This document shows, piece by piece, positions 1 through 64,000 of a stretch of 64,000 bases of DNA (positions are counted from its first letter, which is position 1; each line of letters opens with the position of its first letter). The notes beneath the pieces were generated by a model. It had not been told where the DNA came from. It saw nothing but the letters and a program-made list of their open reading frames with translations, and made no database searches. The translations under genes and the position numbers were made by a program. Location of the stretch: assembly GCA_038214655.1 (NCBI GenBank), contig JBBQRR010000010.1:6183-70182 (forward strand), read 5' to 3'. This DNA comes from Bacteroidia bacterium (GTDB taxonomy: Bacteria > Bacteroidota > Bacteroidia > B-17B0 > Aurantibacillaceae).

Positions 1-2
1 AT

Positions 3-1349
3 GGAGACACCAGCATGATAAGAGGCTATACTACCAACAATACGGTTTTTGGTATGTCTGTTTTTGCTTGCAGCGATAGCAGTTTTGCGGTTTGCGGCAA
101 CAGCGGCTTTGCCCGGGTAGATAAAAAAGGCAGTGTACTTTGGGATTTTGTTTATAATACAGTTTCTTTTTACTCGATACAACAAACCAAGGATAAAGGA
201 TTTATTTTGGCGGGTGGTATCGGACAAACAAATGGTTCTAACGGCCAAGATGTTTACTTATTAAAAATTGATTCTTTAGGAACAAAGCAGTGGTCGAGAA
301 AATTGGGCGGCCCTATAGATGAATATGCAACTTGTATAAGGCAAACGCCTGATGGAGGATATATTTTTGCAGGGAATACGGATAGTTACGGAGCGGGAGG
401 ATGGGACATTTATGTAATTAAAATTAATGCCCTTGGTGATACTTTGTGGACCAAAACATACGGAGGCACGCTTACTGAAGGAGGGATTTCGGGGGCGAGA
501 GCAAGCATTGAATATACTTTTGATAAAGGCTTTATTATAGGGGCCTATACTACTAGTTTTGGCAGTGGCGGAACGGATGCTTATTTAATTAAAATAGATT
601 CTACCGGAAATATACAATGGAGCAAAACTTACGGTGGCAGCGGCAGCGAATTAATTTATGATGTAAAGCAAACGCGCGACAGCGGTTATGTTTTTGTTGG
701 GTATACAAGTACTTTTGGCGCAGGGAGTACGGATATTTATGTTGTAAAAACAAATTCGCTGGGCGATACACTTTTTACGCGGGCATTTGGCGGCGGGCTC
801 GCTGAAAGCGGGCAGGGTATTGTGCAAACTGCAGATAGGGGCTTTGCTATTTGCGGATACACGGCTACATATGGCAGCGGTAATAACGATGCCTTGTTAC
901 TTAAAATTGATTCGTTGGGTAATGGGCTTTGCCACCAAAACAACACAAATACTATTGTAAATAATCCCGCCACCCTTATGGGAAACACAACAACCGGAAA
1001 AATATTTATTACTCTATTCAGCAATTCGGTATCACCACTTGTAAAAAGCGGAGGTAAGGTTACGGACGCATGTGTGGTTAACGCAATTGAAACGAATAAA
1101 GAAAATAGCGGGATTAAAATTTTTCCAAACCCCAACAATGGAAATTTTACGGTTTACATGCAGCAAAACAATACGCAGCAATTTACTTTGAGCGTAAATA
1201 CTATTTTAGGCGAAACAGTTTATAGCAATAGATTTAGCGGCGCCAACAAAACCGAAATTAATTTAGCACATTTACCTGCGGGTACTTACTTGCTGCGATT
1301 GAATAGCAATGACAGCGTTTATACGCAACAGATTTTTATTGCGAGATAA
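3..1349 (+). CDS. T9SS type A sorting domain protein with repeated beta-propeller-like units (5'-truncated by window edge)
   Basis: Frame is open upstream of ATG 15 (GGA GAC ACC AGC = GDTS, resembling the internal GDTLW repeats). About 50-aa repeats of W.KTYGG...D...QT.D.GY and a C-terminal IFPNPNNG...LPAGTY CTD. Confidence 0.85.
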   Translation, partial: GDTSMIRGYTTNNTVFGMSVFACSDSSFAVCGNSGFARVDKKGSVLWDFVYNTVSFYSIQQTKDKGFILAGGIGQTNGSNGQDVYLLKIDSLGTKQWSRKLGGPIDEYATCIRQTPDGGYIFAGNTDSYGAGGWDIYVIKINALGDTLWTKTYGGTLTEGGISGARASIEYTFDKGFIIGAYTTSFGSGGTDAYLIKIDSTGNIQWSKTYGGSGSELIYDVKQTRDSGYVFVGYTSTFGAGSTDIYVVKTNSLGDTLFTRAFGGGLAESGQGIVQTADRGFAICGYTATYGSGNNDALLLKIDSLGNGLCHQNNTNTIVNNPATLMGNTTTGKIFITLFSNSVSPLVKSGGKVTDACVVNAIETNKENSGIKIFPNPNNGNFTVYMQQNNTQQFTLSVNTILGETVYSNRFSGANKTEINLAHLPAGTYLLRLNSNDSVYTQQIFIAR

Positions 1350-1381
1350 AAAAAATAGTTTTATTTTTATAAAAAATATTT

Positions 1382-1804
1382 ATGGTTAAACAAATCTGGC
1401 TTAACTTACCGGTTAAGGACGTTGCAAAATCAAAAGAGTTTTTTACCAAACTTGGATTTTCTTTTAATGATAATTTCGGGGGCGGCCCCGATTCTGCCTG
1501 TTTGTTGGTAGGCAGCGGCAATTTTGTGGTGATGCTTTTTTCTGAGCAAATATTTAAAAGTTTTACGCAGCACCCCATTACCGATACCGTGCAAAGCAGC
1601 GAAGTACTTATTTCGATAGATGCTGAAAGCCGCGAAGAAGTGGATGAACTGGCAAAAAAAGCAGAAGCTGCGGGCGGAATTATTTTTGGAAAGCCGGGCG
1701 AAGCACAAGGTTGGCTTTACGGCTGCGGCTTTAGTGATTTAGACGGACACCGCTGGAATGTTTTGTTTATGGATTACAGCAAACTTCCAAAAAAAGAAAA
1801 TTAA
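1382..1804 (+). CDS. VOC/glyoxalase family protein
   Basis: IWLNLPVKDV..SKEFF.KLGF and YG.GFSDLDGHRWNV motifs. Confidence 0.85.
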   Translation: MVKQIWLNLPVKDVAKSKEFFTKLGFSFNDNFGGGPDSACLLVGSGNFVVMLFSEQIFKSFTQHPITDTVQSSEVLISIDAESREEVDELAKKAEAAGGIIFGKPGEAQGWLYGCGFSDLDGHRWNVLFMDYSKLPKKEN

Positions 1805-1818
1805 AAATGCCTAGAAAC

Positions 1819-1850
1819 AAAAAAGCCCGCTTTTTCAAAGCGGGCTTTTT
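1819..1850. terminator. Bidirectional intrinsic terminator
   Basis: AAAAAAGCCCGCTTT...AAAGCGGGCTTTTT hairpin between convergent genes. Confidence 0.85.
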
Positions 1851-1866
1851 GTGTTCTGTATTAAAG

Positions 1867-1900
1867 TCCCTCTCCCCCGGGAGAGGGATTTAGGGTGAGG
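1867..1900. repeat. CCCTCTCC-GGAGAGGG-TAGGGTGAGG palindromic repeat element
   Basis: TCCCTCTCCCCCGGGAGAGGGA hairpin plus TTTAGGGTGAGG tail; related copy inside metH at 40324. Confidence 0.75.
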
Positions 1901-1904
1901 TTTA

Positions 1905-3011
1905 CTATTGAATCGGCGGGGGCATCGAGTTAAACAAGCCCGCTAAATCGGGTTGTCCCTCGGCGGCTAACCATCCGCTCATGCCCTGTTTCCAAACCAA
2001 ACTTTGTTTGTTAAACTGGCCGGCCTGCGTCATGGCTTGTAATTGCTGCAAATTAAACGGGCCGCTTTGCGCGCCGTTAACTGCAACAAAATACGATGTT
2101 ACAGGAGGTGGCGGAGGCATATTGGTTCCTTGCTGCGAATTAAATTGCTGGTTTTGATTAAACACATTGCCCATCTGGTTACCCATGTTCATTCCTAAAC
2201 CTGCGCCAAAGCCCGCGCCCATAATGTTGCCGCCTTCTTGCTTAGAAGCGTTTTCCATGGATACACCTGCCTGGTATTGATTGAATGCGCCTAAGTTACC
2301 AATGATACCCATGCTGCTGCGTTTATCGATTGCTGCTTCTACTTCAGGTGGAACGGAAACGTTTTCGATTAAGAATTTGGTTAATTCTAAACCCAACTCG
2401 TTAAACTCGGGGCGAATTTTTTCAAGAATAATTTTAGAAACCTCGTCGTAGTTTTGCGTTAAATCTAAAACCGCAATTTTACTTTCGGCAATGGCATCCA
2501 TACCGCGGGTAACGGCAAGATTGCGTAATTGATCAACAATCATGTCTACATCAAAATCGGGATTAGAACCCGAAACTTCTTTGTAAAAAAGCGAAGCGTC
2601 TTTAATTCTAAACGCGTAATTACCATTTGCACGCAAACGCACCGGGCCAAACTCTACATCGCGAATCATTACCGGGTTTTTGGTTCCCCATTTTTGATTG
2701 GTGAATTGCTTGGTATTAAAGAAATATACATCCGCTTTGTAAGGCGAGTTAAAACCGTACTTCCACCCTTTTAAGGTAGACATAAGCGGCATGTTCTCGG
2801 TAGTAAGCGTGTACATACCCGGCAGAAACACGTCGGCTAATTTTCCTTCGTTTAAAAATAAAGCTACCTGGCTTTCGCGCACGGTTAACTTTGCATTCAT
2901 TTTAATTTCGTTCTGGTAACGTGGAAATTTCCACACGATAGTATCCTGCGTGGCATCCACCCATTCGATAATATCAATAAATTCATTTTTCAGTTTGTCA
3001 AATAATCCCAT
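1905..3011 (-). CDS. SPFH (band 7, YdjI-like) domain protein with C-terminal GYF_2/DUF4339 domain
   Basis: FIDIIEW...LTVRESQ.A.F..EG N-terminus; PPPPP linker then NGAQSGPF...LVWKQGMSGW. Confidence 0.85.
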   Translation of the reverse strand: MGLFDKLKNEFIDIIEWVDATQDTIVWKFPRYQNEIKMNAKLTVRESQVALFLNEGKLADVFLPGMYTLTTENMPLMSTLKGWKYGFNSPYKADVYFFNTKQFTNQKWGTKNPVMIRDVEFGPVRLRANGNYAFRIKDASLFYKEVSGSNPDFDVDMIVDQLRNLAVTRGMDAIAESKIAVLDLTQNYDEVSKIILEKIRPEFNELGLELTKFLIENVSVPPEVEAAIDKRSSMGIIGNLGAFNQYQAGVSMENASKQEGGNIMGAGFGAGLGMNMGNQMGNVFNQNQQFNSQQGTNMPPPPPVTSYFVAVNGAQSGPFNLQQLQAMTQAGQFNKQSLVWKQGMSGWLAAEGQPDLAGLFNSMPPPIQ

Positions 3012-3016
3012 GATTT

Positions 3017-3051
3017 TTAGTGATTAGTGGTTAGTGATTAGTGATTAGTGC
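3017..3051. repeat. Heptamer tandem repeat (TTAGTGN x5)
   Basis: TTAGTGA TTAGTGG TTAGTGA TTAGTGA TTAGTGC fills most of the intergenic gap. Confidence 0.9.
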
Positions 3052-4029
3052 CTAGTTTACAATTAACTTTTTTTGTATGGTGCCCTGTTTTTTTGTTTTT
3101 ATAGTTACAAAATAAATACCTTTCGGTAAGTCTTCTGTTTTATAGGTTTTATTTATTTGCCCCGGGGCGCAGACAAAGTTGTCTTTTAATAAAATATCTC
3201 CTTGTATGTTTAGCAAAGTTATTTCAAATTCGTCGTTTTGCAAATTTTTATAAGATAAATTAACCTTTTCGAAGGCAGGATTCGGGAAAAGTTTTACGCC
3301 CACATTCAAACCGACTGGCTCATGCATAGCCATAATACCACCAAAGCAGGAGTCCAGATTAAAATCCAGATAAGCATAACCTCGGTGAGTATCGCAATCC
3401 GTTGTAATAAAATCGAATTGAACATTTTTACCCAGATATGCAATTAAATTATAACATACTCTTGTCCAGTTTTTATAATATAACCCGGGAGTAGTGATGT
3501 CGGCTGGATGGAAAGCCGTATCTATAGAAATAGTATTAGAATCGAAATAAGCACTATCGATAAGAAATCCACTCGTCAAATCACGAAGAGTGTAAATAAA
3601 TTTAGGCGCATCATTGGCAGGATGATTATCAAATAGCACCACCGCATACGATATTGCTAGATCCCAATTATTAGGATTGATAACCATACCATAGCTCATT
3701 TTAGCGGCACTACAATCATCCACTACATCTCCTAATCTTGCCGAAATATTTCCTCCCCAAGGGCATGGAAGTTTTATTATACCTGTTGTAACAGAAGGGT
3801 CTGCGCCTGCATTACATAAACCATGCTGATCACTTGTTACATTCATAGCATTAAAATTAAATCCAGAATAAGGCATTGGGTTTGGAGAACTAAGAGAATC
3901 ACAAGTGTTATAACAATAATAGCCGTTCGACCAATTCAAAAAATTTCCAAATTCAAAACCAATATTTGTTTGCGTCTTTGCTTCCACAAAAAACAAGCAG
4001 GCAAAAACAAGAAATAAAAGTTTTTTCAT
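3052..4029 (-). CDS. T9SS type A sorting domain protein, Cys-rich N-terminal domain
   Basis: Signal peptide MKKLLFLVF; CTD LFPNPAFE...LPKGIYFV...KKLIVN. Confidence 0.85.
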   Translation of the reverse strand: MKKLLFLVFACLFFVEAKTQTNIGFEFGNFLNWSNGYYCYNTCDSLSSPNPMPYSGFNFNAMNVTSDQHGLCNAGADPSVTTGIIKLPCPWGGNISARLGDVVDDCSAAKMSYGMVINPNNWDLAISYAVVLFDNHPANDAPKFIYTLRDLTSGFLIDSAYFDSNTISIDTAFHPADITTPGLYYKNWTRVCYNLIAYLGKNVQFDFITTDCDTHRGYAYLDFNLDSCFGGIMAMHEPVGLNVGVKLFPNPAFEKVNLSYKNLQNDEFEITLLNIQGDILLKDNFVCAPGQINKTYKTEDLPKGIYFVTIKTKKQGTIQKKLIVN

Positions 4030-4056
4030 TGTATAATTTCTAATCTAAGATAGAAA

Positions 4057-5625
4057 TTATTTCTGAATTTTCAGCTTCAGGTCAAACTCTCTTTCGCTCT
4101 CAAAAGATACTTTATCCATTATCTCAAGTTTTTGCGTTAACAAGGTAAAATTAAAAAGCTCAACCACAAGCGTATACTTGCCCGGCGGCAAAATAACCAC
4201 ATACTTACCCGTTTGCGAGTTAGGCAGGTAATTACCTATAATTTCGCCGTTTTTATCGCTGGTAACTGTAATAAACACATCCGGAAAGTTAACCTGGCTT
4301 CCATCCTCAGCCAAAACCTGTCCGTACATAACCGTAAGCTCAGCTTCAACATCATTAAAAATTACACGGTAGTTATCAAAATCGCCAAGCCCCTCTTCGC
4401 GCACTGCCGAGATATATCCATAACGCGGGTTTTTGGAACTTCTAAAATTATAATCGTCCATTGGCGTATTTACAGGATAGCCCAAATTTTTAGGATTATC
4501 CCATTGCGCTTCTTCGTTTTGGGAAGCCTTAAAAATATCGTAACCACCCATACTGCTGTGGCCCATGCTGCTAAAATAAAGTGTTTTTCCGTCGGGAGAG
4601 ATATTCGGAAAATCTTCGTTTTGCACTGTATTAATTTCCTTACCTGCATTTTGCGGCAAGCCCCATTTGCCATGCGGCGTTTTTTTACAAATATAAATAT
4701 CGGTTCCGCCAAAGCCACCCGGACGGTTACTTGCAAAATAAATCAAATCTCCTTCAGCATTAATTGAAGCTGCAATTTCATCGCTGGGCGAATTAATATG
4801 CTTATCGAGCATCTCAGGTTTGCTGTAAACTCCGGCGGCAACACGCTCAGAAATATAAATATTCCCGGCTCCCTTTTCATCGTGAATATTTAGCAACAAC
4901 ACATTTCCACTGGCACTAAGGCCAATTACTTCGGCGTGACTCGATGACTTTGGTAATACAAGATCAACTCTTTTTGCTTTTTGATACACTCCGTCTTTTA
5001 CCTCAGAGTACATAATTACATTGGGATAATCGCCATTATCATTACTTGCCTCCGAAGCTTCAACAGGGCGCTTCGAATTAAAAATAACAAACGACTCGTC
5101 AACAGGAACAAAGGCATAATAATCTTCGTACTCACTATTTACGGGTTTACCCAAATTTTCAAACTTTACGTTCATCGGGAATTTAATACGCTCTTTAGCG
5201 TTAAGGCAATACTGAATTTGAAAGCCGGCATCTTTTAAATTATCTTCTTTGCCTTTTCCGTTAGTAACAAATTTTGTAAATGAATTAATGGCATCATCAA
5301 AACGTAAAGCATATTGGTAAGCTCGTCCCAAAAGATAATCTCCATTGGGGTCGTGCTTTGGATTATGAATAGTTTTTTCAAGGTAAGGAACCGCTTTTGC
5401 TTTATTGCCATTGTAATTTAAATAACAAACTGCAATGTTGTAATTGTATTTTTCGTTTTGTGGGTCTTTGGCGTGCAAGGCTAAAAAATCAGCAAGAGCC
5501 TCTTCGTAATTACCCGCAATTAATTTATCCTCGGCCACCTTGGGGTCGGTTTTGGTAATAGTTTCTTCGTCCTGCGCCAACATAGCAAAAGGGAAAAACA
5601 AGAGAGCCAAAAGGTACTTTTTCAT
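4057..5625 (-). CDS. TPR + PD40 repeat + carboxypeptidase-regulatory-like domain protein (PorE-like architecture without OmpA domain)
   Basis: N-terminal TPR helices; PD40 motifs (LIYFASNRPGGFGGTDIY, PNISPDGKTLYFSS); C-terminal GKYVVILPPGKY. Confidence 0.75.
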   Translation of the reverse strand: MKKYLLALLFFPFAMLAQDEETITKTDPKVAEDKLIAGNYEEALADFLALHAKDPQNEKYNYNIAVCYLNYNGNKAKAVPYLEKTIHNPKHDPNGDYLLGRAYQYALRFDDAINSFTKFVTNGKGKEDNLKDAGFQIQYCLNAKERIKFPMNVKFENLGKPVNSEYEDYYAFVPVDESFVIFNSKRPVEASEASNDNGDYPNVIMYSEVKDGVYQKAKRVDLVLPKSSSHAEVIGLSASGNVLLLNIHDEKGAGNIYISERVAAGVYSKPEMLDKHINSPSDEIAASINAEGDLIYFASNRPGGFGGTDIYICKKTPHGKWGLPQNAGKEINTVQNEDFPNISPDGKTLYFSSMGHSSMGGYDIFKASQNEEAQWDNPKNLGYPVNTPMDDYNFRSSKNPRYGYISAVREEGLGDFDNYRVIFNDVEAELTVMYGQVLAEDGSQVNFPDVFITVTSDKNGEIIGNYLPNSQTGKYVVILPPGKYTLVVELFNFTLLTQKLEIMDKVSFESEREFDLKLKIQK

Positions 5626-5822
5626 AGGTATGGATTATAGTTCAAAAATAAGAGAATTTATAGAAGTTAAACAATCCTTTTACCACAATTCTTTCCATAC
5701 TTGTTTAATAGCGAGCGAAATACTTAAAAATATCAAATAAACCCCGTTTCGTCTCACTATAAAAAGTGTAATTCGCTTATTTTTATAAGAAACTGTTAAT
5801 ACATTTACCGCAAAATTACCCT

Positions 5823-6392
5823 TTGCACGATATTGAACCATATTTTAACTGGAGGCACCTGTACATCGCATCAGAAGATGAGCAATCGCCTTTTTATGGC
5901 CGCGATTACAGCGAAATGGAATTTACCAACGTTATTTACAATTTTGTGATACACCCCCAGTGGGACGAAATTGGCTCAGAAACGCTTTACATTAAAATTT
6001 TATACGTTGATTACGATGAAAAATACAGCATTATAGAATTGATGGGCGAATGGAACGATGCCATCACTAATGATATTATGCTGCTGAAACGAGAAATTTT
6101 TGACGAACTTATTTTGTGCGGCATCAACAAATTTATCATCATCGGCGAAAACGTTTTTAACTTTCATGCCAGCGACGACAGCTATTACGAAGAGTGGTTT
6201 GATGAAGCCGGTACAGAAGGCTGGATTATTTTTTTAAATTTTAGAGAACACGTTTTAGCTGAATTTAAAGCGCACAACATAGATTACTTTTTTTTATCGG
6301 GCGGCGAGCTGGATGATTTTAACTGGCGAAGATTTAGTCCGGGGCAAGTGTTTGGGAACTTGAGTAAGATTATTGAGAAGCGATTAACATAA
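5823..6392 (+). CDS. Conserved hypothetical acidic protein
   Basis: 189-aa ORF with TTG start; TACATTTA box shortly upstream. Confidence 0.7.
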   Translation: MHDIEPYFNWRHLYIASEDEQSPFYGRDYSEMEFTNVIYNFVIHPQWDEIGSETLYIKILYVDYDEKYSIIELMGEWNDAITNDIMLLKREIFDELILCGINKFIIIGENVFNFHASDDSYYEEWFDEAGTEGWIIFLNFREHVLAEFKAHNIDYFFLSGGELDDFNWRRFSPGQVFGNLSKIIEKRLT

Positions 6393-6505
6393 CTACGGAT
6401 ACGGATTTTTACGGATTTACGGATGAATTCACTCCTTGATTTTACAGCTCATTAAAACGAAAAAATTATCCGCATATCCGTACGGCTGCTATCCGTAATC
6501 CGTAG
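6393..6505. repeat. ACGGAT/ATCCGT periodic inverted-repeat element
   Basis: Four ACGGAT units on the left, four ATCCG(C/T) on the right; ends CTACGGAT and ATCCGTAG are exact inverses. Confidence 0.85.
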
Positions 6506-8011
6506 CTATTTAACGGGTAACGTAATTCTAAAAGTACTGCCCTTGCCTATCTCTGACTGAGAAACAAATATTTTTCCTTCGTGGTAATTTTCGATAATGC
6601 GTTTGCAGAGTGAAAGGCCCATACCCCAGCCGCGTTGTTTGGTGGTAAAGCCCGGCTCGAAAACTGCTTTTAATTTATTTTTGGCAATTCCTTTCCCTGT
6701 ATCGCTTATGTCAATGAAAACGGTTTCTTCTAAACTTTGTATGCTAACGCTTATGGTTCCTTTTCCGTCCATAGCGTCAATGGCATTTTTGCAAAGATTT
6801 TCAACAACCCACTCAAATAACGGAACGCAAATAGGGACTTCCGTAATCTCGCCTAAATTATTTTGGAAACTGAAATTTATATTTTTAGAAGAGCGTTGTT
6901 TTAAATAATCAACCGCGTGTTCTAAAATAATTGCAACGTTTTCTTTTTCTAAAGTTGGTTGTGAGCCGATTTTAGAAAATCTATCCGTAATGGTTTGCAA
7001 ACGCTGCACATCGCGTTCCATCTCCACAATCATACTCGGATCCTTTGCCGTTTGTTTTAAAAGTTCCATCCATGCCATTAGCGATGAGAGCGGAGTCCCC
7101 AATTGATGTGCGGTTTCTTTGCTCATGCCTACCCAAACTAAATTTTGTTCGCTACGGCGCGCGGTGCTGAACAAGGTGTAGGCAATTAATAAAAACAAAC
7201 CGATAATCATTAATTGCACATAAGGGTAATAGCGCAGCTGTTTTAGCGTGTATGATTCCTCATAAAAAATAAAATGTGTAGTACCCTGCCCAAAATCAAT
7301 TTCAATGGGCGTATTTTGCGCTGCAAGCCTATCTAAAGTTATTTTAAGTTTTGCGGGGGTATTAATTTCTGAAGTGTCCATTTTGCCGGCCTCTAAAACT
7401 TTTGTTTTGCTTGAGTCGGTAAAGATTACAGGAACAGATGCGCTGTTGGCAGCTACTTCTGCAATAAAAGATTTTATAAGGCTATCGAAAACCAATTTTA
7501 TTTCCGAAAAAACACGGGAGTCTTTGTAATAAATATAATTTTTCTTCCCCGGTGCGTATTGAATCTCTATTGGAGGATACAAACTCTTCATCTCATCCAA
7601 TTGCTGTCTTAAGTAAACAGTATCTTTTTCTAAAAGTGAATCGAGGTTACGCTTCCCTCCTATTTTACCTTCGTTGGTTACAATAATTACGGGCACCGTA
7701 TTGTTATCCTGCAAAACACGCAGGGCAAAACTTAAATCGGTAACATCTTTGGTAAGTTCTTTGGTGGCATCGGCGTAGAGCTCTACTTTTTTACGCTCTT
7801 CGGTTTTCATTCTGTCAAAAAGGTCGTGCGTGGTTTTAACGAGGTTGGCACGTTTTTGTACAGAGATTGCCCAGAGTTTTACTTTGTCTTTTTCTTCGTC
7901 GGATATTTTTTTAACTATTTTGCTCGAGTACCAGAGTGAGGTTAATACAATGCACATGGCTGCTGCTGCCAGCCACCATTTCCATCTTTGTTTTTGTTGG
8001 TAGATATTCAT
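6506..8011 (-). CDS. Membrane sensor histidine kinase
   Basis: Two TM segments; H-box ETAHQLGTPLS; N-box ENLCKNAIDA; G-boxes DTGKG and GWGMGL. Start set at MNIYQQ because the longer ORF begins inside a repeat. Confidence 0.92.
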   Translation of the reverse strand: MNIYQQKQRWKWWLAAAAMCIVLTSLWYSSKIVKKISDEEKDKVKLWAISVQKRANLVKTTHDLFDRMKTEERKKVELYADATKELTKDVTDLSFALRVLQDNNTVPVIIVTNEGKIGGKRNLDSLLEKDTVYLRQQLDEMKSLYPPIEIQYAPGKKNYIYYKDSRVFSEIKLVFDSLIKSFIAEVAANSASVPVIFTDSSKTKVLEAGKMDTSEINTPAKLKITLDRLAAQNTPIEIDFGQGTTHFIFYEESYTLKQLRYYPYVQLMIIGLFLLIAYTLFSTARRSEQNLVWVGMSKETAHQLGTPLSSLMAWMELLKQTAKDPSMIVEMERDVQRLQTITDRFSKIGSQPTLEKENVAIILEHAVDYLKQRSSKNINFSFQNNLGEITEVPICVPLFEWVVENLCKNAIDAMDGKGTISVSIQSLEETVFIDISDTGKGIAKNKLKAVFEPGFTTKQRGWGMGLSLCKRIIENYHEGKIFVSQSEIGKGSTFRITLPVK

Positions 8012-8017
8012 CCGATT

Positions 8018-8045
8018 TTTGCCACAAAGGCGCGAAGACACAAAG
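8018..8045 (+). repeat. CACAAAG/CGCGAAG 8-nt periodic repeat unit
   Basis: TTTGCCACAAAGGCGCGAAGACACAAAG; same family as 35743, 49874, 50160 and 61892. Confidence 0.8.
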
Positions 8046-8066
8046 GTTTGTAATTGTTGGTGTAAA

Positions 8067-9545
8067 TTATATTTCTTTTCTCATACGCGCAACAGGAATG
8101 TCCAGTTGCTCGCGGTATTTGGCAACGGTGCGGCGCGCAATATTGTAACCCTTCTCTTTTAATATTTTGCAAAGAGCATCGTCGGTAAGTGGCTTCTTTT
8201 TGTTTTCGACCCCAATGCAATCTCCCAAAATCTTTTTTACCTCGCGCGAAGAAACTTCCTCGCCGCTATCAGTGCTCAACGATTCTGAAAAGAAATATTT
8301 TAACGGAAAAGTACCGAAAGGCGTTGTAACATACTTACTGTTTGCCACCCGCGATACGGTAGAAATATCCAGATTTACTTTTTCGGCGATATCTTTTAAA
8401 ATCATCGGCTTCAGCTTCGTTTCATCTCCTGTAACGAAATATTCTTTTTGATATTGCATAATTGAGTTCATGGCCAACAATAAAGTTTGCTGACGCTGAA
8501 ACAAAGCCTCAATAAACCACTGCGCATTTTCAATTTTATTTTTTATAAACCCTGAAGCTTCTTTAGCCGTTTTATCCTTTTGCTTGGCGTAGCGCGTAAG
8601 CATTTCCATGTAATCCTGGCTGATTTTTAAATCGGGCATGTTACGCTGTGTTAAAGCCAGCTCCGGCTCGCCATTATTGGTAGAAATCACAAAATCGGGT
8701 ATTACTTCCTGTATGTTTTGTGTTGATTGTCCCGCTCCACCCGGTTTAGGATTTAGCTTGGTAATTTCTTCAATAATATCTTTTAAATCTTCTTCTTTAA
8801 TATCGAGTTTCTTAGAAATTTTATCGTAATGCTTTTTAGAAAACTCTTCCATACATTGTTTTACCACATCAATGGCAAATGCAACTTCGCGCGTTTGGTT
8901 TTCGCTGCGTTCTAACTGCAAAAGCAAACATTCCTGTAATGTACGCGCGGCTACTCCCGGGGGGTCGAGGCTTTGTAAAACTTTAATTACTTCTTCAATT
9001 TCTACTGTGGTGGCAGTAATGTTTTGCGAAAAAGCCAAATCATCTACAATAGAACCGGTGTCCCTGCGAATATATCCGTCGTCGTCAATACAACCAATTA
9101 AATATAATCCTATGGTATAATGTTTTTCATCCAAATCAAGCAGACCCAATTGTTCTTCCATTTGATCATGAAAATCGGTAGTTTCCCTAACAGGATTTTC
9201 TTTAAAATCATTGTCCTTGCCGCTGTTGTTTACCTGATATTTATAATCGGCAAACTCATCTTCATCCACAAAATCTTCATACGTAACATCATCGTTGCTT
9301 ACGGTTATTTCACTGTCTTCGGTAGCGCGGTCATCTTCGGTAGTTGGTGCTTCATCATCACTAAAATCCTCTTCTGCATCCGGAATCGTATCATCGTCTT
9401 CTTCGAGGGCGGGATTTAATTCGAGTTCTTCTTTAATGCGTTGCTCGAGGGCCATAACGGGAAGCTGTATCAGTTTCATTAACTGAATTTGCTGCGGAGA
9501 GAGTTTTTGCTGCAGCCTTAACGAATGTGTTTGCCTGAGTGCCAT
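8067..9545 (-). CDS. rpoN: RNA polymerase sigma-54 factor
   Basis: Q/L-rich region I (LQQKLSPQQIQLM); RpoN box ARRTVAKYRE. Confidence 0.98.
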   Translation of the reverse strand: MALRQTHSLRLQQKLSPQQIQLMKLIQLPVMALEQRIKEELELNPALEEDDDTIPDAEEDFSDDEAPTTEDDRATEDSEITVSNDDVTYEDFVDEDEFADYKYQVNNSGKDNDFKENPVRETTDFHDQMEEQLGLLDLDEKHYTIGLYLIGCIDDDGYIRRDTGSIVDDLAFSQNITATTVEIEEVIKVLQSLDPPGVAARTLQECLLLQLERSENQTREVAFAIDVVKQCMEEFSKKHYDKISKKLDIKEEDLKDIIEEITKLNPKPGGAGQSTQNIQEVIPDFVISTNNGEPELALTQRNMPDLKISQDYMEMLTRYAKQKDKTAKEASGFIKNKIENAQWFIEALFQRQQTLLLAMNSIMQYQKEYFVTGDETKLKPMILKDIAEKVNLDISTVSRVANSKYVTTPFGTFPLKYFFSESLSTDSGEEVSSREVKKILGDCIGVENKKKPLTDDALCKILKEKGYNIARRTVAKYREQLDIPVARMRKEI

Positions 9546-9598
9546 ATACGGAAGTAAAAATACAAATAAACTACGAATGGAGAAAGTACGAAGGTGTG

Positions 9599-9661
9599 AT
9601 TAGGGATTAGTGGTTAGGGAATAGCCAATACAGTATTGAGTAATGAGAATAGAGAATTGAG
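9599..9661. repeat. Degenerate heptamer tandem array (9 units)
   Basis: ATTAGGG ATTAGTG GTTAGGG AATAGCC AATACAG TATTGAG TAATGAG AATAGAG AATTGAG; shares ATTAGTGGTTAG with 3023-3034. Confidence 0.7.
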
Positions 9662-9694
9662 ATGTAAGTGGGGGTGTCAGTTATTAATAGGGAA

Positions 9695-10246
9695 TTACGT
9701 TATTTCGCGTTTTTTAACAGCTACGGCGGGATTGCCCTGGTAAATGGTGTATTCTTCTAAATCGGAAGTTGCAACTGATCCTACAGTTAAAACAGAGTGC
9801 GTGCCGGCGGTTACACCCGGACAAACAGTTGACTTTGCGCCTATCCATGCGCCTTGTTTGAGAGTAATATTACCTACCATTAAATCGAAAGTGGTTTTTT
9901 TATAATCGTGATTGCCGCATAAAAGAAAAGCGCCCTGCGAGATGCAAACATTATCTTCAATAACTACATCTCCCAAATTGTCTATCCAAACTTTTTCGCC
10001 AATCCAAACATTATTGCCAATGGTTAAGCGCCAGGGGTATTTTATATTTACGCCGGGTTTTATAATTACGTTTTTACCAATTTTTGCGCCAAAAGTTTTT
10101 AACCAGAAAATTTTTACCCCGTTAAACGGAAAAGAAGATTTAAAATAGCAGGCATTTACACAATACCACACAAAACGTGTAAGCGAACCTCTTCCGGGCT
10201 TGTACCAGCTATTATTAAAAGAAGATAAATCGCTTTGCTTGCTCAT
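9695..10246 (-). CDS. wcaF: WcaF-like hexapeptide-repeat O-acetyltransferase
   Basis: IKYPWRLTIGNNVWIGE...CISQGAFLLCGNHDY. Confidence 0.85.
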   Translation of the reverse strand: MSKQSDLSSFNNSWYKPGRGSLTRFVWYCVNACYFKSSFPFNGVKIFWLKTFGAKIGKNVIIKPGVNIKYPWRLTIGNNVWIGEKVWIDNLGDVVIEDNVCISQGAFLLCGNHDYKKTTFDLMVGNITLKQGAWIGAKSTVCPGVTAGTHSVLTVGSVATSDLEEYTIYQGNPAVAVKKREIT

Positions 10247-10274
10247 TTACAGGTACGAATATACGAATAAGCCT

Positions 10275-11873
10275 TTACTCTTTAATAAGCCTTATTCTTT
10301 TATCCTGAATCTGCACAATGTAAATTCCTGAAGGAAGTTTTCCGATATCGATTTGTTCTTGCAGGTTTTTGCTTTTTATTTGGAGAACGGTTTCGCCAAG
10401 GGAGTTGAAAATTGAGATTGTGCCCAATTCGCTGACCCCTTTAATATTTATAAAATTATTTGACGGATTAGGGTAAATATTAGGAGTCTCATTTTCAATT
10501 TTATTGCTTATACCATTTAAACTTCCATGAATTACATTTAAATAAATCATAGAAGCAGTTGAACGATATAAATAATTATTTTTGCAATACATTGCTGAAT
10601 CTCCACAAGAGCCAAAAGCTGTAACACAAATATTATACAAGCCTGAAATTGAATATGTATGACTGGGATATAGTCCTAAAGAACTTGTTCCATCGCCCCA
10701 ATACCATCTAGCATTTGTTGTATTACTTGTATAAAACGATTGCGCACTCCACACTTGTGGTCCATTCATAACCAACATGTAATTTACTCCGGGTGCACAA
10801 TTAGTGGCAACAGAACAACTGTATGAATTGCCTGCCCCACACAAAGGATAAGCGAGAGCTACTGTATCCATTACGCTAATATAGTTAGGCAGACAATTAA
10901 ACGGATTCGCTGAAATATCAAAATAAGCAGAAGATACAAGTGTATTTGGGAAAGTTGAAAAACAAGAAATACTATTGTTATTACAATACAGCGCATAAAG
11001 TGCTGTTGGCAACACTGGCAAATTTGTTAACTGATTATTTTGGCAATTTAAATACCCTAAAGCAGATGGTAAGTTTGGTAAAGTTGTAAGTATATTATCG
11101 CGACAATGAAGAAATGTAACAGTATTTGGTAATGGAGGTATTGAACTTATTTGATTACCAAAGCACACAAGATAAATAAGAGCATTGGGAATATTAGGGA
11201 AATAACTCAGATTATTTCCACTACAAATTAATGTATCGATAGAATTTGGCAAAGATGGTAACATAGTTAAACTGAGTCCGGAACAATCCAAATAAGTAAG
11301 GTTTGCTGGTAAAATAGCAGGCAAATTAATGCCATAGTTAGATGCACAAGCTAAATGCTTTAATACAGAAGGCAAAGCAGGTAAAACAGGTATTTGATTT
11401 AGTGAACAATTTAAATATTTAACTGCAGGAGGCAAAGCAGGAAGACTCAATAATGTCTGAGTATAATTCATATCATGATTATAATAACAATCTAAATAAA
11501 CTAAAGTACTCGGCAAATTAGGCAAAGTAGTTAACTGATTTTCCGCACAAATTAGGGTATCAAGCCCTATAGGAAGTTTAGGTAGATAAGTAATTGCATT
11601 CATACTAAAAGGGCCGCCGTAATTACCGAAATCCAAAGTTTTTAATCCGTCAAAATACTGAACGCCTGTTAAATCCGTAATACTAGCGTTTTCCAAAATA
11701 AGAGAAGCTCTTAATGTTACTGCGGAATTAGTTGTATCCATTTGATTGCCGCTTATTGCAGAAGGTATATTAGCTTGCAACCAAGTAACAAAATTTGCAT
11801 CCGGTATTGTTACGAATTGTGCTTTGAGGTTTAATGTGCAAACAACAAAAACAAAAATTATTAGTTTTTTCAT
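10275..11873 (-). CDS. T9SS-secreted leucine-rich-repeat (LPX-type) + PKD domain protein
   Basis: About 20-aa repeats L.C..N.LT.LP.LP..L; PKD motif WYWGDG...PSHTY; CTD IYPNPS. Start MKKLII at 11873 is supported by a minus-strand TATATTTG box at 11892-11899. Confidence 0.85.
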   Translation of the reverse strand: MKKLIIFVFVVCTLNLKAQFVTIPDANFVTWLQANIPSAISGNQMDTTNSAVTLRASLILENASITDLTGVQYFDGLKTLDFGNYGGPFSMNAITYLPKLPIGLDTLICAENQLTTLPNLPSTLVYLDCYYNHDMNYTQTLLSLPALPPAVKYLNCSLNQIPVLPALPSVLKHLACASNYGINLPAILPANLTYLDCSGLSLTMLPSLPNSIDTLICSGNNLSYFPNIPNALIYLVCFGNQISSIPPLPNTVTFLHCRDNILTTLPNLPSALGYLNCQNNQLTNLPVLPTALYALYCNNNSISCFSTFPNTLVSSAYFDISANPFNCLPNYISVMDTVALAYPLCGAGNSYSCSVATNCAPGVNYMLVMNGPQVWSAQSFYTSNTTNARWYWGDGTSSLGLYPSHTYSISGLYNICVTAFGSCGDSAMYCKNNYLYRSTASMIYLNVIHGSLNGISNKIENETPNIYPNPSNNFINIKGVSELGTISIFNSLGETVLQIKSKNLQEQIDIGKLPSGIYIVQIQDKRIRLIKE

Positions 11874-11971
11874 GTCTTGGATTTTGTATACCAAATATAA
11901 CTAAAAACAGTAATTTTATCTAAGCAGTTTTGTAACTGGCTAGCTTTTGGCAATAAGTGGTCGATTTCGGC

Positions 11972-13336
11972 TTATTTCTGTTCCAAATCCAAATTCTCAT
12001 CACCCGCTTGATAAGGTAGATAAGAAAAAATAAATTGAAACATCTCTTCGGTGGTGCCCATGCTGTATAAATCGTTGCGCTCTTTTATTTCGCGCGGCGG
12101 ATGGAACGGGTTATTGGGATTTTTATCGGTATTATCGTACGCGCCGTAAGCGTAAATCGTGCTGCCCGCGGGAATTTTTACAGGATGCTTGTAGGTATAA
12201 TAATACTGCCATTTAAAATCCCATTGATTAATCCGTATTAAACGAATGGTATCTCCGTTTGGCTGTATGGCAAAGGCCAAAAAAGTTTTTCCCAGTAAAT
12301 GCATATGCGGGTTCACCGATACAATAGAAATATCCTCGCGTGTTGTCCAGTGACTGCTGTAGCTTGAGATTTTATTGGCAGGAATATCAAATTTAGGCTC
12401 AATAGGTGCGATACCAAAAGTACCGAGCTGTGATTCTTTAAGTGGACGAACAGGCCTTGGGCCAAAAAACACATTAATCACCGAAGAGTCGGTGGCATCT
12501 GCCTTGCTGGGCCCGTAATGCAGGTTTTTTAAAAGTATGGCCCCTTTCTGTTTCATAAAGTAACCGCCAATACCGTTGGGATAAACCTGCGGCAAATAAC
12601 CTGGCAAATAATAAACTGTATTGGGCAGCATCGGCGGAAAAGTGCCGTCGTCATTGGCCAGGCCCATTTTTATGTAAACATCATTTTCCAATTTAGGATT
12701 ATCCTGCCAATAAGATATTCCTTCAAACACATTTTTCTTTTTCCCATCTTCAAAACCTATTAGGTGACCGTTTACGTGATGCACCAATTTGCGCTGTTGC
12801 GGCACAAATTCGTAGAACAAAACAAAAGTGTCTTTCTTCATCTGGTACGGAATTTTTACCATATAAAAATTATCCGTGCCGTTTCCTTTAATGGGCACTG
12901 CTTCACGAAAAGGTATAACTAAATCGGGCTTACCAAAAAATGAACCGGTAAAAAATTCGGGAGCTTTTAATTTAGAAGTATCACCGGGCGCACAACCCTG
13001 CTCTACCCAATTTTTAATTTTTAAAATTTCGTTGTCGCTTAGGCCACGCTCTTTTACAAAATGGCTGTAGCTTTTATCGGCCGGCCAGGGCGGCATGTAG
13101 CGCGTGGATGTAACAAATTTTATTTTATTGGCGTTCTTTTTTGCATCCCGGTAATTTAGCAGCGTAAAAGGGCCTGCCTCACCGGTACGGTGACAAGGGG
13201 TACAATTTTTAAAAATAATTGGTGCGATATGTTCCGCAAAATTGATCGGCGAATTATCTTCCTGCTTTTTATCTTCTGTATTTGTACAGGAGAAAAAAAA
13301 CATTGCGCTGATAAAAAAAATAATTACATTTTTCAC
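11972..13336 (-). CDS. Lipoprotein: c-type cytochrome motif fused to copper type II (PHM/DBH-like) monooxygenase
   Basis: Lipobox FFFSC; CTPCH; VHH, LHYG, PHMH and EEM motifs correspond to PHM Cu ligands. Confidence 0.75.
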   Translation of the reverse strand: MKNVIIFFISAMFFFSCTNTEDKKQEDNSPINFAEHIAPIIFKNCTPCHRTGEAGPFTLLNYRDAKKNANKIKFVTSTRYMPPWPADKSYSHFVKERGLSDNEILKIKNWVEQGCAPGDTSKLKAPEFFTGSFFGKPDLVIPFREAVPIKGNGTDNFYMVKIPYQMKKDTFVLFYEFVPQQRKLVHHVNGHLIGFEDGKKKNVFEGISYWQDNPKLENDVYIKMGLANDDGTFPPMLPNTVYYLPGYLPQVYPNGIGGYFMKQKGAILLKNLHYGPSKADATDSSVINVFFGPRPVRPLKESQLGTFGIAPIEPKFDIPANKISSYSSHWTTREDISIVSVNPHMHLLGKTFLAFAIQPNGDTIRLIRINQWDFKWQYYYTYKHPVKIPAGSTIYAYGAYDNTDKNPNNPFHPPREIKERNDLYSMGTTEEMFQFIFSYLPYQAGDENLDLEQK

Positions 13337-13400
13337 TTAAACAAAAATACTAAAATCTGCGTTTACTCTAATCAGCAGCGGCATCCCTGTTCCATGGCTG

Positions 13401-13673
13401 TTACTCTTTAGAATTTAAAGGCTGCTCAATTTCTTTGGCCTTTTCCTCAATAACATTAGCCTGCTTTTCCATTTCCTGCTTTATGCTATTGGCGCTTTCC
13501 TGTATATCGCGCTGTATGCCTGCGGTGGCGTCTTTAAACTGACGAATTCCTTTTCCTATATTGCGCATTACTGTAGGCATACCTTTACCGCCAAATAAAA
13601 GAAGTACTGCCAAAAACACAATGAAGAGCTCTCCCCCGCCTAAAAAATCAAACAACAACAGTACCGTCTTCAT
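13401..13673 (-). CDS. tatA: Twin-arginine translocase TatA/E subunit
   Basis: LGGGELFIVFLAVLLLFGG...MRNIGKGIRQFK. Confidence 0.92.
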   Translation of the reverse strand: MKTVLLLFDFLGGGELFIVFLAVLLLFGGKGMPTVMRNIGKGIRQFKDATAGIQRDIQESANSIKQEMEKQANVIEEKAKEIEQPLNSKE

Positions 13674-13674
13674 C

Positions 13675-13806
13675 CTAAAAATTTTTGTTTTTACGAAACT
13701 TAACTAGCGTATAAATTCCTAAAGCAAACACAAGCGCTACAATGGCGATGATAAATATCTCGCTTCCGCCTATTTGATACATACTGTTTTCTGCTGCTAA
13801 TAACAT
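13675..13806 (-). CDS. Unannotated 43-aa single-TM protein with TatA-like N-terminus
   Basis: MLLAAENSMYQIGGSEIFIIAIVALVFALGIYTLVKFRKNKNF; starts 6 nt after the iscS stop and ends 1 nt before the tatA ATG. Confidence 0.7.
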   Translation of the reverse strand: MLLAAENSMYQIGGSEIFIIAIVALVFALGIYTLVKFRKNKNF

Positions 13807-13812
13807 GCTGAA

Positions 13813-14958
13813 TTATTTAGTTACCGTTTCCTTAATTTTCAAAATCTCCTTCAATTTAGCCACCACAAAATCAATTTCTTCTTTGGTATTGTATTTACAA
13901 AATGAAAAACGAACCGATGCCCTATTCATGTCAATTCCCAAACCACGCAATACATGCGAGCCCTGATTGCTACCCGACGAACAGGCGCTTCCGCCCGAAG
14001 CCGCAATGCCCTGTATGTCTAAATTAAATAATAACATCTCGGCATCTTCGCTCGGCGGCAAATGAACATTGAGCACCGTATACAAACTATGCTCATCAAT
14101 TTCGCCATTAAACTCAACACCCGGAATATTTTTGCGCAATTGCTCAATCATATAATTCTTTATGCCTCGAATATGATTTTGATGTTCAGTCATTTCTTTA
14201 TTGCAAATCTCAAAAGCTTTTGCAAGGCCCACAATTCCATAAACATTTTCGGTTCCGCCGCGCATGTTACGCTCTTGCGCCCCGCCTGTTATAAGTGGTT
14301 TTAACTTTATTTCGTGGTTGATATATAAAAATCCAACTCCCTTAGGGCCGTGAAATTTATGTCCGCCGCAAGTTACCATGTGCACTTTCATAGCGCGTAA
14401 ATCCATTGCAAAATGTCCCATGGTTTGCACCGTATCGCTATGAAAAATGGCTCCGTACTTTTCGCAAAGCTCGCCCACTTTATTAATCGGCAATAAAGTT
14501 CCTATTTCGTTATTAGCGTGCATTAGCGACACCAACGATTTTGAATTTGTTTTAAGTAATTCCTCCAAATGTGCCAAATCAACATTGCCTTTTTTATCAA
14601 TGTTTACCCAGCTTAATTTTATTTTTCCTTCTTTTTCAAGTTCGCGCAAAGTATGTTCAACCGCGTGATGTTCTATTTTAGAAGTTATGGCATGTTTAAT
14701 TCCAAAACACTCGATAGCTTTTACAATGGCCATATTATCCGCCTCGGTTCCGCCCGAGGTAAAAAATATTTCGGCAGGAGTAACATTTAAAAGTTTTGCC
14801 ACCGTTTTACGTGCAATTTCTATAGCCGAACGCGTTTTACGCCCATATCCATGAATAGAAGAAGGATTCCCAAATTCTTCTTTCATATAAGGAAGCATCG
14901 CCTGCAAAACTTCATCATCCAGGCGCGTAGTAGCGGCGTTATCTAAATAAATTTTCAT
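13813..14958 (-). CDS. iscS: Cysteine desulfurase (IscS/NifS family)
   Basis: YLDNAATT; GHKFHGPKGVG (PLP Lys); SGGSACSSGS. Confidence 0.95.
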   Translation of the reverse strand: MKIYLDNAATTRLDDEVLQAMLPYMKEEFGNPSSIHGYGRKTRSAIEIARKTVAKLLNVTPAEIFFTSGGTEADNMAIVKAIECFGIKHAITSKIEHHAVEHTLRELEKEGKIKLSWVNIDKKGNVDLAHLEELLKTNSKSLVSLMHANNEIGTLLPINKVGELCEKYGAIFHSDTVQTMGHFAMDLRAMKVHMVTCGGHKFHGPKGVGFLYINHEIKLKPLITGGAQERNMRGGTENVYGIVGLAKAFEICNKEMTEHQNHIRGIKNYMIEQLRKNIPGVEFNGEIDEHSLYTVLNVHLPPSEDAEMLLFNLDIQGIAASGGSACSSGSNQGSHVLRGLGIDMNRASVRFSFCKYNTKEEIDFVVAKLKEILKIKETVTK

Positions 14959-15042
14959 TTGTTGTGTTTTGTTTTTTCTTTGCCAAATGGAATTCGCTCT
15001 CCGTTTTTTCTGCTTATGTGAATTTTTTTTCGTCTCATTTCA

Positions 15043-16530
15043 TTAATTAAAACTTACTTGTTGAACAAATTTAAGCGTCTTTTCAATTTCGTTGTACATT
15101 AATTTATCATGATCTATAAACGAAACTTTTTTACGATAAGCGGCAACCATTTTTTCAATAGTAGGAGAAGATTTTAAGGGCCTTCTGAACTCCAATGCCT
15201 GCGCCGCAGTAATAAATTCTATAGCCAACACTTTATAGCTATTCTCAACCACTTTATAACATTTTGTAGCCGCGTTGGCACCCATACTTACGTGATCTTC
15301 TTGCCCGTTACTGCTAACAATGCTATCAATAGATGCCGGCGTACAAAACTGTTTACTCTGACTAACAATAGATGCAGCGGTGTACTGCGTTATCATCAAT
15401 CCCGAATTAATACCTGCGTTTGCCACTAAAAACGGAGGCAAATTGCGTGCACCAGAAATTAATTGATAAATGCGTCTTTCAGAAATACTTCCTAATTCGG
15501 CAATGGCCATTGCTAAATAATCTAATGCAAGTGCCAATGGCTGTCCATGAAAATTTCCTCCCGAAATAATTTCATCGCTCTCCGGAAAAATAGTGGGGTT
15601 ATCGGTTACCGAATTAATTTCTGTTTCAATTACTCCAACAACATGCCTTACTACATCTTTGGTAGCGCCGTGTACCTGAGGAATACAACGAAAGGAATAC
15701 GGATCCTGAACAGTTGTTTTTTTTGCAGCGGTAATTTTACTTCCTTTTAAAATATCTCTTACTGCTTTGGCAGTTTCTATTTGTCCTTTATGCGGACGTA
15801 TATTTTGCAGAGCTTCGCAAAAAGGTTCAATTCTTCCAAAAAATCCATCCAAAGAAAGCGCTCCTGTAAAATCGGCCAGTTTATTTAAATGATTTGATTT
15901 TAGTAAACACCAAACCGCGTACGCACTCATAAATTGTGTGCCGTTTAATAGTGCTAAGCCCTCTTTTGATTGAAGTTTATGGGCTTTTAATTTTAACGTT
16001 TTATAGAGTTGCTCAGTAGCAATTTTTTTTCCTTTATAATAAACTTCGCCCAAACCAATAAGCGGCAAAGTTAAATGTGCCAATGGAGCCAAATCGCCGG
16101 AGGCGCCTAAAGAACCTTGCTGATAAATAACCGGTAAAATATCATTGTTATAAAAAAACAACATACGCTCGGCAGTTTCTATACTCACTGCCGATTTACC
16201 ATAAATAAAATTACGGATTTTAAGCAGCATCATTATTTTAACTACCTCCTGCGGTACTTCCTCCCCCATTCCGCAAGCATGCGATTTTACAAGATTTTCC
16301 TGCAACTGCTGCAAATCTTTTTGTGGAATAATTACGTTACACAAAGAACCAAAGCCGGTGTTTATGCCATAAATTAATTCTTTTTTTGAGGATAATCTTT
16401 TATCCAGATAAGCGCGGCAGTTTTTAATATTTTTTACAGCCTCTGCAGAGAATTCAAGCTTCTCGTCGGATGCAATAATTTTTTCTACATCGGCAAGGGT
16501 AAAATACTTCTTTGGGTCAAATAAAAACAT
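15043..16530 (-). CDS. hutH: Histidine ammonia-lyase
   Basis: YGINTGFG; MIO motif GSLGASGDLAPL; QDPYSFRCIPQV; GGNFHG. Start at 16530 is supported by a minus-strand TATCTTTG box at 16535-16542. Confidence 0.95.
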   Translation of the reverse strand: MFLFDPKKYFTLADVEKIIASDEKLEFSAEAVKNIKNCRAYLDKRLSSKKELIYGINTGFGSLCNVIIPQKDLQQLQENLVKSHACGMGEEVPQEVVKIMMLLKIRNFIYGKSAVSIETAERMLFFYNNDILPVIYQQGSLGASGDLAPLAHLTLPLIGLGEVYYKGKKIATEQLYKTLKLKAHKLQSKEGLALLNGTQFMSAYAVWCLLKSNHLNKLADFTGALSLDGFFGRIEPFCEALQNIRPHKGQIETAKAVRDILKGSKITAAKKTTVQDPYSFRCIPQVHGATKDVVRHVVGVIETEINSVTDNPTIFPESDEIISGGNFHGQPLALALDYLAMAIAELGSISERRIYQLISGARNLPPFLVANAGINSGLMITQYTAASIVSQSKQFCTPASIDSIVSSNGQEDHVSMGANAATKCYKVVENSYKVLAIEFITAAQALEFRRPLKSSPTIEKMVAAYRKKVSFIDHDKLMYNEIEKTLKFVQQVSFN

Positions 16531-16648
16531 GGCAACAAAGATAATTATTACTTTCCTGTTACGGGTGCATTTTAATGGCTTAATTAGCTTTTGTTCGTTG
16601 TTTTTCACTCTTTTTTTATATAGATTTGTTGATTAAGTTGATAAACTG

Positions 16649-17698
16649 ATGAAATTCAAAACCCTTCTCTTTTTTACAGTCTTTTGTGTGTTACCCGCCT
16701 TGTTCTTTGGGCAAAAAAAAACTGAGGCGCAAAAAAAATCCGTTAACATTAAAGTAAAAGCGCCCGAGCAATATTACAGCGAGTCGGGTATTCCGCTTAG
16801 AGTAGAAGAAAAACGCGATACAAAGGGCCAGCTTATAGAAAAAATTTTTTACCGCCACCGTAGCACCCCAAAAAGTGATACAATTAACGAAAAGCAATTG
16901 TATACCAACGGTAAAATATCGGAAACACAGTATTATACCGGCGCAGGCAAACTATCTTTTGCAACAAAATATAACGCCGAAGGAAAAGAGGCTGAAACCA
17001 CATTTTATGAAGAAAACGGCGAGATACATGATAAAAGTGTTTATACAAATGGTGGCAACGGAACTTCAAAAACGGCACGATACGGTAAAGGAGGAATTCT
17101 GGAATCATTAAACACCACCGATCAGGACGGAAGGCAGCTGGAAAATATTTCTTACAGCAAAGACGGCACAATAAGAAGCAAAGAAGTTTGTCAGTACGAC
17201 GGACGAATGGAATCCTGCAAGCAAAGCGAATGCTTCACGTATAACAGTAAAAATACGCTTATCCGAAAAGAAATTTACAGTTACATAACCAAAAGAAAAG
17301 AAATCACCAGCTATTTTAGTTCGGGCAAAATTGAAAGTTTTAAAATTTATGAAAACGCATATACCGGAAACGGAACTGTACTTGAAGTAACAAATTATAC
17401 CGAGGACGGAAGTTACAGCAAACAAACCATGCAGCAGTTTAAAGAAAAAGATTATGTTTCCTCAAAGGCTTCAGAAATTAATTCGTTTGATGCTACCGGA
17501 AAATTATTGAGTAAATGGGTTGCGAAATATGACGCTACCGGAAATACTTTAGAGAATTCCGTGTATGATGCAGGCGGAAAATTGTATTACAAGGACACAT
17601 TTAAAAATGATGAAAAAGGTGTTGCCGTAGAAATTATACGCAACAAAGCCGATGGTACAACCGAAATTATGATGAAAGATGGGAAATACATTAAATAA
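16649..17698 (+). CDS. Secreted YD/MORN-variant repeat protein
   Basis: Signal peptide; recurring Y(D/N)..G motifs such as YDATGNTL and YDAGGKL. Confidence 0.65.
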   Translation: MKFKTLLFFTVFCVLPALFFGQKKTEAQKKSVNIKVKAPEQYYSESGIPLRVEEKRDTKGQLIEKIFYRHRSTPKSDTINEKQLYTNGKISETQYYTGAGKLSFATKYNAEGKEAETTFYEENGEIHDKSVYTNGGNGTSKTARYGKGGILESLNTTDQDGRQLENISYSKDGTIRSKEVCQYDGRMESCKQSECFTYNSKNTLIRKEIYSYITKRKEITSYFSSGKIESFKIYENAYTGNGTVLEVTNYTEDGSYSKQTMQQFKEKDYVSSKASEINSFDATGKLLSKWVAKYDATGNTLENSVYDAGGKLYYKDTFKNDEKGVAVEIIRNKADGTTEIMMKDGKYIK

Positions 17699-17847
17699 AC
17701 AAACTTTTCTCCCAAATTCAATCGTCGCACCGCATTCAGGTTTGTTAAAGCGTAAAAATGTCCTTTCGGGCTTGTCTTTAGTGTATAGAAATTAAGTCAA
17801 TTCTTAGTTTTTCATTACCAAATATGTATCTTCGTAGTCCATTATTT

Positions 17848-18990
17848 ATGAGCACAACAAGCGTAAAAAAAATCCAGATGGTAGACCTTAAAGGTCAGTA
17901 CCAAAAAATTAAGCCGGAGGTGGATGCGGCTATACAGGAAGTAATTGATAACACTGCTTTCATAAACGGACCTGCTGTTAAGGAATTTCAGGCCGATTTA
18001 GAGAAATACCTTGGCGTAAAGCATGTTATTCCCTGTGCCAATGGCACAGATGCCCTGCAAATTGCAATGATGGCCCTTGGTTTAAAACCGGGCGACGAAG
18101 TTATTACAGCCAGTTTTACCTACGTGGCTACTGCCGAAGTTATTGGCTTATTAGGATTAACTCCCGTTTTGGTGGATGTTTATCCCGATACTTTTTGCAT
18201 TGATGTAAAGGCAATCGAAAAAGCTATTACTCCAAAAACAAAAGCCATTGTGCCCGTGCATTTATACGGGCAGTGCGCCGATATGGAAGCGATTATGGCT
18301 GTTGCCAAAAAAAATAATTTATTTGTTATTGAAGATGTGGCCCAGGCAATGGGCGCCGATTATATTTTGAATAACGGTTCAAAAGTAAAAGCCGGTACAA
18401 TTGGAACGATTGGCTGTACTTCTTTTTTTCCTTCTAAAAATTTAGGTTGCTATGGCGATGGCGGTGCCATTTATACCAATGATGAAGCTTTAGCAGCAAA
18501 ATGTAAAATGATTGCGCATCACGGACAAAGCGTACAATATGTACACGATGTTTTGGGTGTAAATTCGCGTTTGGATACCATTCAGGCTGCTGTCTTAAAA
18601 ATAAAATTAAAACATTTGGATGCGTATGCTGCTGCGCGTAATAAAGTAGCGGCTCATTACGATAAAGCTTTTGCCAATCATTCTAAAATTAAAACTCCGT
18701 TTCGCGTAAAAAACTCAACGCACGTTTTTCATCAATACACTCTGCAATTAACGGGTGTTGACAGGGATAAGCTTCGCGAGTTTTTAGCAGGCAAAGATAT
18801 TCCAAGTATGATTTACTATCCTATTCCATTACACATGCAAAAGGCTTATACCAGTCCGCAGTATAAAGCGGGAGACTTTCCGGTTACCGAAAAATTGTGC
18901 GCTTGCGTTTTATCATTGCCCATGCATACCGAGTTAGACGAAGAAACATTAACGTATATTAGCAATTCTGTTTTAGAATTCTGTAAATAA
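17848..18990 (+). CDS. DegT/DnrJ/EryC1/StrS family sugar aminotransferase
   Basis: CANGTDALQIA; SFFPSKNLGCYGDGG; NSRLDTIQAA. Confidence 0.95.
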   Translation: MSTTSVKKIQMVDLKGQYQKIKPEVDAAIQEVIDNTAFINGPAVKEFQADLEKYLGVKHVIPCANGTDALQIAMMALGLKPGDEVITASFTYVATAEVIGLLGLTPVLVDVYPDTFCIDVKAIEKAITPKTKAIVPVHLYGQCADMEAIMAVAKKNNLFVIEDVAQAMGADYILNNGSKVKAGTIGTIGCTSFFPSKNLGCYGDGGAIYTNDEALAAKCKMIAHHGQSVQYVHDVLGVNSRLDTIQAAVLKIKLKHLDAYAAARNKVAAHYDKAFANHSKIKTPFRVKNSTHVFHQYTLQLTGVDRDKLREFLAGKDIPSMIYYPIPLHMQKAYTSPQYKAGDFPVTEKLCACVLSLPMHTELDEETLTYISNSVLEFCK

Positions 18991-18996
18991 TCTATT

Positions 18997-20307
18997 ATGA
19001 AAATTACCGTTGTAGGAACAGGATATGTTGGTTTGGTTACGGGCACTTGCCTTGCGGAAACCGGTAACACTGTTATTTGTGTTGACATTAATGAAGAGAA
19101 AGTAAAAAAAATGAAAGAAGGTGTTGTGCCTATTTATGAACCGCATCTTGATACACTTTTTCATAGAAATATAAAAGCAGGGCGCTTATCCTTTACTACC
19201 AATTTACAAGAAGCTATTGAGCATTCGGTAATTATTTTTCTTGCCTTGCCTACCCCTCCGGGCGAAGACGGCAGTGCCGATTTAAGTTATGTGTTGGGTG
19301 TTGCTGAAGATTTGGGCAAATTAATTAAAGATTACAAAGTTATTGTAGATAAAAGTACGGTGCCTGTTGGTACAGCCGATAAAGTTCGTGCTGCTGTGGC
19401 AAAAAACGCCAAAGTAGAATTTGATGTAGTTTCTAACCCCGAATTTTTACGCGAAGGTTTTGCGGTAGATGATTTTTTAAAACCCGATCGCGTTGTTATT
19501 GGTGCAAGCAGCGAAAAAGCGCGCAAAACAATGGAGGAACTTTACAAGCCCTATGTTCGTCAGGGTAATCCAATTGTTTTTATGGATGAAAAATCTGCCG
19601 AGCTTACGAAGTATGCGGCTAACGCATTTTTGGCTACCAAAATTACTTTCATGAATGAGATTGCAAATCTTTGTGAGAAATTGGGAGCAGATGTGGATAT
19701 GGTGCGTATTGGTATTGGTAGCGACGATCGTATTGGAAAACGTTTTTTATTTCCGGGCATAGGTTATGGCGGAAGTTGTTTTCCAAAAGATGTGCAGGCA
19801 CTTGCAAAATCGGCTGATGAAGTAAAATATGATTTTAAAATATTGCACTCGGTGATGGAAGTTAACGAAAAACAAAAAACCATTATCGTTCCTAAAATAA
19901 ATTCGTATTTCAATAATAATTTAAAAGGAAAACATTTTGCAATTTGGGGATTGGCCTTTAAACCCGATACCGATGATATACGCGAAGCACCTTCTCTATT
20001 TGTAATTGAAGAATTACTTAAAGCGGGCGCAACCGTTGCGGCTCATGACCCCGAGGCAATGGAGAATGTAAAAAAGATTTTTGGCGATAAAATAAAATAC
20101 AGCGAGGACCCGTACACGGTGTTGCAAAATGCCGACGCCTTGATTATTGCTACTGAGTGGGCCCTGTTTCGTACGCCTGATTTTGACAGAGTATCTGCCA
20201 GTTTAAAGAACAAAGTAATTTTTGACGGAAGGAATCTTTACGGATTAGACCAGATGAAGAAATTAGGATATTACTATTGTAGTATCGGAAGAGAGGTGAT
20301 TAAATAA
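18997..20307 (+). CDS. ugd: UDP-glucose 6-dehydrogenase
   Basis: GTGYVG; SNPEFLREG; GYGGSCFPKD. Confidence 0.95.
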   Translation: MKITVVGTGYVGLVTGTCLAETGNTVICVDINEEKVKKMKEGVVPIYEPHLDTLFHRNIKAGRLSFTTNLQEAIEHSVIIFLALPTPPGEDGSADLSYVLGVAEDLGKLIKDYKVIVDKSTVPVGTADKVRAAVAKNAKVEFDVVSNPEFLREGFAVDDFLKPDRVVIGASSEKARKTMEELYKPYVRQGNPIVFMDEKSAELTKYAANAFLATKITFMNEIANLCEKLGADVDMVRIGIGSDDRIGKRFLFPGIGYGGSCFPKDVQALAKSADEVKYDFKILHSVMEVNEKQKTIIVPKINSYFNNNLKGKHFAIWGLAFKPDTDDIREAPSLFVIEELLKAGATVAAHDPEAMENVKKIFGDKIKYSEDPYTVLQNADALIIATEWALFRTPDFDRVSASLKNKVIFDGRNLYGLDQMKKLGYYYCSIGREVIK

Positions 20308-20318
20308 TTTTTTTACGA

Positions 20319-21755
20319 ATGAAGTTTATTAAATTTATATTTCATTCTTCTAACCGAAAAGTGCTGGCTTTTATTGTTTGCTACCACTTGCTTTTAGCTT
20401 TTATTTTTAATTGGGCCTACCCTTTTGCGATTTCTTCCTATGATACCCCGAATTATATGCTGGCTGCGCAACTGAAAGAATTTTGCGGATACAGGCCCTA
20501 TGGTTACTCGTTCTTTATTAATTTTTGTACCTTCTTTTGGCAAAGCGTTTATTCAATCGTATTTTTTCAATCGCTTTTCTTTTTAATTGCCAGTCTGTCT
20601 TTCATTTTTACAATTCAATACTTCTTTCCTTCTAAAAGCAAAAGAAATTTTTATCTCTTCATTTTTCTTCTTTGCATTTCTTTTAATCCGTTTTTTTTAA
20701 ATAATGTGTTAATAAGCGACAGTTTATTCATTAGTCTTTCTCTTTTATGGGTCAGTAGTTTTATACACCTCATTTATGCCCAAAAAATAAATTTCTCGCT
20801 TTTTTTGTTCAACTTTTTAGTTTGCTTTCTTGCTTCTAAAGTACGGTATGCAGGGCTTATTTATCCTGTTATAGGTGTCCTGGTAACCATACTAATCTAT
20901 CGAAAGAAAATAGGCATTATGGCTTTAGGGGCCGGTGGATTTATTCTTGTATTTCTTATTGTATATAATCAGGGCATTAATCAGAATAAAGAAAAATACG
21001 GCGTACCTATATTCTCTGCCTTTGGCGGTTTGGCACAATTAAACAATGCCTCTGTGTTAATTCCTAAAGCAAAAAGCGGCTTCAGGAATCAGGAACTTGA
21101 CTTGCTTGAAACCTATTTTAAAAAGCAACCCGACAGCCTATTTACAACCGAAAAAGTGCTTACCGGCACACTAATATGGGGAAACATGTATCCGCAAAAG
21201 ATTTACACAAATTTTATTTCAAAAAGGAATAAGGATAAAGGATATCTTACCTGTTATGTTTACTGCGGTAAATTATACAGCGAGTACGCTTCGCATCTTA
21301 TAAAAAACAATACCTCCCTATATCTTAGTAAGTTTTATTTTCCCAATTTACTTCGCGCTGTTTATCCAAAAAAAGACGATATAAACGGGGGCCTTACCCT
21401 AAAAACGGATAAAAACACTGCTAAAGTTTGTAATGCAGATTTTACTTACTCACTTCCAAGAAAAGACATTTTTGGTGATTTTTTTGCGGCCTGGAGCGGG
21501 TTCAAATATTTTTTGCTGGCAATCGGGTTTATTGCATTTCTTATTTACTCGCGAATTAAAAAAGATGTTCAACTTTCCGTAAACACTAAAAAAACTATTT
21601 TTTTCCTGTCCGCCTTTTTTGTCATAAATTCGCTTTTTCTTGCTTACACGCACCCTATTTTGCAACGTTATTTAATACTTCATGAGTTTATATTTATTGC
21701 GGGGCTATTTATATTGATCGATTCTTTAAATCCATTAAAAACAAAGTCAGAGTGA
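20319..21755 (+). CDS. Polytopic membrane protein, possible GT-C-type glycosyltransferase
   Basis: Many hydrophobic segments; DTPNY in the first loop; RPYGYSFF; located in a nucleotide-sugar cluster. Confidence 0.5.
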
Positions 21756-22741
21756 ATACAAAAAGAGTTTTAATAACAGGTGCCGCAGGTTTTTTAGGTT
21801 CGCACCTATGCGATAAGTTTATGAAAGAAGGGTATCATGTAATTGCCATGGATAATCTCATCACAGGCGATATGCGTAATATCGAACACCTCACAAAACT
21901 TCCCAACTTTGAATTTTTGCTGCACGATGTAACAAAGCACATTGATATTGCGGGCACTTTAGATTATATAATGCACTTTGCTTCGCCGGCAAGTCCGATA
22001 GATTATCTAAAAATTCCGATACAAACATTAAAAGTTTCTTCGTTAGGCACACACAACGTACTGGGATTAGCTCGTGTAAAAAAAGCACGTGTATTGGTAG
22101 CCTCTACCAGCGAAGTGTACGGCGACCCTACAGTGCATCCGCAAACCGAAGAATATTGGGGAAATGTAAACCCTGTTGGCCCGCGTGGTTGTTACGATGA
22201 AGCAAAACGTTTTATGGAAGCTATCACCATGGCTTATCATAACACACACCATTTAGAAACACGCATTGTAAGAATATTTAACACCTATGGCCCACGCATG
22301 CGCCTTAACGACGGGCGCGTATTACCCGCATTTATAGGACAGGCGCTACGCGGAGAAGATTTAACCATGTTTGGTGACGGAAGTCAGACAAGAAGTTTTT
22401 GCTATGTATCGGATTTAGTTGAGGGCATTTACCGTTTGCTTTTAAGTGATTATAACTTGCCCGTTAACATTGGCAATCCAAGTGAAATTACCATTAAAGA
22501 TTTTGCCGAAGAAATTTTAAAACTTACGGGCGCCAATCAAAAATTAATTTCTTTGCCGCTACCCAAAGACGACCCCAAACAGCGTCAGCCCGATATTACG
22601 AAGGCAAAAGCCATTTTAGGCTGGGAACCAAAAGTAAGTCGTGCCGAAGGGTTAAAAATTACTTACCAATATTTTAAATCACTTCCTAAAGAAGAGCTGT
22701 TTAAAACCGAGCATCGCGACCTTGAAAAGCTCAATAAATAG
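21752..22741 (+). CDS. uxs: UDP-glucuronate decarboxylase (UDP-xylose synthase)
   Basis: GAAGFLG; HFASPASP; STSEVYGDP; CYDEAKR; [10 protein letters not shown]. Confidence 0.9.
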
Positions 22742-22916
22742 TTTTACGCTTTTTTTTATTCCTCTATTGCTTAATTGGGCGCAGCATCAAAAGCCGAGTT
22801 AAAGATTTTTTTTTCAACGTGTTACGTAAAAATTCATGCATTAAGTTTAGGATAATCGTGTTTTTTTGCCTTTGAAATAATTTACTGAGTAGTAATTTCA
22901 CCTATCAAAAAAAAAT

Positions 22917-23564
22917 ATGGTAAAAAAACTACTATTAGTACTTGCAATTAGCTGCATTTTTCTTTCCCATTTCAAAGTCTCCGCGCAGTTTGACCAGCAA
23001 CAACCGGAACAGAAAAAATGCATTAAAAAATATAAATCGATAACTGATACGTATTACGGATTTCCTAATTTATATGCCCTAATTTTCAGGGGCATTGCCA
23101 CTACTTCCAGCTCCATAGGTGTTCATGTTAGCAGTATCGGCCCAACGGGTGCTAAATACGAATTTATGCTTACTGATAATTTCGGCATTGGTGTAGATGC
23201 CAACTATTCTAATATCAACGTAAGTTATACCGACCAAAAGAAAGACAGCAGTGGTACTATAAAAACTTACTCGTATAAATTAAGTTCACCGGCTGTGCGA
23301 TCGATGATTGGGTTTAATTTTCATAAGGTTAAAGAAAAAATTGAATTTTATTCGGCTATTAAAATTGGATATTATTATCGCTCCATAAAGTTTACTACTG
23401 ACGACCCTACTTTTAAAGTTCCGAGTTTAAGTTGGCCGCTTCCTATGGCATTTAGAATGGAGTTTGGGTTCAGGTATTTTCCTGTTCCTTTTATCGGCAT
23501 ACACTTTAATATGGGCTTTCTGGGAGGCGCTCTTTTTAACGCAGGGGTATCTTCTAAATTCTGA
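22917..23564 (+). CDS. Outer-membrane beta-barrel protein (paralog A)
   Basis: Signal peptide, amphipathic strands, C-terminal KF; aligns with 23928-24554. Confidence 0.75.
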   Translation: MVKKLLLVLAISCIFLSHFKVSAQFDQQQPEQKKCIKKYKSITDTYYGFPNLYALIFRGIATTSSSIGVHVSSIGPTGAKYEFMLTDNFGIGVDANYSNINVSYTDQKKDSSGTIKTYSYKLSSPAVRSMIGFNFHKVKEKIEFYSAIKIGYYYRSIKFTTDDPTFKVPSLSWPLPMAFRMEFGFRYFPVPFIGIHFNMGFLGGALFNAGVSSKF

Positions 23565-23627
23565 TTATCCCGCTCTAAATTTTTTTAACCAAAGCTTTTC
23601 AGTTAATTTAGCGCAAATACTTTTTTA

Positions 23628-23897
23628 GTGCATCACTACAACATTACAGTTAAAGGAAAGGTTCATGGTGTATCTTATCGCCTTGCTACACTTCGCAAAG
23701 CGCACAAACTTTCATTAACCGGATATGTAAAAAATTTGCACAACGGCGATGTATTTATTGAAGCCGAAGGAAAAGAAGAGAATATCGACAAGCTTATTGA
23801 GTGGTGCTATAGCGGCCCACCGCTTGCAGAAGTAACCGAAGTGAACGCAGAAGAGAAAGAGATGCAAAACTTCCGCAATTTTGAAATTAAAAAGTAA
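23628..23897 (+). CDS. acyP: Acylphosphatase
   Basis: VKGKVHGVSYR...GYVKNL..GDV.IEAEG...W...GPP.A.V. Confidence 0.9.
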   Translation: MHHYNITVKGKVHGVSYRLATLRKAHKLSLTGYVKNLHNGDVFIEAEGKEENIDKLIEWCYSGPPLAEVTEVNAEEKEMQNFRNFEIKK

Positions 23898-23927
23898 TTG
23901 CTATATTTGTTTAACTAAAAAATCCCT

Positions 23928-24554
23928 ATGAAGAAAAAACTACTTTCAATTGTTGCAGCTACGGGCTTAGCCCTATCTGCATTTAACGTAAGCGCTCAAG
24001 CATTTGATGAGGGCAAATCTGTTGTTACTTTGGGTTACGGTTTTCCTAACATTATTACAGCCTCTATTAGAGCTGCTTATAATTCAACCTCCCACACTAA
24101 TTACTCTTTTAAGGCATTCGGCCCAATGTTTTTAAGGTACGAGTACGGATTATCAGAGAAAATCGGTATGGGTGTTGTTTTGGGTTATTCAATGGCTTCT
24201 ATAAGCTACGATTATCAAGATCAAACTACTACCGGTGCCACGGTTAATTACACTGCAAAAATTCAATGGAACAGTCCAACAGCCGGCCTTCGTTTCAACA
24301 TTCACTTTGCAACAAAAGAAAAATTAGATCCTTATTTTGCAGTTGGCGCTGGATGGTCGGGCAATACACTTACGTATACCGATAATAACCCCAATCAATC
24401 AAAATCAAATAATACGTCTATGAGCTTTACTCCAATTTACTTTGGTTTAGGCGTGGGATTAAAATATTATTTTACCGAAAACATAGGTATGTATGCCGAA
24501 TTTGGATTTGACAAATGGGCGCTTATGCAAGTTGGTTTAGCCGCTAAATTCTAA
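23928..24554 (+). CDS. Outer-membrane beta-barrel protein (paralog B)
   Basis: Signal peptide; GYGFPN...GP..RYEY; C-terminal GLAAKF; TATATTTG box at 23902-23909. Confidence 0.8.
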   Translation: MKKKLLSIVAATGLALSAFNVSAQAFDEGKSVVTLGYGFPNIITASIRAAYNSTSHTNYSFKAFGPMFLRYEYGLSEKIGMGVVLGYSMASISYDYQDQTTTGATVNYTAKIQWNSPTAGLRFNIHFATKEKLDPYFAVGAGWSGNTLTYTDNNPNQSKSNNTSMSFTPIYFGLGVGLKYYFTENIGMYAEFGFDKWALMQVGLAAKF

Positions 24555-24559
24555 GTACT

Positions 24560-24898
24560 ATGAAATCAAAAAATCTCATTATAGTTTGCCTTACTTTTAT
24601 TGTAAGCATCTTCATCCTTGTTTCGTTTAAAAACCCGGGTGCTGATGTTAAAAAGGTTGTGATACTAAGACAATATCAATCGGCCGATTCTGACTTCGGT
24701 AATCAGATAATTATTTGTTACCCCGATGGGAAAACAAAAAAGCAAGCCTTATTGCAAAGCAAGCATCAGAACTATGAAATGAATGATAAAATGTTTGCTC
24801 AATCTATTAACGATGTACTTGCTACCGGTGTACAAATTAAAAGCACAAGTAATTCCGGAGATTCGCATCTTATGGTTACTACTTATATTTTTGAATAG
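24560..24898 (+). CDS. Hypothetical protein with N-terminal TM/signal segment
   Basis: 112-aa ORF starting 5 nt after the upstream stop. Confidence 0.65.
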   Translation: MKSKNLIIVCLTFIVSIFILVSFKNPGADVKKVVILRQYQSADSDFGNQIIICYPDGKTKKQALLQSKHQNYEMNDKMFAQSINDVLATGVQIKSTSNSGDSHLMVTTYIFE

Positions 24899-24921
24899 AT
24901 TCTTGTTTTTTTTAATGAATT

Positions 24922-24946
24922 AAAACCCTCTTTTTAAGAGGGTTTT
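24922..24946 (+). terminator. Intrinsic terminator
   Basis: AAAACCCTCTT-TTT-AAGAGGGTTTT hairpin followed by a T-rich tract. Confidence 0.8.
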
Positions 24947-25006
24947 TCTTTTTACTTAATTCAAGCATTTATAGTACTTTTGCATCCCGATAGCTATTGG
25001 GATTAA

Positions 25007-26587
25007 ATGACCACAGAAGAAGAAATAAAACGCCGCCGCACCTTTGCCATCATTGCTCACCCCGATGCGGGTAAAACTACACTAACAGAAAAATTATTAC
25101 TGTTTGGAGGCGCTATACAAATAGCCGGCGCAGTTAAATCAAATAAAATTAAAAAATCTACCGCTTCCGACTTTTTAGAAATTGAACGCCAAAGAGGAAT
25201 TTCGGTTTCTACATCGGTAATGGCTTTTGAGTTTAAAGGCAAAGAAGTAAATATTTTAGATACGCCCGGCCACGAAGATTTTGCAGAAGATACGTACCGC
25301 ACCTTAACAGCGGTTGACAGCGTTATAATGGTTATTGACTGCGTAAAAGGAGTTGAGCCGCAAACAAGAAAGTTATTGGAAGTTTGCCGTATGCGCAAAA
25401 CACCCGTAATTGTTTTTGTAAATAAAATGGACCGCGAGGGCCGCGATGCTTTTGAGTTGATGGATGAAGTGGAGAAAGAACTTAAAATTAAAGTCCGCCC
25501 GCTTAGTTGGCCCATCGGTATTGGTAAAAGTTTTAAAGGAGTTTATAATGTTTACGAAAAATCGCTAAACCTTTTTACCGGCGATGAAAAGCAAACTATT
25601 TCCGAGTCGGTAGAAATTACAGAATTTAATAAAGAAAACCTGCGCAAATACTTAAGCGAAGATTTTACCGACACCTTGCTTGATGATATTGAAGTTGTTG
25701 AAACGGTTTATCCAAAATTTAAGAGCGAAGACTATTTAAACGGAGATATTTGCCCTGTATTTTTTGGCTCGGCCGTAAATAATTTTGGTGTGCGCGAGCT
25801 GTTAAATTGTTTTGTGGATATTGCCCCCTACCCGCTTAAGCGTGAAACTGAAGAACGAATTGTTGACCCTTTTGAAGCTAAGTTCAGCGGCTTTATATTT
25901 AAAATATTTGCCAATATAGACCCAAGGCATCGCGACCGGATTGCGTTTTTACGAATTTGCTCAGGCAAGTTTGAGCGCAACAAATATTATTTTCATAATC
26001 GCGAAAAAAAACAAATGCGTTTTAGCAATCCTACTGCGTTTTTAGCACAGAGTAAATCAGTTATTGATGAGGCCTACCCCGGCGATATTATCGGATTATA
26101 CGATTCGGGCAGTTTTAAGATTGGCGATACATTAAGCGAGGGAGAGGTTTTACATTTTAAAGGAATTCCGAGTTTCTCGCCCGAGTTATTCAGGTATGTA
26201 GTTAATATGGACCCAATGAAGACTAAACAACTTCAAAAAGGATTGGAGCAATTAACAGATGAGGGTGTTGCGCAATTGTTTACCAAAAAACAAGACGGGC
26301 GCCGCATTTTAGGAACCGTGGGAGCTTTACAGTTTGAGGTATTGCAACATCGTTTAAAAAGCGAGTACAATGCGTCTTGCGGCTTCGAGCAAATTAATTT
26401 ACATAAAGCTTGCTGGATTAAATCAGACGATAAAAAAGAAATGGACGCTTTTTTACTTGACCGCGCTAATCACATTGCTTACGATAAAGAAGGCCGGCCT
26501 GTATTTTTAGCTGAGTCGGCTTGGTTATTGCAAATGGCGCAGGAGAAATTTCCCAAAGTTCAGTTCTTTTTTAAGAGCGAGTTTTAA
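25007..26587 (+). CDS. prfC: Peptide chain release factor 3
   Basis: RRTFAIIAHPDAGKTT; DTPGHEDF; GALQFEV. Confidence 0.98.
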   Translation: MTTEEEIKRRRTFAIIAHPDAGKTTLTEKLLLFGGAIQIAGAVKSNKIKKSTASDFLEIERQRGISVSTSVMAFEFKGKEVNILDTPGHEDFAEDTYRTLTAVDSVIMVIDCVKGVEPQTRKLLEVCRMRKTPVIVFVNKMDREGRDAFELMDEVEKELKIKVRPLSWPIGIGKSFKGVYNVYEKSLNLFTGDEKQTISESVEITEFNKENLRKYLSEDFTDTLLDDIEVVETVYPKFKSEDYLNGDICPVFFGSAVNNFGVRELLNCFVDIAPYPLKRETEERIVDPFEAKFSGFIFKIFANIDPRHRDRIAFLRICSGKFERNKYYFHNREKKQMRFSNPTAFLAQSKSVIDEAYPGDIIGLYDSGSFKIGDTLSEGEVLHFKGIPSFSPELFRYVVNMDPMKTKQLQKGLEQLTDEGVAQLFTKKQDGRRILGTVGALQFEVLQHRLKSEYNASCGFEQINLHKACWIKSDDKKEMDAFLLDRANHIAYDKEGRPVFLAESAWLLQMAQEKFPKVQFFFKSEF

Positions 26588-26591
26588 ATAC

Positions 26592-26727
26592 AAGTAGGCA
26601 GTAATCAGTTGGCAGGAAGCAGTTCGCAGTAAGAAGTCGGCAGTAATCAGTTGGCAGTAATCAGTTGGCAATAATCAGTAGGCAGTAAGCAGTTGGCAGT
26701 AAGCAGTTGGAAGTAAGCAGTTAGCAG
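26592..26727. repeat. Heptamer array with 14-bp higher-order period (19 units)
   Basis: Alternating CAGTTGG-type and CAGTAA(T/G)-type units. Confidence 0.95.
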
Positions 26728-26770
26728 CCGGAAAATTGTCTTGTAAAATATTTATATCTTTAAATAAAAA

Positions 26771-27289
26771 ATGGAAAACTACACTCGTTACCTGATTCCG
26801 CTTGGATTAATTATTTTTCTTATTTACAGAAGGATTAAACGCACCATTGGTTTTCAAAAATACATTCCGGCGGTGATGATTTTCAGGATTATTCTTTTTT
26901 CCTTAGTTGCAACAATGGTTTTAAGTTTTACAGTTACAAAAACCACTTCTTTGATTGCCGACCTTGCCGGGATTTCTTTAGGACTTACGCTGCTCTATTT
27001 AGCTGTAAAAAACACGGTTTTCGAAAAGAGACAAGACGGATTATATTATCGTACCCACATTTGGATTGAACTAACCATATTAATTTTATTTTTGGCGCGC
27101 TTTATTTATCGTTTCTATACACTATTTACGCATGTTAAATCCAACTCGCCCGAAGAAATGCAAAACAGTTTGCAAAATGTACGCGATCCTTTAACTTCTT
27201 CGGTGTTTTTGGTTATTTGCGCTTATTACATCGGGTATTTTGCCTTTATTTTAAAACACAGCAAATCCGAATCGCAAAAAGACGCTTAG
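26771..27289 (+). CDS. CcdC/DUF1453-like membrane protein
   Basis: TM segments with RRIKRTIGFQK and T.FE...DG.YYR.H. Confidence 0.65.
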   Translation: MENYTRYLIPLGLIIFLIYRRIKRTIGFQKYIPAVMIFRIILFSLVATMVLSFTVTKTTSLIADLAGISLGLTLLYLAVKNTVFEKRQDGLYYRTHIWIELTILILFLARFIYRFYTLFTHVKSNSPEEMQNSLQNVRDPLTSSVFLVICAYYIGYFAFILKHSKSESQKDA

Positions 27290-27290
27290 C

Positions 27291-27818
27291 ATGAAAAATA
27301 TTTTTACTTTTTTATTTTTTATTGCATGTACTGTTTCATTTTGCCAGTCAAAAGTAACCATTGGCATAAGTTTAGACTCGGTGAAGAAAATTTACCCGGG
27401 CATTAAAGAAGAAACATTTAAAAGAACCACTATTCTTACGAGACCCGAAACACTTTACGGTTTAGACGACGAGTGGGGCTATCGTTTTGATAATGGTAAA
27501 TTAGATTGGATATTTTTTGACAAATACATTGATACGCTAAGCGAGAAGAATTTTAAACTTTGTTTAAGCGCCGCCCAAAAAATTATTAAAGAGTACAGCA
27601 AAGCTTACGGCAAGCCTGATACTACCATAAAGTGTAATACCAATTTTGTTGACCCTTACAAAAAGCATCATTGGGGCTATAATGTTTTAGAAGCGCGTTG
27701 GAAAAATTACAAGGGGATGAAAATAAAAGTAGAATTTACTTTTATGGGCGGTAAAGGCGAGTACCATTTTTTAGTGAAAGTAAATTATTTTGGTAAGGAT
27801 TATCCTTATTACAATTGA
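27291..27818 (+). CDS. Hypothetical secreted protein
   Basis: Signal peptide; starts 1 nt after the upstream stop. Confidence 0.65.
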   Translation: MKNIFTFLFFIACTVSFCQSKVTIGISLDSVKKIYPGIKEETFKRTTILTRPETLYGLDDEWGYRFDNGKLDWIFFDKYIDTLSEKNFKLCLSAAQKIIKEYSKAYGKPDTTIKCNTNFVDPYKKHHWGYNVLEARWKNYKGMKIKVEFTFMGGKGEYHFLVKVNYFGKDYPYYN

Positions 27819-27824
27819 ACTCCT

Positions 27825-27916
27825 TGTCAAACTGAGCGTTTTGAGATTCTTTACGATGTTCTCGAAACGCTCGAACTGACAGTGATTCCAAAGGCCTAGA
27901 AACGCTCGAACTGACA
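27825..27916. repeat. REP-like palindromic cluster (3 units, TGTCA-ended)
   Basis: 27825-27846 is an imperfect inverse of 27860-27881; third copy at 27896-27916; related to 36158-36217. Confidence 0.8.
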
Positions 27917-27918
27917 CG

Positions 27919-28320
27919 CTAGTCCAAAAACCTTTTCTTGGTTTCGGCATCGGGCAAAAAGCAAAATTCTTTTTTAAACCACTTTTTTCGGTTGCGCGCC
28001 ACTAAATCGTACACCGCATTTCTAATAAAGCCCGGCACAATTTTAAAAACAATAAACCAGCTTTGAGGCGCTTTTAAAAACTTGGAAAGGCTTAAGGCTG
28101 CATCACTTTTATAATACACTTTGCCATCCGAAATTAAAGCAAAAGTTCCCATTTGAGAAAAATCATACTTGTATTTGCCTAATTCCGTTTTTGCAAAATT
28201 ACTTTGCAGGGGCGAAAAAAAAAGTTCGTGATTTTTTTCATGCTTCAAGGCAAAACGAACGCTCCGGTTGCAAAGGGCGCAATCGCCATCATAAAACAGA
28301 ATATCTTTAACCTCTTTCAA
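27919..28320 (-). CDS. DCC1-like thiol-disulfide oxidoreductase (DUF393)
   Basis: FYDGDCALCN; YYKSDAAL; RNAVYDLVARNR. Confidence 0.9.
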   Translation of the reverse strand: MKEVKDILFYDGDCALCNRSVRFALKHEKNHELFFSPLQSNFAKTELGKYKYDFSQMGTFALISDGKVYYKSDAALSLSKFLKAPQSWFIVFKIVPGFIRNAVYDLVARNRKKWFKKEFCFLPDAETKKRFLD

Positions 28321-29777
28321 AAGCGGATGTTAAGGGAATATGGGTCTCTTGACAACACAATTACTTTATCAAGTACTGAAAGCGAATTTAAATCAATAAA
28401 AACAAGAGTACCATTTACGCCGCCACAAACACTTGTATGATGCGGAGGCGATGTACTTGATAAATTACGGTTTATCACATAAACTAATCCTGCAGCATCA
28501 TCTACAGCAATTCCGTGAGGCTGTGTGCCCGTGGCAATCTCTGTCTTCAAAGTATTTGTAACTAAATCAATAACCGCAACCCTACCTTGCATGCCCATAT
28601 AAGTGCCGTCGTACGAAGTAACAAACAATAAATTTTTTGTAGCAGAGATACTCATTTCATATCCGCCCGACTTAAGCGCAATACTTGTAATTAAATTATC
28701 CGTAAGCGCATCAAAAACTTTTACCGCCAAATCGCCTGCATTATTATTACCGGCGCAGCTTACATAATATTTTGTTCCGTCGGGAGAGAAAACAATTTCG
28801 TGCGGATTATACAGAATTGAAGTTTGAGGTCCCGATATTTGAAAAGCCACCTGATCATAAGTACCCGGCTTTGAAAGACTATCCACATTTATTTTATACA
28901 AATAATTTCCACCGGTGGCAGTTATAAATAAGTTTTTTCCATCCGGAGAAACGCAGCAGCCGTGCGGCGAATCTGCTAAATGAATTGAATCAGTTACCGC
29001 CATCGTGGTTAAATCACATTTAACTACTTTACCTCCCGGCAAAGGAGCCCACTCAACCGCAAATAAAAATTTGCTGTCAGGCGTAAAATTCATCGTATTC
29101 CAATTTGCATTGCCCACATAAATTTTACCGTCAAAAGCATCATCTGTAGTACGGTAACGCTTAATATAAGAACCTCCTATGGCGCAGATATACCAATACT
29201 TGCCGTCGGGAGATAATTTTACCTGATGCGGAGAAGTATTTTGCTCTGTAGCATCGGCAATATCCACATAGCGCATTGGCAAATTTGTTTCGGCATCAAA
29301 AACAGTTACCACTCTGCAACCCTGATTAACTACATAATATTTTTTACGATTTGGATTACCCGAAAATTTTATATTGCCTTTTTCATCCGGTGCGCCTGCG
29401 CTTATCCAGGCTTTCAATTTATTTACTTCGTCACGGGATAAGGCAGCGCCTGTGCGGGGCATTGGGTTGGTTGTTGTTATTCCCAAATCCGCATAGGTAT
29501 TTACGAAATACAAAAGCGTACTATAATCCGGGCGAAACGGAATAACCACCGCACCCGCATCCGAGCCTTCAAATAATTTATTCCACGAGCTAACATCCAG
29601 CTTTCCTGCCCTATCGGTACTGTTATGGCAACCGCTGCTTATACATTTACTTTCTAAAATATACGCTATATCCTTCGGGAAACCGGTTTTGCCAATAATA
29701 ATCTCATCGCGCTTGCAGGAATTTGCAAAAAAAAGTATCACAAGTACAATTGCAAATAAAACCTTACTTTTATTCAT
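28317..29777 (-). CDS. Lipoprotein: cytochrome c-like domain (CX4CH) + YncE/YVTN beta-propeller
   Basis: Lipobox FANSC; KCISSGCH; I..WI..GA; PHQVKLSPDG, PHG.CVSPDG and PHEIVFSPDG repeats. Confidence 0.7.
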   Translation of the reverse strand: MNKSKVLFAIVLVILFFANSCKRDEIIIGKTGFPKDIAYILESKCISSGCHNSTDRAGKLDVSSWNKLFEGSDAGAVVIPFRPDYSTLLYFVNTYADLGITTTNPMPRTGAALSRDEVNKLKAWISAGAPDEKGNIKFSGNPNRKKYYVVNQGCRVVTVFDAETNLPMRYVDIADATEQNTSPHQVKLSPDGKYWYICAIGGSYIKRYRTTDDAFDGKIYVGNANWNTMNFTPDSKFLFAVEWAPLPGGKVVKCDLTTMAVTDSIHLADSPHGCCVSPDGKNLFITATGGNYLYKINVDSLSKPGTYDQVAFQISGPQTSILYNPHEIVFSPDGTKYYVSCAGNNNAGDLAVKVFDALTDNLITSIALKSGGYEMSISATKNLLFVTSYDGTYMGMQGRVAVIDLVTNTLKTEIATGTQPHGIAVDDAAGLVYVINRNLSSTSPPHHTSVCGGVNGTLVFIDLNSLSVLDKVIVLSRDPYSLNIRF

Positions 29778-32031
29778 GTTGCACAATAATTTTTTGAGCA
29801 CTTATCTTTTTAAGATTTCCACTTTCGTTATATACCTGAATGTTTAAAAAATAAATTCCATTAGAAACGCCCGACAAATCCATTTGCATTTCATTATCCC
29901 TAAAATTCATTTCTTTGATAATTCTCCCCGACACATCGGTTACTTGCACTTTTTTAGAATTTACGTTAAACGAATTAAATTTAATATTTAAAAAATCTGA
30001 ACTTGGGTTTGGATAAACACTTAACTCGTTGAACAAAATAGTTTCGGCAATATTGTTATAATTGGTAGAAAGCCCTTTGTAAAAACTCAATCCCCCGCTG
30101 TAATTTCCAATCAGCATATCCAAACGTGCATCGCCATTTAAATCGTATAAAACAGGCGCGGTATGTTCTCCTTCAAAAATTCCATAAGCGTTTAAATTTA
30201 TCAATGAAAATGTTCCACCCAAATTACCTGTAATATTACCGTACAAGTAAATATTGCCGCACTCGCTGCCAACCAACATTTTGTAACTGCCGCCATCATC
30301 AAATACAAATGGCATCGCTTGCCCTAAATTGCTGCACAAGGGTTGCAAAACATTTACGCCGCCCAAAGCAGTGCTGGTTAAAGTAAAGGTAGGTGCCGTT
30401 GTGGTACCAATATTATAATAGTAATAAATTTTTCCGGCCTGGTTGCCTGCTATTATATCCAATTTGCCGTCTTTATCTAAATCAATTAATTGCGGATAGG
30501 CCTTAACACCAACATCCATCAATTGCAAAAATCCAACGCCGTAACTTGCTGTAGGAATATTTGAAAAAACTGCAGGATTACCAAAGCCCGCCGTATTTGT
30601 AAAATAAGAAAAACGTCCGTTATTATCGCCAACCAATAAATCCAAATCGCCATCGCCGTCCAAATCGCCGGTGGTGGGAGCCATATTTATAATTCCTATT
30701 GCCGAAAGATTAGAAAAATCTGCCGTCACTAAAGTGAATGACGGAGTTACAGGAGTGCCAATATTTTTAAACAGTGCAATTTTTGAAGAATATGGCGTGC
30801 CATAATATCCAAAATTACCAACCAGTAAATCCAAATCTCCGTCGCCTTCATAGTCAAACAAAGTTGGATAAGCACCTTCGCCTAAATCAATCATGCTCTC
30901 TTGCAAAAAATTATTTTTTACATAATTTAATACCGGACTATTGTCCACATTGCTATTTGTATAAAGCCAAAGATTATTTACGTTTTCGCTTCCCTGTATA
31001 TTTGGTGCAGCAATCAAATCGCGTTTACTGTCGTTATTCAAGTCTAAATAATACGTGCATGGAAAAATACTCATGCCTATAGGTTTCGCGGGTGGATAAT
31101 TTGTTGTGTTAGCATCAATGTGCGCGCTGTTAAAATGTCCGCCGTTATGCAGGTAGATAACCGAATCGCAAACAACATCGCCCAACAAAACATCCGTTAA
31201 AGAATCGCCATCGGCATTAAAACACATAATGCAAGAGCCCGCATGGTGATTTGTTTTTGCCATTTGTGCATTTAAGTCGTTCAGAATTTTTGGAAAAGCG
31301 CAAACAAATTTATTTACGGTGCAGGAGCTTTCATTAATATCGCCCCAACAATTATCTACGGCGTTAAAAATAAGACTGTCGCAATTATACCCTTTTTCTT
31401 TAGATTGATTTTGATGATACTCTATCTGGTAGCCCTGCGCATTAAAAACAAGTATATCCAAATCGCCGTCATTGTCTATATCCGTAACGCCCGGCAGCGC
31501 AACCTGATTAACAGGAATATTAAAAGTACCCGGAACCCCAAGAGGAGTATAATCACTTGCTAAATAATAAGTGCCAATACCCGCGTCGTAATGGCCAACG
31601 GGCGTAAATTGAAAATTACCTGCGGTAGAAATATTTTTGTAAACTAAAATTCCGCCGGCACCATTGGCATATGTAAAAATATCTTCCTTGCCATCGCAAT
31701 TATAATCATGCAGCGCAAACCACGAATTTATAGTGGGCCAGTTATTTTGGTAATCCGGATTATGCGTAAAAGAAACTACGCCCGCTTGTTTATCATTTAT
31801 AAAAGTGCGGATTTTCCCTCCCGATTTATCGTAAACTACAAGGTCCTTAAACCCGTCGTTATCCAAATCTATCATTCCCCAATTGGTAAAGTTAAGGCCA
31901 CCGGCCCAGGGGAATTTTAATGTACTGCCGGCAATATTAACCACAATACTGCTGTCGCGCTGCATATTGGGCTGCGCAAAAAGTTCGAAAGAAGTGAGGG
32001 CAAAAACAAGTATAAAAAGCAGCTTTTTCAC
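29770..32031 (-). CDS. T9SS-secreted FG-GAP/VCBS repeat protein
   Basis: Repeated D.D.DGD.DLLVG motifs; CTD VYPNPSS; TACCTTTG box 5 nt upstream of the GTG start. Confidence 0.9.
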   Translation of the reverse strand: MKKLLFILVFALTSFELFAQPNMQRDSSIVVNIAGSTLKFPWAGGLNFTNWGMIDLDNDGFKDLVVYDKSGGKIRTFINDKQAGVVSFTHNPDYQNNWPTINSWFALHDYNCDGKEDIFTYANGAGGILVYKNISTAGNFQFTPVGHYDAGIGTYYLASDYTPLGVPGTFNIPVNQVALPGVTDIDNDGDLDILVFNAQGYQIEYHQNQSKEKGYNCDSLIFNAVDNCWGDINESSCTVNKFVCAFPKILNDLNAQMAKTNHHAGSCIMCFNADGDSLTDVLLGDVVCDSVIYLHNGGHFNSAHIDANTTNYPPAKPIGMSIFPCTYYLDLNNDSKRDLIAAPNIQGSENVNNLWLYTNSNVDNSPVLNYVKNNFLQESMIDLGEGAYPTLFDYEGDGDLDLLVGNFGYYGTPYSSKIALFKNIGTPVTPSFTLVTADFSNLSAIGIINMAPTTGDLDGDGDLDLLVGDNNGRFSYFTNTAGFGNPAVFSNIPTASYGVGFLQLMDVGVKAYPQLIDLDKDGKLDIIAGNQAGKIYYYYNIGTTTAPTFTLTSTALGGVNVLQPLCSNLGQAMPFVFDDGGSYKMLVGSECGNIYLYGNITGNLGGTFSLINLNAYGIFEGEHTAPVLYDLNGDARLDMLIGNYSGGLSFYKGLSTNYNNIAETILFNELSVYPNPSSDFLNIKFNSFNVNSKKVQVTDVSGRIIKEMNFRDNEMQMDLSGVSNGIYFLNIQVYNESGNLKKISAQKIIVQHE

Positions 32032-32082
32032 TCTAACAAAGGTAATAAAATGCAGTTTGAATTAGTACAAACTTTGTTAAAT

Positions 32083-32116
32083 AAAAAAGTCCCGCCTTAC
32101 GGTGGGACTTTCTTTT
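32083..32116 (-). terminator. Intrinsic terminator of small lipoprotein gene
   Basis: AAAGTCCCGCC-TTAC-GGTGGGACTTT hairpin with flanking A/T tracts. Confidence 0.8.
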
Positions 32117-32133
32117 AAAAGAATCTTTACAGA

Positions 32134-32415
32134 TTACTTTTTAGACGGTTTAATCAATTTTTTCTTGATTGAATCCTCGTGTGCAGCAGCAGCTGCAGCA
32201 TCAGCAACAGCTTTGTCAGCAGCAGCGATAGAGTCAGTTTTTGCTTGAGCAATAGCAGCGTCAGCAGCATTTTTCAAAGAATCAGCAGTAACAGCAGCAG
32301 ACATTGAATCAGCAGTAGCTTGAGCTTTTTTCTCTAATTCGGCTTTACTTGGACCACAAGCAACGATAGCAAGAGCTAAAGAAGCGATGGCAACGGTTGA
32401 TAGAACTTTTTTCAT
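32134..32415 (-). CDS. Small Ala-rich lipoprotein
   Basis: Lipobox IVAC; repeats of (T/A)ADS..AA; strongly biased codon use. Confidence 0.85.
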   Translation of the reverse strand: MKKVLSTVAIASLALAIVACGPSKAELEKKAQATADSMSAAVTADSLKNAADAAIAQAKTDSIAAADKAVADAAAAAAHEDSIKKKLIKPSKK

Positions 32416-32563
32416 GGTTGTTTTTAGTTTTTATTTGAGGGCAAAAATATGGCTTTTTATAAAAACACCAAAAAAAAATGTAAAATATATTAAAATTATA
32501 CTGTTAGCTAATTAAGCACGTTATACCCTATTAGCTGGGTTTTAAACCCGAAATTTACCAAGA

Positions 32564-35200
32564 ATGAACCCCAACGAGCAAATACCAGAGCAATTTCCTC
32601 TAAAAAGGAAGCCCTCGGCCCTAAAAAGACTGCTAAAGGCGCTATTTTGGCTCATAAGTATAATCTTAATTCTAGTCCTCATTCCAATTACGCTGCTGTT
32701 TATTTACGAAAAGGAAATAAAAAGCGCCATTATTACCGAAATAAACACCCATTTAAAGGCCAAAGTGTACATAAATCCCGATAATATCGACCTCACCATA
32801 CTCAGAACCTTTCCAAAAGCGGCATTGATTTTTAAAGATGTTACCGTTATGGGGGCCTTGGAGGAGCTAAAAACCGACACTCTTCTGCATGCCCAAAGCA
32901 TTTACCTGCTTTTTAACGCCAAAGATCTTTGGAACAAGAAGTACGAAATTCAGCAAATAAAGGTCTTGGGCTCTGATTTAAACCTGCTTGTAAATAAAGA
33001 AGGCGATACAAATTATGATATTTGGGAAAGCACTGCGGAGAGTTTAACAAAAACAGAAAAAGCTACAGCGTTTAAACTGGAAATGGTTTCTTTTAGCGAT
33101 TTTAATTTTTCGTATAAAAATATTCAGAGTAAAATTAAAACGGCGGCGGCTTTTAAAGAAGTTACTTTTTCGGGCAATTTTGGCGACAAAGAATATGCTT
33201 TGGAAGTAAAGGCTAATGGATATCTGAATTATATCAAATCAAACAAACGCACTTTTATAAAAAATAAAAATATTACGGCGGCAGTATCGGCTCAGGTAAA
33301 GGAGAAAACTTATACGCTTACCAATGCAGAAATTGGTTTAAATAAATTATTTTTTACAGTTAGCGGATGGGTGAGCGATAAGGAAACCGAAACGCCCGCA
33401 GAAATTGTCTTTAAAGGAAAAAATATTGATGTGCAATCTATCCTATCGTTGATGCCCGAACAGTTCCACGAAAAAATTAAAAATTACCGGAGCGAAGGGA
33501 TTTTTTACAGCGATTTAAGTTTAAAAGGAAATTTAGGGGATTATAATACGCTTGATATAAAAGCAAACTTCGGTACATCTAAAGCCAGCGTTACTTACGC
33601 TCCTACTAAAACAACTTTAGCAGACATCAGTTTTACAGGTTCTTTTGTGAAGGAGAAATTTTCCGCGGAGATACTTAGTCTTAAAGAAATTAAAGCGCAT
33701 CAAAATCAAAACTTTGTTTCAGGCGAATTTTCATTGAGTAATTTTGCCAGTCCGTATTTAAAATTAAAGGCCAAAGGAAATTACAATCTGACAGATTTTC
33801 TTACGCTTGTTCCTATCGACACAATTTCTTCCGCAAATGGGATGGTTGATTTTGAAGTGGAAGGCAATATTAATTTAAATGACGCCAAAACAAAGCAAAT
33901 AGGTACGAGCTCGGCCAAAGGTAAAATAGATTTAAAAGAAGTTGAGCTTGTGTTTAAAAACGGCCACACACTGCAAGTACCGGGCGGAGAAATTAGTATT
34001 GACAATGAAAGTCTGGAGACAAAAAACCTAACTGTTATTCACGGTAAATCCTCCATAGAGGTTAGCGGTAAGGCTACAAACTTTTTAAATTATGTTTTAA
34101 AACCCGAGCAGCCTTTATTTGTAGAATTACGTGTTAAATCGCCGTTTATTTATGTGGATGATTTTATTTTGCCTCCTGCAGAAGTGAAGAAGACAGAGAA
34201 CGGCGAGAAGCAAAATACGTTTAACCTGCAGGATAATATCAGCGCCGATTTAAAATTAGAAATTACAGATGTTGTGTTCCGCAGCTTTAAAGCACACAAT
34301 TTGCAGGGAGCCTTGGAAATAAAAAACAAAAAACTTATGGCTAAAAACTTTTCCTTCGAAGCATTTGGAGGAGATATTGCGTTTACCGGAGTTGCCGACG
34401 CAAGTAAGCCCGACAAACTCGATATTAGAGGAAGTACGAAGCTGGTTGATGTAAACATCAAACAAATGTTTACGCAGCTGAATAATTTTGGACAAACTGT
34501 AATAGAAGCGCAAAACATAAACGGCAAAGCCACCACACAGGTTGATTTTAGTGCAAGTTGGGATAATAAATTAGCATGCGATTTGAAGAGTGTACAGGCC
34601 GCTGCCGACTTAAGTATTGTTAACGGCGAATTGAATGATTACAAATTACTGGAAGTGTTGGGCGAATATGTGCAGCTGAAAGAATTGAAGCATGTGAAGT
34701 TCTCGAATTTGCAAACACATGTGGACATAAAAAACCAAACCGTTTATATTTCTAAAACTTCGGTTAAAAACTCGGCTCTTGATATTGAAATTTCGGGTTC
34801 GCAGACTTTTGATTATGTAATTGATTACAGAGTTAAGTTGCGATTGAGCGACTGGCTGGCGAAGCGGCCGGGCAAGAGCAAACAAATGGATGATGAGTTA
34901 TTAGAAACGGAGAACGACCCCGAAAACAGGCGCTGCGTGTTTATACACATGACCGGCACCATTGACAAACCGATTATTACCTACGACCGCAAGGCGATGA
35001 AGCAAAAAATTAAGGAAGATTTAAAGGAAGAAAAAAATACTTTGAAGAAAATTCTCAATGAAGAATTCGGTTGGTTTAAGAAAGACAGTCTCGCTAAAAA
35101 AGAAAACAAAAAAGACCAGCAATTTAAAATAGATTTCAACCAAAAGAAAAAAGAAGAGGAAAAGAAAAAGAAAGAGGAAGAGAATGATGGAGATTTTTAG
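32564..35200 (+). CDS. AsmA-like family protein
   Basis: N-terminal TM anchor, long beta-rich body, C-terminal G..TFD..IDY and GTIDKP. Confidence 0.8.
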   Translation: MNPNEQIPEQFPLKRKPSALKRLLKALFWLISIILILVLIPITLLFIYEKEIKSAIITEINTHLKAKVYINPDNIDLTILRTFPKAALIFKDVTVMGALEELKTDTLLHAQSIYLLFNAKDLWNKKYEIQQIKVLGSDLNLLVNKEGDTNYDIWESTAESLTKTEKATAFKLEMVSFSDFNFSYKNIQSKIKTAAAFKEVTFSGNFGDKEYALEVKANGYLNYIKSNKRTFIKNKNITAAVSAQVKEKTYTLTNAEIGLNKLFFTVSGWVSDKETETPAEIVFKGKNIDVQSILSLMPEQFHEKIKNYRSEGIFYSDLSLKGNLGDYNTLDIKANFGTSKASVTYAPTKTTLADISFTGSFVKEKFSAEILSLKEIKAHQNQNFVSGEFSLSNFASPYLKLKAKGNYNLTDFLTLVPIDTISSANGMVDFEVEGNINLNDAKTKQIGTSSAKGKIDLKEVELVFKNGHTLQVPGGEISIDNESLETKNLTVIHGKSSIEVSGKATNFLNYVLKPEQPLFVELRVKSPFIYVDDFILPPAEVKKTENGEKQNTFNLQDNISADLKLEITDVVFRSFKAHNLQGALEIKNKKLMAKNFSFEAFGGDIAFTGVADASKPDKLDIRGSTKLVDVNIKQMFTQLNNFGQTVIEAQNINGKATTQVDFSASWDNKLACDLKSVQAAADLSIVNGELNDYKLLEVLGEYVQLKELKHVKFSNLQTHVDIKNQTVYISKTSVKNSALDIEISGSQTFDYVIDYRVKLRLSDWLAKRPGKSKQMDDELLETENDPENRRCVFIHMTGTIDKPIITYDRKAMKQKIKEDLKEEKNTLKKILNEEFGWFKKDSLAKKENKKDQQFKIDFNQKKKEEEKKKKEEENDGDF

Positions 35201-35206
35201 TATAAA

Positions 35207-35773
35207 ATGGTAATAGAAAAATACTTTATAGCCATAGTCTTACCCGAGCCGCTACAGCAAGAAGTAATGGCTTTTAAAGAATACGTTAAAGACAATTTTA
35301 ATAGCAAGGGAGCTTTACGTTCGCCCGCCCATATTACCTTGCACATGCCTTTTGAGTGGAAATCTGAGAAAGAAGAATTTCTGATAAAAACCTTATCAGA
35401 ATTTAAATTCAACGAGGAGTTCAAATTAGAATTAAAAAATTTTTCCTGCTTTGAACCGAGAGTGGTTTATGTGGATGTTGTAAAGAACGACACTCTGAAC
35501 CAATTACAAAAAGAACTCGTTAAGCACGTAAAGCTAAACCTCGGTTTAATGAACGAAGCAGAAAACATGCGCGGCTTTCACCCACACGCCACCATCGCAT
35601 TCCGTGACCTGAATAAAGCCAAATTTACAGGGGCCTGGGAACATTTTAAAACCCAAACTTACTCCGCCAACTTCTCAACCAAAAGCTTCCATCTGCTAAA
35701 GCATTCGCAAGGTATCTGGAACATCTATAAGGAGTTCGGCTTTTTGCCGCAAAGTCACAAAGGCGCAAAGTAG
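35207..35773 (+). CDS. 2'-5' RNA ligase / 2H phosphoesterase family protein
   Basis: Two HxT motifs: PAHITL and FHPHATI. Confidence 0.88.
   Translation: MVIEKYFIAIVLPEPLQQEVMAFKEYVKDNFNSKGALRSPAHITLHMPFEWKSEKEEFLIKTLSEFKFNEEFKLELKNFSCFEPRVVYVDVVKNDTLNQLQKELVKHVKLNLGLMNEAENMRGFHPHATIAFRDLNKAKFTGAWEHFKTQTYSANFSTKSFHLLKHSQGIWNIYKEFGFLPQSHKGAK
35743..35770 (+). repeat. CACAAAG-family repeat forming the 3' end of the 2H gene
   Basis: TTTGCCGCAAAGTCACAAAGGCGCAAAG followed by TAG; encodes LPQSHKGAK. Confidence 0.75.
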
Positions 35774-35796
35774 CTTTCTATTTTTACGGAACAACC

Positions 35797-35827
35797 CTGC
35801 CTACTGCCAACTCCTTACTGCCTACTG
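35797..35827 (-). repeat. Heptamer repeat, same family as 26592 in opposite orientation
   Basis: Reverse complement reads CAGTAGG CAGTAAG GAGTTGG CAGTAGG CAG. Confidence 0.85.
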
Positions 35828-35859
35828 ACCACGCCCGATTACAGCGCTATGCCAATCAT

Positions 35860-35890
35860 TTTGCCATTTTGCTCAATATTTGTACATTTG
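35860..35890 (+). promoter_or_regulatory. Bacteroidota housekeeping promoter upstream of the riboswitch
   Basis: TTTG (35860-35863), 19-nt spacer, TACATTTG (35883-35890). Confidence 0.7.
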
Positions 35891-35908
35891 CATCAGTTCT
35901 TTTTTAAA

Positions 35909-36076
35909 CTTATCAAGAAAGGCAGAGGGATACGCCCGTTGAAGCCTTGGCAACCCTGACAGAATTAAAAAGTCAGAAGTAAAAAGTCAAAACTCAAGTT
36001 TTTAACTTTTCACTTTTAATTTTTAACTTTTCGAAGAAGGTGCCAACTCGTTCAGATTAAAATCTGGAGAGATAAG
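35909..36076 (+). promoter_or_regulatory. SAM-I (S-box) riboswitch with enlarged P3
   Basis: P1 CTTATC/GATAAG; AAGA; P2 AAGGC/GCCTT with GAGGGA; GGCAACC; AAGGTGCCAA; P4 TTCAGATT/AATCTGGA; lies upstream of a methyltransferase and metH. Confidence 0.92.
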
Positions 36077-36107
36077 TCAGAATGATATATGATTAAAAAA
36101 TTCATAC

Positions 36108-36144
36108 AATCTCTTCTGACTAAATTTGGAAGGGATTTTTTTTT
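36108..36144 (+). terminator. Riboswitch expression-platform terminator
   Basis: Stem AATCTCTTCT/GGAAGGGATT plus T-run; antiterminator AGTCAGAA (36075-36082) pairs with TTCTGACT (36114-36121). Confidence 0.85.
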
Positions 36145-36157
36145 GGAATAAAGCCAA

Positions 36158-36217
36158 TGTCAGATCGAGCGTAGTCGAGGGCATTGTATTAGTTTCTCGA
36201 CTACGCTCGAAATGACA
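36158..36217. repeat. REP-like palindrome in the methyltransferase 5' UTR
   Basis: 22-nt arms TGTCAGATCGAGCGTAGTCGAG and CTCGACTACGCTCGAAATGACA, 20/22 complementary. Confidence 0.88.
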
Positions 36218-36228
36218 GAAAGAATAAA

Positions 36229-36993
36229 ATGAGTAAAGAAGTGCTAAATAGATTCGCTGATCGCGTAGATAACTACGTTAAATACCGGCCGCATTACCCC
36301 GCGGAAGTATTTGACTTTTTAGAAAGCGAAGGAATTATTGCCGAGGGCTCAATCATTGCAGATATAGGTTCCGGCACAGGAATTTCAGCTGAGCAACTTT
36401 TACAACGTGGTTATACCGTTTATGGAATAGAGCCCAACAAAGAAATGCGCGAAGCCGCCGAAAATATCTTAAAAGAATTCAAAAAATTTAAAAGCGTAGA
36501 AGCAACTGCAGAAAACACGAAACTCGAAAATAATTCGGTTAACGCTATCGTTGCCGGACAAGCCTTTCATTGGTTCGATAGAGAAAAAACGAAGGCCGAG
36601 TTCAAACGAATCCTTAAACCAAACGGCCAAGTTGTTTTAATGTGGAATGACCGCCGCACTGATACAACCGACTTTTTAAAAGTGTACGAAGATTTTTTAC
36701 AAATGTTTGGCACCGATTACAAAGAGGTAAATCACAAAAATACGCAGGACAAAAAAATATTTACCGAATTTTTTGGCGGAAACTTTAACGAAAAAAGTTT
36801 TTACAATTTTCAGGATGTCGATTTTGCCGGATTAAAAGGCCGCGTGCTTTCATCTTCGTATATGCCCGGCGAAGGGCACACCGATTATGATTTTATGATT
36901 AGCACCTTGAAGAAAATCTTCATACGCTACCAGGAAAACGGAAAAGTTAAACTGGATTACGATACAAAAATTTATTACGGAGAAATACAATAG
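36229..36993 (+). CDS. Class I SAM-dependent methyltransferase
   Basis: Y.KYRP.YP; ADIGSGTG; GIEPN..M; AGQAFHWFD. Confidence 0.92.
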   Translation: MSKEVLNRFADRVDNYVKYRPHYPAEVFDFLESEGIIAEGSIIADIGSGTGISAEQLLQRGYTVYGIEPNKEMREAAENILKEFKKFKSVEATAENTKLENNSVNAIVAGQAFHWFDREKTKAEFKRILKPNGQVVLMWNDRRTDTTDFLKVYEDFLQMFGTDYKEVNHKNTQDKKIFTEFFGGNFNEKSFYNFQDVDFAGLKGRVLSSSYMPGEGHTDYDFMISTLKKIFIRYQENGKVKLDYDTKIYYGEIQ

Positions 36994-37127
36994 AACACAG
37001 ATGATTATGATTAACGCGGATAAAATTTTTATTTTAAGACTCAAGCAAAAATATTACACAACAACGCTCACATTGCAACTAAACAAAAAAACATTTTAAA
37101 TCATAAACAATCGGTGTCATCCGCGTT
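36994..37127. repeat. CAGAT/GCGGAT periodic inverted-repeat element
   Basis: AACGCGGAT (37013-37021) is the exact inverse of ATCCGCGTT (37119-37127); flanking AACACAGAT and AATCGGTGT. Confidence 0.7.
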
Positions 37128-37165
37128 CCATTAGCCGATCACAAATAATAGCAGAAAGAAAGTAT

Positions 37166-40100
37166 ATGCACGATATAGAAAAAGAATTAGAAAAAAGAGT
37201 TTTGGTAATTGATGGCGCAATGGGCACCATGATTCAGCAATACAAGCTGGAGGAGAAAGATTACCGTGGCAAACGCTTTGCCGACTGGCACAAAGATGTG
37301 AAAGGGAATAATGATTTATTATCGATTACTCAACCCGAAATTATTAAAGCCATTCACAAAGAATATTTAAAAGCAGGCGCCGATATTATTGAAACTAATA
37401 CCTTCAGCGGCACCACAATCGCTATGGCCGATTACGACATGCAGGAACTCGCTTACGAATTGAATTATGAGTCGGCTAAAGTTGCCAAGGAAGCTATTGC
37501 AGAATTTAAAAAAGAATTTCCGGAACTTGCTTCTGTTCCAAAATTTGTAGCGGGTGCAATCGGTCCCACAAATCGTACACTTTCTCTTTCTCCCAATGTA
37601 AACGACCCCGGATTCCGTGCTGTTACGTTTGATGAGATGGTAACTGCTTATACCGAACAAGTAAAAGGTTTAATTGAAGGAGGCGCTGATATTTTATTAA
37701 TCGAAACAATTTTTGATACACTTAATGCCAAAGCTGCTTTATTTGCGATTGAAAATTATTGCGAAAAAATAAATAAAGTAATGCCTGTAATGGTTTCGGG
37801 AACTATTACCGACGCCAGCGGAAGAACTTTATCGGGACAAACCACCGAAGCATTTTTAAATTCGGTTTCGCACGTAAATTTATTGAGCATAGGATTGAAT
37901 TGCGCTCTGGGTGCAAAAGATATGCGTCCTTATTTAGAAGAACTTTCTGATAAGGCTCCGTTTTTTGTAAGCGCTTATCCAAATGCAGGACTTCCAAATC
38001 AATTTGGCGAGTACGATGAAGATGCGCACACCATGGGCCATCAAATTGAAGATTTTTTAAAAGCAGGCTTTTTAAATATCGTGGGCGGATGTTGCGGCAC
38101 AACTCCATCACACATAAAACGTATTGCCGAATTAGCAAAAGATGCAAAGCCGCGCATAAAGCCGAAGGCCGATACATTAATGCACTTAAGCGGATTAGAA
38201 CCGGTAACACTTCGCCCCGAAAGCAATTTTATGAATGTGGGTGAGCGTACAAACGTTACCGGCTCAAAAAAGTTTTTGCGCTTAATAAAAGAAAACAACT
38301 ACGACGAAGCTTTATCGGTTGCCCGCGAACAAGTAGAAGGCGGCGCACAGGTTATTGACGTGAACATGGACGAAGGAATGTTGGACGGAGAAGCTGCCAT
38401 GACCAAATTTTTAAATCTGATTGCGTCAGAGCCCGATATTTCGCGTGTTCCTATAATGATTGACTCTTCAAAATGGAGCATTATTGAAGCAGGATTGAAA
38501 TGTGTACAGGGAAAAGCCATTGTAAATTCAATTTCTTTAAAAGAAGGCGAAGAAAAATTTATTGAATGCGCGCACAAAATAAAACAGTACGGTGCCGCAG
38601 TTATTGTTATGGCTTTTGACGAAGATGGTCAGGCTGATACATTACAACGCCGCAAAGATATTTGCAAGCGTGCATACGACATATTGGTTAACAAAGTACA
38701 TTTCCCGCCTCAGGATATAATTTTCGACCCAAATATTTTTCCCGTTGCTACCGGTATGGAAGAACATCGTTTAAACGCGCTTGATTTTTTCAATTCCACA
38801 AAATGGATCAAAGAAAATCTTCCTTATGCAAAAGTCAGTGGCGGTGTAAGTAACGTTTCATTTTCGTTTCGCGGTAACGATCACGTGCGTGAAGCAATTC
38901 ACTCTGCATTTTTATATCACGCCATTAAAAACGGAATGGACATGGGCATTGTAAACCCCGCGCAATTGGTGGTGTACGATGACATTGAAAAAGAACTTTT
39001 AGAATTAGTTGAAGACGTTTTATTAAATCGCAGAGATGATGCCACCGAACGTTTAATTACGCACGCCGAAGGATTACGAGGCATAAGTGTAGAACGCGAA
39101 GCAAAAGACGAAGCCTGGCGCCGAGAACCCGTTGAAAAACGTTTGAGTCACGCCTTAGTGAAAGGAATTGTAGAATACATTGACGAAGATGTTGAAGAAT
39201 GCCGCAAAAAATATCCAAAAACATTGGATGTTATTGAAGGACCGCTAATGGACGGAATGAATGTGGTGGGAGATTTATTTGGTGCCGGAAAAATGTTTTT
39301 ACCGCAAGTGGTAAAGAGCGCACGCGTAATGAAAAAAGCTGTGGCTTACCTCCTGCCCTTTATGGACGAAGAAAAAAAGAAAAGCGGCAGCACGCAAAAA
39401 AATGCCGGCAAAATTTTAATGGCCACTGTAAAAGGTGATGTGCATGATATCGGTAAAAATATTGTAGGCGTTGTTTTAGCTTGCAACAATTACGAAATTA
39501 TTGATATGGGCGTAATGGTTTCTTGCGATAAAATTTTAGAGGCAGCGCGTCATCATAATGTAGATGTAATTGGTTTAAGCGGTTTAATCACTCCGTCGTT
39601 AGACGAAATGGTGCACGTTGCCAAAGAAATGGAACGCCTTGGCTTTGAAATTCCATTGTTAATTGGCGGAGCAACTACTTCCAAAGTGCATACTGCTGTA
39701 AAAGTGGCGCCGCACTACTCGCACGCAGTTGTGCATGTAAACGACGCAAGTAAATCGGTGCCGGTTGCCAGTAGTTTAATTTCTAAAGAACTGCGCGGTG
39801 CTTTTATGGCCGATGTACTGAAAGATTATGAGCGTGTGCGCGAACAAAATAAAAATGCGCAGGGGCAAAATAAATTTATTTCATTGGAGGAAGCGCGCGG
39901 AAATAAATTTACGGTGGATTGGAGCAAAACCGAAATTACAAAGCCTGCTTTCTTAGGAAATAAGGTTTACGACAATTATTCGTTAGCCGAAATTGCTGAA
40001 TTTATTGACTGGACCCCATTCTTTCACTCGTGGGAGATGAAAGGTTCTTACCCAAAAATATTAAAAGACCCTACACGTGGTGTTGAAGCAACAAAATTAT

Positions 40101-40861
40101 TTAATGATGCTCAGCAAATGCTGAAAAAAATAATTGCCGAAAAATGGCTGACAGCAAAAGCAGTTATTGGCATTTATCCTGCAAACGCGGTGGGAGATGA
40201 TATTGAGATATTTGACAAAGAAGTTAAAAATGTGATTGGTAAATTTCATACGATTCGTCAGCAAACAAAAAAACCTGCCGGACAGTATAATGTTGCGCTA
40301 TCTGATTTTGTTAAACCAAAAGACCTCACCCTACCCTCTCCAAGGGAAAGCGATTTCATCGGCGCATTCGCACTAACAACCGGCATAGGCATTGATGCAC
40401 ACGTTGCAAAATTTGAAAAAGATCACGACGATTATAGTGCCATTATGTTGAAAGCTCTTGCAGATAGACTTGCAGAAGCTTTTGCGGAATTACTACATAA
40501 GAAAGTGCGCACCGAAGTTTGGGGTTATGCAAAAAATGAAACACTTAGTACCGAACAATTAATTAAGGAAGAATACGGAGGTATTCGCCCTGCGCCGGGC
40601 TATCCTGCTCAGCCGGATCATACCGAGAAGCCCACTATCTGGAAATTGCTGGATGTTGAAAAAAACACCGGCATTATTTTAACAGAAAGTATGGCCATGT
40701 TTCCTACAGCTGCTGTAAGTGGATTGTACCTTTCTCACCCGCAATCGCACTATTTTGGGGTAGGCAAAATTAACAAAGAACAGGTGGAAGATTATGCCAA
40801 AAGGAAGAGCATGAGCCTGCCTGATACCGAAAAATGGCTGGGCCCTATTTTAAGCTATTAA
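37166..40861 (+). CDS. metH: Cobalamin-dependent methionine synthase
   Basis: DGAMGT; GGCCGT; GERTNV.GS; DVHDIGKN B12-binding motif; RPAPGYPA. Confidence 0.98.
40324..40347 (-). repeat. Partial copy of the 1867-1900 element inside metH
   Basis: CCTCACCCTA-CCCTCTCCAAGGGA compared with the reverse complement CCTCACCCTAAATCCCTCTCCCGGGGGA. Confidence 0.7.
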
Positions 40862-40914
40862 ACATATTTTTATTTCTGATATATTATTCTACATTTGGCA
40901 CTAAATCGCAACAA

Positions 40915-43900
40915 ATGAAGAAAATCCTTGTTTCCACTATTATCCTGATTTCACTCGCAGCTTTCAAATTTTTACCTACTGATTCTGCTCCCTTATGGCT
41001 TCGTTATCCCTCCATCTCTCCTGATGCAAACACTATAGCCTTTTGTTACAAGGGCGATATTTACAGAGTAGATGCAAAAGGCGGCACTGCCTCTCTGCTA
41101 ACAATCAGCGATGCCCACGATTTCATGCCCGTGTGGTCGCCCGATGGAAAATGGATTGCTTTTGCATCTGACAGAAACGGAAATTTTGATATTTACTTGA
41201 TGCCCGCCGAAGGCGGAACCGCAAAAAGATTAACATATCATTCTGCAGGCGATTTTCCATCTTCATTTACTCCCGATGGTTCTGCTGTAATTTTTACTTC
41301 ATCACGTATGGACGGTGTAAAGAACGTAATGTTTCCAACCGGGGCCTTACCCGAATTATATAGCGTGCCCGTAAAAGGTGGTAAAGAAATACAGGTTCTT
41401 TCAATTTCTGCAGAAGATGCCAGATGGGACAAAGCAGGTAACAGATTGGTATTTCACGATAGGAAAGCTTATGAAAATCCCTGGAGAAAACATCAGGTGT
41501 CGGCTTTTGCACGCGATGTATGGATGTTTAACAAAAAAGAAAATAAATACACCAAACTAACCGACTGGGAAGGCGAAGACCGCAACCCGGTATTCAGTAC
41601 CGACGAAAACTCTCTTTTTTATCTCAGTGAAAAAAGTGGAAGTTTCAATGTATGGAAAATGAATATCGCTGCTCCAGCGCAAAGCACACAGGTTACAAAA
41701 TTTGATAAAAATCCGGTACGTTTTTTAAGTTCTTCGACTAACGGAACCCTTTGCTTTGGATACAACGGAGAGATTTTTACAAAAACAGAAAGCGCCGAAC
41801 CACAAAAATTAGCCATAAAAATTGAAACCGACGAGCGATACACAGAAACTAAAACAGAAACAATTACAAACGGAGTAACACACATGGATGTTTCTTCTAA
41901 CGGAAAAGAAGTTGTGTTTAGCGTAAGAGGAGAAGTTTTTGTTACTTCTATAGAAGGCGGAATTACAAAACGCATTACCAATACACCCGAGCAGGAAAGA
42001 TCAGTTAGTTTTAGCCCGGATGGCCGCAGTGTTTTATACGCTGCCGAGCGAAATAAAATTTGGGGCATTTATCAAACATCGCTTACCCGCAAAGAAGAAT
42101 CTCAATTTTTTAATTCTACCCTTTTAAAAGAAGAACCACTTGTGGTTGGAACAACCGAAGCTTTTCAGCCAAAATATTCGCCAGACGGAACTGAGGTTGC
42201 TTTTTTAGAAGACCGCACAACGCTGCGCATCATCAATCTTAAAACAAAAGCAATTCGTACAGTATTACCGGGCGACAAAAATTATTCGTACGAAGACGGA
42301 GACCAATGGTTTGATTGGAGTCCTGATGGAAAACATTTATTGGCGCAATTTTTACAGGATAATAACTGGCGTACCGAAATTGCACTCATTGATGCTTCAG
42401 GAATTCAAAAACCGGTTGACATTACCAAAGCCGGCTTTGATTGTGTAATGCCAAAATGGATGATGGGCGGAAAAATGATGCTCTATTTTTCTGGTCGTCA
42501 TGGATTGAAGAGTGTGGGAAGTTGGGGTGGCCAGATGGACGTGTACGGTATGTTTTTTACGCAGGCAGCCTTTGACAGATTCAAATTAAACAAAGAAGAT
42601 TATGCCTTAGTAAAAGAGAAAGAAGAATCAGCCACCACTGAGAAAAAACCTACCGATAAAGCAAAAGGGAAAGACTCAACCGCAAAAGTAACTGTAGAGG
42701 CAGTTAAAATTGAATTAGACGGCATCTCCGATCGCAAAGTAAGATTAACCATTCACTCATCAGAACTTACAGATGCAGTTTTATCTAAAGACGGGGAACA
42801 ACTTTACTACCTCTGCAAATTTGAAAAAGGATTTAATCTTTGGGTAAACAAGTTTAAAGAAAAAGAAACAAAACTGCTTGTTCAGCTAAATGCCGGCATG
42901 GCAAGTAGTATGAGAATGGATAAAGACGGAAAAAATATTTTTCTTATTGCCGATGGCAACATTGTAAAAATAAATATTGATAAGGCCGAAAATAAAAACA
43001 TTATGTTTACCGCCGAGATGAATTTAAACGCGGCAGCCGAACGTAATTACGAGTTTGAGCATATCTGGCGGCAGGTGCAAAAAAAGTTTTACGTTACCGA
43101 TTTGCAGGGAACCGATTGGAATTATTATAAAGAAAATTATTCGCGCTTTCTTCCTTACATAAATAACAATATCGATTTTGCAGAGATGGCCAGCGAATTA
43201 TTAGGCGAGCTGAACGCATCGCACACAGGTTGCGGATATCATGGTAAGCCAAAAAATCCGGATGAAACTGCGGCTTTAGGTGTATTTTATGATGATACTT
43301 ACACAGGTAGCGGAATGAAAATTGCCGAAGTAATTGATAAGAGCCCGCTGATACAAGCCACTTCTCAAATAAAAGCAGGAACCATCATTGAAAAAATTGA
43401 CGGGCAGGAAATAGGAGTCGAAACAAATATTTATCAATTGCTTAATAGAAGAGCTGGCAAATACACTTTGCTTTCTCTTTACGATGAGTCAACAAAAAAA
43501 CGTTGGGAAGAAACTATTAAACCAATCAGTCTTGGCCAGCAGGGTGAATTAGTTTATCATCGCTGGGTAAAAAAGATGCAGGATATGACAGATAAACTAT
43601 CGGGCGGACAAATTGGTTATATGCACGTAAGAGGAATGGATGATGAGAGTTTCCGCGCCTTTATTGATGAAGTGTTGGGTAAATATTCAAACAAAAAAGC
43701 ATTAATTGTAGATACACGTTTTAATGGCGGCGGTTGGTTGCACGATGATTTGGCAACTTTTTTAAGTGGCAAAAAATATATTGACTTTGTGCCGCGCGAA
43801 AGAAAAATTGGCTCAGAGCCGCAAAACAAATGGCTTAGTCCATCTGTTGTTTTAATGAACGAGGGAAATTATTCTGACGCGCACATGTTTCCGGTTGTTT

Positions 43901-44151
43901 ACAAAACGCTGGGTATTGGTAAACTCGTGGGTATGCCGGTGCCGGGCACAGGCACGGCAGTTTGGTGGGAACCTCTGCAAGACAATACCATGGTTTTCGG
44001 TATTCCGCAAGTAGGTATTAAAACTTTAGATGGTAAGTATTACGAAAACAACCAGCTTGAGCCCGACTACAAAGTGTTTAACGATTATCTTGAAGTTACC
44101 AATGGAAAAGACCAGCAGTTGATAAAGGCAATTGAGGTTTTAAATAAATAA
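40915..44151 (+). CDS. Tricorn-like S41 family protease (PD40 propellers + PDZ)
   Basis: PSISPD and PVWSPDG repeats; GELNASH; D.RFNGGG; NYSDAH. Start MKKIL is supported by TACATTTG at 40890-40897. Confidence 0.93.
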   Translation: MKKILVSTIILISLAAFKFLPTDSAPLWLRYPSISPDANTIAFCYKGDIYRVDAKGGTASLLTISDAHDFMPVWSPDGKWIAFASDRNGNFDIYLMPAEGGTAKRLTYHSAGDFPSSFTPDGSAVIFTSSRMDGVKNVMFPTGALPELYSVPVKGGKEIQVLSISAEDARWDKAGNRLVFHDRKAYENPWRKHQVSAFARDVWMFNKKENKYTKLTDWEGEDRNPVFSTDENSLFYLSEKSGSFNVWKMNIAAPAQSTQVTKFDKNPVRFLSSSTNGTLCFGYNGEIFTKTESAEPQKLAIKIETDERYTETKTETITNGVTHMDVSSNGKEVVFSVRGEVFVTSIEGGITKRITNTPEQERSVSFSPDGRSVLYAAERNKIWGIYQTSLTRKEESQFFNSTLLKEEPLVVGTTEAFQPKYSPDGTEVAFLEDRTTLRIINLKTKAIRTVLPGDKNYSYEDGDQWFDWSPDGKHLLAQFLQDNNWRTEIALIDASGIQKPVDITKAGFDCVMPKWMMGGKMMLYFSGRHGLKSVGSWGGQMDVYGMFFTQAAFDRFKLNKEDYALVKEKEESATTEKKPTDKAKGKDSTAKVTVEAVKIELDGISDRKVRLTIHSSELTDAVLSKDGEQLYYLCKFEKGFNLWVNKFKEKETKLLVQLNAGMASSMRMDKDGKNIFLIADGNIVKINIDKAENKNIMFTAEMNLNAAAERNYEFEHIWRQVQKKFYVTDLQGTDWNYYKENYSRFLPYINNNIDFAEMASELLGELNASHTGCGYHGKPKNPDETAALGVFYDDTYTGSGMKIAEVIDKSPLIQATSQIKAGTIIEKIDGQEIGVETNIYQLLNRRAGKYTLLSLYDESTKKRWEETIKPISLGQQGELVYHRWVKKMQDMTDKLSGGQIGYMHVRGMDDESFRAFIDEVLGKYSNKKALIVDTRFNGGGWLHDDLATFLSGKKYIDFVPRERKIGSEPQNKWLSPSVVLMNEGNYSDAHMFPVVYKTLGIGKLVGMPVPGTGTAVWWEPLQDNTMVFGIPQVGIKTLDGKYYENNQLEPDYKVFNDYLEVTNGKDQQLIKAIEVLNK

Positions 44152-44154
44152 CTA

Positions 44155-45288
44155 TCAGTTAAAAATTTCTTCCAGCTTCTTTTCTAAATCAGCGCCGCGA
44201 AGGTTTTTTGCAATAATTTTTCCCTCCTTATCAAGCAACATCGCAAAAGGTATAGCTTCTATGCCATAAAGTGTGCAGGCCTGACTGCTCCATCCTTTTA
44301 AATCGCTAACATGGTTCCAGGTTAGTCCATCTTTTTTAATGGCGCTTATCCATTTGTCTTTATCTTCATCTAACGAAACGCCTAATATCTCAAAGCCCTT
44401 GCTGTGGTATTTTTTGTACATGCGTACCACGTTTGGATTTTCTTTACGGCAAGGACCGCACCAGCTTGCCCAAAAATCTACCAAAACAATTTTTCCTTTA
44501 AAAGAAGAAAGCGATAAAGGTTTACCTTCGGGAGTATTGAAAGTAAAATCAGGAGCCTCGCCACCCTTTGTTACTTTGCCAAACGAATTAATATCCTGCT
44601 GCAATTTTGCCAAGTATTTACTTCCGGGAAATTTAGCTGATAAATCGGCGTAAGTTTTTTTATAAACATCCAGATATTTATCGGGATCTAATTGCTGAAT
44701 ACCTGCCAACGCCGCAAGCGAAGAACTGTTTTTAGAAACGATATCGGCCACTTGTTGCTGGTGCGCACCCATCATGGCCATATAAACCGGTTCAAATACT
44801 TTATTTAGCGAATCTACTTTTGCAGAATCCATTTTAATTACACCCATAGCCGCCTGAAATGCTCTTTGCAAAGAATCGGAACGCACCTGAATTACTTTTC
44901 CAAGTTCATTAAAGTCTAAAAAAATCTTGGTGTCGGGCGAGCCTTCTACACTATATGTATTGCCTATGTCTTTAAAATCGCCGGTAATTTTTATTTTTTG
45001 CGTCGAATCCAAAACCAACATCGCAAAATTTGCCTCGTTAACTTTTACACGGTAAAAACCCAGTGTGGGAGCTGTATGCTCAAAAGCAAAATTTCCTTTG
45101 TTATCCAATACGGCCGAGTCAAGTAAAACCTTTCCGTTAGGCGAAAGTTCTTCCAGATAAATAACTTCTCCGCCTACCACATTGGTAAGTGTGCCCTTTA
45201 ATTCGAAAGCTGTATTTTTAGAAGTATTACCGCCACCGCAAGAAAACAGCAGGCCCGAAATTGTTGCAACAAATAAAATCTTTTTCAT
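44155..45288 (-). CDS. DUF4369 + TlpA/AhpC-TSA disulfide reductase lipoprotein
   Basis: Lipobox LFSC; VDFWASWCGPCR. Confidence 0.92.
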   Translation of the reverse strand: MKKILFVATISGLLFSCGGGNTSKNTAFELKGTLTNVVGGEVIYLEELSPNGKVLLDSAVLDNKGNFAFEHTAPTLGFYRVKVNEANFAMLVLDSTQKIKITGDFKDIGNTYSVEGSPDTKIFLDFNELGKVIQVRSDSLQRAFQAAMGVIKMDSAKVDSLNKVFEPVYMAMMGAHQQQVADIVSKNSSSLAALAGIQQLDPDKYLDVYKKTYADLSAKFPGSKYLAKLQQDINSFGKVTKGGEAPDFTFNTPEGKPLSLSSFKGKIVLVDFWASWCGPCRKENPNVVRMYKKYHSKGFEILGVSLDEDKDKWISAIKKDGLTWNHVSDLKGWSSQACTLYGIEAIPFAMLLDKEGKIIAKNLRGADLEKKLEEIFN

Positions 45289-45361
45289 AGTAGTAAAATA
45301 TGGGCAAAAGTATTAATTAAACCCTTTCGGAGCTAATTGCTAAATAAATAATTGGTTTAAA

Positions 45362-45847
45362 TCAGCGTTTTTTATCTGAAAACACCTCGTTACCGCGTTT
45401 CCTTTTGCGGCTACGCTCCTTGCGGTTGGTTTTTTGTACACGCTCGTGAGTGCCTTTATTTTTAGTAAAAAGTCTGTGAAACAATTTATGTTGCTCGCGG
45501 TTTTGAACCTTTCCGGGTTTTGTTTTTCTTAAAGAAGCATTTTTTGTTTGGCCGCTGTTAGGATGAAAAAGTTTGTACATAAAACCTCTTCCACCCCTGG
45601 CGCTGTTACTGGCAAATGCATCAGCGTTACCCCCGCTTTTTTGTCGTTTTTTAAATAAAGAAAAACCACCGCCACGCGATATTTTTCCTGATGTACCTTT
45701 TTGATTTTTCTTTTCCTTTTTACGCTTACCAAAAGGAGTGTGATTTTCTTTAAAAGTGCTTTCTTTTTTTGCCTTTTGAGCATAGGAAATGTCGGGGACA
45801 AGGAAAAAAAATCCTGCCAACAACAATATGCCTAAACACCTTTTCAT
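45362..45847 (-). CDS. Secreted Lys/Arg-rich hypothetical protein
   Basis: Signal peptide MKRCLG...SYAQ followed by a K/R/G-rich low-complexity body. Confidence 0.6.
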   Translation of the reverse strand: MKRCLGILLLAGFFFLVPDISYAQKAKKESTFKENHTPFGKRKKEKKNQKGTSGKISRGGGFSLFKKRQKSGGNADAFASNSARGGRGFMYKLFHPNSGQTKNASLRKTKPGKVQNREQHKLFHRLFTKNKGTHERVQKTNRKERSRKRKRGNEVFSDKKR

Positions 45848-45928
45848 GTATACTACAATAATATAAAAAATATTCCTCTTTTTCAAAAGGTAAGTTACGA
45901 AAATATCTTTAATTTTAAACAATTATAA

Positions 45929-47011
45929 GTGAAGAATTCTACAGCTATACAATCAACGGGTTTATCGATAGAAAATTTCCTTCGGGAGGGCGTTTCGGGG
46001 ATAATGGTAGATGTGCGTTCGCCCGGCGAATATTACAATGGCCACATTCCCGGAGCCATCAATATTCCCTTATTTGACGATCACGAAAGAGCCGAAATAG
46101 GTACTTTGTACAAAATAAAAGGCAAAGAAGAAGCCGTTTTAAGAGGGATAGAAATTGTTTCTCCTAAACTATCAGATTTCATAAAATCTGTAAAAGACAA
46201 GGGCAACCCCACGGGCAATGTGTATGTATATTGCTTTAGAGGGGGCATGCGCAGCAGCAGTTTTTGCTGGTTGATGGATACTGCGGGGCTAAAACCTCTT
46301 AAACTGGAGGGCGGCTATAAAGCCTATCGTAATAAAATACTTGCCCTGTTTAAGCAAAAACACAATTTTTGTCTGGTTGGCGGCCCTACCGGAAGCGGTA
46401 AAACCGATGTACTCAAAGAGCTTCACAAACTAAAGCAACAAACTGTGGATTTAGAAGGATTGGCCAACCACAAAGGTTCTGCTTTTGGATTTATAGGACA
46501 AGAAAAGCAGCCTCCGCAACAACAGTTCGAAAATAATTTGCATCTGGCAATGAGCACGCTTAATCCAAATGAAATTATCATGCTCGAAGACGAATCCTTC
46601 AGCATTGGCCACGTGCAATTGCCCTATGATTTGTGGTTACAAATGAAAGCTTCTCCAATAGTTAAATTACAAATGCCTTTTGATTTACGCGTAAAAAGAT
46701 TGGTGGCCGAATACGGACAAACTTCTATCGAAATTTTACGCAAGCCCTTATTGGCAATAAAAACCCGCTTGGGCCCGCAACATTGCAAAACAGCGCTCGA
46801 ACATTTAGAAAAAGGTGAAATGGACAAGGTTGCAGCAATTACCTTACATTATTACGACAAGGCCTACGATTTTAGTCACGAAAAACGCAAATACGAAAAT
46901 GTGTTTATTGTTGAAACTGAAACCGACAACCCTGCCGCAAACGCGCAACTTATTTATAACTTTGTAAACGAAAGCAGTTTTCAAAAAAAAATTGCTACGC
47001 ACAATGGCTAA
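45929..47011 (+). CDS. mnmH: tRNA 2-selenouridine synthase
   Basis: Rhodanese DVRSPGEY and CFRGGMRS; P-loop GPTGSGKT; LEGLANHKGSAFG. Confidence 0.95.
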   Translation: MKNSTAIQSTGLSIENFLREGVSGIMVDVRSPGEYYNGHIPGAINIPLFDDHERAEIGTLYKIKGKEEAVLRGIEIVSPKLSDFIKSVKDKGNPTGNVYVYCFRGGMRSSSFCWLMDTAGLKPLKLEGGYKAYRNKILALFKQKHNFCLVGGPTGSGKTDVLKELHKLKQQTVDLEGLANHKGSAFGFIGQEKQPPQQQFENNLHLAMSTLNPNEIIMLEDESFSIGHVQLPYDLWLQMKASPIVKLQMPFDLRVKRLVAEYGQTSIEILRKPLLAIKTRLGPQHCKTALEHLEKGEMDKVAAITLHYYDKAYDFSHEKRKYENVFIVETETDNPAANAQLIYNFVNESSFQKKIATHNG

Positions 47012-47714
47012 ACTTTTTATTGTACCCACCCCAATAGGAAACCTCGAGGATATGACTCTGAGAGCCATTCGTATTTTAAAAGAGAGCGATGTAATTTTTG
47101 CAGAAGATACGCGCAACAGCGTTCATTTACTAAAGCATTTCTCTATCGACAGGCCATTGAAGTCGTATCACATGCACAACGAACATAAAATTGCCGGTGA
47201 AATTGTTACGCTTATTGCTGCTGGAAAAAATGTTTCTCTTATAAGTGATGCAGGCACTCCCGGAATAAGCGACCCCGGTTTTTTATTAGTTCGCCAATGC
47301 ATTTTAGCAGGCATAGATGTAGAAACTTTACCGGGTGCTACAGCGTTTGTTCCTGCTTTGGTAAATAGTGGCTTGCCCTGCGATACTTTTATTTTTATTG
47401 GATTTTTACCGCAAAAAAAAGGAAGGCAAACAAAATTTAAAACCTTAGTTGAAGAAACACATACAATGGTTTTTTACGAATCGCCCTTCAGATTAGTAAA
47501 AACGCTGGAAGAATTGCAGCCCTATTTGGGGGCCGACAGAAAAGCGAGCGTATCGCGCGAATTGAGCAAGATGTTTGAAGAAAATAAAAGAGGCACCTTA
47601 GCAGAACTGGCAAAATACTTTTCGGAGAAAACAGTTAAAGGAGAAATTGTTATTATTGTAGAAGGATTAGAAAAAAAATCTAAAAATGGGAAAGAAAAAA
47701 CAAAAGAAGCATAA
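47004..47714 (+). CDS. rsmI: 16S rRNA C1402 2'-O-methyltransferase
   Basis: VPTPIGNLEDMT; SDAGTPGISDPG; FYESPFR. Confidence 0.96.
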   Translation: MAKLFIVPTPIGNLEDMTLRAIRILKESDVIFAEDTRNSVHLLKHFSIDRPLKSYHMHNEHKIAGEIVTLIAAGKNVSLISDAGTPGISDPGFLLVRQCILAGIDVETLPGATAFVPALVNSGLPCDTFIFIGFLPQKKGRQTKFKTLVEETHTMVFYESPFRLVKTLEELQPYLGADRKASVSRELSKMFEENKRGTLAELAKYFSEKTVKGEIVIIVEGLEKKSKNGKEKTKEA

Positions 47715-48741
47715 CGTAGGCGCCCCTCCCGGCGAGTTATATTATACAGGTGCTGCCAAAGAAGAGCGCGTTAAGCTTACTCTCATTCAGTATAACGAAC
47801 ACGAATTTTTTGAAACAGATTTTTACGATTTCTCTGAACTCCTTAAACAAGTTAAACCCGGTTTTATAAAATGGATTAATGTTGATGGCATACACAAACT
47901 CGATTTAATTGAGCACATCGGTAAACAATTCAACATTCACCCACTTACGTTAGAGGATATAGTACACGTTGAGTCGCGCCCAAAGTTTGAAGATTATGGG
48001 CATTACGTAATTTCTATAATGAAAATGCTGTATTACGAAAACCACGTGCACAGCGAACATTTAAGTATTGTTTTGTTTGAAGACATGGTTATTTCTTTTC
48101 AGGAACCACATGGCGGTGACGCCTTTGATATTATACGCTCGCGTTTGCGCCAGGGCAAGGGCCGCATTCGTAAAATGGCAGCCGATTATCTTTCTTACGC
48201 GCTAATTGACGCGGTGGTTGACTGCTATTTTAATGTGCTCGAAAAAGTAGGAGAGAAAGTTGAACATCTGGATGAAGAAATTATTTACGACAAGCACCGC
48301 CTTGCTAATTTAAAACTGCACGATTTAAAACGCGAAGTAGTTTTTTTAAGAAAGCAATTGGGCCCTGCCCGCGAAATGATAAATAGCATTGTGCGTAACG
48401 AAACTGATTTAATAAAAGAAAGCAACGATGCATATTTGCGCGATTTGCAGGATCATATAGTTAGGGCGCTGGATACCATTGATAGCTTCAGGGAAACACT
48501 TGCGGGAATTATGGATATTTACCTGAGCAATAACTCCTTTAAAATGAACGAGGCGATGAAAGCCTTAACGGTAGTATCAGCAATATTTATTCCGGTAACA
48601 TTTATTGTGGGAGTTTACGGCATGAACTTTAAATACATGCCCGAAATCGCATCGCCTTACGCCTATTGGGTTGTATGGGCCATCATGCTAACCATTATGA
48701 TTGGTATGGGGGTTTATTTTAAACGCAAAAAGTGGTGGTAG
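47686..48741 (+). CDS. corA: Magnesium/cobalt transporter
   Basis: WINVDG; IHPLTLEDI; YGMNF signature. Confidence 0.96.
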   Translation: MGKKKQKKHNVGAPPGELYYTGAAKEERVKLTLIQYNEHEFFETDFYDFSELLKQVKPGFIKWINVDGIHKLDLIEHIGKQFNIHPLTLEDIVHVESRPKFEDYGHYVISIMKMLYYENHVHSEHLSIVLFEDMVISFQEPHGGDAFDIIRSRLRQGKGRIRKMAADYLSYALIDAVVDCYFNVLEKVGEKVEHLDEEIIYDKHRLANLKLHDLKREVVFLRKQLGPAREMINSIVRNETDLIKESNDAYLRDLQDHIVRALDTIDSFRETLAGIMDIYLSNNSFKMNEAMKALTVVSAIFIPVTFIVGVYGMNFKYMPEIASPYAYWVVWAIMLTIMIGMGVYFKRKKWW

Positions 48742-48745
48742 AATC

Positions 48746-48780
48746 CGAGGTACGAGGGTTAAGGTACGAGGTACGAAAGA
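48746..48780. repeat. CGAGGTA heptamer repeat (5 units)
   Basis: CGAGGTA CGAGGGT TAAGGTA CGAGGTA CGAAAGA between convergent genes. Confidence 0.8.
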
Positions 48781-48788
48781 GAAAAAAA

Positions 48789-49430
48789 TTAAAAAGGGAA
48801 TAACCCAATTAAACATTTGTTTAGCGAAGTAATCGCCTCTCCGATTTTCCATTTATTTCTGTCGCGCTTCTCTACGTAATTAGAAACAGAACGCAATTGA
48901 ATACATTTTACTTTCTCTGTATTACAGGCCCATAAAAATGCAGCGCCCTCCATACTTTCAACATCCGCCTTTATTCTTGTAGTAAATTTAGTAATGCTGT
49001 GCTCGTTGCCGTGTGTAGTGTTTACGGTAACTCCCCTAACCTGCGGGATATTTTCGATCGCAAATAAGTTTTCGTTTTTTACATAATAGGCCGCAGGCAA
49101 ACTTAGTTCCGAAACTGATAAAAATTTATCGTCGTCCTCGGCACCCAAGTCGGCAAAATAATCTTCAGTAATGTTTAGTACTTCGCCCAATTTAATGTTG
49201 CGGTTAAAACTTCCGCAAATGCCGGCATTAATGGCCAAATCATATTTAGGTGTTAAATACTTTCCCAAATAAAAAGCAGTTTGTGCTATGCCAACGCCGC
49301 TAATTAAAATATCTATTTTATGACTTTTGTAAGAGTGAGAAGAAAGTACTGAATTACCCGCATCTGCTTTAATCTCCTCTAAAAAAGGGGCAATTTCTTG
49401 TTTTGTTGCCGATACTATTAATGTGTTCAT
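48789..49430 (-). CDS. mqnB: Futalosine hydrolase
   Basis: SGVG...AINAGICGSF; VNTTHG; ESMEGAAF; LRSVSNYVE.R. Confidence 0.85.
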   Translation of the reverse strand: MNTLIVSATKQEIAPFLEEIKADAGNSVLSSHSYKSHKIDILISGVGIAQTAFYLGKYLTPKYDLAINAGICGSFNRNIKLGEVLNITEDYFADLGAEDDDKFLSVSELSLPAAYYVKNENLFAIENIPQVRGVTVNTTHGNEHSITKFTTRIKADVESMEGAAFLWACNTEKVKCIQLRSVSNYVEKRDRNKWKIGEAITSLNKCLIGLFPF

Positions 49431-49437
49431 TATTGGC

Positions 49438-49459
49438 TATATTTACCGCAATAAATATA
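49438..49459. promoter_or_regulatory. 8-6-8 palindrome: overlapping divergent -7 boxes or an operator
   Basis: TATATTTA-ccgcaa-TAAATATA in the 31-bp mqnB/queD gap. Confidence 0.55.
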
Positions 49460-49461
49460 CT

Positions 49462-49872
49462 ATGATTTTTATAACACGTAAGGAACATTTTAACGCAGCC
49501 CATAAATTACATCGTACCGACTGGAGCGACGAGAAAAACACAGAGGTATTCGGCAAATGCGCCAATCCAAACTGGCACGGGCATAATTACACGCTTTACG
49601 TTACCGTAAAAGGCAATCCAAACCCCGAAACAGGCTTTTTAGTAAACTTAAAAGAGCTTAGCGTGCTTATACGCGACGAGATTTGCGAGAAGCTTGATCA
49701 TAAGAACATTAACTTAGATGTTGATTTTATGAAAGGCATCATGCCAAGTACAGAAAACGTAGCCATCGCTATTTTCAATATCCTGAAACCAAAAATTAAA
49801 CCTTTGGGCGGAGACCTCCATTGCGTTAAATTGTACGAAACGGAAAATAACTACGTAGAGTATTTTGGCTAG
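49462..49872 (+). CDS. queD: 6-carboxytetrahydropterin synthase (PTPS family)
   Basis: FNAAH; C....HGHNY; LDHK; STEN; ETENN. Confidence 0.9.
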   Translation: MIFITRKEHFNAAHKLHRTDWSDEKNTEVFGKCANPNWHGHNYTLYVTVKGNPNPETGFLVNLKELSVLIRDEICEKLDHKNINLDVDFMKGIMPSTENVAIAIFNILKPKIKPLGGDLHCVKLYETENNYVEYFG

Positions 49873-49873
49873 G

Positions 49874-49893
49874 TTTACCACAAAGACGCAAAG
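49874..49893 (+). repeat. CACAAAG-family partial repeat
   Basis: TTTACCACAAAGACGCAAAG immediately after the queD stop. Confidence 0.7.
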
Positions 49894-49915
49894 AAAAATT
49901 TAAAGAATACAACGC

Positions 49916-50152
49916 ATGAGGATAATAGATTCGATTCAGCACCCATCCATCAACATAAGCATCTTTCAGATGAACGATAAATACATTGTAAAATTTGAAG
50001 CCGGCCCCATGGAGCAAGCTTTTAAATTTAACATGTCCGAAGTAAAAAGCGTAGGTGATTTAAAACTCATCATAAACGAAACTTACATTGAGGAAGTGAG
50101 AAAACGCTTTAACGAGATGTTTCTGCAATACAAAGCTGCCTTCGGGGCATAA
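49916..50152 (+). CDS. Small hypothetical protein
   Basis: 78-aa ORF with ISIFQMNDKYIVKFE.G..EQ.FK. Confidence 0.7.
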   Translation: MRIIDSIQHPSINISIFQMNDKYIVKFEAGPMEQAFKFNMSEVKSVGDLKLIINETYIEEVRKRFNEMFLQYKAAFGA

Positions 50153-50159
50153 TTCTCCC

Positions 50160-50339
50160 TTTTGCCACAAAGACGCAAAGGCGCGAAGTTTTTTTAATAC
50201 AGGCGATTTTGTTTATGAAGTTTCTCCACGACTTGAAGTTATGTAATACATCATTTAAGAGAGAATACTAAGTTTTCGTACCGGCCCTTTTCCGCACAGC
50301 AACAAATTTTCTTCGCGACTTTGTGCCTTTGTGGCAAAA
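50160..50339. mobile_element. MITE-like element with 29-bp imperfect terminal inverted repeats
   Basis: TTTTGCCACAAAGACGCAAAGGCGCGAAG versus the inverse of CTTCGCGACTTTGTGCCTTTGTGGCAAAA (3 mismatches); 122-bp interior; no target-site duplication seen. Confidence 0.5.
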
Positions 50340-50340
50340 C

Positions 50341-51672
50341 TTAAGAAATAAGCTCCATAATGCACACGGTTTTAGTAGAAGAAGTGATCTTAAATCTATC
50401 ATCAATCCTGCTTCCTATAACCCACACAATCGCGTCTTTATTTCGCAAAATCCACTGATTGTCTTTATCAAACATGCTCATCTTCTCGCCAACAAAAAAA
50501 TCACTCAGCTTTTTTGATTGCTGCATACCCAATGGTACAAACCTATCGCCGGTTTGCCAGCGCGTAATTTTCATTGGGAACTTTAATTTATCGGCGTCGA
50601 GATAAGCTACATTTTTTAAGGAAGGGACTTTTACGGGCTCGCCTTTCTTAATTTTATAATAAGAAATAGCCAACTGCACCGGTGCCTTTATTTTATCGGT
50701 CTTTTTATAAATAGAAGCTTCTTCATCTTCCACCTCCGATTTATCCCTAATCAATAAATATTTTCGGTCTTTTAATAATTGATGCGTTTCGCTAAAAAAC
50801 ATTTTCCCGGTAAGTCCATCGAGTCCGTCGAAAATATTGGCGGCGTGTACCGAGTTAAAACCGTACTCTTTTATTATTTCAAACAAAATCAATTTGGGAC
50901 TTCCCGATTTTTTTAGTTTCTCAATATCAATTTTACATAAATCCTTTTTTACGAGGGCGATGCTTTTTTTCTTTTTTGCTACTTCGGCAAAAACCAATTG
51001 GTTTACTTGCTGTAAAATCTCCAGCTCAGAAGCCATGGTTTGCTCAAAAGAAGGGTTCAGGCTTTTTAATTCGGGAATTAAATGATGGCGCAAACGATTA
51101 CGCAGGTATTTATCCTCTTTGTTACTGCTGTCTTCGCGGTAAATAATTCCTTTTTGGCGAATATATTTTTCAATCTCCTCGCGCGAAGCAAATAAAAGCG
51201 GACGGACCTTTTTTCCATTCTTAGGAACAATGCCCTTGAGGCCATTGATGCCGCTGCCACGTAATAAGTTTATAAAAAATGTTTCGATATTATCGTTCAG
51301 GTGATGGGCAGTAAGTAGATAGTCGAATTTGTGTTTCTTAATCAGTTCTTCAAACCAGGCATAACGCAAATCACGCGCGGCCATTTGAGTAGAAATTTTA
51401 TTTTTACCGGCATAAGCCGCGGTATCGAACGAATTATAAAAGTATTTTATTTTATTTCGGAGACAATAGCCCTCCACAAAAGAAGCATCGGCATCAGATT
51501 CGCCCCCTCGCAATGTAAAATTGCAATGAGCCACGGCAAAGTTAAATCCACCTTCGCGCAAAAGTTCGCACAATGCCATAGAATCGTTGCCGCCGCTTAC
51601 AGCTACAAGCAGTTTATGCTTGACTGTAAACAGTTTTTCTTTGGCTATGTATTGTGTAAACTTATTGAGCAT
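50341..51672 (-). CDS. tilS: tRNA(Ile)-lysidine synthetase
   Basis: AVSGGNDSM; TAHH.ND; RPLL; RNRLR. Confidence 0.97.
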   Translation of the reverse strand: MLNKFTQYIAKEKLFTVKHKLLVAVSGGNDSMALCELLREGGFNFAVAHCNFTLRGGESDADASFVEGYCLRNKIKYFYNSFDTAAYAGKNKISTQMAARDLRYAWFEELIKKHKFDYLLTAHHLNDNIETFFINLLRGSGINGLKGIVPKNGKKVRPLLFASREEIEKYIRQKGIIYREDSSNKEDKYLRNRLRHHLIPELKSLNPSFEQTMASELEILQQVNQLVFAEVAKKKKSIALVKKDLCKIDIEKLKKSGSPKLILFEIIKEYGFNSVHAANIFDGLDGLTGKMFFSETHQLLKDRKYLLIRDKSEVEDEEASIYKKTDKIKAPVQLAISYYKIKKGEPVKVPSLKNVAYLDADKLKFPMKITRWQTGDRFVPLGMQQSKKLSDFFVGEKMSMFDKDNQWILRNKDAIVWVIGSRIDDRFKITSSTKTVCIMELIS

Positions 51673-51686
51673 TTAATTTTATATAG

Positions 51687-51721
51687 ACACGAATTTCACC
51701 AATTAAAAAAAGAATTCGTGT
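51687..51721. repeat. CACGAAT-type inverted repeat
   Basis: ACACGAATT and AATTCGTGT are exact 9-bp inverses; internal CACCAATT and following AATTAGTG units. Confidence 0.65.
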
Positions 51722-51729
51722 AATTAGTG

Positions 51730-52623
51730 TCAAAATTCGAGTGAGCAATTAGTTGAATTAACTTCCAGTTTAACTTCCTTTCCCAAATACAAAGCGAGGT
51801 TTCTTTCAATGTGGCCCGCAGGAAAACCAAAACATACAGGGTACTTATATTCCTTCACTGCATCTAAAACTATTTCTTGCGGTGTTAGGCCAAAAGGAAC
51901 AGCATCATCCTTCATATCAGTTAATCCGCCCACAACAAGGCCTGCAAGATTCTTTAATTTACCGCTGCGTTTAAAATGATGCAACATGCGATCGAGGTGA
52001 TGCAGGTTTTCATCCAAGTCCTCGATGAATAACATTTTTCCGGTTGTATCTAAATCCTCTGCTGTTCCCGATAAAGTGTGAAGTAAAGAAATATTTCCTC
52101 CCACTAAAACGCCTCGCGCTTCTCCCACTCTATTTAGTTTATCAGTGGTAAAATCGTATTTTATTTTTTCGCCGAATAAACATTTTCGGATGCTCTCCAC
52201 AGTTTCGGTATTTTTTTTGTACACCGTTAACATAGCAGCATGCAAACTAGCGGTTTTGCAAAATTTATTTATGTGCGCATGCAAAATAGTTACGTCGCTA
52301 TAGCCAACAAGCCATTTGGGACTTGCAGTAAATTTTTTAAAATCGAGTTTATCAATAATACGAATGATGCCGTTACCGCCACGCGCAAAAAAGACTGCCT
52401 TTATGCTTTCATCGTTAATGGCCCATTGCAAATCTTCGACTCTTTGCCGGTCGGTACCTGCCCATTGCTTGTGTGATGCGTACAAATGCTTTCCGGCAAC
52501 AGGCTGTAAGCCCCATGCAGCAAGGGTTTTGAGGGCAAAGGCCATTTCTGCTTCCGTTACTTTTCGGGAAGCGGCCACGATGGCGACCTTATCGCCGGGT
52601 TTTAAAAAAGGAGGGCTTATCAT
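51730..52623 (-). CDS. ldcA: LD-carboxypeptidase (peptidase S66)
   Basis: ARGGNG; VGYSDVT; GGNISL; FIED; FGFPAGH. Confidence 0.9.
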   Translation of the reverse strand: MISPPFLKPGDKVAIVAASRKVTEAEMAFALKTLAAWGLQPVAGKHLYASHKQWAGTDRQRVEDLQWAINDESIKAVFFARGGNGIIRIIDKLDFKKFTASPKWLVGYSDVTILHAHINKFCKTASLHAAMLTVYKKNTETVESIRKCLFGEKIKYDFTTDKLNRVGEARGVLVGGNISLLHTLSGTAEDLDTTGKMLFIEDLDENLHHLDRMLHHFKRSGKLKNLAGLVVGGLTDMKDDAVPFGLTPQEIVLDAVKEYKYPVCFGFPAGHIERNLALYLGKEVKLEVNSTNCSLEF

Positions 52624-52683
52624 ATTTTATCAAACAAAGATAGTTTTTACAAACGATTAATTAAATTTGCCAAAGGATTTTTT

Positions 52684-53442
52684 ATGGAAAACGGATTTGT
52701 TAAAAGTATTATCGAAAACGGCATTGGCACCGTTACATTTTTTCACCCGCAAAGCAACTCTTTGCCGGGCGAAATTTTACGAGCCCTTGCCGCCGAAATT
52801 ACCAAAGTTGGCAAGGATGATAAAGCCAAAGTAATTGTTTTAAAGAGCGAGGGCGACAAAGCCTTTTGTGCCGGCGCTTCGTTTGATGAATTGATGGCCA
52901 TTAAAGATATTGAAACCGGAAAAAAATTCTTCTCGGGTTTTGCAGGCGTAATTAATGCAATGCGTAAAGCACCTAAATTTGTTATTGCACGTGTACAAGG
53001 CAAAGCAGTTGGTGGTGGCGTTGGCTTAGCCAGCGCAGCCGATTACACCATTGCAAAAGAAGACGCCTCTATAAAATTAAGCGAACTCGCAGTAGGCATA
53101 GGCCCTTTTGTGGTTGGCCCTGCGGTTGAACGCAAAATGGGAACCTCCGCTTTTTGTCAGCTAACCATAGATGCTACCGAATGGCACAGCGCGCAGTTTG
53201 CTAAAAAAACCGGCTTATACGCATCGGTTCACTCAAGCACCGAAGAATTAGATGCCGCGGTTTTAAAATTAGCCAGCACACTTGCTGCAAGTAGTCCGGA
53301 TGCCATGGCACAACTAAAAAAAGTTATGTGGGAAGGCACCGAGCACTGGGACAAACTTTTGTTGGAACGCGCCGAAATGAGCGGAACGCTTGTGCTGAGT
53401 GATTTTACCAAGAATTTTATTGCGGGGTTTAAGAAGAAGTAA
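52684..53442 (+). CDS. Enoyl-CoA hydratase/isomerase family protein
   Basis: AFCAGASF; VQGKAVGGGVGL; LSE..VG. Confidence 0.92.
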   Translation: MENGFVKSIIENGIGTVTFFHPQSNSLPGEILRALAAEITKVGKDDKAKVIVLKSEGDKAFCAGASFDELMAIKDIETGKKFFSGFAGVINAMRKAPKFVIARVQGKAVGGGVGLASAADYTIAKEDASIKLSELAVGIGPFVVGPAVERKMGTSAFCQLTIDATEWHSAQFAKKTGLYASVHSSTEELDAAVLKLASTLAASSPDAMAQLKKVMWEGTEHWDKLLLERAEMSGTLVLSDFTKNFIAGFKKK

Positions 53443-53446
53443 ATCT

Positions 53447-54220
53447 TTGTTCGGCTTATTTAAAAATAACGAAGAAGAGCTCCCCATAGATGAAGAAACC
53501 AGATTCTGGCTTGACTCTTGCTTTATATGGCTTAAAGAGGCTTTTGGTGAGGAAAACATAAAAAAACGAAAAATTCTCACGCCGCATTATAAAGATTTTC
53601 CTGTAAAATATAATAGCTCGCATCAATCTGTGCTTGAAACTTTAAAAATTGTAGCCATACAAATGGAAATCAATCCCGATGAAATTCACTTGGATATTTA
53701 CAGCGAGGGGAAAACAGAACTGGATACAGGAGGCTTAATCGGTCATCGTATTTTTTTAAATCAGGTAGAAGGTGATAAATACTCAGGCGGTTTATATTTT
53801 GGTAAGCAAGAAGACGGCAAATATCATATCGCCATAGAAGATAAAAAACTTAATTCGCCCGAAAAACTAGTGGCTACTTTGGCGCACGAATTATCGCACA
53901 TAAAACTTTTGGGAGAAAATAAATTAGACAGAAACAACGAAGAATTAACCGATCTTACAACAATAGTTTTCGGACTTGGAATTTTTAATGCTAACGCCGC
54001 GTTTAATGTTGAAAGTGGTCTGGGTTATTGGGAATGGAACAAAGCCGGTTACTTATCGCAGATGGAATGGGGCTACGCACTGGCACTTTATTCTTATATA
54101 CGCGAAGAAGATGAGCCCGAATGGTGGAGTTTTTTATCGCGCAATGTAAAGTCCGACTTAAAAAAAGGCATGTTGTTTATTAAAAAACACCCCGAATTAA
54201 TAATGAAAGATAAAGAATAA
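53447..54220 (+). CDS. Hypothetical HExxH (zincin-like) protein
   Basis: LAHELSH plus downstream EELTD; TTG start giving MFGLFK, 4 nt after the upstream stop. Confidence 0.6.
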   Translation: MFGLFKNNEEELPIDEETRFWLDSCFIWLKEAFGEENIKKRKILTPHYKDFPVKYNSSHQSVLETLKIVAIQMEINPDEIHLDIYSEGKTELDTGGLIGHRIFLNQVEGDKYSGGLYFGKQEDGKYHIAIEDKKLNSPEKLVATLAHELSHIKLLGENKLDRNNEELTDLTTIVFGLGIFNANAAFNVESGLGYWEWNKAGYLSQMEWGYALALYSYIREEDEPEWWSFLSRNVKSDLKKGMLFIKKHPELIMKDKE

Positions 54221-54228
54221 GGTTCTTA

Positions 54229-55143
54229 TTACCGCTGCACCACAATTTTCTTCGTTACGATTCCTTCCGTTGTTTTTATTTTAACAAAATAAATTCCTTC
54301 GGGTAAACTGCTTATGTCTATCTGAGAGGTACGCGGTACAAGGTTGGAGGTACGAAAAACTTCCTCACCTATGTAATTCATAATATTTACTTCGGCGGCT
54401 TCTTCTTTAGTTTTTAATTCAATATTTAAAATCCCGGCTGAGGGATTCGGATAAAGAGATATACTTTCATCCTGCCCGTACTGCTCGATGCCAAATGGAA
54501 CAGAGCCACTGGCGGCTAAATCATCCAAAAAAAATTGCGTACCCGCGTGCATAGTGCCACCGCCCATTGAGCCCATTGCAACAATGATGCTAGCCGAATC
54601 GGGAAAAACATTTAACGAGTATGTAAGAGGGATGCTTAACTGCGTATAGCTGGCTACATTGCTTAAACCAAAAAAAGAATTCTTTGCCAACGTATCGCGT
54701 TTATTAGTAAAGGTATTCCATTTTGTAAGCGTAAACTGCAGGCCAACCAAATCACCCACGTTTGTAAATTTATACCAACCTGTAAACGTAGCAGGCCTTG
54801 TGGTAAAAGGAAAACCAAAGTGCCCCCCGCCCGCGATGAAATTGGCAATAGAATTACAGGAAAATAAACTACCGGAAACCGTATCGCCACCGCCGGTACC
54901 TCTTTGCATTAATACAGCGTATGCGCCGGTATGACTCTGCGCAGTCCTAATTACCGAAGAGCCCGTATATGCAGGATTGCTAAAATTATCCACCATATCC
55001 ATAGTTATCCAATTGGTGGGCACCAGGTAATTGTGCGGGGTTTCTGTATTTGTAATCCAGTTCTCGAAACCTGAATTTGGTATTATTTGCGAAAACGAAA
55101 AAGAACAGTTTCCAATAAAAACAAGAAATAAATATTTTTTCAT
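54229..55143 (-). CDS. T9SS type A protein with PCMD-like carbohydrate-binding domain
   Basis: IPNSGFENW; RPATFTGWYKF; DDL; CTD LYPNPS...LPEGIYFV. Confidence 0.8.
   Translation of the reverse strand: MKKYLFLVFIGNCSFSFSQIIPNSGFENWITNTETPHNYLVPTNWITMDMVDNFSNPAYTGSSVIRTAQSHTGAYAVLMQRGTGGGDTVSGSLFSCNSIANFIAGGGHFGFPFTTRPATFTGWYKFTNVGDLVGLQFTLTKWNTFTNKRDTLAKNSFFGLSNVASYTQLSIPLTYSLNVFPDSASIIVAMGSMGGGTMHAGTQFFLDDLAASGSVPFGIEQYGQDESISLYPNPSAGILNIELKTKEEAAEVNIMNYIGEEVFRTSNLVPRTSQIDISSLPEGIYFVKIKTTEGIVTKKIVVQR
54325..54359. repeat. CGAGGTA-family heptamer repeat within the T9SS CTD coding sequence
   Basis: AGAGGTA CGCGGTA CAAGGTT GGAGGTA CGAAAAA, 27/35 identical to 48746-48780; reads FRTSNLVPRTS on the minus strand. 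Confidence 0.65.
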
Positions 55144-55285
55144 GCCATTCATTTTATTTATTACTACAAAATTACATCGTTTTTATGTATTCACAATATA
55201 AAACACTAAGTTTTGGCACATTTAGAAAAAAGATCAAATGGAGGCTTACAAAACCAGGCAAAAATTCCGTACCTTGTAGCATCAT

Positions 55286-57718
55286 ATGGTGATGCAGCTT
55301 AACCAAAGGAGATATTTACTGAGCATTATTGCTTTATGCTGCTTTGCATTTACTTTATCCGCCCAAAATTTTATTAAAGGTACCGTTGTAGATAGTACCA
55401 ACACGCCAATTCCCTATTGCGCCATGGCTATTTTAAATGCTAAAGACAGCTCTTTAGTAAAAGGCAATGTGGCCAACGAAAGCGGAGAATTTATTTTTGA
55501 AAACATAAAAGTCGGCAATTATATTGTAAAATTTACCAATGTAGGTTTTAAAGCGGGCTTCTCTGCCCCGGCCACCGTAGATTCACTTAGCCAATTAATT
55601 TTACCGCCGCAAATTTTAAAAGCCGAGGGTATAACACTTAAAGAAGTTTCGGTATCTGCCTTTAAACCCACTATTGAATTTAAAAATGGTATTGTGGTAA
55701 TGAATGTAGAAAATAATATTCTCTCGGGCGGCAATACCGTTTTTGAATTATTAAAACGCATACCCGGCGTTGTAGTAGATGCGCAAAATAACATAAGTGT
55801 AAACGGCCAGGGTGGCGTGCGTTTTTTAATTGACGGAAGGCTGCAACAAATTCCAACCGCGCAAATGATAAATATGCTAATGGGTATGCCCGCCGAATCG
55901 GTTTCAACGCTTGAGCTTATAAAAAACCCGCCTGCCAAATACGATGCCGCCGGCAGCGGAGGTTTAATAAATATTGTATTAAAAAAAGCAAAAGTAAAAG
56001 GTTTCAGCGGCTCGCTTAGTGAAAGCAACAGCCACGGCGATTTATGGAGGGGAGGGACATTCCTTGCTCTAAATTTTAAAACCAATAAATTAACTTTATT
56101 TACTAATAGTAATTTTGGCTGGTGGAATTTTGAAACCAATAATTATTTTCAGAGAAGCATTAGCAACAATGGCTCCAGTTTTGATTGTGTATCGTACGGC
56201 GTGCAATACCCCAGCCGACATGCTTTTTTCTTAAGCGGCGGGCTCGAATACGAGTTTAGTAAAAAAACAATTGCAGGTATTAATTACAACGGCAGCAGCA
56301 ACGCACACTTTACAAACACAGGAAACAGCTGGCTGGATATTACACATGGTAATATTTATCCTTACAACCGCGTAAATTTTTTAACTACACAAACTTCAGA
56401 CGTAAATAACCCATCTTTGAACCTTACCCTGCAACATAAATTTGATACGCTTACCAAAATTCAATTAATGGCCGATTATACCAATTACTTTGAAAGTTCA
56501 ACGCGCAACACCAACAACCTTTATTACGATAATGCAGGTAATGAAGTTATACCTCGCAATCTCTACGCCTCGTTTATACACAGCAATTTTAATGTGCTTA
56601 CCCAAAAATTAGATTTAACAAGAGATTTTAAAAAGTCGCTTACCCTCGAAACAGGGTTTAAATCGAGTTTTGTTGATAATGCCAGTAATTCTGTTTTTCA
56701 GCTCACCGCATTAAACGGGCAACTTAGTACAGATACCTCACGTTCGTTTAGTTATAAATACACTGAAAGGATTTTAGCGGGATACTTTACGCTGTCAAAA
56801 AGTTTTAAAAAATTAGAATTACGGGGCGGGTTAAGAACCGAGCATACGCTTATTAACGCGTACAATAAAAACTCTTGGTTTAGTTTGCACCGAGATTACA
56901 TTAATTTTTTTCCGAGCGGTGGCTTTGATTATAAATTTAACGAAAAACATAATGTGCAGTTTAATTACAGTTACCGCATAGACCGCCCTAATTACGATCA
57001 AATGAATCCTGCTAAAACATTTTACGATCAGTTTGCCGGAGGAGCGGGCAATCCGTATTTAAAGCCGCAGTACAGTCATTTTGGTAATATGGATTATAGT
57101 TTTAAAGGAATGATTACGCTCAGCGCCGCTTACCAGCAAATCAATGGTTTTATTTATAATTACGCTTATGGTAATAATAACACAACCGTTGATACTACTT
57201 TCAATTATCCCCAGCGCAATAATTATTCGCTTAGCATGTTTATGCAAAAAGGATTTAAATGGTTTAATTTTAATACATACGTAGCGGGCATTTACCGCAC
57301 TTTGCGGGGTTCAGTTAACGGATATAGCGCAAACACAGAAACTTTTCAGGGCTACGCAAATTTTACTGCCGAATTTGTTTTGCCAAAGAGTTTTAAAATT
57401 CAGTTGCAGGGTTTTTACAGCTCAAGTTTTACAGATGGTGTTCAGTTTTATTACCCAATAGGCGTTGCCAATTTTACTATTTTAAAATCCTTCTTCAACA
57501 AAAAACTGGATGTTTCGTTCAGCATATTTGATGTTTTTTATACCGACAGGCAGCCTTACACCAATACAGTGGGCGGGCAGCATTCGTATTACACCGAGCG
57601 TAACGATACGCGGAGGCTTCGTGGATTCATAGTGTGGAAATTTGGCAAAATGCGAATCAATAAAGCTTTAAACTCGGGCCCCGAAGCCGAGAAAGCAAGA
57701 TTAAAGCAGGTTGGATAA
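55286..57718 (+). CDS. TonB-dependent receptor-like outer-membrane beta-barrel protein with N-terminal carboxypeptidase-regulatory domain
   Basis: IKGTVVDS...G.F; plug region LKRIPGV; GNPYLKPQ near the C-terminus. Confidence 0.85.
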   Translation: MVMQLNQRRYLLSIIALCCFAFTLSAQNFIKGTVVDSTNTPIPYCAMAILNAKDSSLVKGNVANESGEFIFENIKVGNYIVKFTNVGFKAGFSAPATVDSLSQLILPPQILKAEGITLKEVSVSAFKPTIEFKNGIVVMNVENNILSGGNTVFELLKRIPGVVVDAQNNISVNGQGGVRFLIDGRLQQIPTAQMINMLMGMPAESVSTLELIKNPPAKYDAAGSGGLINIVLKKAKVKGFSGSLSESNSHGDLWRGGTFLALNFKTNKLTLFTNSNFGWWNFETNNYFQRSISNNGSSFDCVSYGVQYPSRHAFFLSGGLEYEFSKKTIAGINYNGSSNAHFTNTGNSWLDITHGNIYPYNRVNFLTTQTSDVNNPSLNLTLQHKFDTLTKIQLMADYTNYFESSTRNTNNLYYDNAGNEVIPRNLYASFIHSNFNVLTQKLDLTRDFKKSLTLETGFKSSFVDNASNSVFQLTALNGQLSTDTSRSFSYKYTERILAGYFTLSKSFKKLELRGGLRTEHTLINAYNKNSWFSLHRDYINFFPSGGFDYKFNEKHNVQFNYSYRIDRPNYDQMNPAKTFYDQFAGGAGNPYLKPQYSHFGNMDYSFKGMITLSAAYQQINGFIYNYAYGNNNTTVDTTFNYPQRNNYSLSMFMQKGFKWFNFNTYVAGIYRTLRGSVNGYSANTETFQGYANFTAEFVLPKSFKIQLQGFYSSSFTDGVQFYYPIGVANFTILKSFFNKKLDVSFSIFDVFYTDRQPYTNTVGGQHSYYTERNDTRRLRGFIVWKFGKMRINKALNSGPEAEKARLKQVG

Positions 57719-57767
57719 AAAAGCGTGAAATTCCAATAAAAACAATGCAAGTTTAACATTTTATGAG

Positions 57768-57795
57768 GCAACCTTTCCGTACTTTTATCCGTCTA
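57768..57795 (+). promoter_or_regulatory. Putative ECF sigma-factor promoter
   Basis: GCAACC-N16-CGTCTA, 30 nt upstream of the ATG at 57826. Confidence 0.5.
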
Positions 57796-57825
57796 TCAAT
57801 ATACCAACCCTAAAAACCAATAAAA

Positions 57826-58857
57826 ATGAAAACAAAATTACACTTTCTCTCAATTGCATTTTGCCTAAGCGCTATCACAGTGATGGCACAACCCACATTA
57901 ACAGCCGCAGGCATAAATCCGGTTTCGGGCGAACAATTCATTAACGTTGGCTCTACTTACACAAGCCCCGGCAGCGCAGGTGCAAATCAAACCTGGAACT
58001 TTGCGGCTTTAACCACAAACAGTACTTCAACCGTTTCGGTTCTTACGGCTTCAACCACAACCTATGGCGCTTCGTTTCCTAATGCCAACGTTGCCACAAC
58101 GGGCAACGGCACCAGTTTTGAGTATTATAAAACTTCGGCAGGCGCTTATCAGTCGTATGGCTCGGCCAATGCCAGCACTACCGATTCATACACAAATCCG
58201 GAGGACAGATTACAATTTCCTTTTACCTATACAAATACTTATTTAGATTATTTTTCATCAATTTACGTTAGTAGCGGGGTAACTATTTACCGCAGTGGCA
58301 ATACAAACGTTACTGCCGACGCTTACGGAACGCTAACCACGCCTGCCGGGACCTTTAGCAATGTATTGCGTGTTTACAGCGTATATATGTATCACGATTC
58401 TTCTAATACCAGTGGCAATCCTTCGGTAAATATTTTTCAGAGAACGCAATACCAATGGTATCTCAACGGTAATCATACTGCTATAGCTAATGTAAGCACA
58501 TTTACTTTTACTCCTGCTACGGGTAGTCCGGTTAGTGGGCAGGGCGCGGGTTATTTAAGCAACGCCACTACAGGAATTAATTTAGAAAGCGCTTTTTCAA
58601 AATCCATTTCAATTTTTCCTAATCCCGGTTCAGGCACAATTAATTTTAGTGTTGCGTTAACTGAGAGCAAAAAAGTGGAAATAAAATTATTTAACTCTTT
58701 AGGCGCAGTTGTTTTAAGTAATACTGAAACGCAAGGGATAGCAGGCGGCAATTCTTATAAATTTGACCTTGCCTCCTTACCGGGTGGAATTTATTTTGCC
58801 GGAATATATTTGGATGGAACTCTTGCCTCCACCCGCAAGGTTATCATTAATAATTAA
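57826..58857 (+). CDS. T9SS type A sorting domain protein (Thr/Ser-rich)
   Basis: Signal peptide; GANQTWNF; CTD IFPNPG...LPGGIYF. Confidence 0.85.
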   Translation: MKTKLHFLSIAFCLSAITVMAQPTLTAAGINPVSGEQFINVGSTYTSPGSAGANQTWNFAALTTNSTSTVSVLTASTTTYGASFPNANVATTGNGTSFEYYKTSAGAYQSYGSANASTTDSYTNPEDRLQFPFTYTNTYLDYFSSIYVSSGVTIYRSGNTNVTADAYGTLTTPAGTFSNVLRVYSVYMYHDSSNTSGNPSVNIFQRTQYQWYLNGNHTAIANVSTFTFTPATGSPVSGQGAGYLSNATTGINLESAFSKSISIFPNPGSGTINFSVALTESKKVEIKLFNSLGAVVLSNTETQGIAGGNSYKFDLASLPGGIYFAGIYLDGTLASTRKVIINN

Positions 58858-58967
58858 AAAAACTACTCGGATTATGGTTTAAAACTGTATTTCCGAGGAT
58901 TTTTGTTTCTTCTTTTGAGGCAAGCCTGACGCATTATCTTGTATCTTTATACTGTAAAATAATCCCA

Positions 58968-59825
58968 ATGAATAAAGTACTTCTATTTGGTGGAACCGGA
59001 AAACTGGGCACTAAGGTGGCTCAGGAACTTCAAACAAAAAATTTTACTGTAACCGCTGTTGTGCGAAATAAGGCCAAGGCCGATTATTTAAAGCCTTATG
59101 TTGCCCACACGCTCATTACGGATATAACAAAACCGGAGGCACTTAAAAATATTTGTTCTGATTTTGATATTGTTGTTTCAACGCTTGGCAAAAGTGTATC
59201 GCTTAACGATAAAAGCAAACCCGGTTTTATTGATATTGACTTAAATGCCAATAGCATCATTTTACAGGAAGCAGTTGCAGCGGGAATTAAAAAATTTGTT
59301 TATGTTTCGGCTTTGGGTGCAGAGAATTGTTTACACTTAAATTATTTTAAAGTACATCACGATTTTTCGGAAAAATTAAAACACTCGGGCATAGATTACA
59401 GCATCATTAAGCCTCCTGCTATTTTAAGCGCCTTTGTTGATTTAATTGACATGGCTAAAAAAGGGCAATTGATGAATATAGGCAAGGGCGATAAACAAAC
59501 AAACCCTATTTACGAAGGAGATCTGGCAAGAATTCTTGTGGAAAGCATTCTTGAGAAAAATGCCACGATTGAAGCCGGCGGGAAAAAAGTGTATACGCGA
59601 AAAGAAATAAATGAAATTATACAACAGGATATCGCTCCGAAAAAAAAATTAAGGTCAATGCCTGCCGGATTAGTTAAATGCGGTCTACCTTTGCTGAAAA
59701 TATTCAACAAAAACATGTACGATAAATTTGCTTTCTTTTTAGAAGTAGTGCAGCACGATTTAATTGCTCCTAAAGCCGGCGAAGTGACACTAGAGAAATA
59801 CCTGGGTGAGAAACTTTATTTGTAA
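58968..59825 (+). CDS. Atypical SDR / NAD(P)H-binding protein
   Basis: LFGGTGKLG; FVYVS; YSIIKP. Confidence 0.85.
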   Translation: MNKVLLFGGTGKLGTKVAQELQTKNFTVTAVVRNKAKADYLKPYVAHTLITDITKPEALKNICSDFDIVVSTLGKSVSLNDKSKPGFIDIDLNANSIILQEAVAAGIKKFVYVSALGAENCLHLNYFKVHHDFSEKLKHSGIDYSIIKPPAILSAFVDLIDMAKKGQLMNIGKGDKQTNPIYEGDLARILVESILEKNATIEAGGKKVYTRKEINEIIQQDIAPKKKLRSMPAGLVKCGLPLLKIFNKNMYDKFAFFLEVVQHDLIAPKAGEVTLEKYLGEKLYL

Positions 59826-59903
59826 ACTATCGTATTACCAAAAATTATTTTCACCAATCTTGTTAAAATAAATTTTTTGCATATTTGCATATACTAAGAT
59901 AGC

Positions 59904-60140
59904 ATGAAAACAGCAACTTTAAAAAAAGAATTACATGATGCCATTGATAGCATTGATGACAACAGTTTACTTGAAGCTGTTTATGTTCTCTTAAATAAAA
60001 ACATCCACGAATACTCGCTCAGTAAAGTGCAGGAAAAAGAATTAAAACATCGATTAGAGCTTATTGATAAAGTTGAAGAGAAAACTACCCCATATAAAAA
60101 ATCACTAAAAATGATACGTCAAAAATTGAAAAACAGGTAA
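59904..60140 (+). CDS. Putative antitoxin (addiction-module component)
   Basis: 78 aa with LS..Q.KEL..RL; its stop overlaps the downstream ATG (TAATG). Confidence 0.65.
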   Translation: MKTATLKKELHDAIDSIDDNSLLEAVYVLLNKNIHEYSLSKVQEKELKHRLELIDKVEEKTTPYKKSLKMIRQKLKNR

Positions 60141-60439
60141 TGTAGTCAGTTGTTACCACAAAACATTCGGACGAGGATCTTCTTTCAGCCTCTAAATGGT
60201 ACGACGAAAGAGAATTGGGCTTAGGAGATAAATTTATTGACGATGTTGAGCAATTATTTGAATACTTAGAGAAAAACCCGAAATTATTCAAACAAGTATC
60301 GGCTGATGTACATCAGGCATCTTTAAAGCGCTTTCCTTTCGTTATACTTTACAAAATAAAAGATAATACAGTAGTTATAGTGGCAGTTTTTAACTGTTAT
60401 CAAAATCCGGTTAAAAAACTAAAGAGAACAAAAGACTAA
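60140..60439 (+). pseudogene. ParE/RelE family toxin with amber stop at codon 2
   Basis: ATG TAG TCA GTT... reads M*SVVTTKHSDEDLLSASKWYDERELGLGDKF...RFPFVILYKI...VIVAVF, in frame with the 60215 ORF. Confidence 0.75.
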
Positions 60440-61785
60440 TTATCCTTCTCCAAATCCGTAGCGCTGAACTTAACCAGGCCCTTGATGGCGCTTAACTGAT
60501 CAGCCACCTTACTTTCGTCTCCGGCAACAACCAATTTATACGAATCGGAAGTGAAGTATTTTTTGATGGCCTTTTGCACGTCTTCCAATTTTATTGCTGT
60601 AAGGTCGGCTAAAAAGTTTTTGCGCTTATTAAAATCATATACCACAGGGTTGTAAAAATTTAAAATGGCATCCGGCAATTCTGAGCTTACCATGCTAATT
60701 TTAATTCCGGTGATGGCCATATCAAAATCTTCTTGCGTAATGTTGCCTGCGCTGAACGTTTGTAATGTTTTATCGAAAAGATTAATAGTATTCAGCATTT
60801 CGTTATTACGTACCGAGCAGGCAATAATAAACAGGTTTGAAAACTGCGTGGCCTGATGGCCGCTGCTTATGCCATACGTTTTTCCGCCTTTCTCGCGCAC
60901 TTCTACAAAAATAAAGCGGTTAAAAATCTGGTTGGCTACTCTAAAGGCCATATAATCCTTGTCTTTTACCGAAGGGGCAATTTTGTTCCAACGAAAATTA
61001 CATTGGGTAGAGTTGGCACGATTAATAAAAGCGGTTTCTTTCTTTTTAACAGCAGGTTTATCCAAAGCAACACCATTTACCTCGCCGTAAGCGGAAGTCC
61101 AGGCGCCAAAATATTTTTCTACTGCCGCCTTCACATCGGTTGGATTAAAATTACCGCACACAACGATAGAAGCATTTTTAGGCGTAAAATTAAAACTATG
61201 AAACTCGATTAGTTTAGCCGGAGTAATTTCCTGCAATTGCTTTTTATAATAACGCCTGCCCAATGGATTTGCAGTGCCATACAGGGCATACGCGCTGAAT
61301 GCACCTGTTAAATCAGCGATGTCCATTTTATTTAAGTTATTGTAATCGATGATATAAGAAATTTCCTGCGACAGTTTATCTTTATCAAACAGCGGAGTTA
61401 AAATTGCGGCGCTGAATAAATCCATGCCTCCATCCAAATCTTTACTCAGAAAATTAGCGCTTACGGTTGTATAGTCAAAGCTTGAACTTGTGCTTAGCTC
61501 AGCGCCCAGTTTAAAGCCTTTATCATCCTGCGCTTCTTCGGTGTATTTTTTATTTCCCTTTAGCAGCATGTTGCTTGTAATTTCACTATAGCCCTGCTGG
61601 CCGGGGGTCTCGTTCTTCTTACCCGAATTAATAATGAGCTTTACATTTACCGCGGGTATTTTACCGTATTGCATCAGGTAAACTTTTAAACCGTTTTTAA
61701 GCGTGTAGGTTTCTAAAGTTGGTACTTCCTGTGCAAATGTTGTTGCTACTATCAGGCTGAGTGCTATTGCAAATATTTTTTTCAT
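60436..61785 (-). CDS. M16 family peptidase, non-catalytic subunit
   Basis: LKNGLKV; VREKGGKTYG; no HxxEH motif. Confidence 0.85.
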   Translation of the reverse strand: MKKIFAIALSLIVATTFAQEVPTLETYTLKNGLKVYLMQYGKIPAVNVKLIINSGKKNETPGQQGYSEITSNMLLKGNKKYTEEAQDDKGFKLGAELSTSSSFDYTTVSANFLSKDLDGGMDLFSAAILTPLFDKDKLSQEISYIIDYNNLNKMDIADLTGAFSAYALYGTANPLGRRYYKKQLQEITPAKLIEFHSFNFTPKNASIVVCGNFNPTDVKAAVEKYFGAWTSAYGEVNGVALDKPAVKKKETAFINRANSTQCNFRWNKIAPSVKDKDYMAFRVANQIFNRFIFVEVREKGGKTYGISSGHQATQFSNLFIIACSVRNNEMLNTINLFDKTLQTFSAGNITQEDFDMAITGIKISMVSSELPDAILNFYNPVVYDFNKRKNFLADLTAIKLEDVQKAIKKYFTSDSYKLVVAGDESKVADQLSAIKGLVKFSATDLEKDN

Positions 61786-61821
61786 ATTACTATTTTATAA
61801 TGTTCATCATTACTACAGAAA

Positions 61822-61955
61822 CCGCAAAGAGCGCAGAGAAAATACTGCGCAGAGAACGTAACGTTTTTTTGTGCCGGCGAAGTGTTGATTTCGCGCAAAG
61901 ACGCAGAGACGCAAAGGTCTTAGTGGTGCTTAGTTGGAGCGCATAGAACGCAAAG
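61822..61955. repeat. Cluster of CGCAAAG/CGCAGAG 8-nt periodic units
   Basis: CCGCAAAGAGCGCAGAG; CTGCGCAGAG; CGCGCAAAGACGCAGAGACGCAAAG; AACGCAAAG. Confidence 0.75.
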
Positions 61956-61999
61956 ATTGCTTTAACACCCTTCGGGTAACTGAGATTTACAACTACTCT

Positions 62000-62076
62000 A
62001 TTTATTATTCTGCTTTGCATTTATTATTCTTCTTAAACTTATACTATCTCCTTATACTTATACTATCTCCTTATAC
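62000..62076. repeat. 19-bp-period tandem array (4 units)
   Basis: ATTTATTATTCT at 62000 and 62019; TTATACTATCTCCTTATAC exactly duplicated at 62039 and 62058. Confidence 0.8.
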
Positions 62077-63392
62077 TACTCGCTGGGAGGTTTAATATTA
62101 ATTACTTTTAGCTTCTCGGGATTATAATACGTTTGAGCTATAACTTTCAAATCTTCCGCTTTAATTTTTTTGTAAGCTTCAAGTTGTGCGTTGGATTTGC
62201 TGTAATCATTGTAATAATACTCGGCAAAACCTAAATCGCCGGCAATACCTTGGTTTGAATAACTCCCAAAAGTACGCTGGGCGGTAAGATTAGCAATGTA
62301 GTCATCTATCAATTGCTGCTCTATTCCCTCATTAATAATTTCATTTATTTCTTTCGAAATTGCCTTTTTTACTTTAGCATTTCCAATTCCTGCCTGCATA
62401 ATCACATCAAAATTTGCATAATTATTATACATGCGAGACGGATCTGTTTGCGCCTGAATTCCATAAGCCATATTACCAACCACAACCAGGCGATTCATTA
62501 AAATAGAATTGCTATTGGTAAACAATAACTCAGTCAACAAATTAAAAGCGTAGTAATCCTTATGGCCAAATGCAGGAGAAGGAACTATGTAAGAATAAAT
62601 CTGCACCGGAAAATCAATATTCATTTCCTCAATCTCAATACTATGCGTAAAAATATCCGGCTCCTGCTTTTTTGTATTTACAGGTAGCTGCTTTGTAATG
62701 GGGCCAAAATATTTTTTAGCATAAGCAAAAACATCCTCCGCCTTAACATTGCCGGTTACAATTATAAAAGCATTATTTGGACTATAAAATTTATCGTAAA
62801 ACTCCTGACACTGTTTGGTTGTAAATGCAGTTATCTCATTTAAATACCCAATAACATCTACTTGATAAGGATGCCCTTTTGGATACAGATGCTTATATCT
62901 TTCGTAGCCGGTGCGTTGGTACCAGTTGTTTTCTCCTAAACGTAACTCCTCGCCCACTACTTCGCGCTCGGTGTCTAATACTTTTTGACTAAGCATCAAA
63001 TTCGCCATGCGGTCGGCTTCCATCTCCATCACTTTTTCTACATGCTGAGCAAGCACTTCTTCGTGATACACGGTTCGGTCGAAAGTTGTGTACGCATTTA
63101 CATTGCCTCCCATTTTTTCAAGAAGTTTAATGTACACATCTCCTTCGCCGTTAAAATTCTTAGAGCCGCGAAACATCATGTGCTCAAACATGTGTGCCAT
63201 GCCGCGTACGCCGTCCCACTCGTCTTTACTACCCACGCGGTACCAAATTTCTACTTCAACCATAGGGTTGGTTGTTTTTTCGCACACCACTACTTTTAAA
63301 CCATTTGGCAAAGTGGTGGTTTTTGTAGGATAGGTTTGGGCATTAAGCGCAAGCGACAATCCCGCTAATAAAAACATTACTTTAATTTTCAT
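62076..63392 (-). CDS. M16 family zinc peptidase, catalytic subunit
   Basis: VGSKDE; AHMFEHMMF (HxxEH); NAYTTFDRT. Confidence 0.93.
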   Translation of the reverse strand: MKIKVMFLLAGLSLALNAQTYPTKTTTLPNGLKVVVCEKTTNPMVEVEIWYRVGSKDEWDGVRGMAHMFEHMMFRGSKNFNGEGDVYIKLLEKMGGNVNAYTTFDRTVYHEEVLAQHVEKVMEMEADRMANLMLSQKVLDTEREVVGEELRLGENNWYQRTGYERYKHLYPKGHPYQVDVIGYLNEITAFTTKQCQEFYDKFYSPNNAFIIVTGNVKAEDVFAYAKKYFGPITKQLPVNTKKQEPDIFTHSIEIEEMNIDFPVQIYSYIVPSPAFGHKDYYAFNLLTELLFTNSNSILMNRLVVVGNMAYGIQAQTDPSRMYNNYANFDVIMQAGIGNAKVKKAISKEINEIINEGIEQQLIDDYIANLTAQRTFGSYSNQGIAGDLGFAEYYYNDYSKSNAQLEAYKKIKAEDLKVIAQTYYNPEKLKVINIKPPSE

Positions 63393-63401
63393 ATCTGTAA
63401 T

Positions 63402-64000
63402 TTAAAACTGTGTACTAAATCCAACTAAAATTCCATTACTTACTTTACCGCCAATTCCGTAAGCCAACACATAATCAACGCGAACAACCTTGAAAATATT
63501 TTCGATACCAAAATTTATTTCGTAGTAATTACTTATTTTATCGTTAAACAAAGCGTGGAAGCCTGCCACCTCTTGCAATTTGGTTTTTTTGATGAGTGGA
63601 ATTTTATTAAAAATAAATCCGTTAAAATGATGCTCGGCATGCACTTCGCCATAATATTTATTAGTGCTATAAGTGTAATAAGGCAGTAATTTAAAAGAGT
63701 TGAGATAATCAGCATTGGCAATTACGGTTTGGTTACCGTTAAAATGGCGGTAATCCATAAAGTACATCGTTTTGTTATTGAGAAAATAACCACCCTTTAT
63801 GCGATAAGCAAATGTACCGAACAAACCTAAACGGATATCATCTTCAACGCTTATCCCAACCAAATCGTAATCAGCAGCTGCCCCTAAAACCGGGATTGCC
63901 TTTATATAACGTATAAATATATTCGGATATTTGGAGCCTGTATTTATCTTACGATGCGGCAAGGTATAATATTTTTGCTTAAAACGAATTCTGAAAACCA
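63402..64000 (-). CDS. DUF5686-type outer-membrane protein, C-terminal fragment (5' end beyond window)
   Basis: Frame is open to the window edge (VFRIRFKQKYYTLPHRK); EHHFNG; GIENIFKVVRVDY; C-terminal F. Confidence 0.65.
   Translation of the reverse strand, partial: VFRIRFKQKYYTLPHRKINTGSKYPNIFIRYIKAIPVLGAAADYDLVGISVEDDIRLGLFGTFAYRIKGGYFLNNKTMYFMDYRHFNGNQTVIANADYLNSFKLLPYYTYSTNKYYGEVHAEHHFNGFIFNKIPLIKKTKLQEVAGFHALFNDKISNYYEINFGIENIFKVVRVDYVLAYGIGGKVSNGILVGFSTQF

Follow-up and report, generated by a model that had tools for sequence, protein, structure and literature searches.

A SAM-I riboswitch with a P3 arm of opposed heptamer repeats upstream of a methyltransferase-metH operon in an uncultured Bacteroidia clade

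The leader of a methyltransferase-metH operon in an uncultured clade of Bacteroidia contains a complete SAM-I (S-box) aptamer whose P3 arm is extended by two facing arrays of 7-nt units. The riboswitch is of a known kind, and its P3 arm is a variant of the long stem-loops known from riboswitches as "variable insertions". The preferred reading, held with a probability of roughly three in four, takes the leader for a normal SAM-OFF riboswitch of the terminator type, in which P3 carries a tolerated insertion composed of the lineage's own heptamer repeats.

The leader was analysed within a 64-kb stretch of DNA (the window), and all coordinates of the window's own features are positions in that stretch (Table 1); individual relatives are referred to by handles of the form L001. 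Among sequencing runs, the sequence was found solely in DNA contigs of sediment metagenomes. A neighbouring protein has a type IX secretion sorting domain, and the nearest homologues come from Bacteroidia MAGs. Relatives keep the gene order LigT, leader, methyltransferase and metH. Directly 5' of the LigT gene, the window contains an 878-aa open reading frame (32564-35200) in which no Pfam domain was found at E<=0.001; the homologous position is filled in L170-L172.

The SAM-I aptamer and its expression platform

RF00162 is the sole Rfam family matched by cmscan in the 64-kb window. The match reaches 70.2 bits (E=2.3e-14; gathering score 44.4) and spans model positions 1-108 of 108. No tRNA was found in the 64-kb window, and a permissive-threshold Rfam search of it added no other structured RNA; a Thr_leader match at 1816-1893 (E=0.005), which overlaps a terminator-like inverted repeat at 1813-1857, was dropped because it reaches 36 bits against a gathering threshold of 55. 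In the cmscan alignment of the leader, the P1-P4 four-way junction and the core nucleotides (AGA..GG, GAGGGA, UGAAG, GCAACC, GGUGCCAA and AGAUAAG) are all present; an earlier note on this DNA (the original prediction) had described the SAM-I core motifs as intact, and the full-length match bears this out. The leader presumably binds SAM. It resembles other members of RF00162 in its full-length aptamer, helices P1-P4 and conserved junction nucleotides, as well as in its OFF-type terminator logic and its place upstream of methionine/SAM genes. It differs from them in the P3 loop, which is made of heptamer repeats and measures 77 nt in the cmscan alignment, compared with 11 in the model.

The helices and the consensus core are also kept in 20 further orthologous leaders, with that of L010 alone slightly below the gathering score; the leaders of L173 and L175, which have a variant P1, were recognised via cmscan. 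The L010 leader (936-1102) combines a variant P1 (GCTTATTGCG...GCAAATAAGC) with a long heptamer P3, and its 42.1 bits against the gathering score of 44.4 mean that default annotation would miss it, a warning for riboswitch annotation. In the more distant relative L011 (818-967), which has a short P3, the insertion in P4 measures 45 nt against 11 in the model, so that another permissive site of the riboswitch is expanded. By inspection, ACG at 35932-34 in the P2 apical loop could pair with CGU at 36049-51 in J3-4 to form the pseudoknot; the same triplets are seen by inspection in L001, L005, L008 and L010, and CAG/CUG occupies those places in L012. Upstream of P1, the motif GTAnnTTTG is invariant across a four-leader alignment of close relatives (A1). 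It contains the box TAnnTTTG, which we take to be the Bacteroidetes sigma-A promoter consensus.

Table 1. Positions of the leader features and of the two regulated genes in the window
Feature	Position	Strand	Basis and details
Predicted -7 promoter box, Bacteroidetes-type, TACATTTG (TAnnTTTG)	35883..35890	+	read from sequence; about 17 nt 5' of P1
SAM-I (S-box) aptamer, complete P1-P4	35907..36078	+	RF00162; same match in orthologous leaders
P3 extension, 5' arm: heptamer array GACAGAA TTAAAAA GTCAGAA GTAAAAA GTCAAAA	35957..35993	+	TRF, fold, lag test
Antiterminator look-alike AGTCAGAAG in the P3 5' arm, judged coincidental	35971..35979	+	exact reverse complement of CTTCTGACT at 36113-21
P3 extension, apical loop	35994..35997	+	MFE folds, insert and full leader
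P3 extension, 3' arm: complementary array GTTTTTA ACTTTTC ACTTTTA ATTTTTA ACTTTTC	35998..36033	+	TRF, fold
Native antiterminator hairpin, 47 nt	36075..36121	+	seed AGTCAGAA at 36075-82 pairs with TTCTGACT at 36114-21 (8 nt)
Intrinsic terminator, 12-bp stem 36108-19/36126-37, 6-nt loop, T9 at 36136-44	36108..36144	+	terminator scan, fold
Class I SAM-dependent methyltransferase, 254 aa, first regulated gene	36229..36993	+	Pfam Methyltransf_11/25
metH, B12-dependent methionine synthase, 1231 aa	37166..40861	+	Pfam S-methyl_trans, Pterin_bind, B12-binding, Met_synt_B12

The native antiterminator (-13.0 kcal/mol) overlaps both the 3' strand of P1 (36070-78) and the 5' arm of the terminator (-10.8 kcal/mol). 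Across 19 orthologous expression platforms, 93% of the cells in the antiterminator seed are paired, a share that drops to 21-56% on sliding the partner. Two-sided changes affect three of the seven seed pairs (12 cells), from AU to GC in seven leaders and from UA to CG in three. The terminator is present in all leaders, with compensatory changes in relatives; in some leaders it has changed to TCCGAC or TCCGGC, and the native seed has changed along with it. Folds of the growing transcript proceed from the aptamer with its P3 hairpin (to 36078) to the native antiterminator, which appears in the prefix fold ending at 36122, and then to the terminator, which is part of the full-length MFE structure.

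Judged from sequence and thermodynamic folding, this is a classic SAM-OFF terminator design on a methyltransferase-metH operon. With SAM bound, P1 would hold its 3' strand, the antiterminator would be blocked, and the terminator stem with its T9 run would halt RNA polymerase; without SAM, the antiterminator would form and lead to read-through. Thermodynamic folding and the covariation of the seed are the basis of this termination logic, and the switch would presumably act in the same OFF sense in vivo.

The heptamer-built P3 arm and its orthologues

GGCAACC (35949-55) and AAGGTGCCAA (36037-46) are separated by 81 nt, for which the original prediction had described about 80 nt of opposed 7-nt units; all of the coordinates and strings that it gave were verified. 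The units TAAAAAG/TCAGAAG/TAAAAAG/TCAAAAC at 35966-93 oppose TTTTTAA/CTTTTCA/CTTTTAA/TTTTTAA/CTTTTCG at 35999-36033, and TRF reports period-7 arrays at 35966-92 and 36000-31. Lag-7 identity within the arms is 0.62, a value reached by none of 2000 arm shuffles (p<0.0005). The arm folds into a hairpin of about 30 bp, in which helices of 5-7 bp alternate with small internal loops about every seven bases. The TRF and Rfam results also confirm that the extra RNA of P3 consists of heptamer repeats like those with which the intergenic DNA of this genome is filled.

The P3 insert, measured as the stretch from CAACC to GGTG, was compared among 21 distinct orthologous leaders, all upstream of the same methyltransferase-metH operon; L010, L011, L012 and L019 are among the matches listed in a protein-alignment search of genome contigs, most of the listed matches being from distant phyla. 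The insert is long (73-93 nt) in 14 of the 21 leaders, intermediate (40-59 nt) in three and short (14-30 nt) in four, and long inserts reach down to about 54% methyltransferase identity. In a methyltransferase tree of 17 leaders, the window's clade comprises ten long arms with three shorter ones (30, 40 and 59 nt) nested inside. Its occurrence in 14 orthologous leaders indicates that the long arm is ancestral to the clade and is no private insertion; one old gain followed by a few reductions would be the economical reading of these sequences. The original prediction held that a repeat element had entered this riboswitch. The comparison does not support this claim: relatives have the same long P3, the observation that the original prediction itself had named as refuting it, although their P3 is composed of heptamers that differ from those of the window, and shorter versions are nested within the clade.

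All long inserts fold to hairpins, with 18-33 bp in the MFE structure and z-scores of -2.2 to -6. The best lag is 7 or 14 in 12 of the 14 (each p<=0.0005), and two have a period of 8. The units vary from leader to leader (GTCAAAA and ACTTTTA in the window, AACAGTT and TAACTGA in L001, AGTTAGT and CGAACTA in L010, GTTGAAT and ATTCATA in L097), and a short in-phase anchor recurs, reading A(G/A)T(T) in the 5' arm and the complement of this in the 3' arm. Two of the leaders with an intermediate P3 have arrays of other forms. In L092 (~750-810), five GAATTnn/GAATGCA units lie in the loop in one direction, without a complementary arm; in L178 (~1330-1380), the units are self-complementary (GGAATTn), and one direct array folds onto itself. 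These two forms may capture stages in the origin or decay of opposed arrays.

The window and L001, its closest relative, are 93% identical in the 5' aptamer core and 91% in the expression platform. The inserts of the same pair share 58% identity, against a shuffled baseline of 54%, and four-fold degenerate sites are 65% identical. Among L010, L098 and L103, the 5' cores are identical and the 3' parts 85-97% identical, and the inserts are barely alignable. Over the eight pairs compared, four-fold sites of the adjacent gene are 28-67% identical. A "hypervariable cassette" with accelerated turnover between flanks that are 97-100% identical was considered and dropped, because the four-fold sites have themselves diverged to this extent; the claim is therefore limited to divergence at least as fast as that of synonymous sites. 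The safe statement is that the primary sequence of the arm appears to be unconstrained and to diverge at such a rate.

Length, pairing and the 7-nt register persist, and the two arms co-vary. The 5' and 3' arms of the same leader average -19.5 kcal/mol, compared with -9.9 (sd 4.1) for swapped arms, and in 9 of 12 cases the best partner of a 5' arm is the 3' arm of its own leader, the three exceptions being close relatives that share unit types. The two arms of the window pair better with each other than with any foreign arm. Inserts do not differ within species, a species being defined here by a methyltransferase protein that is identical in several samples or assemblies, so the P3 arm is no fast phase-variable tract.

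Under the preferred reading of a tolerated insertion, the extra ~70 nt of P3 would form a solvent-exposed stem-loop that leaves the aptamer core undisturbed. The sequence of the arm would drift freely and be re-homogenised in 7-nt units, and the hairpin may be kept through selection against misfolding or through DNA-level quasi-palindrome correction; the arm is presumably neutral. A 7-nt periodicity that outlasts such divergence points to continuing 7-nt homogenisation, by slippage or conversion, or else to selection. The narrow range of lengths and the lasting periodicity are unlike pure neutral drift, and hint at a function or at an active repeat-maintaining process.

That the heptamer hairpin is a selected functional module, and no tolerated filler, is unlikely. 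Such a module could serve as a double-stranded RNA substrate of RNase III that affects the fate of the leader or mRNA, as a dock for a repeat-binding protein, or as a timer of polymerase pausing and aptamer folding. A function of this sort would fit the length held in 14 leaders despite the divergence of four-fold sites, the retention of the hairpin with its periodic AGT/ACT anchor, and the identity of the insert across samples within species; the heptamer hairpin in the 5'-UTR of Haemophilus influenzae hmw1A, which is processed by RNase III, is a precedent (PMC12721329). However, the four lineages with a short P3 and the three with an intermediate one have an intact aptamer and platform, and the arm is thus dispensable in those lineages. 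The array of L092, moreover, is one-directional and unpaired, and beyond the short anchor the arms have neither a conserved sequence nor a candidate partner protein.

Complementarity to the terminator and other repeats in the window

The 9-nt complement to the terminator that the original prediction pointed out in the P3 5' arm exists, and it is one base longer than the native 8-nt match. The original prediction further proposed that this element, AGUCAGAAG, pairs with 36113-21 as a SAM-independent second antiterminator that retunes the switch to read-through, which is very improbable on the evidence from relatives and from folding. Insert shuffling gives p ~0.017 for the match, in one of 18 leaders tested; the GUC of the 9-mer sits in a P3 internal loop and could act as a toehold, and an 8-mer of L098, GATTAGTT, is complementary to that leader's own terminator flank (p=0.04). 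The complementarity is, however, unconserved. The 9-mer is missing in L001, in which the best complement to the terminator region is 5 nt, and the corresponding lengths are 4 nt in L090, 5 nt in L093, 7 nt in L096 and the 8 nt of L098; Fisher's method, computed by hand from the 12 long-P3 p-values, yields p ~0.35. Nor does the P3 arm follow the terminator where the latter has changed to TCCGAC or TCCGGC. Because the repeat units are rich in AGT/CAG, the shuffle test understates the chance rate of such matches, and the resemblance probably reflects this composition.

The energetics of folding are also unfavourable to a second antiterminator. The 9-mer is largely buried in the P3 hairpin, and its release costs +8.5 kcal/mol against -11.7 kcal/mol for the duplex that it would form; the terminator itself is worth -10.8 and the native antiterminator -13.0. 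A structure forced to contain the look-alike pairing has -50.9 kcal/mol and lies 7.2-7.7 kcal/mol above the native antiterminator state (-58.1) and the terminator state (-58.6); the probability of this pairing in the ensemble is <=1e-6. With a folded aptamer, the pairing would be a pseudoknot across P1, and by the time that the terminator arm emerges, the P3 hairpin has been complete for about 75 nt of transcription. The successive states in co-transcriptional folding are the aptamer, the native antiterminator and the terminator. The 9-nt complement would then be a chance by-product of the AGT/CAG-rich units, with no regulatory role.

A recent arrival of a MITE or REP-like mobile miniature element in the P3 loop is just as hard to credit: the inverted-repeat architecture and the presence of other dispersed repeats in the genome, such as the palindrome at 36158-36217, would suit it, but the arm has the same place and size in 14 of the 21 orthologous leaders, no second copy of it was found within the 64-kb window with up to 3 mismatches allowed, and no target-site duplication is visible at its boundaries, which are the conserved P3 base CCCTGA...TCAGAAGG. 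With no other copy in the window and orthologous positions occupied in relatives, an identity as a mobile element was rejected.

Beyond the riboswitch, TRF reports period-7 arrays at about ten further places in the window, and about a third of its rows for the window have a period of 7, 14 or 21. Intergenic period-7 arrays with an AGT anchor are found at 3017-3056, 9596-9662, 26593-26727 and 35797-35828, and AGTTGGC/AGTAAGC, in 9.6 copies, is among the arrays of this type. The array at 35797-35828 lies just 5' of the riboswitch promoter and corresponds, in reverse complement, to that at 26593-26727, and an intergenic array of five TTAGTGA units ends 4 nt from a minus-strand ATG at 3010-12. In relatives, within the short flanks covered, a strict period-7 detector found almost nothing outside the P3 arms, a result that carries little information. 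A repeat family with 8-nt units (CGCAAAGG-like, e.g., TTTTGCCACAAAGGCGCGAAGACACAAAG) occurs at 8017-8049, 35742-35774, 50160-50188/50311-50339 and 61888-61920; one copy overlaps the LigT gene at its 3' end, and two copies form an inverted pair separated by 122 nt.

The leader itself contains a GC-rich palindrome, TGTCAGATCGAGCGTAGTCGAG ... CTCGACTACGCTCGAAATGACA, at 36158-36217, between the terminator and the methyltransferase start and 14 nt past the T-run. The palindrome is present at this site in the window and in L001 and absent from L005 and L008. A related copy lies at 27815-27891, and the same metagenomes contain further ones on other contigs. The appearance of the palindrome is that of a dispersed REP/MITE-like repeat, inserted into the leader past the decision point.

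Known repeat systems and significance

Riboswitches tolerate long, non-conserved stem-loops, termed "variable insertions", at permissive sites (Barrick & Breaker 2007, PMC2258182). The P3 arm described here is likewise a long, unconserved stem-loop that leaves the core intact, the core remaining 85-100% identical. Its internal 7-nt periodicity and its narrow, clade-wide length are features that the published description lacks.

Heptamer direct repeats, including TAACTGA, have been described from Beggiatoaceae, Cyanobacteria and five Bacteroidetes; the TAACTGA repeats are mostly one-directional and are thought to be single-stranded sites near start codons, and riboswitches are unmentioned in that account (MacGregor 2015, PMC4679880). 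Ever since their first description, repeats of this kind, the cyanobacterial STRRs among them, have lacked an established function or generating mechanism. The P3 arms share with these TAACTGA/STRR heptamers the tandem 7-nt units in non-coding Bacteroidetes DNA, and the 3' arm of L001 consists of exact TAACTGA units, three in number, with their complement on the opposite arm. They differ in that two opposed arrays pair inside a riboswitch helix. The exact unit occurs only in the relatives L001 and L005 and is absent from the window, whose units are GTCAAAA-like and ACTTTTA-like. The window arm thus resembles TAACTGA/STRR-type repeats and, by unit sequence, is not a member of them.

The nearest precedent for repeats of this kind in a structured RNA is that of the STRRs of cyanobacterial RNase P RNA. 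In heterocyst-forming cyanobacteria, STRR heptamers reportedly occur within the gene for RNase P RNA (a finding attributed to Vioque, 1997), where they are said to extend a peripheral variable helix, P12, without destroying function. Both cases involve lineage-specific heptamers in a structured RNA, but the phylum and the RNA are different ones.

In the 5'-UTR of Haemophilus influenzae hmw1A, a hairpin of (ATCTTTC)n heptamers is cleaved by RNase III (PMC12721329). There, as here, heptamers are transcribed into a long 5'-UTR hairpin. The hmw1A tract, in contrast, undergoes phase variation, and its partner is a G-rich arm without repeats, whereas both arms of the P3 hairpin are repeats and are identical within species. 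Full-text literature searches did not turn up any published riboswitch helix made of opposed heptamer arrays.

In its regulation the leader is unremarkable, with a SAM-OFF riboswitch in front of a metH operon; the extra antiterminator proposed for it, unsupported here, would have represented a novel means of retuning riboswitches. The kept length of the arm and its 7-nt register are the only unexplained part of the system. It is rather doubtful, though conceivable, that the arm is a maintained module, with its length (about five units per arm) and register either selected or actively regenerated. One candidate would be a partner that binds double-stranded RNA or the repeats, RNase III or a lineage-specific protein, through which the SAM switch would gain a second input; another would be a hairpin-templated mechanism at the DNA level that preserves the complementarity of the two arrays.

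An uncultured clade of Bacteroidia shares a hairpin of about 85 nt, built of opposed heptamers, in one helix of one riboswitch. This is an orthologous, precisely bounded and presumably transcribed heptamer instance that recurs in many species, which makes the dynamics of the repeats measurable. If the arm is indeed maintained, its place between strongly conserved flanks in many species would make it the first natural "ruler" for heptamer dynamics, by which it could be followed how STRR/TAACTGA-type repeats arise, homogenise and turn over.
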